A DNA stretch of 55,069 nt, the filler included, from Sluysia triapertura (Eukaryota): assembly GCA_046118255.1 (NCBI GenBank). It is 4 parts of 4 records of this genome, joined end to end, with 100 filler letters (N's around TTAATTAATTAA, not from the genome) between each part and the next. Parts side by side here need not be neighbours in the genome. Positions count along the whole stretch, not along the records: positions 1 to 15,855 come from JBJNIA010217029.1; 3 more parts are not named here. One strand, written 5' to 3'. Positions 1 to 55,069 of this stretch are shown here, one piece after another (position 1 is the first letter of the stretch; each line of letters starts with the position of its first letter). Position numbers and translations under genes: made by a program. The notes beneath the pieces are model-generated. The model saw nothing but the letters and a program-made list of their open reading frames with translations, ran no database searches and was not told the DNA's origin.

Positions 1-582
1 TTTCGTAGAAGTACACTTTCTTTTGACCAATAGCCAAGTCTTCTTTACGATTTAAATCTTGCGTTATTGGCGAACCCAGTAATCATAGTAAAATTATAAT
101 TGTTAAATTTAAAGAAAAATTCGAACAAAAATATTGCTACATGTATTTCGTGTCTGCTCTAATATGGCATGAATACTTGTCGGCAGTACTCTACAGGTAT
201 GAATATTACTCATTTGGGCTTTATTTCTAATAAAAAGAAACTGAGTCAACACGATTTACGGTTTTGAAATTTCTGTTTTCGGTTTTCTTTTATATTTCTC
301 TTTTTACACTTTCTCCTTCAGACAAATGAGAAATGAACGTCACTGTATTAAATTAAGCCGTTCACCTTATTTTCAATATTTTTGACACGGTTTCTACAAT
401 TTATCATTTACTCAAACATCTGAACCACTTATTCATAATCCTGGAACATGACGCACCACATGTCAGAGTATTCTGAATATTGTGAATTAATAAGCATGTC
501 AGATAAGAAAAAAATAATTTCAAATTTCATATTTTTATTATGCAGTGTTATAAGTAATGTACATTTGTTAAACTTTTTACAG

Positions 583-981
583 GAAAAAACCGACAAAGCG
601 AATGAATTAATTGTAGTAGTTAGTGCAGAAACTGAAAAAGTACGCGCTGAAAAAGAATATGCTAATGGTGAAGAAGTTAAAGTCGCTGCTATTAAAAAAG
701 AAGTTGAAAAAAAGCAACGTGAATGTGAACGTGATTTAACTCGAGCTGAACCAGCTTTAGTAGCAGCTCAAGAGGCATTAAATACATTAAATAAAGGTAA
801 CTTGACGGAATTGAAGTCCTTGGGCTCACCACCAGCGGATGTGGTCATGGTAGCACAAGCTGTCTTAGTATTGATGGCAAAAGGTGATCGGTTACCGAGA
901 GATAGGAGCTGGAAAAGTATTAAAGCGGGCATTATGTCCAAAGTAGATCAATTTTTGAGTAATTTAATAAATTACGATAAA
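583..981 (+). CDS. Axonemal dynein heavy chain, outer-arm beta type (DNAH9/11/17 family), internal exon: stalk coil CC1 and microtubule-binding domain
   Basis: AG at 581-582 and donor GTTAGT at 982. Encodes EKTDKANELIV...AEPALVAAQEALNTLNKGNLTELKSLGSPPADV...PRDRSWKSIK...LINYDK, closely matching the DNAH9/17 stalk and MTBD. Upstream exons lie outside the window. Confidence 0.95.
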
Positions 982-1499
982 GTTAGTATTTTATTATACC
1001 AAATTAAATAAAAATATTAACAAAGTTACCAATAATAACTTGGAGTCGGTTAATTTACTGAATAACATTAAATTAATATCAACAATAATTTATTTGTTTA
1101 AATCAATGATATAAATCAATGATATATATACTTTGAAGCATAATGTGACACATTCAAGAAATAAAAGAACTCAGTATCTTGATGAAAGTGATTAAACAAT
1201 TATCATATAAATATCACTTCTATTATTAGTAGCAATATAACCAATAAATAAATGTAGAACAAAAAAATACAATAATCTACACAAAGATACATCATTGACT
1301 GGTTGCATAATAAACAGGTTGGTGTGTATTACATGCACAATGTATTATTGAATGACCTTTTCATTGACATTACTTACGTGTGATTCATGTTTTTAAATTT
1401 AAAAACATAATAGTGCAACCATTTTTATTTCTCTTTAATAAGTTATTAATAAACTATATATACTATTTTTAAATAATAAATAATACGTATGAATTAAAG

Positions 1500-1833
1500 G
1501 AAAATATTCCACCAAACAATAAAGCCGAAGCTAAAAAATATGTACAAGATCGGAATTTTGATCCGGAAGTAATTAAAAGTAAATCTGTGGCAGCTGCTGG
1601 TATATGTGCCTGGGTTATTAATATTCTGAAATTCCATGATGTTTATTGTGAAGTAAAACCCAAACGAGATGCTTTAGATGCAGCCAATGAAGAATTGAGA
1701 CTGGCAGCTGAGAAATTGGAAGTAATTCACAAAAAATTGAGAAATTTGGAAGCAAGTCTTAATGAATTAACAGACAAATTCAATGCAGCAACAGAAGAAA
1801 AGCTACGTTGCCAAGAAGAAGCTGATTTTACTG
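1500..1833 (+). CDS. Dynein heavy chain exon (end of MTBD, CC2)
   Basis: AAG acceptor ending at 1499; GT at 1834 (phase 1). ENIPPNNK...[37 protein letters not shown] continues in frame from the previous exon. Confidence 0.93.
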
Positions 1834-2862
1834 GTTACATTTTTATAATTACTATATTTGTTTTTATTAATTTCAAAAGAAATAGTGACCATAACAATTA
1901 AGCAAATCACCATTCACTCGTATAGTCTCGTTAAAATAATAGCATTGATATGTGAGGCAGTCATGACAACCCTTTAAAATCATTTTAAAAATTATTTTCC
2001 AAAAAGAAAATTAGCTTCTAAAAATAGAATAGAAGCTTCTAGTATGTTCTAGAAAATTTCATCGGTGACAAGTACATAACTAGCATGAGCTTTATGAAAA
2101 TCGGCATTTTGATTTTTGCACTATTATAAAATTTTTCATTTTTACAAAACGCCGTGTTGAAAATTTCATGGAATTTTTTAGTTAACCCTTCACAGCTTCT
2201 AGTGGACTCATAATTTGGCATCAGATACAGAGCGACAACAACTCAAGATTATTCTGGGATTCCTGTTTTCCATGTTTTGGTAAATTTCAACTTAGGAAAA
2301 TGGACTCAAAATTTCTTTTACTTTATTTATTAGTCCCCGATATATTGAGGAATAAACTACAATTAACACATTATATTTATAAAATTAGACACTCTTGGAG
2401 CTTTAATTTTAAAGTATCATCTTTTTATATTTTACCTTTAACTCTTATTATTATCACATTTAATTATTCGTTTTTTGTGCAATAAAGTTTTTCATTTAAT
2501 AGGATAAAAGTTTATCTGGAAATTGCAGATTAAATTAACAAGTTTTTTGAAACAGTTAATTACGTAGTTAATTAAGCATTCATATTTATATAGAGTAAAA
2601 CGACCTCTTCACGACATAAGACGTTTACTGTAACCGGATCCTGCTCAAAAAATATTTTGCCACAGGTTAAGTATTAGAAAAACCACAGCACATGCTTTTA
2701 GATTTACCTATCTAGATGTATTTTCGGAGTAAAAATAGAAGTATTTTGTCAATAAGTAATGATGAACTTACTTCTTTGAACATCAGCAGTATTCAAAAGG
2801 TTAAAGATATTTCTAATTTTTATCTGCATATTTTAAAACCCTGTTTAACATTATAATTACAG

Positions 2863-3080
2863 CTAAAACATTGGACTTAGCAAATCGTTTGGTAAATGGA
2901 TTTGCATCAGAAAATATTCGTTGGGCAAATGAAGTTGATAATTTGAAGGAATTAGAGCAGACTATACCTGGAGATGTTCTTATTACAACTACTTTTATAT
3001 CGTATTTTGGATATTTCACAAAACCGTATCGTATTCAATTGATCGAACAAAAAATGTGGCCATTTTTAAAAAACCAACAA
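2863..3080 (+). CDS. Dynein heavy chain exon (end of CC2)
   Basis: CAG acceptor; phase-1 junction G|CT gives Ala. KTLDLANRLVNGFASENIRWA...PGDVLITTTFISYFGYFTKPYR; donor GTTATT at 3081. Confidence 0.93.
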
Positions 3081-4230
3081 GTTATTTTTAGTATAATTAA
3101 TAATTATGCAAAAGTAAAATCATTCATCTTAGACAGTATCAAAAACTTATTTTAAGTTTTAAATTAGATGTTTTTTAATTTTTTCTTCCAGACTGATTAC
3201 TATGAAATTGTTGTCTTTCTTAGGTGTCTGAGGATATCTGATGAAGACATGTTATGTACCAACTTTTTTCTTTTTTAACTATATTTTATCTCTCTTTTGC
3301 GATGTGGGGACTAATTTATTAATTTGTTATTAAATGTTTAATTTGTTTTTTTCAATTACTTTATTTTTGAATTTTTTCTTTTTGTTAATCCAAAAAGAAA
3401 TTAAGTCACTAAATTCCTTAAAAGAAAGTTATTTTTTTAAAAAGAAATCTTATTTTCAAAAAATGAAAATTCCTTACTAAAAATAGAAAAGAAGTTTCTA
3501 TGATTGGATGTGAATAATTTTATGTTTTACAAATTTTCAATTGCTCTATTTTGAAATTTGGAGTTTCTATTTTTTTGTGCTCAATTAAATCGGAATTTTA
3601 ACAATCAATCCATGCAAGAGTATATCTTTTTATTGAAAAGGTATTTTCATTTTAAGAATCAAATTTCAATTTTATTATTTATTGTAAGAAGCCCGATATG
3701 CCAGGATTTTAATCATAAAATGGTTGTTTGATTTTTTTAATTTTTCAATAATTTTAGTTATCGTATATAAGTAATATTTTAATGTACTCATTATTAGTTG
3801 AATTTTTGTTACATAAGATAAAATTATATAAAATTGTATATGACCCTCTTAGCAGTTACATAGCAGTTAGAGACATATTAGACAATTAAATATATTATTA
3901 TTATTAACCTTAAGTGACAGAAACATCACCTATACATTGCAAGACTTTTACTATAATCGAACATGTCAATTTTTTATTTTGCCGTAGGTTTAGATTTAAG
4001 AAAATCACAGTAATACATATATTTAACACAGTAGATAGTTATAGAGTAGATAATTATACAGTAGATAGTAAATACATATATTTAACTTAGTAGATGGGAT
4101 TCCTATCGTTTTGGCCTTGATTTATATCAACTTCTGCGATTGAACCGATTCTTAATAAGTAGAAAAATTGAAAAAATAGAATAGAATTCTTCCAAAAAAA
4201 ATTTTTAACTTGATAATTATATAATTTAAG

Positions 4231-4536
4231 AATAAAATTCCAATCCGTGATGGTATCGATCCATTAGAGATGTTAATTGACGATGCCATCATTGCAGGAT
4301 GGAGTAACGAAAATTTACCATCTGACAGAATGTCAGTTGAAAACGCAACTATTCTAACACATTGTGAAAGATGGCCATTAATGGTTGATCCACAACTACA
4401 AGCTATTAAATGGATTAAGACGAAATACGGTAACAATCTGGTAATAATGAGGCTCTCAGATAAGACTTATTTGGAAAATTTGGAAAAATCACTAACCAAT
4501 GGTGCTACGGTACTACTTGAAAATATAGGAGAAGAG
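4231..4536 (+). CDS. Dynein heavy chain exon (start of AAA5)
   Basis: AAG acceptor. DPLEMLIDDAIIAGWSNENLPSDRMSVENATILTHCERWPLMVDPQLQAIKWIK...VLLENIGEE; donor GTTATA at 4537. Confidence 0.95.
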
Positions 4537-5754
4537 GTTATATTTTTCAATTGAATTTATTTTTAGTAAACTATAACCTTATTTTAAAACCCTTTCAATC
4601 TAGGTTTATAAATTTCGAACAGAAAAGATAATCAAGTTCGTCTTTATTGTGTGCCTATGCACTACTTGTTTATTTCAGTAGTTTCTTAGATAGTGCAAAT
4701 CAGACCCCTATACTACGTTTCAATTTAATTTGTCGGATTAAATTTGAATTACACTGTAATTGGCTGTGCGATAAATATATTTCCACTATTTAATAAATGA
4801 CCATGTTAATTAAAAAAAGATTTGCTACTGCCTCTTTCCAAATGAATAAATTTTTAACAATAAACATTACCAGTACATACATCTTGAGAGAAACTCGAAG
4901 GTTTCTGTTTTCAATATGTCAATTTAGATTCGTTCTAAAGTGAAATTATGTAAAAATATAATATAAAATTATTGTTATTGTTTTCTCTTTGTCTAAAACT
5001 TTAATGGCGATTTTATGGCACCCTTGAATTCCTGTTTTAGGTTAGCGAAATTTATGATTATATAACTTTTTGATCTATTTTGTGATCTTTGCAAGAAATT
5101 TCAGTTTGGCGAGGGCGTAGTGAAATTTTCTTTACTAAAATTCTTAAACTTTATTAAACTTTCTAATTTTATTAATCTTCTAAAAATTTTTGTTTTATTT
5201 TTTAGTATAGTTTGACAAAAAATTAAGTTAAAACAATAAACAAAAATCCCTAACTAATTTAACATTACAAATACTAAACAAGTTGAATCTCTTATATTAA
5301 ACGAATTAAAAAACATAAAAATAACAAAAAATAGAATACTTAAGTTATAAACATATGAATATATAATATATACTGCTTTACTTTCATTCGTATCTGTGAA
5401 CTGCGATTTGTACTGAACAATTGATGAATGCTTTCATTTGCATTAAAGCACGTTTCGTGTGGCGTAATGATGAATCTTTGGCATTGATGATTGTTGAAAT
5501 ATAGTCATGTCTTATTCATTAAATTGAATTTTAGTTCGAAAATATTATATTTTTGTTAATTAATCTAATTTATTTGTATTTAATAGCATAAGAAAATTTT
5601 GAATTATAAAAATGTTACCACATTTAATTAAATTAATCTGAACTTTATTAATTACTGAATGAATGCAAAAATGAGAACATAATTGATTTGATATTTAGAT
5701 TTTGCGAGGTTTAGTCATTTTCTGGGTATGCTCACCTTATCGAAAATTGAAGTT

Positions 5755-6219
5755 CTAAAAAATAATAAATAATATAAACATATAATCTATCTGATTTTTA
5801 TAAGAACAAGAAAAACTAAAATTTAATATTATTTTAAAGTTCTGTTTGTTGCTCCAGTACAATGGCGATGACGTAACATTTAATAATAAGTTACCGATCC
5901 TACGATGATGATCATTTAGATACGAAGTTAAACTAAACAGGACTCTAATTTCGAAAGTATTGTGACCATAGATACATTTTCTGCCAGATCTGGAACACTC
6001 TCCATTCTGCGTTCTTCCATATAAGCATAAACCATATTTAAAATATTTGGATTGATGAGCATCATGTTGTAAATTCTTAGACGAAGATATATTGTTACTA
6101 TAGTAACATTCTAAGTTGTCAGTCTTTGTTTTTACTTTTGTCATGTCTTTTAGTAATGGCATGATTTTGTTTGTAATGACATACGAGTCAACATGTATAC
6201 TTTCATCTATTTTAATCAC
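5755..6219 (-). CDS. ORF with one intact Unkempt-type CCCH zinc finger, nested antisense in dynein intron 4537-10783 (gene or pseudogene)
   Basis: 5944-6045 encodes YFKYGLCLYGRTQNGECSRSGRKCIYGHNTFEIR. The C-x9-C-x6-C-x3-H spacing and flanks match Unkempt ZnF3 (YYKTGICIHETDSKGNCTKNGLHCAFAHGPHDLR). The ORF starts at GTG and the upstream frame is broken. Confidence 0.6.
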   Translation of the reverse strand: MIKIDESIHVDSYVITNKIMPLLKDMTKVKTKTDNLECYYSNNISSSKNLQHDAHQSKYFKYGLCLYGRTQNGECSRSGRKCIYGHNTFEIRVLFSLTSYLNDHHRRIGNLLLNVTSSPLYWSNKQNFKIILNFSFSCSYKNQIDYMFILFIIF

Positions 6220-7646
6220 GATATAACTTGAAGCATTAAGATGAATTTTCTTATATCATCTTGTTTTGCAATTTGTTTGCCTATTAATTTCAACATACAA
6301 TTTGAAGGCAAAGAGCGAATTTCGATTCTATAATTGGTTCATAAATGAATTCTAATTGATCGAATCGTACGATTAACACTAATTTTAAAGAAATATCATC
6401 CAATAAATACCATAGTTTGCTTAAATAATTACTTTATACTAAAATAGATTTAAATTTGATATAAGTTTTTAAAACTTAATTCGGATTTGATAAAATAAAA
6501 TATAACTTAACTTGTTTTTTTTTCACCGCAAAACTTCTAATTTATTTTACCACATAGTTAAATATTATAGTCTGAATAAATATCACATCTAATTATTGTT
6601 ATGACTTAGTTTAGTAATTAGTCTATATACTGATACTGATTTGGTTACTAAAATAAACAGTAATTTTTCTGATGATTGGACAACATTAAATGGAACAAAT
6701 GAGCACAATGTAGGAAGACCTTGCTGATTGGGTATTCAATCAAAACATAATACATGACTGAAATTTATTGAATGCCCAATCACAAGAGTGATACAAATGT
6801 GCTACACAATGTACACATGTCACCATAAAGCTTGTACTGACTGAATGATAATTAAAAATGGTGACAGGTAAATGTATAATTTGGCTCAATCAATAAATAA
6901 TCACCATGACATATGGTTAATTTTGTTAATGTTTATGATAATAATAAAAATAGTAACACTAAACAATAATAATAAAAATGGCTAAAATGATAATGATAGT
7001 AATAATAATTAAATAAATACATAAATCCTTAGAAGAATAATAAAACATGATCTTTCTCTTTTATTATTCTTAAATAAAATGAAATATGAATTTAAATTGC
7101 TTTAAGTGGAATTGGAATGTCAGTTAATGGTTTAAGTGAAAGTGTGGTTTTGAATGCTTTAAATGAATTTTTAAATGAGCATTGATGGTTTTGAATGTCA
7201 TAATGGTTTGTATGTTGTAAGTTTGTGAATTGAGATGTTTCAAATAAGATTGTGGCATGGATGTTAATAGTTTGCGGATTTAAAATGTTTTGAAATATTA
7301 AGAATGATTTTCGTAAATAATTTTGATGAATTTTTTAAATGTAAGTTATTAATTCTGAAAGTGATTGTGATTTTAATGTTATTAAGTTATAAAATATGAA
7401 TATTTTGAAAAGGTTATAATAAGGTTTTGATGGAAAGAATGGTTAAATGTTATAAAATATGAAATATATTGAATTAATTTTAAAATGTTTTAATTTGATT
7501 TTTAAGTGCATGATTGATGATTTTCGATGTCGAATATGATTTTGCTGCTGTAAATTTTTATGTTTAAAATGTTTGATGGTATTAAGAGTTGTGAAATATT
7601 GTAAAGAGTGATTCTGTAATGATAAAATAAAATTTGTTGAAGTAAT

Positions 7647-7662
7647 AGGTTGGCCACCACAA
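7647..7662 (-). repeat. Conserved 16-nt terminus (TTGTGGTGGCCAACCT) of a dispersed strand-skewed repeat, LTR-like
   Basis: Identical 16-mer at 7647, 9859 and 14946; one-mismatch copy in the opposite orientation at 54874. Confidence 0.7.
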
Positions 7663-8107
7663 TGATATGAAGTTATCATGAAAGTTATTGTGATAGAAGT
7701 TATGATAACAATAAACAGAATTACTGATAACTATGTACAATGACTGTGTTTATTTTTTAAATGACTCGAGTAATTTGTTTGAAGATTTATATGCTAATAT
7801 TATATTGATTATTGATAAAGAAAATTGTGATCAACATTAAATTTAATTATTTGAAAGAAAATTGTTTTTAAAAGCTTTTTGTAGATGTAATTAACAATTA
7901 ATTAATAAAAATAAAATCTAGGACATTTATTTGATATAATAACAATAATTTAATGAAATTGTTTACAAAATTGTTAAAATTAAAATATGTTAATTGATGA
8001 TTCTTTTCCGAACCTGTCGCGAACAATATGTTAAACAGAATTCTTACTAAATAAAAATAACAAAAGCCATTATAATCTGTTACAGTTTTTAAAATATAAA
8101 TATTTAC

Positions 8108-8953
8108 CTTACAACAAAATTTATCATCTTGCATTTGGTCTCGAATCGTTGGAGCTATCGTTTGCATAGATAGATAGTGGTAATGATGCCTTAAATCATT
8201 GATTCCGTGTGCGAATGCGAAATAATACATAAATAATACATAAATAATACACTGTCCGGATTCAGATGTTCCGTAAGGGCATAAACCGGTTTTGTAATAG
8301 AGAAGATAATAAAGTTGTTCTGTGTCTCCTACATTTCGATGAACATATGGACATTGATCTCCATTTGGATAGATTTCTGTCTTAACATTATATAAATTAC
8401 AATAAACATCAAGATTGTATTTAATGTGCCATTAGGTTTTCGTATTGACGCACGACGATGTTGCTTTGGGAAATGCCAATTAAAACATGTGTATGGTATT
8501 TGTAATTGACATTTGTGATCAAGAAATAATGACGGAGGATGTTTCCTCAATATCGATTAAATAATCATAATACAGCTTGTCAATTAGAGGTTCAGAAATA
8601 CAAAATACTTAATAAGCTATATCTCCTTCGTAAAATGTTTCAGTAAATAATAATTGGATCTCTTTTTTTAACATCTTTAGAAAATAGAAATAATAGTTTT
8701 CCTTGCAATATTACTTTTTGATTTGTTAACGTTTTAAACTCACTTTCCTTTTCATTAGAATTTCTTCTAAACTTATGGATACAAGTACATGACTTAAATA
8801 ATCAAAATAATTATACATCATTGGGAATGAATTTTCTCTAGATGTAGCGATGATATACTTGTTCTTGGCAACATAAAGTAAAAGTGATTTCTTGCTGCTT
8901 GTAAATGATTGAAAAAATGTACTTTCTAATAAATTCTCATCATATGAGTTCAT
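8108..8953 (-). pseudogene. Unkempt (UNK/UNKL)-derived pseudogene, ZnF1-3 region with an unrelated N-terminal ORF segment
   Basis: 8581->8189 translates, across two frameshifts (~8551 and ~8417), as DKLYYDYLID/LRKHPPSLFLDHKCQLQIPYTCFNWHFPKQHRRASIRKPNGTLN/NLDVYCNLYNVKTEIYPNGDQCPYVHRNVGDTEQLYYLLYYKTGLCPYGTSESGQC...AFAHGINDLR. This is collinear with the Unkempt N-terminus. Several zinc-ligand Cys are lost. Possible donor GTAAAT at 8107. Confidence 0.85.
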
Positions 8954-9204
8954 TATTGATAGCTTTTGAATAACTAAGTAATTTATATAGGTATAAAGTA
9001 TAATTTTTTGAACTCAAAAAAATAATTGTGTAAGAGTAATTGAGAAACGCCAATTGTAAATTAATTGGCTACAAATAAAAAGTAATTAATTTTGTTTATT
9101 GTATTAAAATTTTACAATTAAAAAGCTATTGACAGTACTATGAAATTTGGTTGATGATAAACTGTCAATATGACAGTCACTAACTACTATAATTGACATA
9201 GATA

Positions 9205-9340
9205 NNNNNNNNNNNNNNNNNNNNNNNNNNNNNNNNNNNNNNNNNNNNNNNNNNNNNNNNNNNNNNNNNNNNNNNNNNNNNNNNNNNNNNNNNNNNNNNN
9301 NNNNNNNNNNNNNNNNNNNNNNNNNNNNNNNNNNNNNNNN
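9205..9340. other. Assembly gap (136 N)
   Basis: Run of N with no spacer motif. The dynein exons on either side join in frame. Confidence 0.95.
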
Positions 9341-10783
9341 ATAATAATATAAAAGAGAATAAATATTAATAATAGATAATATAAAATTAATAATAAAAAA
9401 CGCATCGAATTTTCTACACAAATCTCCTCTTAATTCTTTTAATTCTCAAAACTTCATAAAATATGCTCTTTATTTAATATTAAGATTCTTTTAATTTAGT
9501 TATCTTTTCTTTAAAAAATAAAATTGGAATTCTTTCTCTTTAAATCTTTTAATTCTTTTACTATTCTTTGAATATAAAAATGAAAATATAAAGAGAATTT
9601 ATGAATAAATATCAGAAACCTTATTGAAATCAGCAATAAAATGTTTAATAGAGGGATGGTAGTACAATGTTCTAAAATAAAAGAAGAATAAAAAGAAATT
9701 AGTGAAGCTGGAGATGTTAAAAGAAATTCCATTTACAACACTATTATATTTAAATTTGAATTACAATTTTACTGATATTGTAATAAAATAAAAAGCCGAA
9801 ATATTGCAAAATGTGATTTTTTAGTATGATGTAATGAGTTGAAATTTTGAGTGATATAAGGTTGGCCACCACAATTGGTTTAGTGTTTTGTTTACGTAAG
9901 AAATATTTGTATGTGATGAAGTGTGATTTTAATTTTGATGTGAAAATGTGTGGCTCCCTACATCTAGTAACAAATATACGCAAATATTTCTTGTCTTAAT
10001 TCTACTGTTCGTAAGCATCCTAACATCTTTTACTAATACTTAAAATAATGTGACGAATATTTTAGTATTAAATTTAAGTTATTGGTAGTTTAAAAAAATA
10101 AATAATTTTAACTCACATTTTTGAAAAAAACGGCAAAAATTCATTTTTTTTATTTAAGAAAACACTTTTTAGAATTTTGCTTTGACAAAAAATACAAAAC
10201 AAGCAAAATTTTAATTATAATTTTGTAAAAGCCGAATATTGCAATCTTGTACGTTCATCGACTTTTATTATCTTTCTTTTCGAATTGCTGTTTCGAAAAA
10301 AATATATTTTCATCAGTAAAAATATTCATTTTAATTTTTTAACAGTAATAATAGTAGCAGTATTATTTATTTTAAAAAATGATAAATATCAATAAAACGA
10401 CCCTACTCGAATGAACTCGAACTTAATTTTGAAATTACAAATAGTATCATAAAGTTTGGATAGCAAAATGAATCAATGGAGCTATTCTAGATTATCGTAT
10501 TTTCTTTCCTTTTATTGTCTTCTTATTCATTTGCTTTTTTGATATTTAATTAAGAAGTCCAATCATTTATTCTCTTCTTTCTGTTGTATCTATTTACTAT
10601 TTAATTTTTCTTTTATATTTATATTAGGCCAATAATTTTGCTAATTAGTTATATTGTTATCACGTTTTAGTTGTTATTTTTTAATTTTTATACGAAAATG
10701 TTAATAATGTTTGGTAAAATGTAGTTTTTACAGAATTATTTTACAAAATAAACTTTGATACGGTTTTTGTAATATTAATTTAG

Positions 10784-11221
10784 ATTGACGCTGTATTAGG
10801 TCCAGTAATTGGTCGTCAAACAATTAAAAAAGGGAAAGCTATTAAATTAGGAGACAAAGAAATTCCATACAATCCCAGTTTTAGGCTTATTCTTCAAACA
10901 AAATTAGCAAATCCGCATTACCAGCCCGAAATGCAAGCTCAGACAACACTAATCAACTTTACAGTAACCAGGGATGGTTTAGAAGATCAATTGTTAGGTG
11001 TGGTAGTCAGCAAAGAAAGACCGGACTTAGAACAGATTAAATCAGATTTGACTGTGCAGCAGAATTCTTTCAAGATCACCTTAAAAGACTTGGAAGATTC
11101 ATTGCTGGCTAAATTGTCATCTTCTAGTGGTAATTTCTTAGGTGACCATAGTCTGGTAGAAAACTTGGAGACCAATAAAAAGACTGCTAATGATATTGCT
11201 GTGAAAGTAAAAGAAGCAAAA
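10784..11221 (+). CDS. Dynein heavy chain exon (AAA5 and strut)
   Basis: TAG acceptor. [71 protein letters not shown]...[12 protein letters not shown]; donor GTAATT at 11222. No further dynein exon found before the scaffold ends. Confidence 0.95.
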
Positions 11222-12236
11222 GTAATTATTATAATTATTAATTTTATAATAATTATATTATTTTTTATTATGAAAATGAAAATTTTCTTGAACAATCAAA
11301 ACGGCAAAACTTCTTTTTTTAGAAACAAACATCAATTTCTTATTTTTCCACTCCTAACTATGAAAAATTTTAACTCTGATTCAGAATGAAGTTGATCCTT
11401 CAGCTGTAGCGAAATCAGAAGGAATGGAATCTGACATTCTCGATGAATAAAATATAATTGATACTTGGTTTATATCTTTATTGAAGGAAAATAACTTTTG
11501 AAAACAACTTCTAGCATTTACTCACTATCAAAAATTTGAGGTAATGCGTATTTTCCCAGAGAAACACCTATCAGGTCTACACTGTCAAAGTTTTGTTTTC
11601 TTAAAATGCAACAACACACCTTCAACTATTATTAATTTTAAAGGTCATGTGCAGCGATTATTAATATATTTTTGATTAGTAATGATTTAGGATTTTTTTC
11701 ATAGTTCGTTGAAGATAAATATTTCTCCAATTAATAATATAGTGTAAAAAATTTTCATACCTTTTTAATTGTTTGAGTAGAATATTTTCTTTCGTTAATG
11801 TTTCTCTTATTGACAATTTTGAGTATTAATCTTTTTAATACTTCTGTTACTTATGGGCATATTTTTGTTACTTTTACTTGTTTGCCTTTTGTATTTTTAT
11901 GTGCTGTTTCATAATTATCCCATAGGAAAAAATTATCTGTTGCAGTAAAATTGTTTTATTCTTAGATATTATCGTAATGGCGGTGAACTCTATTATTTTG
12001 GTTGGTGAGGATAATTATTTATTATTAAAAATTGATTAATTTTATAAAGAAAAGTTTTATAGTAATTAGATGAGCTTGAAATCATTTCTCTTGACGTTAT
12101 CTGAGACATTTTAACAAATCTTAAATACATTATAAAATAATTAAAAGTCAAAAAACCAAAAGGTATACATTTATTTATTGACTTTAAAATAAAAATTTTA
12201 ATTTTTTTGAAGATATTCTATACATAATTTTGAACC

Positions 12237-13518
12237 TCATCTTGACTTTAGTTTATAATCAAATTTTACCAATGAATTTGTCCTAGCAATATAAGAATAT
12301 ATACTTGAAATTTGTTGTCTCGGAAGCCACTTGCTTGTAATCTCGGATATTTTCAGCGTACTATAATAGGATGGCAGAGATGTTTTTTTGATAGGTTGGG
12401 TATGGTCTGTAGTTACTTCCACAACCAATCTTGACAAGAATCGATGGCTGTTTTTGCTGTAATCTACTGCATGTTGTTGATCAAAGTTTGGTACCATCAC
12501 AATATTCCGATCATAATTACGTTTTAAAAATTTCATTTCATTAAAATAACAATAATCTAATCTTTTACCAAAAGAATAATAATAAAGGTCTATTTATTTA
12601 CAAAAATCATAATAATTTATTTCTTTAGAAAAATCATAATAACCTATTCTTTTACAAAGATAATAATAATAATAATAATCTATTTCTTTACAAAAATCAT
12701 AATAACCTAATCTTTTACAAAGAGAATAATAATAGTAACAATCTATTTTACAAAAATCATAATTTATTTCCTTAGAAAAATCATAATAATCGGTTATTAC
12801 GTTGAAGGATGAATCCGCATACATAAGCATAAACAAATTTGGAGAGACATTTGAATGTTTAAAATGACTTAATCGAAATATGGAATTTATAGACATACCA
12901 GGTTTAACTAAATCGAATAGTAGAATTTTGATATCAAATGCAGTTACGCATAGAAATATTATGCGAGCTGTCAAATTGTCTAGTAATTTTGATAAAACTT
13001 TAAAAACTCCTTTAGAATCTTTAATTATATGTACATCAATACTTTGTTTAGCAAGTACCTAGTCTTACATGAACTAGGTAACACATAGAACATCTTTTAG
13101 TAATATACAGCTTTTGTTGTTCTAAAGGATTAGACAAAAGAATTCTACTTTCTTGAAAATGAATTTAATAGTCTTTTTGTTTTAACGAATCCTTTGTTTC
13201 AAAATAATCATATCTACTTGGGATATACTCATTTAATTCAAAATATACTTTCAGACACAACTCTAGCGATTTCAACGAAATCAAACAAAAGTCATTTTTA
13301 CTAAATAAGACATTAATTTTCTCATCACTTGTAGAATTACAATCAAATAACTGATATGATAAATATATCTTTTTGGTTTCTGGTTTCATTATATATACAC
13401 AAATACCTGATTTAACTCTTCTTTTACTTTCATACTTAAAAATTACCTTTTCCCATTTCTTTTTATCAAAATATTCAACATCATTTATTTGCATTATTAC
13501 TAAAATAAAATTGAACAA
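12237..13518 (-). pseudogene. Decayed unknown coding locus containing Tyr/Cys-rich tandem repeats
   Basis: Three collinear ORFs (13165-13518, 12594-12974, 12237-12536) linked by in-frame TAA codons and frameshifts. The ~27-bp degenerate repeat at ~12545-12795 encodes YYDFCKEID/YYYLCKRIG-like units. Confidence 0.45.
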
Positions 13519-13629
13519 TTCTTTTCACTGTAATAAACAAAATTTTTCTTACAAAGTTATTTGGTTGCTATTTTTAACGAGTCTATTTTTAACTATACTA
13601 TTTTTTGTCTCTTAGTATGTGGTTGGTCA

Positions 13630-13679
13630 TCCAATCAGGACCTCTAGTATACAAGTAAAAGAAACTCAACCTGATTGGA
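13630..13679. promoter_or_regulatory. Inverted pair of CCAAT boxes
   Basis: TCCAATCAGG (13630-13639) and its perfect reverse complement CCTGATTGGA (13670-13679), about 110-160 bp upstream of the minus-strand ORF starting at 13518. Confidence 0.35.
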
Positions 13680-15575
13680 CGATAGGTAGAAAATACGAAC
13701 TAAGTTACAAAATAATAATCACTATAATGAATATTGTGACGAGCAGTGTCAACACTGGTGATGGCTCCAACTAATTAAAACATTTTATGAAAATTGAATT
13801 AATATTAATTCAATAATTTGGCAATAATAATAACAACATTGCTATTATTATTATTTACACAAAAGTCAAAAGAAAAGAAAGTCAAAATCTGTTTTCTTGG
13901 TTAATATGCACGATCTTACTATCTTTCGGTCCTTCATCTCAACATATAAAAGATAAAAAATGAAATAAAAATTGCTAACATGTGATGAAATAACGATAAT
14001 AACAGGGCGCACTATGCTCGAGTTATTGTTGTTAATTTATTGTATAAAATTGAATTGTTTAAAATTGTGCACGATCTTTCTTAATTCATAAAAGTTTCTA
14101 ACATGTTGAAATAAATTAAACTTGTATTTGGGACTAAGTTGTTTTTTGAAAGAATTAATAAGTATAATTAACCTTTGAAGATATAATAATTTATTTGAGT
14201 TGTGAAATAAAATAGAGAATGTTAGAATAAGTTCTTAGATGTTGATTTAAGTTCATAATTGAAAAAAAGATTTAAGTATTGGAAGATCGTGGATAAAAAG
14301 TTTAATGAGAAGATTGTAATTTAATAAATCTAAAAAGGCAACTACAATACAACAACTACAAAACATTGTATATTTAAAATATTATTGTACAATGTTTTGT
14401 GTGATTTGTTTGTTTGATGTTTTTGATGGTGTTGTATTATGCTGTTGATGATTATGTATATACGAATAGTGAATTTAAGATGTTGTAATTGATTCGAAGA
14501 TGTGAAGTAGGTATTTTACAGTAGGTATTTCAAGTAGATTTGCTGGTGTTATCTAATGGTATTAAATTTAATTGTGGTTTATACATTATAAGTTTGTGAC
14601 TATGATTTAGTTTAGGCAAATAAACTATTAAATGAATATTATTAAATATTAAATATTAAAGTATTGCTAGTAAATATTAAAGTGTAGTGTAAAATGAAGG
14701 ATTCGAAAGTATAGAGTGGATTATCTCGAATGTGTTTGTTGTTGGATTATTGTGAATGTCGAGTACATGTTTTAGGTGGATTAGTTAGTGTAAATAGGTA
14801 AAGCTGGGTGTAATTGTGATTTGTATGTTGTGGAATTTTGGGTATGGATTGATTTTAGAAGGTATGTAATAGATGAATGTATGAGTGTTAAAGTGTGATT
14901 AATAGAAAAAATATTGGTTTTTTTATAAAATTCTAATGGTTGTAAAGGTTGGCCACCACAACATGAATTAATATAAATGAATAATATATTGTTATTATAT
15001 TTTATATTTCTCTTTTTATTCCATGTGCATTGTTGAATACCAATCAAATGATAGTGTGTCTCAACGGTATCTCAATGAATAATATGTTATCTTTATTCAT
15101 CTCTTTATATGGTCATTTTTGAATACATTTTTCAACGTGACCTCAGTTTGGTAGACTATACAGTTTTATGGTTAGTTACCGTTACTTCTACTGTTTGTTT
15201 ACTTTGTTGCTTGGACACTCATTTTTTAAATCACGATTTTCTCCTTTGTTTGTTATGTCATGTTCATATTTGATCACACTGTGCATTCTGCACTTTTTAT
15301 TCGATGTTTGATGATTATTCCACGAGTGCAGCTTGATTTAATTTAATTTATCAATTTTATAATTCATGTAATAATATTAATTTTATATCTATAATTTTGT
15401 TTTACATATTAATGGTTTAAATATTAATTTTTGAATTTTATGATAAATATTTCTTACAATGATCCACGATTTCTTTATTTTATATTTAATATGAAATAAA
15501 TAATAATTTCACAAACTTGTTATTGATATCAATTCTAAATTAAATATTAATCAATTTCAACTCAATTATTCTTAC

Positions 15576-15855
15576 TCGTCACATTCTTTCTACATCCCGG
15601 TAGACCGTACTCTACTGAAACATCCGTCGTTATCATTTTATCCATTCCATGATTTAAAATAATTCCACATTTTATTCGATCTTTATCAATTGTAATATTT
15701 CCACATTGAATACGTTTCGAAGTGAATATTAATTTAATATTATCTGGATAAATTAGATCTAAATATTTTACTACTACTGTAAATGATGAATTGTCTGTGT
15801 CTAAAACATAACTTTCGATACTTAAATCAGTATATGAAACAAGATATCTCCGATT
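15576..15855 (-). CDS. Open exon truncated by the scaffold end, IPT/TIG-like domain (plexin/Met-type)
   Basis: 97 stop-free codons from 15855: ...SFTVVVKYLDLIYPDNIKLIFTSKRIQCGNITIDKDRIKCGII...VSVEYGLPGC. Candidate donor GTAAGA at 15575. Missing from the ORF track because it has no early start codon. Confidence 0.5.
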
Positions 15856-15955
15856 NNNNNNNNNNNNNNNNNNNNNNNNNNNNNNNNNNNNNNNNNNNNT
15901 TAATTAATTAANNNNNNNNNNNNNNNNNNNNNNNNNNNNNNNNNNNNNNNNNNNN
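15856..15955. other. Artificial scaffold-joining spacer
   Basis: 44 N + TTAATTAATTAA (stops in all six frames) + 44 N; identical at three positions. Confidence 0.97.
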
Positions 15956-16240
15956 GTATAAGATATTTATTTTCATTTTTAATCACAATTTTGTAAAATT
16001 TGCTTAATTTCGAATTTTTCTTATATTATATAACATAAAAACGCTGTTTAAAATTATTGTTAACAATATTTACACCGAAAAATCTAATAAATGTTACTTG
16101 CATTAAATTTTTAATGAAAATCTTAGTAGGCTTTGCAATCAAAATTTATGTTCTATCATTATTTTTTTTCATTTGTTGAATAGTTAATTTTTGTTTAAAT
16201 ATTTTTAATTTAATTGAACATATATAAATTTTTTTAATTT

Positions 16241-16504
16241 ATGTCATTATCAGACATAATAGGCGTAGAAATAATTCTTGAAGGACTAGAAGGAATCACT
16301 TTTGATGCTTTATGGACTTATCTGAAGGTTAAACCTGAATTTAAGGATTTAGATGAAGATTTGAAGTCATTGTTATGGAATAAAATCATTAAACAACTAA
16401 ACTATCTTGATTTTTATTTGTTACATGATGAAAGACTAACTAAATTTGATATTAAAGATCGATTAAATATGTATATACCACATAGTGGATGTTTCCTTGA
16501 TTTC
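16241..16504 (+). CDS. GTF3C1: General transcription factor IIIC subunit 1 (B-box binding), exon 1
   Basis: MSLSDIIGVEIILEGLEGITFDALWTYLK matches the family N-terminus (EVALEGLDGLCLPALWSRL). Donor at 16505; 33-nt intron follows. Confidence 0.9.
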
Positions 16505-16537
16505 GTAATAGTTTTAAAAAATTTAGTATTAATTTAG

Positions 16538-16683
16538 AATGATTTCACCTACCAACCTTATAAAATGACAAAAATTGATGAAAATGAAATTTGTGGTAGT
16601 TGCGAAGATTATTATACCAGGAAAAAATTAGAAAGAAGTGAAGTTGTGGATGATTCGATTTCATATTCTTCTTTATGTGAAAA
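16538..16683 (+). CDS. GTF3C1: GTF3C1 exon 2
   Basis: ICGSCEDYYTRK matches the conserved IQGSCxxFxERK motif; 33-nt intron 16684-16716 follows. Confidence 0.85.
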
Positions 16684-16716
16684 GTATTCATATTTCATTA
16701 TAATTATTATTATTAG

Positions 16717-16833
16717 ATACGGAAACAGATTCATAATGGTTGCTAATTTCCAAATTAGAAAAGAATTTTATGGAATTTCTGATTGTGACGAAATATCTGC
16801 ATATCATTACATTGTTCTAGAATTAATTGGAAG
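16717..16833 (+). CDS. GTF3C1: GTF3C1 exon 3
   Basis: YGNRFIMVANFQIR...HYIVLELIGR, compare WGKKLIIVASQAMR...YCILERLGR; 37-nt intron follows. Confidence 0.88.
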
Positions 16834-16870
16834 GTTGTATTTTTTAAAGTGAAATTAAATGCATATTTAG

Positions 16871-17147
16871 AACAAGGTACAATGGTTTAACAGATGCTGA
16901 AGTTTATGAATTTTTTTGTGACGCAAAGTTATTTTGGTACATTAAATGTAAATTGAAAGAAAATGATTTAATTGAAATTCAAAAAATTTGGATTGCAGAA
17001 TCCAATAAAACACGCGAAGTCGAACTTTATCATTTGAAAAATTTTTATGTACCATATTATAAATATTTTGAAATGGTATTATTGCGAATATATTTATTAG
17101 TTGATCGCATTAATAGTTCTGCTATACCTGACTGGTACATGCATAAA
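16871..17147 (+). CDS. GTF3C1: GTF3C1 exon 4 (B-block-binding winged helix)
   Basis: RTRYNGLTD...DAKLFWYIKCKLKENDLIEIQ, compare RSRWQGELQ...[21 protein letters not shown]; donor GTAAGC at 17148. Confidence 0.88.
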
Positions 17148-17764
17148 GTAAGCAAATTTCATGTTTATTATGCATATGGTGATTTATAAGTTAGCTTTTC
17201 TGAAGGTACAGTTTCACTTTAAAGTATTATTTATTAAATTATGCCAATAATATCGCAAGAAAAATTTTGTATTTCTCAATACTTATTTTTTGGAATCAAA
17301 TTTCTTTAAGATATTAATAGTATCCAAAACGATCAACAATGTTTTCTATTGTTAAATTGCCTTATATTCAGTTTCCAAGACACAAACGTTAATTTATAAT
17401 TATAGTATTTGTACCTATTATAATGAAAAGCACATTCTTAGATATTTGGCCAAGCTTATTCTTTATAGAAGTAATACTACATTTGAAGTAGCCAATTCTT
17501 ACACTATTCTTGAATTATATTCTTTTTGCTAGTTTGTATCTAATAGAATAATTTATTTTTATTTGCATCATAAATGTATCTTTTTAAATTCAACCTTATT
17601 TGTGATATATAAATTTAAAAGATGGCTTAAATTTCATCACAATTATACAAATTTTTAACTTCTAAATATTATTTTACGAAAATAAATAATTTAATTTGAA
17701 TACGTGTAAAAAAATTAATAATATGTTCATATTCAATATAGTTATTTCGACAGTATTAAAGTTA

Positions 17765-18209
17765 TTAAAAGTTTTTAAGAGTACGATACTCTTTAAAACA
17801 AGGGTCCACATACACTTGCATTCACTACATTGAAATTTTGTATTTTTTTCTCTTCTATTTGTGTAGCTACATATAATACATTTTCTTTTTGATTGAAGTT
17901 CTGCTGGAAAATGTCGCGCAATGAGTTTAAGCGGAGAATTAAGTGATGGATGGCCAATTTTTTGAGATGAATATTCCTTAAACCATATCTCTTATTAATA
18001 AGTGGAGAAAGTCGATAAAGGATCATTTTTGTTGTTCACTATTGTTCCTGTCGAAACGTGGATGTAAAATGTATCTTATTTAGAAATATAAAACTAAAAA
18101 TGAATTTGGGAGTTTAAATTGATTTAAAACATTTTATTGATAAAATATCTCATTTTTTAAAGATAATTCTTAAGATGCATACACGCGTCGCCCGTCCCGA
18201 AAGGGTTAA
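17765..18209 (-). mobile_element. piggyBac relic: one terminus plus transposase C-terminal Cys-rich domain
   Basis: The minus strand begins TTAA|CCCTTTCGGGACGGG at 18209. 17922->17765 reads ARHFPAELQSKRKCIICSYTNRREKNTKFQCSECK/VDPCFKEYRTLKNF*, a PGBD4-type CRD. Internally deleted; second TIR not found. Confidence 0.8.
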
Positions 18210-20054
18210 ATATGTATTATGTTTTCTGTTTTTCTAATTTGTATGAAATTTTGGTTAATGATTTTTTTGATCCCAATCATTTCTATGATTTTTCTGACCT
18301 GCAATATAAATTATATTAAAATAAGCATAATTTAACAAAACAATAAGTAATTTATTATTTAAATCAATAGTTTTCGTGAAACATTTTCAAAATTATTAGC
18401 ACCGCCATTGGTCATTCCCAAATATCGAAATAGAAACTTAGTTATTGTGACTAAATTTATATTTTTATATGAATTGCTTTTGATTGATATTATGTTTTAG
18501 TTAATTTTCGTTTAGACTTCTCAAATTACTCAAAGTTTATTATTTCCAATTATTTAAATCTTAATCGAATAACTTTATTTTTCACTTCTTTCATTGTTAA
18601 ATTTCCTTTTGCATTTTTTATAATGCAAAATATTTCAATGGCTATTTATTGTTATCTATTTGGTTTGCGGATAAATTATTTATATTAGTTGAAAAACTTT
18701 TTCTCGTTTCTCAATAAACTTATCAAACAACTTTTTGTTTAATTCAATTATATTCGTTTAAAATCGATTTCTTTTTTATAATCGAATGTTTGGTTCAATA
18801 CTCAGCTCTGTTTTTCAAGATTGAATTTTTCTTTATAGATAATTATTTTTTAAATCTCTAAAATCTTATTTTTCAATCCATTGCTAATAAAGTAAATAAA
18901 AAGGTTTTAATCAGACAAAATATTTGATTTTTTAAAAGAAAATTTGATTTTATATATTTTATGCAGGCAATTAATAAACAATTCCATGACTCCCTAGATA
19001 AGTCACTTTGGTGTGCCAGTCCAATATTAATTAGAATTTATAAAATCACTGGTTAGGATGTTGGTTAAGTTTACGAGGATTGTTTGAGCAAATATAAATT
19101 AGGTTTTACGGAATTGCTTTATAAAATGATAATTAAGATTGTTAATTTTAAGTCTGATGCTGATTAAAATTTATAGAATTGATCGATAAAATGTTAATTA
19201 CGACAACCAAAATAGTTTACTCATATTTTGATTAAAATCAAAATCATTAGAATTATCAAAGTCACTATTGTTCAATTAAAGCTTAACAAAATATTGTGTA
19301 AATATTTTGTGCTAAGTGCTTTTATACCATTTTCTTGTTTTTAATTCCTACATATAAATTCATTAAATCCCTCCATATGTACAAAATTTATTAACAAAAT
19401 TATTCATAAAAATTAAATTTTATTCTATATTAAAGTTTATTTTATTATGTTACTTACAATCTCAATTTCAATTTTATTTTTCATATATTTGGGTTATTAA
19501 TATTCATTAACTCATCATACTGTAAAGTGCATTAAAGTACAATTTAATTTAGTAATACATTATCCATATATAATGTAGTTTCACTTAAAAGCGTACGATC
19601 ATAAATTGAATATCATAAAATTTTAATGATTCAAGTCTTACACAATTTGAACAATTAACGCAAAATGTCGAAATATTTGGATGTCCTTTATTAGTCTGAA
19701 TATCTTAATAAGGAATTAATTATTTAAACTCTTTCTGTAATGATTGCGATAGAGTCAAAAACTCTATTAAACTAAAGTCTGATATAAAATTCAAATGTTT
19801 AGTTAAACGTGCTTTATGACCATATTTTAAGTAGGACTTTAAATAATGTATTTTAAGGGTTTATTTAAAATAATCCGTGAAAACAAATAATACAACACAT
19901 TTTATATTTATGTCACCATATAATGAGTCCCTTATTATTTTAGACTTTAAAACAATCCTTCAAAAAGGCGCTGGGATTTAAAATTTAATAATTATTATTG
20001 ATTTATATTTGTAAAAATAAATTTTATTACATTATGCTTTGTAATTTAATTTAG

Positions 20055-20367
20055 GTACTAAATATATCTACTGAATTGTGTGAAAGAAGTATCGCTTCTT
20101 GTTGGTTAAGTGCGGAAGAAACTAATTATCAATATCTAAATGCATCTTGTGATTTGGATTCAGAAGTACCTTTAGAAGAATTATATAAAAATATGTGTAA
20201 TGATTTTTATTTAAGTACTGAAACACCACCGAAATCAATTATTAGAGAAAAGATGTTGTATTATAAACCGAATAAAAGTTTAAAAGATATTTTTGATTAT
20301 ATTGCTGTAAAAGATAATGAGCAAAAATTCAAAGATGATAATCAATTTCTATGTAAATTACCAAAAG
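20055..20367 (+). CDS. GTF3C1: GTF3C1 exon 5
   Basis: TAG acceptor and GTTAGT donor; phase 0 to phase 1 fits both neighbours. Sequence is poorly conserved. Confidence 0.75.
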
Positions 20368-20886
20368 GTTAGTTTAAATTTTGTAATTGTATAATAATAT
20401 AATAAATGTTAATAAAATATAAAATATATACCATCACCCTGAGTTAGGCCTTTTGTTCTGACTGATAGACATTAAAAGTTATAATTGAAACAAATTGTTG
20501 GATTATGGATGATATAACAAACAGGAGATTCTGGCTTCGATTCTCAGTTTATTACAAGATTTACTAAGTAATACCTTATTTAATAAAATTAAGGTTTAAA
20601 ATTTAAAAGGAAATAGTCGAAAGTCACAAGATTGTTTCGAAAACAATACCACATTAACCTATAAATGTGTTCCTTTATCTAGGCAATGCTTGTAGATTTT
20701 GCCGAGTATTACTTGGCCATAGCCGTTACACAACTGTCTCTAAAATGTGTTTTGGCGCAATCCTAAATAATTTTTATTTTATAAATTAAAGTAGTAAAAT
20801 CACTGAATTAAATGTTTACAAAACACCATGCATATTTGATAATTAAGAAGTTTGAAGTTATATTTATAATATTTATATTTATTTAG

Positions 20887-21677
20887 GTACAACGGATCGC
20901 ATCACTTGTGGTAATTTAGAGCAAAATATTATAACCTTACTTAGTATGCAATCATTATCTCTTAGCGATATCTCAGAACTAATGAATGCCACTTATCGAA
21001 AAGTTCTCCGTATCTTAGAAACATTGGAATCCAAAAATATCATTACGAAGCGATCTATAATACGTAATAAAAACAAAACTATAGTTTATACTACTTCTAT
21101 ACCAGATAGTTTTAATAATCATTTAAACAACACTGAATTTGATTTTGATATACCCATAAAAGACGAAAATACTATAATTGAATCTATTATCAATACTACA
21201 TCTTCATCTCTAATGAAAAAATACATTGAATTCATTACACAATTATTGACTTCCAAAGAAGTTATTCGTGTTGAAGATTTGAAAACTGAAATCTGGAAAT
21301 GGGAAAAATGTCAAGGAATTACTAAAGCTATAAGTAACAAAACCATTGCCACTATTATTTCACAGTTAGAATCAAATAATATTGTACATTGTTTTAAAAT
21401 GCATTTGAAAAAAGATCGTGTTAAATGTATTCGATTACCAACATTGAAGTTTAATTCAGATACGTACAAAATATTTCGAATGTTTATTATGAATACATAT
21501 TATTCACATTTATCTCAAAATATTAAAGACGAAGATAAAGAAGACAAGCAAACTAATTATGATATGCATTGTAAAAAAGAAAATATTAGTGTAGTAAGAT
21601 CATCACAATCAGTTCGAGTTGAAAATGTCGATATAAATTTTATTCGTTTATTCTCATCAAGATCATTCGATAAAAAT
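20887..21677 (+). CDS. GTF3C1: GTF3C1 exon 6 (winged-helix repeats)
   Basis: Phase-1 acceptor. LSLSDISELMNATYRKVLRILETLESKNII and ISNKTIATIISQLESNNIV are wH-like; donor GTTAGC at 21678. Confidence 0.82.
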
Positions 21678-22269
21678 GTTAGCTTAATTTTTTACTTATA
21701 ATTAATTTTGTTTCTTCTGGTTATGTATTAATTTATCTAAAATCTGTATATAGAGAATTATGAGTTTAACTTATCTGGAGAATCGTAAATTCTTATACTT
21801 GCTTTTACAAAAAATTTAACTCTGTATAATTTCAATTCAACTCTGCTACGTTACTCTACTTATCGTTTAATTTACCTGTAAACCCTTTAAGAAACTTTGC
21901 TTTTAATTCCTCTAAAATCAAATAAAATAAAACCAACAACGATTTAGAATTTTGTTTATCAAATTTAAAATTAGTATTTTTAGTAATTTTATATTCAGAC
22001 TAACAATAACTTACTACTTGCGTTATCAATCTAATGCAAATAAGTAGTCTGAATATAATACTGTAAATTTCATTCAAAATTATAAAATATAATCTATTTA
22101 CATAATTATTAAATTTATTTACTCTGTAATTTTTGTCTGAACTTATATCAGTAATTATTTATGAACTTTTAGTCTGAATTAATGATCATTAAATTTTGAT
22201 TTCTATATTTATTTAATCACAATTTAAAATGGTTTTAAATTTTAATATCCATTCCGTATAAACTTGAAT

Positions 22270-22910
22270 TTAAAATGTTTTTGATCGATTTCAATTTCAA
22301 GTATTGGGTCGTTAGTGAAGTAGTCTTTGCACATAGGTAGTTGGGTAATTGGCGTATTTCTCCAGCCGTGGGTTGGTTTGATTTTCCGAGAAAATTTGGG
22401 TTTTAAGAGTTCATCCTGCAGATTTCTTTTGTGTCGTGTGAGGATTTTAGGGAATTTGGGTGGGTTTATTTTTGATAACTTTATTATATAGGGACTAGGT
22501 AGAGGGATGCGGGTGTATGGGTTTGATATTGGAAACAGGGTTCATTGTTTGAGCCACAATTTTGCATAGTTTCAGTCGTGTAGCCTGTACGTCTGGTTCA
22601 TCGACTTTCTCCACAATCCGTTGGGTAATGTATGTGTTTGTATTAGTATTGTATTTATGGGTGATGTGGAGTACTAACGACCTAGGTTGGAAAGATGTTT
22701 TGTATTCAGTGGGTCGATGATTGTATATGTATTGGCACGTTTATTGAATATCATCATTGTCCAGTATTGATGATCCAATATATGTGCGAGTTTGGGAAGA
22801 TGTAAGTTATTCAAGAATACTTGTTCATCGTTTTAGATCGCAATGTTGGATGTTAGGCAATCGATTACCACTGATCCGGGTAAACTCTTAGCTTTAATTG
22901 GGTCGTAACT
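22270..22910 (-). mobile_element. Decayed non-LTR retrotransposon fragment, probably NeSL/Utopia-like with a Ulp1-type protease
   Basis: A/C-rich minus strand with multiple stops. YWTMMIFNKRANTYTIIDPL (22766-22707) resembles the Ulp1 H-W...D-S/P-L core. It is followed by DVQATRLKL and EKYANYPTTYVQRLL, similar to the pre-RT region of that clade. Confidence 0.45.
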
Positions 22911-23104
22911 CTAAGAAAGAATTATCAATTCTGAAATATATCGATCCATTGTATAGAGAAAGAATAATAGCACTTTAGTTTTTTATCTTATTAAATCAGT
23001 TATTTACATCATAAATCAATTCTCTGAAATTATACTAACACAATGACAAAATAAAAAACGAACAACGTCAAATTTAATATTGTAATAAATACCTTCTTTT
23101 TTAG

Positions 23105-23300
23105 TTGGTGGAGAATGTATCAATACCAGAATTACCACAAATTTTAAAATTGAAATTACTGCACGAATATCTGTGGTACTTAGCATATGCTAATGAATCT
23201 GAATTTAGAGATAATGTTATCAAAGGTCAAGAAAATAATTGGGGATTTTGGAACATTGAAAATACAAATGCATGGTACAAATATGTCCAACCACTTAATT
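23105..23300 (+). CDS. GTF3C1: GTF3C1 exon 7
   Basis: LPQILKLKLLHEYLWYLAY (compare LPKMPRLRVVHMFLWYLIY) and WYKYVQPL (compare WMRYIPPI); donor GTTAGT at 23301. Confidence 0.9.
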
Positions 23301-24257
23301 GTTAGTTTATATTTTACTTAGTTTATATATTTGGATTAGAAAGAAAACTTAATTTTACTTTTAACTTAAACGAATGTTTTGCTAATTTTAAAATTTTAAC
23401 GTATGTTAATTTTAAAATACCTTAATAAATTCGATTCAATTTCGATATGATTATTTAAATCAAAACAAAAGGACGTAAAGGCCTTGAAAACAAAGACTAG
23501 ATGCAAAAAAACCCGAAGTTTTTATAATATCAGTACAGAGACTAGAAACGATGTAAGCTTGAATTTCTTTATCGGCGCGATTTTCGATAATAGTAACTAA
23601 TTCTTTCTTTAAAACATTCACATCTAAAGAATGTTCATTAAGTATTCTTTTCTCTAACTATTATCTTCAATAATAATGATAATAATAATACAAAGTGGTA
23701 TGTTATTATCATTAAAAATAGCTTCCAAAACCACTTGTCGAATATCATTTTCATTAGCATGTAGCATTAACATTTCCCATTCTCTACAAGGTTCATAAGG
23801 TTGACACGCGTAACAAAATTCATCGAAATTATCATTCAATATGCGCCATTCTAGCTGGTAAGTATTCGAATGGCTTATCGAATTTTGTTCAGACGATAAT
23901 TTTTTTTCAAGAATATTCTGCTTTTTCAATATTCACAATCCGATACTGATGGCAATATCAATTAGGTCCATATTATTAGAATCGTTAGACGTAAGTAACA
24001 AGTGAAATTGTTTATTGTATTGACCGTTTAAGTAGCATTATCGTGTCGAGAGTGAAAATATATTACCAAATCATTTAAATCGTCCTTTGTAAATACAAAC
24101 CAATCATTATAGAAGGATTCGAATCGATGAGTTGTTATTGAACAGGTATAATTAATAGTTAACGGGCTTCGATTAAATGGTGTATTTGTCTTCAACGCAC
24201 ATAGCAATAAATCTTCAACAATTGATCTTTAGAAGTATAATCTCCAAAGCTGCCTGT

Positions 24258-24450
24258 ATATTCACTATACATTTCAATATCATTATGTGCAGCTGCTTCG
24301 ACCCATAGAGGTTATACTGGATCTGTCATGCGCACGTAAAATGTTCGACCCTGGCTGATGTCGATTATTTCGTATTATCGACCCTTATCGATGTTTGTAA
24401 GGGTCTAAGCGTTTTATTATTTCATACGTTACTGCTGCACCAATTACACA
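24258..24450 (-). pseudogene. ABHD17-family (protein depalmitoylase) pseudogene fragment in GTF3C1 intron 7
   Basis: 24371->24258 reads EIIDISQGRTFYVRMTDPV*PLWVEAAAHNDIEMYSEY, against ABHD17 [38 protein letters not shown]. TAA at 24312-24314 replaces Glu; the upstream part is deleted or frameshifted. Confidence 0.85.
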
Positions 24451-25109
24451 ATATTCTGACCTGTTGGTGAAAGATAATTGTCATGTTTACTTTTAACTGA
24501 CACTGATTTTTGATTCCTTATTCCAGTTTTACATCCATAATTTCTTATCATGGTTATAAAATCATCTTCAAATAATTCATCTCCTATTGTTTTCACTTTT
24601 TCTAATATTAGTCTATATTACTCATTGTTTTTCTGATGTATGATTTATTAGCTTGGCTTTTTTCAGTCATGTTAGAATTTGAAATCACGATAATTTCCGA
24701 TTCTTTTCCAGTATATTTCGAGGAAGTACTATCTGGTATAAGTCTTGTGTAACAAAGAGGAAAAAAGAGAACGTAGAGTTCAGAGTGAATGAGAGACGAT
24801 ATCAACGAACTGTATACTGTGTATGGAATATTTGTTGGTGAAATTATGAATGACTGGGGTACCGCAATTTAAGATTCTTACAAACCTAATATTTTAAAAG
24901 TTGATATTTGGTAACGGGGATATGGGAATTGACTTAGCGTTACTTAGTTGTATGGATTATTTTATGACATGTGTTGAAGACGATGTTTCGTCCGTCCATG
25001 TACGTAGTATTTATGATATAATGTAATCTCAAGGAAAAGTTGAATCACCACAAATATATTTAAACATTAATCATTTTATAAAATGAAACATTAATCATTT
25101 CTATTTTAG

Positions 25110-25408
25110 CTTCCATAGTAACTCTGGATCGAATAGTGTATCGGATACCCGTAATTTTATTCTGTGTTCTAGTGAGTATGAAAGAATTATCACAATCGCT
25201 CTATAAAACATTGACCGATGAAAAATCCAAATGGATGACTATTGGTAATATCAGTGTTTATAATAGTAATGTGGCTGCATTCTTACTTAATTACAAAAAA
25301 AGAATCTATCTAAGATCATTTGCAAATTTAATAGAACTGCTATTGAATACAGGTGCAATAATTAAGCATGAAACTCATCTAAGAAATAATAATAATAATA
25401 GATATCTG
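25110..25408 (+). CDS. GTF3C1: GTF3C1 exon 8
   Basis: Phase-1 acceptor. VTLDRIVYRIPVILFCVLV (compare LVSDILLCLPLSIFIQIV); donor GTAAGT at 25409. Confidence 0.85.
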
Positions 25409-25534
25409 GTAAGTTTATATTTATATTAGATAAATGTGGGTTAATAAAGTACCTATTGCAAATATTCGTATATACTATGCCTTAAATATTTCTTTAATCT
25501 GTATAATAAGAATATATTTTAAATAGAAATAGGG

Positions 25535-25631
25535 TAGGGGCAGATTAAGGCATAGGCAACCTAGCCACGTACCCAGGGCCCGGTTTTTACTGCCCGGAAT
25601 TACAATGCTGCCTAGGGCCCGCTTTAACCTT
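25535..25631. mobile_element. Small GC-rich hAT-like MITE remnant
   Basis: TAGGGGCAGATTAAGGCATAGGC...CCCAGGGCCC...GCCTAGGGCCC resembles hAT termini of the CAGGGCCGGATTA type. The right end is degenerate and no TSD was found. Confidence 0.45.
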
Positions 25632-25685
25632 ATAAATTTTATAATAATAGATCAGCACAAAAAATTCTATTTATAATTGTTTCAG

Positions 25686-25863
25686 ACAGACATATTTATA
25701 TCTCAAAAAGTCTTCCTTACCGACACCAGAAATCTCACACTTCCTTGTGATCAAGAGAATATTTGGAAAGTACTACCAAGAATAATGTACAATTTGAATT
25801 CTGCGCAAGAATTACTGAACTATTGGCAATGTTATTATTTGTTCTGTCTTAATACTAAAATAG
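25686..25863 (+). CDS. GTF3C1: GTF3C1 exon 9
   Basis: VFLTDTR...MYNLNSAQELLNYWQCYYLFCLNTKIG, compare [27 protein letters not shown]. Confidence 0.92.
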
Positions 25864-26206
25864 GTAAGTTTAAAATTTAGTTTTTTTTATTGATTGATTT
25901 ATTTTAATAAACCTTTTTTTCTTCAACATAAATCACAATTGTGCCGATTGACCAAATGAGTTCGTTTAAGTGAATTTGATTAAATTTCATTAGTAAGAAT
26001 TTTATTAGCAAAAGATCTTTATTTATCTTAACGAAATTCTTATTTAATTTAAAAAACTTACGAAATCTAGAAAATCTACAATCTTTATTAGATTGTATAT
26101 CATAATTACAAAATTTGTGATATACAATTACAAAAAAAGGCACATCAAAATGTTCGTAGTCTGCCTGTGAGGGCGAATAAAATAAAAATAGGCCAAAATT
26201 GTTTTA

Positions 26207-27382
26207 TTAAAATGTAGGTAAGACATAATCATTGTCATTTAAATTCATGTCCTTAAATTGTTTATAATACAAATAGTGCATAATGTAAAAAACATAATTT
26301 TTATTTTCTAAAACATGATCATGAGAGATATTTTGCGCGACTTCGCAATGTTCATTTTTACAACGAACGGTGAGCTCTAGTAATTTGAAAACGACGTTAT
26401 TTGATGATATATCAATTATAATATTGCTATACTTATGAGTAGATTTAATAGAAAACAACAAGAATGGTAATTTAATTAAATCTTCATGAATGTTGTATGA
26501 AGTATTTGAATCTTTAACAGCATTGGTCTAACTTTTCAAATCGAAGTTAGAGCTCAAGCCGGAAATTTATAATTTAAATTCGTGACGAGCTTTAGAAGCC
26601 GATCTCTTTCTTTCTGGTTCGCATTTCAAAAGATGTTTAAATTCACTTCTGTGACTTTGTGTCTTTTGGTTAATGCCTGAAGATATAGTTTATAATTAAT
26701 AACCTTTTTCATAGGGACTTCTTTTGATACTGCATCCTTTAATCGACGATGATTCGATTTGTGTTTCATATTTAGGTTCATCTTAACAAAATTCAAATTT
26801 ATAGGCTCTAATTCATCGTAATCAAGTTTCACGCTTTCAATAATTCTGCAAAGACAGTCAGCTGACTCCTCATCCCCTTTGAAAGATTCAACACGTCTGG
26901 TACAATTCCTTTTAGTCTTCTTAATTTCAAAATCTTTTTCCACAAGATAAGCCTCATTTAGTAGCATATCAATCGTTTTTTTCAACGGATTTTGAATGTA
27001 AACACTCTCTTGCAATATCCATAATTTTCTCAAAATTGGGTTTTTCTTATAGTATTTCGATTTAGCATTAATAAGTTAAAAATTTTAGTACATTCTTTCC
27101 TTAAAAAAATTTTTTAAAATCTTTTTCCAAAGTATTAATATTTAAACAAACAGTTTAAGTAACATAAATAGACCTTTTCTTTCTTTATCATTCTTTTCTT
27201 CTGATTTTCCTTTCCCTTCGCAATAATTCTTCTGTCTCATTGGACAAAACAATGAATATTTTTGAATAACTTTTAATAAATATTGCATTTATGTTTTGGA
27301 AGCCTGGGGGATTATGTAGGCCTTGTTGCATTTCTAATACTTGTCTTAAATCAAATATTTTTTCGCATGTATCACAGTTATA
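26207..27382 (-). pseudogene. Decayed locus with a C2H2-finger remnant followed by a possible DP (TFDP)-like region
   Basis: 27382-27314 reads YNCDTCEKIFDLRQVLEMQQGLH (C2H2 with His changed to Gln). Downstream, IDMLLNEAYLVEKDFEIK, RRLKDAVSKEVPMKKVINYKLYLQALTKRHK and IKLPFLLFS...IIIDISSNN weakly follow the DP motif order. Stops and a frameshift are present. Confidence 0.35.
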
Positions 27383-27700
27383 TTGATTAAATTTCCAATT
27401 TAAAATGCATAAAAAGTATAAAAATATAAAATAGTTAGAATGATAATAAAAGTTATTAGAATTAGCTCTGTCAGGTGATAAAGAAAGGCGATAATAAAAT
27501 ACAATAAAAGGGTAGTGTTGCAGTGATGACAGGTGACAACAAACGTTACGTATTATATAAAAATGTTAATGAAAGAGATTTTATTATGCATTTATGATTT
27601 GCCAATGATAAAAGATGTAATAATACAAATATTGAGAATGAATTTTATTTTAAATTGATTTTTGTTTGTGATGAGGTTTATGTGGTTGATGGTTGTAGTG

Positions 27701-27850
27701 GCAAAATTGAAGTCTAATATCAAAATCATCGTCATTGAACTGATGCTTCAATGACATGAATCATGCTTACGAGATGTTTGCGGGTGTTGCAAATTTTCTA
27801 ACGATCTGAGCTACTTTCACCGAATTTATTTGTGGTGGATCAGCATCAAA
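27701..27850 (-). mobile_element. Possible Tc1/mariner-superfamily transposase fragment
   Basis: DADPPQINSVKVAQIVRKFAT...HQFNDDDFDIRLQFC resembles the HTH and QELxxxDFxxRLxFC motifs. Internal stops and a deletion are present. Confidence 0.35.
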
Positions 27851-28382
27851 AACGTTCTATTCTTTTTGGGATTATGTAATGAATGCAAAATGCGTATATT
27901 TTCTATCAGTCATTTGTCTGGAAACATCATTTTGGATATCAAGTTTGGATATCAGCAAAGAAGATTGTAACTCTCATATTTTAGGCATATTCTCGAATAT
28001 TTAATCAGACAATGAGCCCGTTTAAATAAATATCTTTATTGTAAATTTATTAAAAAGTATGGATGTTCACTTATTTTGGAGTTTTTTGTTATTTTATTGA
28101 ATAATATATAAACATTATGATTTGTTGCACCACTTTCTTATAATTTCTAGTCTAATTTCATTTGCTATTCTTACATTCGACCTGTTTTTTATTTAAGAAT
28201 GATTCAATAATTATATTAATTGTATTAAATTTATTAATTTATTAATATAATGTTTAAATGATTTGACAAAAGCTTACTATTATTATTATTATTATTATTA
28301 ATTATTATTATTATTAATTATTATTATTATATGAATTTTAATATTTTAAATAATATTTTTGATTTCTTCAATAATGATTCAG

Positions 28383-28733
28383 GAAAGTACAATGATAAAA
28401 TCAATTATATATTCACCCTACTTCCAAAGATTTCTAATTTACAAAATCACAGTGATGTATCAAGTCCAATTTTTCAATATGAAAACATTTTGAATAAAAT
28501 CAAAACTTCTGGACATGTTGCTCAAGAACTAGTTCCCAAAATCTACCAGCTCGGTTGTTGGTTGCCCGACAGAACAGTCAAGTGGTCCGAATTAGGTTCT
28601 GGTGGATACGATATTCGAATTCCATGTCATTTTGTCGGAAATTGGTATCCGAATAACTATGACAATCAAATAAAAACGCTTTGTTCTACATTAGAAGATT
28701 TATTAGTAAATTTCCGATTTTCACTTTTTAATG
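28383..28733 (+). CDS. GTF3C1: GTF3C1 exon 10 (gene continues beyond the scaffold)
   Basis: Phase-1 CAG acceptor. ELGSGGYDIRIPCHFVGNW (compare GLGAAGLDSSFYGHLKRNW); donor GTTAGT at 28734. Confidence 0.85.
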
Positions 28734-31111
28734 GTTAGTTTCTTTTATTTTTCTATTTCTGTTTATATTTTCATATTATTTCTCTTTAATGTATAAATTG
28801 GTATTTATGTTATTTTGTCATTATTTTTGAAATTCGAAATTGCGTTGATGATTGACCTTGAAATATTTTCTACAATGAGTTGTAAGAGAACATAGAAACA
28901 GTTGCTTATTGTGCTAGCATGTAAACATTATAATTATGATAATCTTAGAAATTAAAATGGAAAATAAAATTCAGATTTACTCAATTAATTTAGTGCAGAT
29001 TACAAAAAACGGTTGAAAAAGTTGATTAAATCATTGTAGAAATTAAATAAATGTAAAGTAAAGTAAATAATAATAATAATGATTTGATTTTTCCACATTT
29101 TTACATAAACTAATGAAAGAAAAACTAAAGTAAAAACACTGTTGAAGAAATGAACAATAAACGGACAATAAAAGCACGGACTTACATGGTTGAAGATACA
29201 TAAACTTTGTTGAATTGACAGAAAAAATTATAATTATAATTTGATTATATATTGATTATATTTGTCATTTTATATTAAGATACTCAAAGCAAAGAAACTC
29301 GATTGAATGCTTCAATAAATGACTCCTTATCTTTAAGTTTACATGAAGTAATATTGGCAATTAATTTATAACACATTTCATTTAGCTTAATATTATATGC
29401 ACATGCGCAGATATATTTAAAACGAATCATAATGAGTTTTGCATGAGGATTGGTAAGTGGAGTTGGTTTAAAACACAATTTCCAAATGTTAGTTATTATT
29501 ATTATTATTACTATTGTTATTTATTAATAGTTGAAACAGCATAAAAGTGAAGAAATCATTAAATTATTAGATCTACTGTCTGTCGAACATCAGTCTGTCA
29601 GAAATCAGATAATGTCCAAGGCAGAAAAAAACACCTTAACTCGTAATGTTAGTTCTTTGTTTTGATTTTGAAAATTAATTTTCTGTGCATACCATGTAAC
29701 AACATAATTAACACGGTGCAGCCAAGATTATTAAATAAAATAACAGTGCCTTTCAGAGCCGTTGGGGGTGTCACCGATGACCTCAGTGAATTAAATGCGT
29801 CACGAATGATTACAAATAATAACTGTTTTGTTTACTGTAATATTCAACACATACTCAGAAATTCATTTTGGCAAGCCCTTTAAAATTAAGGTGGCATTCA
29901 ACGAATCATTCTATCCAATCTAAAAGTTTGGCTTTCATTACATTACCGAAATCTATTTCAACTTGATGGCGTCCTTTCATATGTTACTTGAAAATGTTTA
30001 ACAACTTGAAACTATAATTTAATTTAATATAATTTAATTTAATTTAATTTTTCACATTTATATTTATAATACCAAAGCTAAAATAACACAAAAACACAGA
30101 TAAATTCAGAAAGTTTATAATAAAATAGCTAATACTTCTAAAATGGCTACTATTAAATAAATCAAGAAAATATAGGAATCATCTTGAATCTCGAATAAAC
30201 ACATACCTTTAAAAATGCTTAAACATTCGTTACTGCATTACTGAATCTCGAAGATATTCTTTCAATATCGATTAAAAGAATTACAAATATACAAGCAGTA
30301 AAATATGGAATCGGTCGTAATTTGTAATAAAAGGTTGAATCTTGTGCCATTCACGAATAGTTTGATAGGTTGATAAGGTTAGACTCGTTAAACATAAAAC
30401 TTTTGATAGATAACTTGTGTGAAAGTTTTGTATTACCCAAAAAAGAAATAGTAGACAAAAAATACAATATTGATAACAATAAACCTTATGAGAACTAAAG
30501 TTTTAATAAAATCCATTGGAACCCATTGTTCTACCCTAGAATCTCACAAAAATAAATAAAATAAACATAAAATAAAAATCCAAAAAAATTATACATATCT
30601 AAATAGAAAAAATAATAAATTTACCTTAAATTTACGCTTTGAAATGATTCTTATCTTAATGCTCCAGGAATGTGAAAATTTATCCAAGTTAATAAAACAT
30701 TTTAAAATATCTGAAACTTTAATTTTGAATATACATTAAAATAAAAATATTGATTTATGATTTATTTAGACTTGCTAGTGTTTTCTTAAACTTAAAAAAG
30801 ACTTGAACTTATTCACTGAAAATTATCTGAGAAGTCGGTTCGCCTAATATATACGATTTACACACCACTATTGGAGACGTACTATTAGGTTTTCGTAATT
30901 ATTAAACTTAACTAACTTTTCACTTAGGACTTATCTTTAATATAAATCGCTTTAATTACTTTGTGTTACAATCCTTTATTAGGTGTTGTTTAATTACGCA
31001 ATAATTACGTATTAAGGTGTTGCTTTTAAAAAACTCTGTTAGATTTTTCCTTATTCCTAACAAATTATCTGTAGGGTCAGTTCGCTTAGTATATACGCTT
31101 TATACCAAACT

Positions 31112-31211
31112 NNNNNNNNNNNNNNNNNNNNNNNNNNNNNNNNNNNNNNNNNNNNTTAATTAATTAANNNNNNNNNNNNNNNNNNNNNNNNNNNNNNNNN
31201 NNNNNNNNNNN
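31112..31211. other. Artificial scaffold-joining spacer
   Basis: N44-TTAATTAATTAA-N44. Confidence 0.97.
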
Positions 31212-31287
31212 TCCCTTCATACCATTTAAATCAATAAAAAAACCTAATATTTAGAAATGGGACTCTTATTTTCGGACAGAGGGAGTA
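31212..31287 (-). mobile_element. Tc1/mariner-type (Stowaway-like) MITE terminus
   Basis: Minus strand reads TA|CTCCCTCTGTCCGAAAATAAGAGTCCC with a TA target site at 31286-31287. The other end is lost at the scaffold edge. Confidence 0.6.
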
Positions 31288-32394
31288 AATTTTAACTCAT
31301 AAATATTAATTATTCACAAAATGAGTAACTAAAAAGTAATTATTTTATTGTAAACAATTTATCGAGTCTGGATGAATCTGATTGGCTAGCAATCAGTATA
31401 TGAATGGATTCTTTTTCACAAGTTAGTAATCAACATAAAAATCATCATGACAAACTTAGCATAGTAGAATTGCTTTATTTTAATTGATAACTGTCAACCA
31501 TCTTGAATTTTTTAAAAATAATAAGTTATTATCAATAGGAGTAATGTACTTTGATAAATATTGTTCTAGGTTAATTTCATTATATAATAATTAAGGATAA
31601 AAGATTTATAATTACTTACATTAATTATTGTTACAATTATTACTATATTGTTCCTTGTTATTTTCATAAAATTTTATCAACTATTACCTACTTACTGTTG
31701 TTGGTAGATAATAATTGGTTGATTTAGTGTGGGCGTAAAATTCTTAAAATTACGGATGATTTCCAAATTAACAAAATTTTTTAAAATTACATTTTTAACG
31801 TTTATTTTACATTTTGAACGAGTGAAATTAACAAAATCATTAAAAACTTTAGACATAAGGTCTTTTATAACAAATAAAAAGTTTGAAACAAACAAGTTAA
31901 ACAATCTAACAATTTAATTAAATATAAAGAAAAGAATAAATATAAATACACATACTACTGGAAAACAAGCATTTATCATGAATCGTATTGTTACTACGAG
32001 AGCATCATTTAAAAAGGCAATTGTAGTTTTTATAACCACATAAAATATCTTCACATATAATATTCTAAAAAATATTCGCCAGTTGAAAGCGATGGAAATT
32101 TTACGATATTCGTGCAAACGGTAGGCACATGTAAGCAAAATTTAATTATGCATTACAAATTTAATATATCGATTTTTTAGGATTCTTTGGTGGACATTTA
32201 CCTTTCTGAGATGTTTCATTTGTAATGAAATGTGTTTGTGATTTTGATGTGTGGATGTAGAGTTCACTAGAGTTAATATTTATAGTTATTACTTTTAGAT
32301 TATTACTTACTTTTATATTATTATTATTGTTGGGGTAAAAGGCCTAAAGTGCCATGTAGTTTAATGGACTATAGAAATATAAAATTGTTAGACG

Positions 32395-32466
32395 AGGCTG
32401 ATAGTTCAGTGGTAGAGCAATCGAACTGCGCAACGATGGTCCCGGGTTCGATCCTCGGTCAGTCCA
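32395..32466 (+). tRNA. tRNA-Ala-like gene or pseudogene (or SINE head) with an aberrant anticodon arm
   Basis: A-box TAGTTCAGTGG, B-box GGTTCGATCC and paired D and T arms. Acceptor AGGCTGA/TCAGTCC has G3:U70 and A73, followed by a TTTT terminator. There is an A1:C72 mismatch and the anticodon stem is 4 bp with a 10-nt loop. Confidence 0.75.
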
Positions 32467-33460
32467 TTTTATGAAGTCTAACATTATTATTTTTATTTGT
32501 TTATTGTTAGTATTAATTTTTATTATTTGGAAAAATTTAATAATTGTAGTCAAACAAAAAATTATTATAAAAATCAATTATATTTCTCATTAAATACCAA
32601 AATTTAACTTTAAATTTAGCGGAGATAATAAAACAATTAAACCAGGAAAATGAAATGTATTTTGAACGTGAATCATAATTTCGTCTCAACCTAATTTAAA
32701 ATAAAAGCTCCTGTTAAAGTCATATGATGTTATTTGGAGTGATTATTGGTATATCATGTACTTTTACAAGAAAAACATGATACAAACTGGATAAGAGAGA
32801 ATAAAGAAGATACAGAATCAAAGTCAACAAATAAAAATAATACCAGTAGCAATAATATTCCTTAACATTATTTTATTCGATATTGGTTTAATTATAGTGC
32901 ACATTAACCAACTATACAACATTTAAATCAGAAGGTCAGGCAGTATTATTTCAACTATTTTGTGATAAATAATAAATCGTAACTGACATGCATGATTAAC
33001 AAAATCACTTATTTAGGGTCAGTTACGATATTGATTATTAGTTTCGTTTTTTTTCGTTTCTACTATTGACCTGATTGTTATTATTAGATTGGTTGCGGAT
33101 GTGTTATAATTTGATAAATATTTTTATTTACTTATTAAGAATTTAATAAAATTATTTTTACATATTAACTAGCTATTCGAGATTAAAATTCGAAAATTGT
33201 GTAACATTATTTCAAAAAGATAAATTATAAAACTTTGTTATTTTAGAATTTATTTTTTTAGAGTTGAATTATGAAAGTTAGATTTTTCTTTTATTTTAAT
33301 CTTACTGTGATTGTTTATCTATAATATTTAAATTCGCTGAATTATCTTTTATGCTTTTAAAAAGTGTAAATAATATTAATATTATAAATAATTAATCAAA
33401 TATAAAAAATCGATATAAGTTAAATGCGGAGTTATGATAAAAAAGGCTAGGCAATATTAA

Positions 33461-33997
33461 TTGATTGACGTATTGACAAAAATTTTGAATTTCAACTATT
33501 ACCAAGTATATCATACAATTTATGTTAGTTACATGGTTTCACAGAATTACTTAGTATATCATTCTAATGAATTAGTGAACAACAGTAATGAAATACATCC
33601 TCTTTTTTGGATATTCCTTTTAAAAGTAGTTTCAATTATGATTACATTCGCTTATGGAAAGTATGTTATTTATAAAAACCGTAAAGTATTATTTAAAAGA
33701 TTAGTATTGTTGATAACGTATGTTTATTATAAAAGTCGTAAATTTTTAGTTAAAAGATTGTTACCGTTGCTACCGTATGTTTATTATAAAAGCCATAAAG
33801 TATTATTTAAAAGATTATTACTTTTGATACCAACTGAAATTATTGTATTAATATTTAGTCGATTCATAACGATTTGTTCCTCACTTCAGTGGGTCTCAAT
33901 TGATAAATGTGTCTGGTTGAACAGCATTCGTTTTCTAAATTCCTCATTTTTTTCGCATCAACAGTTTTCCTTATTATTAATTCAATGTTTGTCTTAA
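33461..33997 (+). CDS. Hypothetical membrane protein with three 19-aa repeats
   Basis: 178-codon ORF with a hydrophobic segment PLFWIFLLKVVSIMITFAYG. An in-frame 57-bp repeat occurs three times at 33661-33831 (YVYYKSRKVLFKRLLLLIP-like). Confidence 0.35.
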   Translation: MIDVLTKILNFNYYQVYHTIYVSYMVSQNYLVYHSNELVNNSNEIHPLFWIFLLKVVSIMITFAYGKYVIYKNRKVLFKRLVLLITYVYYKSRKFLVKRLLPLLPYVYYKSHKVLFKRLLLLIPTEIIVLIFSRFITICSSLQWVSIDKCVWLNSIRFLNSSFFSHQQFSLLLIQCLS

Positions 33998-34691
33998 CAG
34001 AATTTTGATCGTAACATTTAGATCCAAGTTAATCGAGCCAATTTTATTGTTAAACTCGGTTGTACTTATTATTTACTCGTTGTGTTTTTCTTTATTGTTT
34101 ATTAATAAAAAAATGTCAAATTTTGTTATTGTTCTAAATTTCTTAATTTTTACAGCCTTACGCTTATTTTGTTACAGGTAATTAAATTAAAAATTGAAAT
34201 GTTTTTGTTTACTTAATGTTATAAATATTTTTGACAAAAAATTAAAATTAAATAAAAATGGTAATAGATTGTTTAAATTCGATTACTTATTGCCCTCCAC
34301 AATTACTAAAGAATAAATATCAATTACTAAATTAAAGCTGTCTATTCTCTTTTAGTCGGTAATAAGCCAATCAGTTTTACTTATTGAATTTCGACAGCAA
34401 TTTCTGTCTATGTTCAACTTCATTCTCATTTTAATTAAGGGGATTTGAGGTAAACAATCCACTTATATTCATAATGTCATCTAATTAAAATTTAAAATCA
34501 TTGTTGCATTGCTATTATACTAATAACGTAATTTGTCCACTTACTTTAAAGATAAAATTAATGAATAATTAATCTTTTGAATAATACGTTGTGCGTCAAG
34601 TTTAATAACATATTTGAATTAGTATGTCTATTTGATACATACTTTATTAATACTTAAACATCGGAATATATTTAACTTTAATTTTAAATTA

Positions 34692-34765
34692 TGCTGTGGT
34701 TTTCTTAATGCTAAACCTACGGCGAAATAAAAAATTAAGCAGTGTCCGGTTACAATAAGCGTCTT
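34692..34765 (-). repeat. Dispersed ~73-bp repeat, also at 2618-2690 (+) and 3941-4010 (+)
   Basis: Shared pattern AAGAC.TT.(C)TGTAACCGGA...TATTTTGCCGTAGGTTTAG..TTAAGAAAACCACAG. Confidence 0.7.
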
Positions 34766-35349
34766 ACAACGAGTATTTAACACCTCTGTAACTTATAAGT
34801 GGAAAATCTTACTTAACTTACTTAAAAATATCACTTTTACACGTTAAGAGGGTCTCAAAATGCTACAATGAATAAAGACTCAATTAAATTCTTGAAATTT
34901 ATTAAATACACTGTTAATATAATTATAATTAAATATAATTAAATACACTGTTAATTATAAGACAAGGTAAAATAAAAGATAAAAAGAGATATTCGATCTA
35001 ATGGTCCATTTAAATTTAAAAGTAAAATATTTCGGGGTCTTGACTAAAAATTGATAAGAAAATTGATTTTAAGTGGATTTTAAGATCTTGATTTTAGGAA
35101 ATCAAAATCGCCTTAATAATAAAATAATTTGCTCTTTCGTGGAACCAAAATTCGGTAATTAAATCATTTGGCGAAGTTGTTCGATACCAAATTGTAATAG
35201 CACTGATAACCTAACCAGTATTAACCAAAATGGCTGACTCATGAATGTTTAATTTAAGGTGGCTGTAAAAATTAAATGGCTGACTAAATTAAATGGCGAT
35301 TTTCATTAAACTGATGCTAGTCTACGTACTAGTTACCAGCCAATGAAAA

Positions 35350-35520
35350 TCGATGGAATGTTCTAGAACATTCTAGAAGCTTCTAATTTATTTATAGAAG
35401 CAAATTTTCTTTTTTAGAAATTTTATTTCCTTTTTTGGAAAATAAATATTTTTTAGGTGTTTTTGACACTTAAAAATAATTTTGAAACATTATGTGAGAT
35501 TTTAAATGGTCGTGATGGCA
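35350..35520 (-). repeat. Dispersed repeat, also at ~1960-2070 (+) and more weakly ~3430-3505
   Basis: Shared AAAAAGAAAATT.GCTTCTA.AAATA.A.TAGAAGCTTCTAG.ATGTTCTAGAA.ATT.CATCG. Confidence 0.65.
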
Positions 35521-36082
35521 GATCTAACTATTATAAAAATTAATTAAAATAATTAAGTTTTACGTTATTTACTTTGATATGCTTCGCAATACTTCATCAT
35601 TAAAAATATTAATAAAATTCAATATTATACACTAAATCTAATGCATTATATCATGAGCAAACATTTTTATTGACTTATCAAAGTAAATAAATTTTAATTA
35701 AGCAAATTAACAAATGTACTTTAATATTTTAATAAATAAAACCTGGTTAAGGGTTATTTCTTTGCATTTCTCATTATTTTATTTTAATTCAAGTATCATT
35801 TAAGCTTATTTTATTATTAATATTCATCATAATATCTTATTTCACTTATTCAATGATATTTACTTCATTCTGTTATCTTGATTCCTGACCTTTATATCTA
35901 CCTCTATCCTTCACCAATTTCAACAGTCTTACGTGTTACGACTAATCCGTAGGAATTTAATAGAATATGAATATGAACTTATTGGAGGTCAAATTTCAAA
36001 TCAAATGTTTCGAGTGAACATTTTTAAAGTATATAAATTATTATAGAATATCTCAAGTTCGTTTAATTTAGGGCTTAATTAA

Positions 36083-36154
36083 CACATTATGAGCGGGTAT
36101 TCTTAATTGACAGTACATAAAACGGGTACTAATACCCGCCCCGCTCATAATGTG
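36083..36154. mobile_element. 72-bp piggyBac-type MITE
   Basis: Perfect 15-bp TIRs CACATTATGAGCGGG / CCCGCTCATAATGTG, flanked by TTAA on both sides (36079-36082 and 36155-36158). Confidence 0.88.
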
Positions 36155-37676
36155 TTAAGATTATGAAATTATAAAAGAATTGGCAAAAAAACTTAAAGCA
36201 AAAAATAAAAGTAAAAGTAAAAAAATTAGTGTCTAGAATTACAAAAATACAGATTATAAGCTAAAAAAATGGTTGAGAGATTGCACCAATGAGTTTGGCT
36301 ATAGATCTTTTCAGCTAATAATGAATGATTTTGTGTTGGATTGTTTGTTAACCAAAATGAGTTAATAAATTAATAACAAATAAAGTTTCAACTGAGAAAA
36401 TTGAATTTCGTAAAATTGAATTATGCGAAAAACAATTCATCTTTGAATCAGATTTAAATAAAATTGATATTAAATTCAATGATACTAATGATATTGTAAT
36501 TTAAAAATGTTAATGATGACTTAAAAGTTAATTTAGGTATTTCAGTATGTAAGACCGTATTAAACCAAAGTCAGTTATCTAAAGGTCGGCTTAAGACACC
36601 GAATAATATCTTTGATCATCGCACATGAAACTGGTTTCTACTCAATGTTTTCAATTTTATTCTTCCTAGAATAAAAGCAAAATATGACATAAGATTATTT
36701 TCATCACAACAGTCAGCAGTATTAAATAATTTAGATGTGTAGAAGCAAGCAATATGTCTAAATTATGTAATAAACAAAGCATAATAAGTTGGCAGGGAAA
36801 AGCAATTGTTAATGGAAAAATAGATGAAATCAATTTTCCAGAATTAGTACATGTTCTTATTTCGGAACTTAGACGCTATATGTTATTTAGTGAACGAATA
36901 CTAGAAATATATGTACATTCTAAAAAGTATTTAAAGAAATCAAGCAGACTATGTGTAATAATGTATCCGATGATTACTAATTTATATATTTCATTTTCTG
37001 ATAATGCTTTATATTTTGAAGTTTTAAGTAATACTAATAGTATTTTGATACTAATAGTATTTTCACTGAGTCAATTTTTCAAGGGTTCTTGAAGCAGCAA
37101 ACTTTTCTAAGCCGATTGTAGATACATTTGATATATCATTTACAATGGCTACACCAAATGCACATTGCGTAGATTATATATATTATAATGAAATATGAGT
37201 TGGCACCGAAGTAGCTAATTCACATTTATTTGGTTTTAAACACTATAATAAATTTTTATTACTTTGTATTAGATAAATAATTATTACAGATATTATCGTT
37301 ATTATTATTATTATTATTATTATTTAATCATTATTAATATTACATTCTTTTATTCTTTAAATGTCTATGTTTCTTTTCTTTACTTTCTTTAGTTCTGCAT
37401 GATCTTGTATAAATTAAACATTTTTGATATTTGAGTATATAAATCATCTTTAGAGTAAATTATTTAGTGTAACGTTAATATTAAGTGATTTCGAGTTTAA
37501 ATTTTTTATTGAATAAGGTTGTGAAGTGCTTGATTGGAGGGTTATGAGATACAAAATGTAAGGACTATTAAATGATCAAGAAATGCGATTTAACTTGAGA
37601 ATTTTGTTAAATATGTTATGAATTAAAAATTTATTATGTGCTGATTAGATATAATGAGCTGAACTTATACTTATTA

Positions 37677-38444
37677 TACATTATATTGATATTGTATAAT
37701 AATGATATCGTCTCATCCGTTAGGGAATAATTTCTATTGACAAAATTCATTCCACCACTAACAATTTATCAAAAAATTGAATTAATTAATTTTATATTGT
37801 TTCTCAAGGATTTTAAGGCTAAGGCCTTACTTAATCCAGGTAACGACAAAAAGTTGACCGGATCCAATCCATCTTAATTACTACATTTTTGTCGGCATTG
37901 TTCAGAAGTGACAACTAGCAGGTAAACATATAATTTCAATTACAACAGTACGTAATCTTGAGATTAATATATTAAAATAAGGCCCAAATCTTATGTGGTT
38001 TATTACATTTATCATTAGATATTTTATCAATATCCCAATTATCCGGCATTGATTTAATATTAGTCAATGCAGCAACTGGAGTAGTTAAATGGTATCGAAA
38101 AATTCCTTTTAAAATATTAAATTCAGAAATTAAATGAAAATTCAGTTTCATTTATTGGTAGTGAATATTACCTATATAGGTATAGTTTACTGTAAAATTT
38201 CTGATTAGTTTAATAGATTGACAATTTTCTCTAATTGGTCGGATACAATGTGTATCCCAATTTGGAAATTGATTAAGTGAGTACAATAACTTCGTAAATT
38301 GTGGAAGACGACTGATATTGATGGTATAATTTTGTGAGAAAGTTTACACTTGTTACGTGCTGCTCCAAGTTGCTTTGTGTTAAGTTGATTTTGATCCCTA
38401 ATTAATTTATAACCAAAAACTCCGATGTACTGTTTAAGACCCAT
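37677..38444 (-). mobile_element. Maverick/Polinton protein-primed DNA polymerase B relic
   Basis: Motifs in the expected order: IRDQNQLNTKQLGAARNKCKL...ISVVFHNLRSYCTHLI (compare VRDHCHLTGKYRGAAHNxCNL...IPVVFHNLxGYDxHLI), LKGIFRY, KIWALF, YVYLLVVTSEQCRQKC, GLDPVNFLSLPGLS, SGGMN. Many stops and frameshifts. Confidence 0.85.
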
Positions 38445-38480
38445 CTGCTTAAGCCTTAAAATATCTTCATCAGTTTTATT

Positions 38481-38898
38481 TAGGGCTGGAGCTTAAAAGG
38501 ATTTTCCTTCACCGGTGTACCTATAAAAATTTTACCGGTGAACCGGTGAACCGAGAACTCCATGGATTAAACTCCCACTGAATGAAATTACAACGTAACT
38601 TTATGAATGTCGATGGCTTTTTAATAAAATAAATTATTATAAATATAAATATAGTATAGAATATATTATACTATATATGTATATTATTCCAAAATGAGAC
38701 GTTTTGTATTGTAAAATATTGATTACCCAATTAGAAATTTATTGTAAATATTTTAGAATTTTATTTCAAAAAACACTCAAGAAGGATAATGAAAATTCAT
38801 GACTTTTAAGACCATTAAACTGTCATTTATTTATCGATTATGTTCATAAGATAAAATCAGGTGCAGAAAATTTATTCGATGCACCGGGAACAGCCCTG
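38481..38898. mobile_element. 418-bp non-autonomous hAT element
   Basis: Ends TAGGGCTG...CAGCCCTG, with a perfect 8-bp TSD GTTTTATT (38473-38480 and 38899-38906) and subterminal ACCGGTG repeats. Confidence 0.9.
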
Positions 38899-39682
38899 GT
38901 TTTATTATTTATTCTCCATCTTTGAATTGGTTGAATTTTAATTTCCCTTAACTTTTATTTTATTTTCTTTAATTTATTTACAAAAAACGTAGGGAATTTA
39001 ATGAATTTCAGATTTTCATCGCTGACATCCAACCATCAATATCAGAAGTTGTACTTAAATTATTGGTAACCAGTCCCTACTTTAATATTTAAAACTTGCA
39101 TGAATAATTATTATCTTGTAGTTTTGGTGGAGTAGACTTTGTAAATTACCTTAAAAATATTAAATTTACCTATTAAATTAGCCATGGTTTGTCGAATTTG
39201 ACTTTTTTGGATAATTCATTAGCTGCATTGACAAATTCTGTAACTTTTTATAAAATAGTTTTTATAAAAATGATATTTATAATGACTAAAATCTATTGAT
39301 TTAATTTCAAATACAACCGAAATACCTCTTATTTTTTATATTTCACAAATTTTAAAGAAACTTCAGTTACAAAATATGTATTATCTGATACATGTTCTAG
39401 TTTTGAAAATTATAAAACAAAATTAAATTTCGCAATGGATAATAATTTCATTTTTATTAGTATTTTACTCACAATGTAATGTCTATTTAAACAATAATCC
39501 ATGACTTTTAATGTTTTATTATATTCCATAAACAGATCAATCATAGGTCATTGAAATATTTTTGACCTATTTTTGATAAAATGTATGATTTATCAATAAG
39601 TTTATTATTATCGTCAAAAACAAAATCAATGCTAGCGGTATACTTGGGTTTATTTTTTATTTGTTTTAAATTTATTTTTTAC

Positions 39683-40045
39683 CAAATATCCTCTTAAAGT
39701 ACAATTAAGTTTTTTAAATAATGCAGCTTAAATACTGAATAATGATTTATAATTAATAATGAATAATGTCTAATACTGTTTTCGTATATTTATCATAACT
39801 CTTTATTGGAACACACTGCTTCACTCATATCTTTGGCGCTCTTGCATATCTCGAAATATATTTGTAATCATTATTAATTTTTGAATATGGAACCATTTCT
39901 ATTAAATCAGCTTACTATAATACATTTGGTTCTCATGTTTAATATTTACATGACTTTTCAGTGAGAACGCCAACGGATTTATCGTCTCTTTTTTGTTCTA
40001 CTCTTATTGTTTTTCTACTATTTCTTAACCAATTTGTACTATCGA
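39683..40045 (-). mobile_element. Maverick/Polinton retroviral-like integrase relic
   Basis: EPNVL**ADLIEMVPYSKINNDYKYI (compare DLWQADLVDMxxYSKxNxGYKYI) at 39932-39855, and AALFKKLNCTLRGYL (compare ASIVERFNRTLK) at 39728-39683. Same strand as, and upstream of, the pPolB relic. Confidence 0.75.
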
Positions 40046-42128
40046 CTCTGTCGTTTTTGATCCTCTATTACAACAATAAGATTTTATACTAAAGTTAACC
40101 AATAACTATCCATAATTATTGTATTGTTTTCAATATGCGACTAGTAATGCCCCAATAACCTACCATTTTGTTTGTAAATTACTTGACGTTTGGATTTTTT
40201 AAATCAATTAACATTTTTATATTATGCAATTTATGTATGGTTGTAGTCAAATTAACGTTACATTTATTGACGTTCGAAAAGATTTTTGTGCTTTTAATAA
40301 TTCATCAAATTTAATTTGTTTATTTTAATGAATTACAAGATTAAATTAATTTTTTTGTGATTAATTTTATTGGGTTTAATTAAAACTTTCTTAAAAGTAA
40401 TCATACTTTTTTATTTAATCAATTAATTTGTTTAAAAAAGTCATATCTCTTTAAACTTCCATTCAAGCAAGTCTTTGCGTACATCTACCGTATCTTCCGA
40501 ACTAAAACAAAACGATTAAATGTAAAAATTTGTTAAATATAAATGTAAAAAATTCTATAGATTAGGTAGGTTTAAAAGCTACTTCAAGTTTCTACTTAAG
40601 TTATAATAATACTAAAATAAAATAATAACACATTTCTTAAAAAATAGATGTTCCATTTCATTCTGGAACATTCATTTATTAATCCATGAATCCTTTAATC
40701 AATCTTTAATTAAGCTCTTTTTTAATTTGAATTTTAAAATCCTCTTGAATTTTTGTCCATAGTACATTTTTATCATATGTTTGATCTTTACGTAATCTTT
40801 AGAAGTTTCCTTATATTTTCTTTTGATAATATGTTAATAATTAGGACAGCTTAAAAGATTTACATTCAAAGATTTAAACATTACATCGATTTTTATTAAG
40901 ATGAGGGTTTGCGTTATCTGTAAATCTTCCAGATAATTTTCATAAAATATTGATTCTCATTAACTGCATGTGTTTAGCTCCAGTTAGTGTTCTTTATTTT
41001 TTTCTGATTAAAAATATAAAGTTTAACATTATAGAATGTACCGAATACCGTCACAGAGTCACGGTATAATTTGACACGTTATAACTTCAATGATTGAAAC
41101 TGATTTCATCTTTTAAGGAAGATCTCTCTATACATCACAAAGTATGACAATTCGATTTTAATTCCGTAAGAAAATATTCATTTTTTAATGCTTAAGCATT
41201 TTAGATTCTTTCTGGATCTTTTTTTATAAAAGAAGGATTAAAATTCATTCTGATATCTTATATTAATTCCATTTTTTTCCCAATTTTTGAATAGCACTTT
41301 TAATAGCAGCATTTATTTTTGTTATGTAGCTGCTTTTACTTATCTGCTTTCATAATTTGTTTATTGAAGCGTTAAGACTAATCGTAATTTCTGTCTAAAC
41401 TATTTATCCAGGTAAGGATAAGAAGCACTTTAATAAGCTACTTAATAATTCGATAAAAACTTTATTAGTATTTTGTAAAATATTTTTAATTTTTGGTTGT
41501 CTCAAATATTGGCAATACTACCTTTCAACATGCTTTTCATTATTATCATTATTATCAACTCTATATTGCAATATGACCAATAAATATTATACAGTAAATT
41601 TCTTCCTATATTTAACATAATTTGTATAGCCAATTTCATTCTTTCATTCTATACGTTAATTTTCTTCTATAATATTTGTTTGGTCTTATTATAATTCATT
41701 TTCATACTCATGTAGTTGTTTTATATTTAAGTGTTTGTTTTTTAATTAGTTTATTCCTTTCATTTTTTCATTTCTATTTTAACAAATAATGGATTTTCGA
41801 TGTTCCGACGTTACAATCTGATCTGCAAACTTATCTATTTCCTAATTAATACTGGCCAGTTAGAATCCATTCTTTTTGCAGTTTTTAAATTTTATTTCGT
41901 TTACATTTTAAAAATTCTGATACACTTACTAAGATAGTATTGTGGATGTTATTTTATATTTGTAAAATTTATGCTGTTTAATTATTAATAAATGATTGTC
42001 GTTATAAACATTATTATCAACTCTATTATTTAATTGATTACCATTACACAGGTTGTGCTTAAGGCACTTAAGTAACATATATCCAAAATAATTACTAAAA
42101 ACATAAGAGTTCAATATGAATTTATTAA

Positions 42129-42228
42129 NNNNNNNNNNNNNNNNNNNNNNNNNNNNNNNNNNNNNNNNNNNNTTAATTAATTAANNNNNNNNNNNNNNNN
42201 NNNNNNNNNNNNNNNNNNNNNNNNNNNN
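42129..42228. other. Artificial scaffold-joining spacer
   Basis: N44-TTAATTAATTAA-N44. Confidence 0.97.
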
Positions 42229-43241
42229 TATTTGCGCTTCCAAATATTTTTATATTTATTTTGAATCGGTATTAAATGCGATATTAGTTTTTCGTCCTAC
42301 ATTTTAAAATATTACTAAAATAATTCTAAATATGTTCTTGAAATATTTTGTACTTTAATGTTAATGCAATATACTGGTGTTACTCAAATGATCCAATAAT
42401 ATGAAGGTGAAACCATAATTCTCTGTGTTGTGTGTGTAAACTTAGCTTTTATTGCACGGATTATAAAGGAAATATATAAAAGTCTTATTTTCGAAGCTGT
42501 GCTGAATGAATTTTTACAGGGTGTATAATAAATAAATATCGTATTTTAATGTTCTGTAAAATGCACATGCATTTAATTGGCTCTATAATAATTTCTAAAA
42601 TTTGTTTGTTTTGCATATTTGACAGTATTTCACAACGACAATTCAAATTATCAAATTTTATCAATGCTTTTCATTCATTGATAGACGTTTAAAATTGTTT
42701 TTTTATTATTAGAAATTGTTTTATTTTATCAGGTACTATAAATAAATCTATAATTATAAGTTTTGTTTGCGGTGTTTGATTACTGAAGTAACTGTTTCTT
42801 GAGAAACATTTTTATTTTCATAGTTTTTGGTGATAATATTAGCATCAAAATAAATTTAAATTAAAACGTTTTAATAAAGCTACATGAAACAAAATATAAA
42901 TGAATTGTTCGGTAAAATAAACATTGCAATAAAAAAATATATTTGAAACTAAACATAGCTTTTTTAGCTTTTTGGTATGTGAAGTGATAAAGTTGTAGGT
43001 TGATATATAATTATTACACTAATCTCCTAATATTGTTAAATATTGTTTCTAATGTTGTTAAAAATTACATTATTTAATTAATTAAGAAAAAGAAAACGTA
43101 ATTGGATAACATGAAATTATTTTTAAATTAATAATTAAAACTGGATTTCACATTTTTGATAATTTGTACTTTTATTTGTTAAAGGTAATAAAAAGAAATT
43201 TGTAAGTTTTCTTGGATTATAATTTTATATAAAATTACAAA

Positions 43242-43244
<3 letters not shown>

Positions 43245-43310
<66 letters not shown>
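43245..43310. repeat. (AAT)10(ATT)12 palindromic microsatellite
   Basis: Read directly; ends 4 nt before the acceptor AG at 43315-43316. Confidence 0.95.
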
Positions 43311-43316
43311 TTATAG

Positions 43317-44037
43317 AAAATCCGAATCTGATATGCAAATGCTTCGTAAAACTCTTACTACGCAAATTGATGATTTGAAATCGCAATTAGATCAAACACA
43401 GAAAGCAAAACTAGCACTAGAACGTTCTAAGTCTAAATTACAAGAAGAATTGACTGAAGCACAAGCTGACGTGAATTCATTAAGATCCAATAAATTGGAT
43501 TTGGAAAAAATTAAGAAAACTAACGATTCTCAACTATTAGAATTGAGTACTCGATTAAAAGAAACTGAAAATATCAAAACGGATTTTGAATCGCGTCTGA
43601 AAGGTCAATTGGACATGACAGAGAAATTGAACGCAGCAATTGAAGAAGCGGAATCCAAATTGGTAGTATATGCTAAATCTGACAGTAGTTTGAAATCGCA
43701 ACTAACTGATTTACAACGTGATTTTGCGGAAGAAACCCGTGTAAAATTGGCTGCTCAAGGACAGGTTCGTTTATTAGAAGGTCAGTTGCATGATGTTCAA
43801 GACAATCTAGAAGAAGTTACTGAATCGAAAGAGGCAATCAGTAAGAAGTTATCCGATCTTCATGATCAGTTACAAGATATCAAACGAAAACTGGAGGAAG
43901 AAATGTTACATGCACAAGAAGCTGATGATTTGCGCAAGAGAGTGGTTAAAGAAAAAGAAGATTTACTAAACAAAATCGAAGAAATGAAAATACACATTGA
44001 TAAAATGGAAAAATCGAAATGCAAATTAGAATCTGAA
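43317..44037 (+). CDS. Non-muscle myosin II heavy chain (MYH9/10, zipper-like), rod exon
   Basis: Coiled coil with QLDQTQKAKLALERSK, SSLKSQLTDLQRDFAEETRVKLA and KMEKSKCKLESE; donor GTTAGT at 44038. Head exons are not in this scaffold segment. Confidence 0.92.
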
Positions 44038-44805
44038 GTTAGTAAAATTTTTATAAATACAGTTAATATTGAAGAAAATTGATATTAAAACAATTGTTTA
44101 ACTGATTTAAGTATAAAATAAAATGCGATATTAACGGATGTTTATTATTTTTAATTTGTATTGCAACGAATATTATTCATGATTAATTTATTCTATTTAT
44201 AAATCCCATGCATACGTTTGATTATTATGTTAATTTCATAATGTGTTATTACATCATAATTCACTGAAGTTACAACAATATAGATGCTCTTCTATGTGAT
44301 TATGAAAAGATTTGTTTATCACAATTTCGCTTGAAAATTGTTTTCGTGATTTTCTGCACAAGTTCTGGTACTCTATCGTACTAAAGACTAAAGAACTAAA
44401 AAAACACTCCTTAAGTTGATCACAAAATTTTACCAGTTACCTCAAAAATGTTACATAAAGGAACCACAGTTATTTCCTTGCTTTGATTATCATGCAGTGA
44501 TTATCAACAAATTAAATCCATGTTTATAAAATGGCAATAATTAGCAAAAGAAAGTGAATATTATTCTCTTGTGTAACACAATCAAATACACTCACAAACA
44601 AAACATAAATCGCTTGATTAGAGCTACTTTGATGTTTAATCGCAATGCCGAAGTTTTCTTAATTAAGTCCACAGGCTTTGATTTTTAAGTCCTAAGATTT
44701 TTTAATAGAAAATTCCAGTATATAGTTTCTATTTATAGAAGAAAATATAAAGTTTAAATTTCATGATTCGTTAGTTATGTTATTTCATTTCGATTTTAAT
44801 TCCAG

Positions 44806-45099
44806 ATGGAAGATATTGCACATGAAATAGCTACTCAAAAGAATGATCAGGCAACCAGTGAGCGGAAATTGAAAAAAATGGAAATTTCTCTCGCTGAGGC
44901 ACAAACTCTTAGCAAAAAGAATCAATTGGAAAAAGAAGCTCTCGAAAAAGAGAAACGTGAACGAGAAACTCGTATTCTTCAATTACAATCTACTCTTGAC
45001 GCAAAGGAAGATAAAATTGCTGAATTGGAATCTAATAAGAACTTGTTAGCTACTCAATTGAATGAATTAGAGTCGAATCAAGATGACGTCGGCAAAAAT
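44806..45099 (+). CDS. Non-muscle myosin II rod exon
   Basis: MEDIAHEI...EKEKRERETRIL...NQDDVGKN, compare AEAREKETKAL...SKDDVGKS/N of MYH9/10; donor at 45100. Confidence 0.92.
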
Positions 45100-45102
45100 G
45101 TA

Positions 45103-45154
<52 letters not shown>

Positions 45155-45161
45155 GCGTAAG

Positions 45162-45281
45162 GTTACCAATTTGGAAAAAATTAAAGTGCAATTATCTCAA
45201 GAAACTGAAAGACTCCGGACACAATTAGAAGAAGCTGAAGAAGAACTAGCTACAGCAACTATGGATAAACAACGGCTTAAT
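45162..45281 (+). CDS. Non-muscle myosin II rod exon (absent from the ORF track)
   Basis: VTNLEKIKVQLSQETERLRTQLEEAEEELATATMDKQRLN, compare [40 protein letters not shown]. Flanked by 62-nt and 83-nt introns. Confidence 0.92.
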
Positions 45282-45364
45282 GTAAGATTTTGAATTTAAA
45301 GTATACTTAAAATAAAGTATACTTAAATAACACTAGAAATTTAAATTCAAAATTTTATTTTCAG

Positions 45365-46564
45365 ATTCAAATGGATGCAATGAAAAAAAAGTATGAAAAA
45401 GATATCAGTACTCGTGATGATGAAAATGATGAACAAATTCGTGTATTAACACGTAAATTACGTGAATTTGAAACCCAGGCTGAAGAAGAGCAAAAACAGA
45501 AACATTTAGCTCAATCACAAAAAAAGAAATTAGAAAATGATATAATTAATTTACAATCTCAATTGAATGACATAGAGAAATCTCGCGATGAATACCAACG
45601 ACAAGCTCGAAAATATCAGGCTAATAATGTGACATTGCAAAAAGATTTCCAAGACATACAATTATCAAAAGAAGATATATTGAAACAATTACACGATTTG
45701 GAAAAGAAATATAAAAGTACTGAAACAGTAATTAGTCAATTGACTGAAGAATTATCCCAAGCCGATAAATCTCGCAAACAAGCTGTTCAAGAAAAAGAAG
45801 ATACTTTGGAAGAAATCGACAAAGTTACTGCTAATTATAATTCTGCTTTGGAAGATAAAAGACGTCAGGAAGCAACAGTATCAAATTTGCATGCTGAACT
45901 TGATGAAATTACGCAGACAGTAGCAGAAAATGAAGAGAAATTGAAACGAATCTCTAGCCAGTACGAGCAAGCTCAAATTGCTTTGGCTACTGAACGAGAA
46001 AATGCCAATAAACTTGAATCACGAAAAACACAATTGGAACGTCAAAATAAGGAACTTCAGGAAAAGATCATCGATGTTGAAGCTGAAAGCACTAAACGAT
46101 ACAAAGGTCAAATTACGAGTCTAAACCAGAAGATTACGTCTATGGAAAAAATGTTATCAGATCGAGCTGATGAGATCAACCTATCTAATCGAAATAATAA
46201 AAAATTGGAACGCAAAATTCGTGAATTGATGGGTATTGCTGAAGAAGAACAAAGACGTGCTGAAAGTATAAATGACCAATTGGAAAAAGCTACCAGTAGA
46301 TACAAGAAAGCAGAACGAAATTTATCTATTGAACAAGATAATATTACTTCATTGTTTAATCAAAATAAACGATTCCAGAAAGAAGCTGAAGAAGCAATTG
46401 ATGCTCGTGATGCACTAGAACATCAAGTTAGATTGCTTACAAGCAAACTTGAGAGATATGAAAGACCTACTCGACTTAAACTAAGAGCTGGACCTAGTCG
46501 AATGGCCGATACTGGTGATGGTAAAAATTCTGATGATGAAGAAAACAATAATGCAGAAGAATAA
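45365..46564 (+). CDS. Non-muscle myosin II terminal exon with non-helical tailpiece
   Basis: IQMDAMKKKYEKDISTRDDENDE..., KLESRKTQLERQNKELQEK and an acidic tail GDGKNSDDEENNNAEE*; TAA at 46562-46564. Confidence 0.94.
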   Translation: MQMDAMKKKYEKDISTRDDENDEQIRVLTRKLREFETQAEEEQKQKHLAQSQKKKLENDIINLQSQLNDIEKSRDEYQRQARKYQANNVTLQKDFQDIQLSKEDILKQLHDLEKKYKSTETVISQLTEELSQADKSRKQAVQEKEDTLEEIDKVTANYNSALEDKRRQEATVSNLHAELDEITQTVAENEEKLKRISSQYEQAQIALATERENANKLESRKTQLERQNKELQEKIIDVEAESTKRYKGQITSLNQKITSMEKMLSDRADEINLSNRNNKKLERKIRELMGIAEEEQRRAESINDQLEKATSRYKKAERNLSIEQDNITSLFNQNKRFQKEAEEAIDARDALEHQVRLLTSKLERYERPTRLKLRAGPSRMADTGDGKNSDDEENNNAEE

Positions 46565-46636
46565 TGAATTGTCAATTTAATTTCATTACATTTAATTATT
46601 ACATTAATATTATATTATTTACAAAATTTAGTTTTG

Positions 46637-46675
<39 letters not shown>

Positions 46676-48540
46676 GTAATTATTTTTTGTTCGCAGTTTT
46701 TTAATCATTAATATAGGCAATAATTTAATATTTTTAAATGATATTTTTATTTGTAATTTCTTATTTTTAATTATGATTCCTGGTTTTTTAGTTAGGTTGT
46801 GAATATGATATTATGAATTAATTATTAAGATTTTTTACTGTGTAATGGTTGAATTGTTAAAAACTAAAAGTCATACTGAAAGAGGAAAAGGCATAATTCA
46901 AAATGTTGTTAAACAATCATAAATATTAAAAAATGTCACAATTGCAAGTTATATTAAATATTTTCCCATTAGATTTAGTTGGTCCAATACTATTCGAAAT
47001 TATTCTTAACTTCAATTTAATAAAATTTGCAGTCTAATGTTTGTAAAAATCTTATATTTTTAACAATTAATGACACAATTTCAATAGAATTTAGATCTGG
47101 TGAATTGGGTGATCAACTGTAAAAAATGTGAATTCCAAATATAATCAATTTAGTTTTGATATAATTCTGAATTGCACTTAGTGAAATTAATATTAGAAAT
47201 CGCGCCTCATGTTTCGAATTATAATTCCAAGGCGTAACAGATATTCTTATTTTGCAAATATTTTCATGATATATCTACTTTTCTAGTACTTTTATCCATT
47301 ATAATCAATGTTTACTTGACAGCTGTTTTGATATTAGTTTCATGAAATAAGATATTGGACCAATAATTAGTAGACTTATTAACAAATTATTATATTTCGG
47401 ACGAATACTAGGGATCAAAGACGATTATCGAATGAAAAACAAGTAATCGACAATATATTGTTGCTTTTCACTGTTAAACTGCATTTTCTAGTTGACAAGT
47501 AATGATTTTGTGACGAAATTATTTGGATTTTCTTTAATTTTATTTTTAAATCTTGAAAATTTATAAAATAGAAAATTTGAACATTAAATTTTAATGTTGA
47601 ATTTTCTGTGTACTAAATTGGATTAATAATTGTGATATTATATTTTTTAATGCAAATAAATCTAAAATTTAAAAAATGTTTTTATGCTAATTAGTGTATT
47701 TTTAATTATAATGTAATTTTAAAACGAAATGTTTAGAATTTATTTTTTTAATTTTAGGAAAATAATATTTTAATAAATATTGATATTTATATATAAAATT
47801 GCTCACGATAACTTTTTTACTCCAAGTTTTTTATTCCTAAATGTTAAATATAAGTATATTTGTATTTTTATATTTGTATTTTATAAATATTTTCACAAAA
47901 CTGGATAAATATCTCTTCCATTTATTTTTATTATTATATTCTAATTTTGTGCTGCTCGAAATTTATTTTTACAATAAAAATAAACTGATTATATGTTTAT
48001 ATAATTAATGGGTATTTTCTTGTAAAATCTACAAATAAAGAAATATCGTAATTATATACAATCAAAGTTTGTTTATTAATATATTAAAATTAGAACTTTG
48101 TTAAAATTTTCCTTTTTGTGATTTTAATTTTCTAAATATATCCTACTAAAAATTATTATTGGATTATTACATTTGACAGATTCTATTAATAGTAAGTCAT
48201 TTCCTTTTGATAATATATTATGAATTTTTAATTTATAAAATATTTTTTTGCGCGAATTTTATGAATCTCAAGTTTATTAAATTAGTGTGGTTCATAGTCG
48301 AAGTTAAAAAACAATGCAAGTATCATAATTAAGAAATTTGATAATTATACTGTTGTGGAATACTTAATGAATGCTCAAAGTGTTTCAATGAAACTAAAAT
48401 CTAATTCAGTTTTAATCAGAAGTTTTATTTAATCAGAATATGCAATTAAAAGCGACTAATTGCACGTTTTTATCAGGTAATATGAATATTTTTAGAAAAA
48501 TAGTATTAAAGTGAATTACTTAGAGATGTGCGTTATTTAA

Positions 48541-48694
48541 TCCTTTCAATACTGCGGGGATATATAAGTCCCAGAGAATGCACATATTTTCTAAAAATCT
48601 GAAATTATGTTAACATGTTCCTTTACTTATTTACAGCACATTTAGTTCAATTATACAGAAATATCTTCACTGGCCAAAAGTCGTATTGAAAAGG
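48541..48694. mobile_element. 154-bp piggyBac-type MITE, degenerate
   Basis: TTAA|TCCTTTCAATAC...GTATTGAAAAGG|TGAA (consensus TIR CCCTTTCAATAC). A related end, GCAGTATTCAAAAGG|TTAA, lies at 2786-2804. Confidence 0.6.
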
Positions 48695-51600
48695 TGAATT
48701 TTAAGTAATTTGATAATTTTCAAAATTTTATTCTTTTTAGTTTGATTTTTGATGTCAATCGTATAAATTTTGTGAATCATATTTTCGCAAAATTGCATCG
48801 AATTCTGATCTCAGTGAATTTATTGATTATTGAACAAACAAAACTACAAATTGCAATGTGTAAATATAGTTATAAATATATCCCAAATTGAATCGACATT
48901 AGAAACTTGAATTAATGAATTTCTTGCACAATTATTTGATATTGTTTTATTTTTATTTAACCTTTAGTGTACGAATATTAGAAATATCTAACATTTAAAT
49001 TAATACTCAAAATAGACGAATGTTTTATATATCTCACATTTATAAAATTTAATTCAATACAAATATTATGTATAAAAACGTAATATGAATAGTAGATTGT
49101 TCATAAAATGTGGTTTAAGTAGGTAGCATTGAGTTTCCCATTTCTGTAAAATGAATTTCTTATACAATATTATTAAATCTATTTCTGGATTGTTCTTTTA
49201 CACTATTTTATACTATATTTATATTATTAATTTTTTAAGTCCATTCTTATAATAATTATTCTATAGTTAATTACTTTACTCAGTGTACTCTATTATATGG
49301 TCATTTTCTTTATACTATGCATGACTTAATTTTTGTTCTATTTGTTTGGCCTTATTATAATTCACTTATACAGCCATATTTATTTGCCTTCTAATTATTT
49401 GTTGGTTTGTGCCAATTTTAGCTTGTCAGTATTCATTCTTTCAGCATTATTGTCTGATTTGGTAACTAAGTTTATTGTGTTTATTTCGTTTATTTTTGGT
49501 TTGGGGATATTTTAATGCATTATTTTTTTATTTTATTTTAGTCCTAATTTTGTTTTAACCTTTTTCGACCCACTGTCCATATTTCATTAACTACATTCAT
49601 TACAATTGAAATTGACTTATTTCGTTCTAAAAAAATTAAGCTGAGTTTATTTTAAAATTATAATTTGATTTTAATTGTTTCATAAGCCTACATTATCGTT
49701 ATTTTTATTTATAATTATTAAAATCATTTTTTTATCAAGTTTGTCTGACCTTAAAATTTCATATTATTAAGTGTTGCAGTAACATATTTTTATGTAAGTG
49801 TACTTTTGTGTAAACTAAACAAATGTAAGATATAAAAATTAAAATTCAAAATGCCAATGTTTATTTTTGATTACACAATTTGGGACTGATAAATTGATTT
49901 TATTTGGTAAACAAATTTACCACTTTGATTTTATAAAATCTTTTTTGTATAATTTTATAATTTTTTCATTATAATTTATTAGATTATATTGCTTTTTTGC
50001 TGCTGTAAAATATAATATAATACAACGAATATTGTAAAAAAAATATTATAATTGTAAAATAATAAAAAATCATTTATAGAAAATTCAATTATTTATGTGA
50101 TATAAATAAACAAATAATAAGAGTCGACAATCAGCGTTCTGACAGACAAAATGGAAATACATTAAATTAGGATCTGCAAAACGCGAATATGACGTAAATA
50201 TATTCAAAAGTGTGTATTCAATTCTTCGCTTGATTACAGGTGCACGCATTATAATAATATTATTATTATATTATATTAATAAACTTACCATTTTATTATC
50301 TTGTTATAAAATTTAAATAAAATTATTAAACGGATCACTGATATTAGCAATGACAAACAAAATAGTAATATTGTGTTATTAATTATGAAAAATATAAAAA
50401 CGATGAAAGCTTAAAATATATTTTACAATAAATGTCTTCTAATTTTCTGATTATAAAATAAATTTAAAAGATACATAAATGAATTAAAACAATAATAAAA
50501 TGAACATTCATAAAAAGATTTAACACTCAGTATATCAAAGAATATGAAAATAAAAACAACAAACAAATTCTATACTTCATGCAATGTCTGCCAAAAATAA
50601 TTTAAAATGATATTACTAATCAAAGATACAAAATTAATATTAAAATCAATAATGCACACGAGATTTATCAACACACAAGGAAAATAATCCTTAAAATTTC
50701 ATGTATATTATATAAATGACAATTGAAATTTGATTATATTCGATATAAATGTTTTGAAATAAATTAGAAATATTTACTAACCACTCCTTAATTTAAAATA
50801 TTCGTTTTGAACAAGATGTTAAAAACATTGAAATTAAGCAGGGATAACAAATGAGATGTTGCAGATCTATAACAAGAGACATAGTTTATTAAAGGCAAAC
50901 CTGGTACTTCAAAATTATTATTATTATTATTATCATAATAAAAATGATTCGTTTTTAACTGTTTCTTTAATAATTTTTTCATTTTCGTAAATTTTAATAA
51001 AGAAATCGTCTAATAAAACCATAATTAATCGATATATAGTTAATAATTTTCAAAGAATACTGGTCATTCTTAAAAGAACCACTTCTATTTTGCAAAATGT
51101 GGTTATGTTACGACAAACTTAATAAATATTTTTTTGATCATTAAGAATAGAGCATTTGGCTAATAGAAACGGAGTTATTAAATTTTTAAATCTTAAAAAT
51201 CATTTTAATGTTTCTAGATAATGTAAACAGTAATCTATAATTTGAATTGTAAACAGTCTCCGTCAAAATATTTGATTATCTATTTAAAACTAATAACAAA
51301 TACCAAAAAATGAATCATTTATACTATATACTAATTTAAATCTAAAATATTAATTTAACTAGATATATCTACGATAAAAATAAGTTTTTCATTTTTTATT
51401 TGTAATAATAATTTTGAAATAGAAGAAAAAACAATAATAATTTTTAATAATAATTATTATAATTAATTATAATAATTATTCGTAATTATTATAATAATTA
51501 TTCGTAAATAATTTTTAATCTTGCAGTAATTTAACTTTATTCAGTTTCTTTTTGTAGATCTTTGAAAAATGAACACTTCCTTTATTATATTCATTGTGTA

Positions 51601-51723
51601 TTTTACATTCATTGTAAACCGGATGTTAATGTCTATATACATTCATATTTATTTACTTTGTTGGTTTGTGTTAGTTTGTGTCTCTTAATATTCATTTCTA
51701 TTTTAATAAAATTGTAGGTTTTC

Positions 51724-52265
51724 TCATCCTATGTTATTATTGTATGTAAAGGTACAATAAGTACAAAATGATACATTTAAGAAGTTTTTGTATTTGAAAT
51801 CATATTTCACAGTTTTATTAGCCATTTCTTCGTTGTTAGGGAACAAAAACTTTTTACAACTTTCTCCTTTCAATTTACATCTTGCAGGTAATGAACAATT
51901 TGTCAGTGGGCAAAATATACCTAGATCTATTTGACTATCTTCTTTTGGAAATAGTGGATAATATACCGGTCGTATAAGAGTACATTTTATTGTGATAAGA
52001 GAAATGTTTATTATACTGGACCATTCTTCACATTTGCATGTCATTGCGTATGTCCCATTTCGTTTTACTGGAGGTATAATGTTAGTAAAGCTTTTATTTT
52101 CTATACGACATATTTCTGCATTTTCCTGTTTACCATAAATGTCAAAAAGAAAATATGGTCATATAAATTCAGTCATATAATAACTGCTTTTCACGGGTTT
52201 AATACAAAGTTTGAAATTTCTATAACAAGAGTATACATAAACATAATTAAAATAAATAAAAGCAT
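51724..52265 (-). pseudogene. Decayed secreted-type, Cys-rich, N-glycosylation-rich ORF
   Basis: Hydrophobic start MLLFILIMFMYTLV, then a frameshift and an in-frame TGA. The following frame contains sequons NKS, NGT, NIS, NCS, NKT and NVS and about 10 Cys. Confidence 0.4.
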
Positions 52266-54418
52266 AATTCCTTGCTTACAGAAAGGTTGTTGATTGGATT
52301 TTGGTAAAACAAAAAAATTAAAACAAACAGAGAGAGATTAAAAAAAAATAAAAGAAATAATAATAATGAGGATAAAAAGGAAAATAACTATAATAATGAT
52401 AACAATTATGTGGTGATTATATTTATTAATACAGAATTGTTGAAGTTTATTATGACAATTATTATAAAAGTTATTATTTGGTATTTATTATACAACACTA
52501 ATGATTATAATTTTTAACTCAAGTTTAAATGTGACATAAATCGTAATAATAATAATAATAGTTCATGATAGTTAGATGGGATGGTCATGTTTACTTTTAA
52601 ATGAGTTTAGTAGTTCGTTTAATAGTTTGTGTATATGTAGAGCGTTTTTAAGCGATGAATTGTGATGAATATTATGTGATGAATTATGGTGAATATTATG
52701 TGACGAGTTCCCTACAATTTGAATTAAATAAATTAATAAGTATTGTTTAAATCTAAGAAAATTCTAGTAAATAATAACAAAATGGCGGATTTAGAATTAA
52801 TATAAATACAGAAAATTTTATATCGAATTTCGCAATAAAAAGTTTTGGGAACAAGTTTGGAGAGCTAGGATTTTGAAATCAATACAAGCTTTTTCTATGA
52901 TACAAGTAATTCGCTTTTTGAACTTTACCTTACATATGAAAGTTTAACTTTTGACATAAAATATATACTAAACTTGCAAGACCATAAAAAGACTTGCTTA
53001 AATTAATTCTAAAATCATTTTTAAATTACTAAGAATTTTATCTTAAGTAATTATATTGCTATTATGTTTTTATTCATGTTTCAAATTTTTATTTATTATA
53101 AATTTGATTAATAAATTTTTAGAATGTTTGAGAAGTTTTTATATTTGTGATATTGGTATTCAAAATCATTGGAAAGATTTACTAGACCTTACTAAGGCTA
53201 GTTCAACATTTAAACTACTTAAAATCTTTTACTGAATTCGCTAGACCATATCAGGCTAGCCTAATTGCTTATACGACTAGACCATAATTTGGCTAGTTTA
53301 ACATGACGTGAATTAAAGTTTAATTGAGTAATATAACTCATTAAGGTGTAGGTTTACGTGAATACTACAACAAATTCATCATTAAATTGATAATAAGTTT
53401 ATGTTGTTGCTTGTTAAGTTTAGCATATTGAAAATCCTAATAGACCGCCTTCGGTCAGATATAAGCCATATCTATTAGGTGGACTTGCCTCCAGATTCAT
53501 ATTTGCAGGTCATAAGATAGTAAAATCCTCGCAACTCTCTCAGAACAGGAAAAGTAAGTGCCTATTAATTTATAAGAAAATTCTATAGGTACCAAATTAA
53601 GATACGGATATATATTTTGCAAGTAGATTTTACTTAAATAATATAAATAAAAATCATTGAAAACACTGAGTTATTCGTAATTAATTAAGTAGCGCAGTTA
53701 AGTAGTCGCATACTGTAACTGGACCTTGCTCTAAATTATTTTGTTGTTGATAGGCTAATAAGATGAAATCATCAGTACAGTTATATTTTTACAGGATAAC
53801 ATTTTCTTATAAGTTCGCTTTAAATAAGATTATATTGATTTAATTTTGGGAGTCATTACTGATTTAGTTGCGTCACTGTTGGTTAATTGTTATATTTGTG
53901 TAAATTTTGCTAATACTGCTAATAAAGTTAATTGGTAATTAACGGTTGTTTGATTTAAGATTTAACATTTATTCGTAATAATGAATATTTATGGTGATAA
54001 TTGATAAATTCTATTAATTCTAATGCAGAGAATATCATTATGGCTAAATCTTCTTTGGATTTTCTGAGATGTGAATTTAAAGTTCTTCAAGAATTAATTT
54101 AAAGTTTTTAAAAGACTTAAGAATATTATGATACATCAAATCTTTTTAATTTTGTTTTTGTTTCTAAATTTTGTTGGGAATGCAAACAAAACAATGCAAG
54201 AGTAACAATAAACAAACAAAACAATAATGTTGCTGGAGTAACAATAAATAGAACGAGATAATATTACTACCATTGATAATAATAATATTCTATTTCAGTT
54301 ATTTATTTTATTTATTTGATATTTTATTTTAGTTATTTATTTTATTTTATTGGATAATAGTTCTTAAATATTATTATTATATTATAATATAAATGACAAT
54401 TTTAATTTAAAAAATTAC

Positions 54419-54805
54419 TGTTTTAATAAATCAAAACATTTAATATACCAAATTGTTTTAATAAATCAAAACATTTAATATACCAAAATAAAATCAAGTA
54501 GGAGGAAGTAAGAATTAGTAAGTATAATACTAAAATTTTAGAAACAAAACGCAGTTTTAGAATCGAAATATGAGTTTCAGCCGTACCAAAAATTATTTTT
54601 GGACTTCAAGAGATTTATTTATTCAATTCAACTTGTATTCCATGCGTAGGTAAATTTTTAGTTGGTAAGTTTTTAATTCTAACCTTAAAGGAAGGATATT
54701 AAAATCGACTTAAATTCTAACATATCATCCTATATCGTAACCGGATGGGTTAAAATCACTTCTAAAATCTTCAATCACTTCTAAAATCTTCAATCACTTC
54801 TAAAA
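54419..54805. repeat. Two short tandem duplications
   Basis: 35-bp unit twice at 54419-54486; 19-bp AATCACTTCTAAAATCTTC about 2.7 times at 54754-54805. Confidence 0.85.
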
Positions 54806-55069
54806 ATGAAGAATTTAACGTTTGAAAATGGTATTGATAATATCATAAAAAAATATGAAGTATTAAGTACAGATTGTAGTGGCCAACCTCATAATTTAAG
54901 ATTAAAATAAATCTTCTTAAAATAACAGTACTCACAACATCTTTTAAACATAAACATCACTCAATTCATTTCATAAAACAATAATATACAACCTTAACAT
55001 TTCACCAAACTACATCCAACAACAAATTAATCCATATCTTAACATTCCCAACTCAATAAATTCTTACAT

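What the first reader, a model, noticed from the sequence alone, without database searches (positions are those of the whole stretch)
5755..8953. Tandem pair of Unkempt-derived CCCH loci hidden antisense in a dynein intron
Seen: the 6.2-kb dynein intron 4537-10783 holds two minus-strand loci with Unkempt-type fingers. One (8581-8189) covers ZnF1-3 collinearly but is frameshifted and has lost Cys ligands. The other (6045-5944) is far more diverged yet keeps an intact C-x9-C-x6-C-x3-H finger in a 154-codon ORF. Both appear to follow non-Unkempt N-terminal sequence, and neither shows ZnF4-6 or the RING. Established: Unkempt is a low-copy translational regulator with six CCCH fingers that binds RNA. 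Inference: a lineage-specific, fast-turnover family of truncated or chimeric Unkempt-like RNA-binding proteins. This is the best candidate here for an undescribed system.
Basis: partly seen in the sequence, partly recalled or inferred. Interest (0 to 1): 0.75.

Follow-up and report, generated by a model that had tools for sequence, protein, structure and literature searches.

The report
Unkempt-finger fragments carried by a transposon
The two "Unkempt-like" loci are real, but they are decayed copies of a mobile element present thousands of times in this genome, which picked up pieces of host genes (the Unkempt zinc fingers among them) and spread them; they are not a hidden pair of host genes.

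Summary
Minus-strand Unkempt-type CCCH fingers lie at 8556-8190 (ZnF1-3, broken) and 6027-5962 (one intact C-x9-C-x6-C-x3-H finger), inside a true dynein heavy-chain intron (4537-10783).

Each locus is the cargo of a separate ~2.1-2.2 kb repeat element: A = 9873-7778 and B = 7661-5492. Both begin 5'-TGTGGTGGCCAACC, a motif with 2,309 exact 15-mer hits genome-wide against 0 for the control. Both are flanked by 5-bp target-site duplications, as LTR-type (integrase-made) insertions are.

The ORFs are chimeras of captured host-gene pieces.
- A fuses the N-terminus of ANKRD27/VARP to Unkempt ZnF1-3. The Unkempt part lacks an intron of the genome's own unk gene, so it was copied from spliced mRNA.
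- B is a long-branch derivative that keeps only a ZnF3-like finger. A sister subfamily of B carries a PCMT fragment.
- ZnF4 is found only at the two canonical unk loci.

Both window copies are dead. Across copies, however, the ORF shows purifying selection: in B, dN/dS is 0.38 in frame against 1.0 out of frame.

No paired LTRs or internal gag-pol region were found, so the "solo LTR" reading is inferred. No RNA data exist. This is a new variant of a known kind: a gene-fragment-capturing transposon.

The parts
7778..9873 (-). Element A, a full-length copy of the repeat (2,096 bp, including the assembly gap 9187-9400). It starts 5'-TGTGGTGGCCAACC at 9873 and ends ...AAATCTTCAAA at 7778. The flanking 5-mers are imperfect: CCAAT (9878-9874) and CAAAT (7777-7773).
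   Evidence: Sharp homology boundaries against many copies. Coordinates. Sister A copies carry a perfect or near-perfect 5-bp duplication: L003 TATTG; L040 GAATA/GAACA; L057 AATAT.
8729..8953 (-). Element A: start of the chimeric ORF (ATG at 8953), an ANKRD27/VARP-like N-terminal domain remnant, cut short by a 16-nt deletion after 8756.
   Evidence: 140 genomic matches that are collinear with the finger part. A profile of natural copies hits the N-termini (residues ~4-130) of insect ANKRD27/VPS9-ankyrin proteins, best E=5e-10. hhalign against Microplitis demolitor ANKRD27 residues 4-156 gives probability 98%, E=1e-13.
8440..8556 (-). Element A: Unkempt ZnF1 remnant. Its first Cys was lost with the 122-nt deletion after 8533. 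It is out of frame with ZnF2-3 because of a 1-nt deletion after 8425.
   Evidence: PF18384, 38.3 bits. Indel list. The same region is intact in L012 (62.1 bits) and L017.
8190..8431 (-). Element A: Unkempt ZnF2-ZnF3 remnant. A 9-nt duplication at 8233-8225 replaces the third Cys of ZnF3.
   Evidence: PF25427, 34.6 bits. PDB 5ELH, E=8e-20. Alignment.
8047..8107 (-). Element A: intron-like GT...AG segment just after the coding part, followed by AATAAA at 7931-7926.
   Evidence: The GTAAAT donor and TTTAG acceptor are conserved across diverged copies. No RNA evidence, so this is inference.
5492..7661 (-). Element B, a full-length copy (2,170 bp). It starts 5'-TGTGGTGGCCAACC at 7661 and ends ...TTTCAACA at 5492. 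It has a perfect 5-bp target-site duplication, ATCAT, at 7666-7662 and 5491-5487.
   Evidence: Collinear homology from 7662 to 5490 in many copies. Termini and duplications. Six of 8 full-length B copies have perfect 5-bp duplications, each a different sequence.
6900..7661 (-). Element B: G-poor 5' region (4.8% G on the element strand). It is the most conserved and most abundant part of the repeat.
   Evidence: Composition. Up to 90% identity to other copies, with 4,081 first-look candidates. Depth spike in the DNA run.
5755..6255 (-). Element B: remnant of the chimeric ORF (166-codon stop-to-stop piece; 154 codons from the GTG at 6219). It holds the ZnF3-like finger at 6027-5962 and the post-finger segment. 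Upstream coding pieces at 6433-6293 and 6338-6219 are in other frames.
   Evidence: The full-length natural ORF in L046 is 258 codons.
5755..5832 (-). Element B: intron-like segment. The donor GT is mutated to AT at 5832 in this copy, and the acceptor TAG at 5757-5755 serves as the ORF's stop. A short second exon follows, ending at TAA 5713-5711. AATAAA signals lie at 5649-5644 and 5574-5569.
   Evidence: Alignment of 11 copies. Coordinates. Inference only: there is no RNA data.
4537..10783 (+). Host intron of a dynein heavy-chain gene. Both elements lie in it, antisense to the host gene.
   Evidence: Pfam AAA_9 is split between the exons ending at 4536 and starting at 10784. Further dynein exons are seen.

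Best explanation
The interval holds the coding remnants of two independent, same-orientation insertions of a high-copy repeat superfamily. The elements are 2.1-2.2 kb long and have LTR-type ends (5'-TGTGG...CA-3', with 5-bp target-site duplications).

The superfamily carries a chimeric ORF assembled from captured host-gene fragments. In the A type, the first ~150 residues of ANKRD27/VARP are fused to Unkempt ZnF1-3 plus ~35 post-finger residues. That Unkempt part was copied from a spliced unk mRNA. The B type is a strongly diverged derivative that keeps only the ZnF3-like finger and the post-finger segment behind a different N-terminus, which is PCMT-derived in a sister subfamily.

Shown:
- the repeat nature, the termini, the duplications and the copy number;
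- the host-gene origins of the ORF parts;
- the absence of the unk intron;
- the decay of both window copies;
- dN/dS below 1 among copies.

Inferred:
- the units are solo LTRs (or LTR-like units) inserted by a retroviral-type integrase (my estimate ~55%);
- the host fragments were picked up by template switching during reverse transcription;
- the RNA-binding chimeric protein was of use to the propagating element lineages, for example by binding the element's own RNA.

The confidence given is for the shown core, that these are dead copies of a transposable element carrying captured host-gene fragments. It is not for the LTR sub-claim.
For: Repeat nature:
- 152+, 150+ and 140 genomic matches to the three coding pieces, with 583, 3,763 and 228 first-look candidates.
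- DNA homology has sharp ends.

Termini and duplications:
- The terminal 15-mer TGTGGTGGCCAACCT occurs 2,309 times; the control occurs 0 times.
- 5-bp duplications, each a different sequence, flank 6 of 8 full-length B copies and A copies L003, L057 and (4 of 5 bases) L040.
- TGTNR termini and 4-6-bp duplications are the LTR signature (PMC2836005, PMC12440569).

Origin from the genome's own unk:
- TE copy L056 is 83% nt / 80% aa identical to the canonical unk exon on C224636.
- The homology starts exactly at that exon's 5' splice boundary, while the TE copy runs on upstream into ZnF1-2 coding sequence. The intron is therefore absent.

Origin of the N-terminus: ANKRD27/VARP.

PCMT fragment: L045, 27.4 bits against a 20.3 cut-off.

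ZnF4: found only at two canonical loci.

Selection: B ORF dN/dS 0.38 in frame against 1.00 and 0.95 in the two shifted frames; A 0.50-0.56 against 0.7-1.2.

Tree: B is one clade (100/100) on a long branch, and canonical unk sits among the A types.
Against: - No intact LTR retrotransposon was found. About 38 independent 5' flanks share nothing. Only 5-9 of more than 2,300 termini follow a purine run, and those runs all differ.
- A-type copies end ...CCAAA rather than ...CA.
- The element keeps an intron-like segment, which an RNA-copied element might be expected to lose.
- The 5' non-coding region is more conserved than the ORF (up to 90% against ~70-76%).
- No RNA data are available, so transcription, splicing and translation are untested.
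- The dN/dS sample was limited to stop-free segments, which biases the ratio somewhat downward.
Confidence: 0.85

Rival explanations
1. The units are non-autonomous cut-and-paste DNA transposons, moved by an integrase-related transposase (Ginger2/TDD-like). They are not solo LTRs.
For: TGTNR ends are shared by Ginger elements, and TDD-4/5 make 5-bp duplications. Every sampled copy is a single unit with its own duplication, and no PPT/PBS-adjacent copies were found. The element retains an intron-like segment.
Against: Terminal inverted repeats are only ~7 bp (TGTGGTG/CACCACA), against 40-270 bp in Ginger. Metazoan Ginger2 elements make 4-bp duplications. The Unkempt cargo lacks a host intron, which points to an RNA intermediate. 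Old LTR families are commonly almost all solo.
Confidence: 0.25
2. One reading: a tandem pair from a host gene family of truncated or chimeric Unkempt-like RNA-binding proteins, evolving by ordinary gene duplication.
For: The ORFs are chimeric, lineage-specific and show dN/dS below 1. No homolog of the A2-type ORF (natural copy L039) was found in a 5.8-billion-protein collection. About a fifth of the long B matches are stop-free.
Against: Homology extends ~1.2 kb upstream and ~250 bp downstream of the ORF to fixed termini with 5-bp duplications. Flanks beyond the termini are unrelated. There are thousands of copies, mostly with stops, frameshifts or lost zinc ligands (7 of 17 B fingers intact). 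The two window loci are separate insertions, and both are broken.
Confidence: 0.05
3. LINE-mediated processed pseudogenes (retrocopies) of unk.
For: The Unkempt part lacks a host intron.
Against: There is no poly(A) tail. The duplication length is constant at 5 bp. The unit has constant non-unk 5' and 3' termini and ~1.2 kb of non-unk upstream sequence. It is fused to an ANKRD27 fragment. The copy number is in the thousands.
Confidence: 0.02

Closest known systems
[quoted passage not shown]
   Same: LTR-type ends and target-site duplications. Cargo built from pieces of more than one host gene, forming a chimeric ORF. The cargo lacks a host intron. Some captured ORFs are under purifying selection (PMC3726574; PMC10886601).
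   Different: Only single units are seen here, with no paired LTRs and no internal region. The ORF sits inside the LTR-like unit itself. The host appears to be an insect-like animal rather than a plant. The cargo (ANKRD27 N-terminus + Unkempt ZnF1-3) did not turn up in my two paper searches.
Pack-MULEs and Helitrons (gene-fragment-capturing DNA transposons)
   Same: They work alike: amplification of chimeric ORFs stitched from fragments of unrelated host genes, mostly decaying, with some showing dN/dS below 1.
   Different: Pack-MULEs have long TIRs and 9-bp duplications. Helitrons have no duplication and 5'-TC...CTRR-3' ends. Both capture genomic DNA with its introns. None of these features fits here.
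Canonical Unkempt (UNK), the six-CCCH-finger translational regulator; PDB 5ELH covers ZnF1-3
   Same: A-type copies carry ZnF1, ZnF2 and ZnF3 in order, with Unkempt-specific spacing (C-x9-C-x6-C-x3-H in ZnF3) and this genome's own post-finger sequence.
   Different: No ZnF4-6 and no RING. The N-terminus is foreign. The sequence is multicopy and TE-borne. Most copies have lost zinc ligands.
MMTV sag (an ORF encoded inside a retroviral LTR)
   Same: A protein-coding ORF located within an LTR-type unit. This comparison rests on my own knowledge, not a tool result.
   Different: sag is not a captured RNA-binding domain. MMTV is a complete retrovirus.

Membership tests
Unkempt (UNK/UNKL) protein family | ZnF1 of Unkempt type (Pfam PF18384) | tested here: met
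   Locus 1: 38.3 bits against a cut-off of 25. Sister copies L012 62.1 bits and L017 48.5 bits. Locus 2 (B type): absent.
Unkempt (UNK/UNKL) protein family | ZnF2-3 of Unkempt type (Pfam PF25427; C-x9-C-x6-C-x3-H in ZnF3) | tested here: met
   Locus 1: 34.6 bits against a cut-off of 31.1; PDB 5ELH E=8e-20. Locus 2: 28.3 bits, below the cut-off. Its spacing is intact, 10 of 17 sister copies hit at E<=0.01, and the pairwise E to the genome's own unk is 2e-8. For locus 2 the homology is supported, but the Pfam threshold is not reached.
Unkempt (UNK/UNKL) protein family | Second finger cluster ZnF4-6 (PF23035, PF23261) | tested here: not met
   PF23035 hits only C224636 and C191742 in the whole genome. 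No hit in any element ORF.
Unkempt (UNK/UNKL) protein family | C-terminal RING finger | tested here: not met
   No RING family in the Pfam scans of window pieces or of natural element ORFs. The ORFs end ~60-70 residues after ZnF3.
LTR of an LTR retrotransposon (solo LTR) | 5'-TG...CA-3' ends (TGTNR pattern) with short inverted termini | tested here: met
   5' TGTGGTGGCCAACC in A, B and a third element. B ends ...CACCACA/...CAACA. A ends ...CTCCAAA, so the 3' CA is not strict in A.
LTR of an LTR retrotransposon (solo LTR) | Target-site duplication of 4-6 bp, fixed length, variable sequence | tested here: met
   5 bp. B copies: window ATCAT, L073 ATGCT, L075 ATTCT, L076 GGTAG, L077 CCTGT, L080 ATTAG. 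A copies: L003 TATTG, L057 AATAT.
LTR of an LTR retrotransposon (solo LTR) | Existence of paired LTRs flanking PBS, gag-pol and PPT | tested here: not met
   No shared sequence among ~38 5' flanks and ~25 3' flanks. Only 5-9 purine-run-adjacent termini out of more than 2,300, all different.
Ginger/TDD cut-and-paste transposons | Terminal inverted repeats of ~40-270 bp and an integrase-like transposase partner | tested here: not met
   The inverted match is ~7 bp only. Criteria come from PMC2836005. The transposase partner was not searched for.
Helitron | No target-site duplication; 5'-TC...CTRR-3' ends | tested here: not met
   5-bp duplications and TG...CA ends.
LINE-mediated processed pseudogene | Poly(A) tail, variable-length duplication, and a unit equal to the mRNA of one gene | tested here: not met
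   No A-tail at the 3' ends. Fixed 5-bp duplications. The unit contains sequence from at least 2 genes plus ~1.2 kb of non-genic sequence.

The most novel reading that the evidence does not exclude
The ANKRD27-Unkempt chimera is a working, element-encoded RNA-binding protein. On this reading the LTR-like unit is a self-contained mini-gene whose product helps the non-autonomous element propagate, for example by binding its own transcript for packaging or reverse transcription in trans, as Gag or ORF1p do, or by acting as a dominant-negative decoy of the host translational regulator Unkempt. That would be a transposon that replaced a nucleic-acid chaperone with a stolen host CCCH module.
Probability: 0.2. 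Interest if true: 0.75.

Novelty: new variant of a known kind. Interest (0 to 1): 0.45.

Why it matters
TEs are well known to capture and shuffle host exons in plants. It is far less documented in animals, and my searches found no report of Unkempt fingers as TE cargo.

Here a host RNA-binding module (ZnF1-3 of a translational regulator) was fused to a fragment of an unrelated trafficking protein and amplified to thousands of copies. The signal of purifying selection cannot be a composition artefact, because the shifted-frame controls give ~1.0. If that signal reflects function, the family is a natural experiment in how a mobile element recruits an RNA-binding domain.

In practice, these copies will contaminate gene predictions in this genome, appearing as "Unkempt-like", "ANKRD27-like" or "PCMT-like" fragments, and should be masked. 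For the window itself the result is ordinary: two dead TE copies in an intron.

Tried and rejected
- tRNA and Rfam scans of the window: nothing. This tested the idea that the terminal TGGTGGCCAACC is tRNA-related, and it led nowhere.
- Inverted and direct repeat scan: no long TIRs or internal LTRs.
- Word-index protein search with a natural 276-aa A2-type ORF: no hit. That search cannot see the longer Unkempt or ANKRD27 proteins.
- AlphaFold2 of that ORF with a 19-row alignment: mean pLDDT 44.7, so no fold search was run.
- RNA evidence: the only run holding the sequence is a DNA run kept as contigs. Its unitigs match the window but say nothing about expression.
- Search for a polypurine tract next to the 5' terminus: chance level.
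I did not try to get the same letters by another tool.
- B N-terminus against ANKRD27: no relation by hhalign.
- A protease-like ORF next to one copy (L068) is in the wrong place and orientation to be this element's interior.
- Adjacency of A and B as one composite unit: rejected, because each has its own duplication and other copies occur alone.
Broken frames were searched piece by piece, and only natural copies were used.
Full report
WHAT IS IN THE WINDOW

The piece (1-15855; contig C217029 of a 619-Mb assembly in 263,945 contigs) is ~25% G+C. On the + strand it carries a dynein heavy-chain gene. The Pfam dynein-motor model AAA_9 is split exactly between an exon ending at 4536 (profile positions 2-81) and one starting at 10784 (profile positions 82-222), and further stalk and AAA exons lie upstream. 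The 6.2-kb intron 4537-10783 is therefore real.

THE OBSERVATION

On the minus strand, piece 8556-8332 hits Unkempt ZnF1 (PF18384, 38.3 bits against a cut-off of 25). Piece 8431-7901 hits the Unkempt CCCH model PF25427 (34.6 bits against 31.1). It aligns to residues 54-132 of the solved mouse Unkempt ZnF1-3 (PDB 5ELH) with E=8e-20.

The second locus is ORF 6219-5755, with C-x9-C-x6-C-x3-H at 6027-5962. Its evidence is as follows:
- PF25427 at 28.3 bits, just under the cut-off;
- PDB 5ELH at E=0.0037;
- this genome's own unk exon at E=2e-8;
- 10 of 17 sister copies reach E<=0.01 on PF25427;
- a profile of B copies aligns to a profile of A copies over the finger and post-finger segment at E=1.5e-9.

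PF23035 finds only two other contigs in the genome, which are the canonical unk gene(s).

BOTH LOCI ARE COPIES OF A DISPERSED REPEAT

Searching the whole genome with each coding piece gave 140-152 scored matches each, out of 583, 3,763 and 228 first-look candidates. The matches are scattered over different contigs at 30-80% amino-acid identity, and most contain stops.

At DNA level the homology runs far beyond the ORFs and stops sharply. For the first locus it runs from 9873 to 7778 (element A, which includes the N gap 9187-9400). For the second it runs from 7661 to 5492 (element B).

Both elements, and a third short one at 14960-13983 in the next intron, begin with the same 14 bases, TGTGGTGGCCAACC. 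The 15-mer TGTGGTGGCCAACCT occurs 2,309 times in the genome, against 0 for the reversed control. B copies end ...CACCACA or ...CAACA. A copies end ...CTCCAAA.

Directly outside the ends there are 5-bp direct repeats, of different sequence at each copy.
- B copies: ATCAT (window), ATGCT, ATTCT, GGTAG, CCTGT and ATTAG, in 6 of 8 full-length copies.
- A copies: TATTG and AATAT, plus near-matches for L040 and for the window copy (CCAAT/CAAAT).

Flanks beyond the repeats are unrelated. These are transposition products, not gene duplicates. The window's "tandem pair" is two separate insertions 111 bp apart.

WHAT KIND OF ELEMENT

Three features are the signature of LTRs of LTR retrotransposons, and of a few integrase-related DNA transposons (PMC2836005; PMC12440569): TGTNR...CA ends, only ~7 bp of terminal inverted match, and a constant 5-bp duplication.

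A further argument for an RNA step is the cargo itself. The canonical unk gene (contig C224636) has an intron immediately before the codons for C-Q-Y-V-H-R-N of ZnF2. The element copy closest to it (L056, 83% nt and 80% aa identity) matches from exactly that exon boundary onward, yet continues upstream, without interruption, into ZnF1-ZnF2 coding sequence. So the Unkempt part came from spliced mRNA.

Against the LTR reading, I found no paired units, no shared internal sequence next to ~38 5' ends and ~25 3' ends, and no polypurine tract beside the termini beyond chance.

I therefore call the units "LTR-like, most likely solo LTRs" at ~55%, with a non-autonomous integrase-mobilised DNA element as the main rival at ~25%.

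THE CARGO IS A CHIMERA OF HOST GENES

A profile of the A-type N-terminal ~140 residues, built from natural copies only, was searched against 1.84 billion representative proteins. It found 25 hits, best E=5e-10. All lie at the very N-terminus of the hit protein, or within its first ~60 residues. The long ones scanned with Pfam carry a VPS9 domain and ankyrin repeats, and two clusters are named by their sources: ANKRD27 of the wasp Microplitis and a VPS9-domain protein of the louse Polyplax. hhalign to Microplitis ANKRD27 residues 4-156 gives probability 98% and E=1e-13, starting at the shared M-x-x-Y-D-E-N/D-L start. These nearest relatives suggest the host is an insect, which is inference.

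After the ANKRD27 piece come ~30 linker residues and then Unkempt from just before ZnF1 to ~35 residues past ZnF3. That stretch includes a post-finger motif specific to this genome's unk (V-N-D-A-A-E-x-I-A-N-L...L-E-K-E) and ends close to the canonical exon's 3' end.

A 61-78-nt GT...AG segment, a very short second exon and AATAAA signals follow, all conserved between A and B. Whether that segment is spliced is untested.

The B type shares the termini, the ZnF3-like finger, the post-finger segment and the 3' part, but it has a different N-terminus. In a sister subfamily (L045) that N-terminus contains a PCMT (isoaspartyl methyltransferase) fragment at 27.4 bits against a cut-off of 20.3. It shows no relation to ANKRD27.

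In a tree of the finger and post-finger region, B is one clade (100/100) on a long branch, and canonical unk sits among the A types next to L056. This fits a capture of unk into an A-like element, with B as a later, remodelled offshoot.

STATE OF THE TWO WINDOW COPIES

Both are dead.

Copy A has six indels and a nonsense codon relative to its closest relatives:
- a 16-nt deletion after 8756;
- a 5-nt deletion after 8669;
- TAA at 8611-8609;
- a 122-nt deletion after 8533 that removes the start of ZnF1;
- a 1-nt deletion after 8425;
- a 9-nt duplication at 8233-8225 in ZnF3;
- a 24-nt deletion after 8188.

Copy B keeps all four zinc ligands, as do 7 of 17 B copies compared. Its N-terminal coding part is split over three frames (6433-6293, 6338-6219, 6255-5758). 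The donor of the intron-like segment is mutated (G to A at 5832). The last ~26 codons of the "154-codon ORF" are read-through that ends at the acceptor's TAG.

The only public run that holds this DNA is a DNA run. Its unitigs agree with the window, and its depth rises steeply over the repeat's 5' region.

SELECTION

Pairwise Nei-Gojobori estimates over 120 pairs of stop-free B segments give dN 0.22, dS 0.61 and a ratio of 0.38 (0.33 over the finger and post-finger part). The same alignment read in the two shifted frames gives 1.00 and 0.95-1.00. The low ratio is therefore not a composition artefact.

For A, the ANKRD27-like domain gives 0.56 and the finger part 0.50, against 0.7-1.2 in shifted frames. 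This is a weaker signal on noisier alignments.

Copies decay neutrally after insertion, so a pooled ratio this low implies real constraint on the ORF in the lineages that produced new copies. What the protein did for them is inference. By analogy with Unkempt ZnF1-3, which bind RNA, I favour binding of the element's own transcript. A decoy effect on host Unkempt targets is an alternative.

Caveats: choosing stop-free segments biases the ratio somewhat downward, and the non-coding 5' region is more conserved than the ORF.

VERDICT

It misses the main point, which is that these are cargo of a transposable element, and the two copies in this intron are ordinary dead insertions lying antisense to the host gene.

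As a family it is a new variant of a known kind, a gene-fragment-capturing LTR-type element, with cargo not previously described as far as my paper searches reach.

Noticed in passing
window 13983-14960 (minus strand): A third, short (978 bp) member of the same repeat superfamily, in the next dynein intron. It has the same 5' TGTGGTGGCCAACC, ends ...TCATCA, has a perfect 5-bp duplication CATGT (14965-14961 and 13982-13978), is G-poor (5.6% G), and carries no Unkempt-like ORF. All three insertions in the window lie antisense to the dynein gene.
   Followed up: partly
window 10108-10420: Another, unrelated high-copy repeat (77-84% identity to many contigs) inside the same intron.
   Followed up: no
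window 6900-7661 and 13983-14960; L-loci of B copies: The 5' ~750 bp of the elements is almost free of G on the element strand (about 5% G against 17-20% C). It is also the most conserved part (up to 90-92% identity) and the most abundant part: the Logan depth peak is at 7432-7558. The cause of the strand asymmetry is unexplained.
   Followed up: partly
L045:324-1199 (-) and L043:1183-2088 (-): A diverged B subfamily whose ORF starts with a fragment of protein-L-isoaspartate O-methyltransferase (Pfam PCMT positions 25-94, above the cut-off), fused upstream of the Unkempt-like finger. This is a third host gene sampled by the family. In these copies the sequence I first read as a TATA box in B is coding.
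   Followed up: partly
window 7662-7777; L057 (rc) ~2100-2145; L079 600-1300: Elements of this superfamily tend to sit head-to-tail within ~50-110 bp of one another, or are recombined with each other, more often than ~1% genome coverage would predict. This suggests a possible insertion preference near existing copies.
   Followed up: no
L091 (C224636) and L092 (C191742): There are two canonical Unkempt-type loci with ZnF4-5 exons, clearly diverged from one another in that exon, so likely unk and an unk-like paralog. The canonical exons are much richer in G+C than the surrounding DNA, and the intron after the ZnF3 exon in L091 is only ~50 nt.
   Followed up: partly
L068:209-715 (+): A 169-codon open frame with a retroviral-type aspartic-protease-like motif (I-L-G-M-D-V-I) lies beside a B-type fragment. 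It is probably an unrelated Gypsy-like remnant. It was not scanned against Pfam.
   Followed up: no
L075 ~1380-3125: One B copy carries an extra ~1.7 kb between its 5' region and the ORF, presumably a nested insertion. It was not examined.
   Followed up: no
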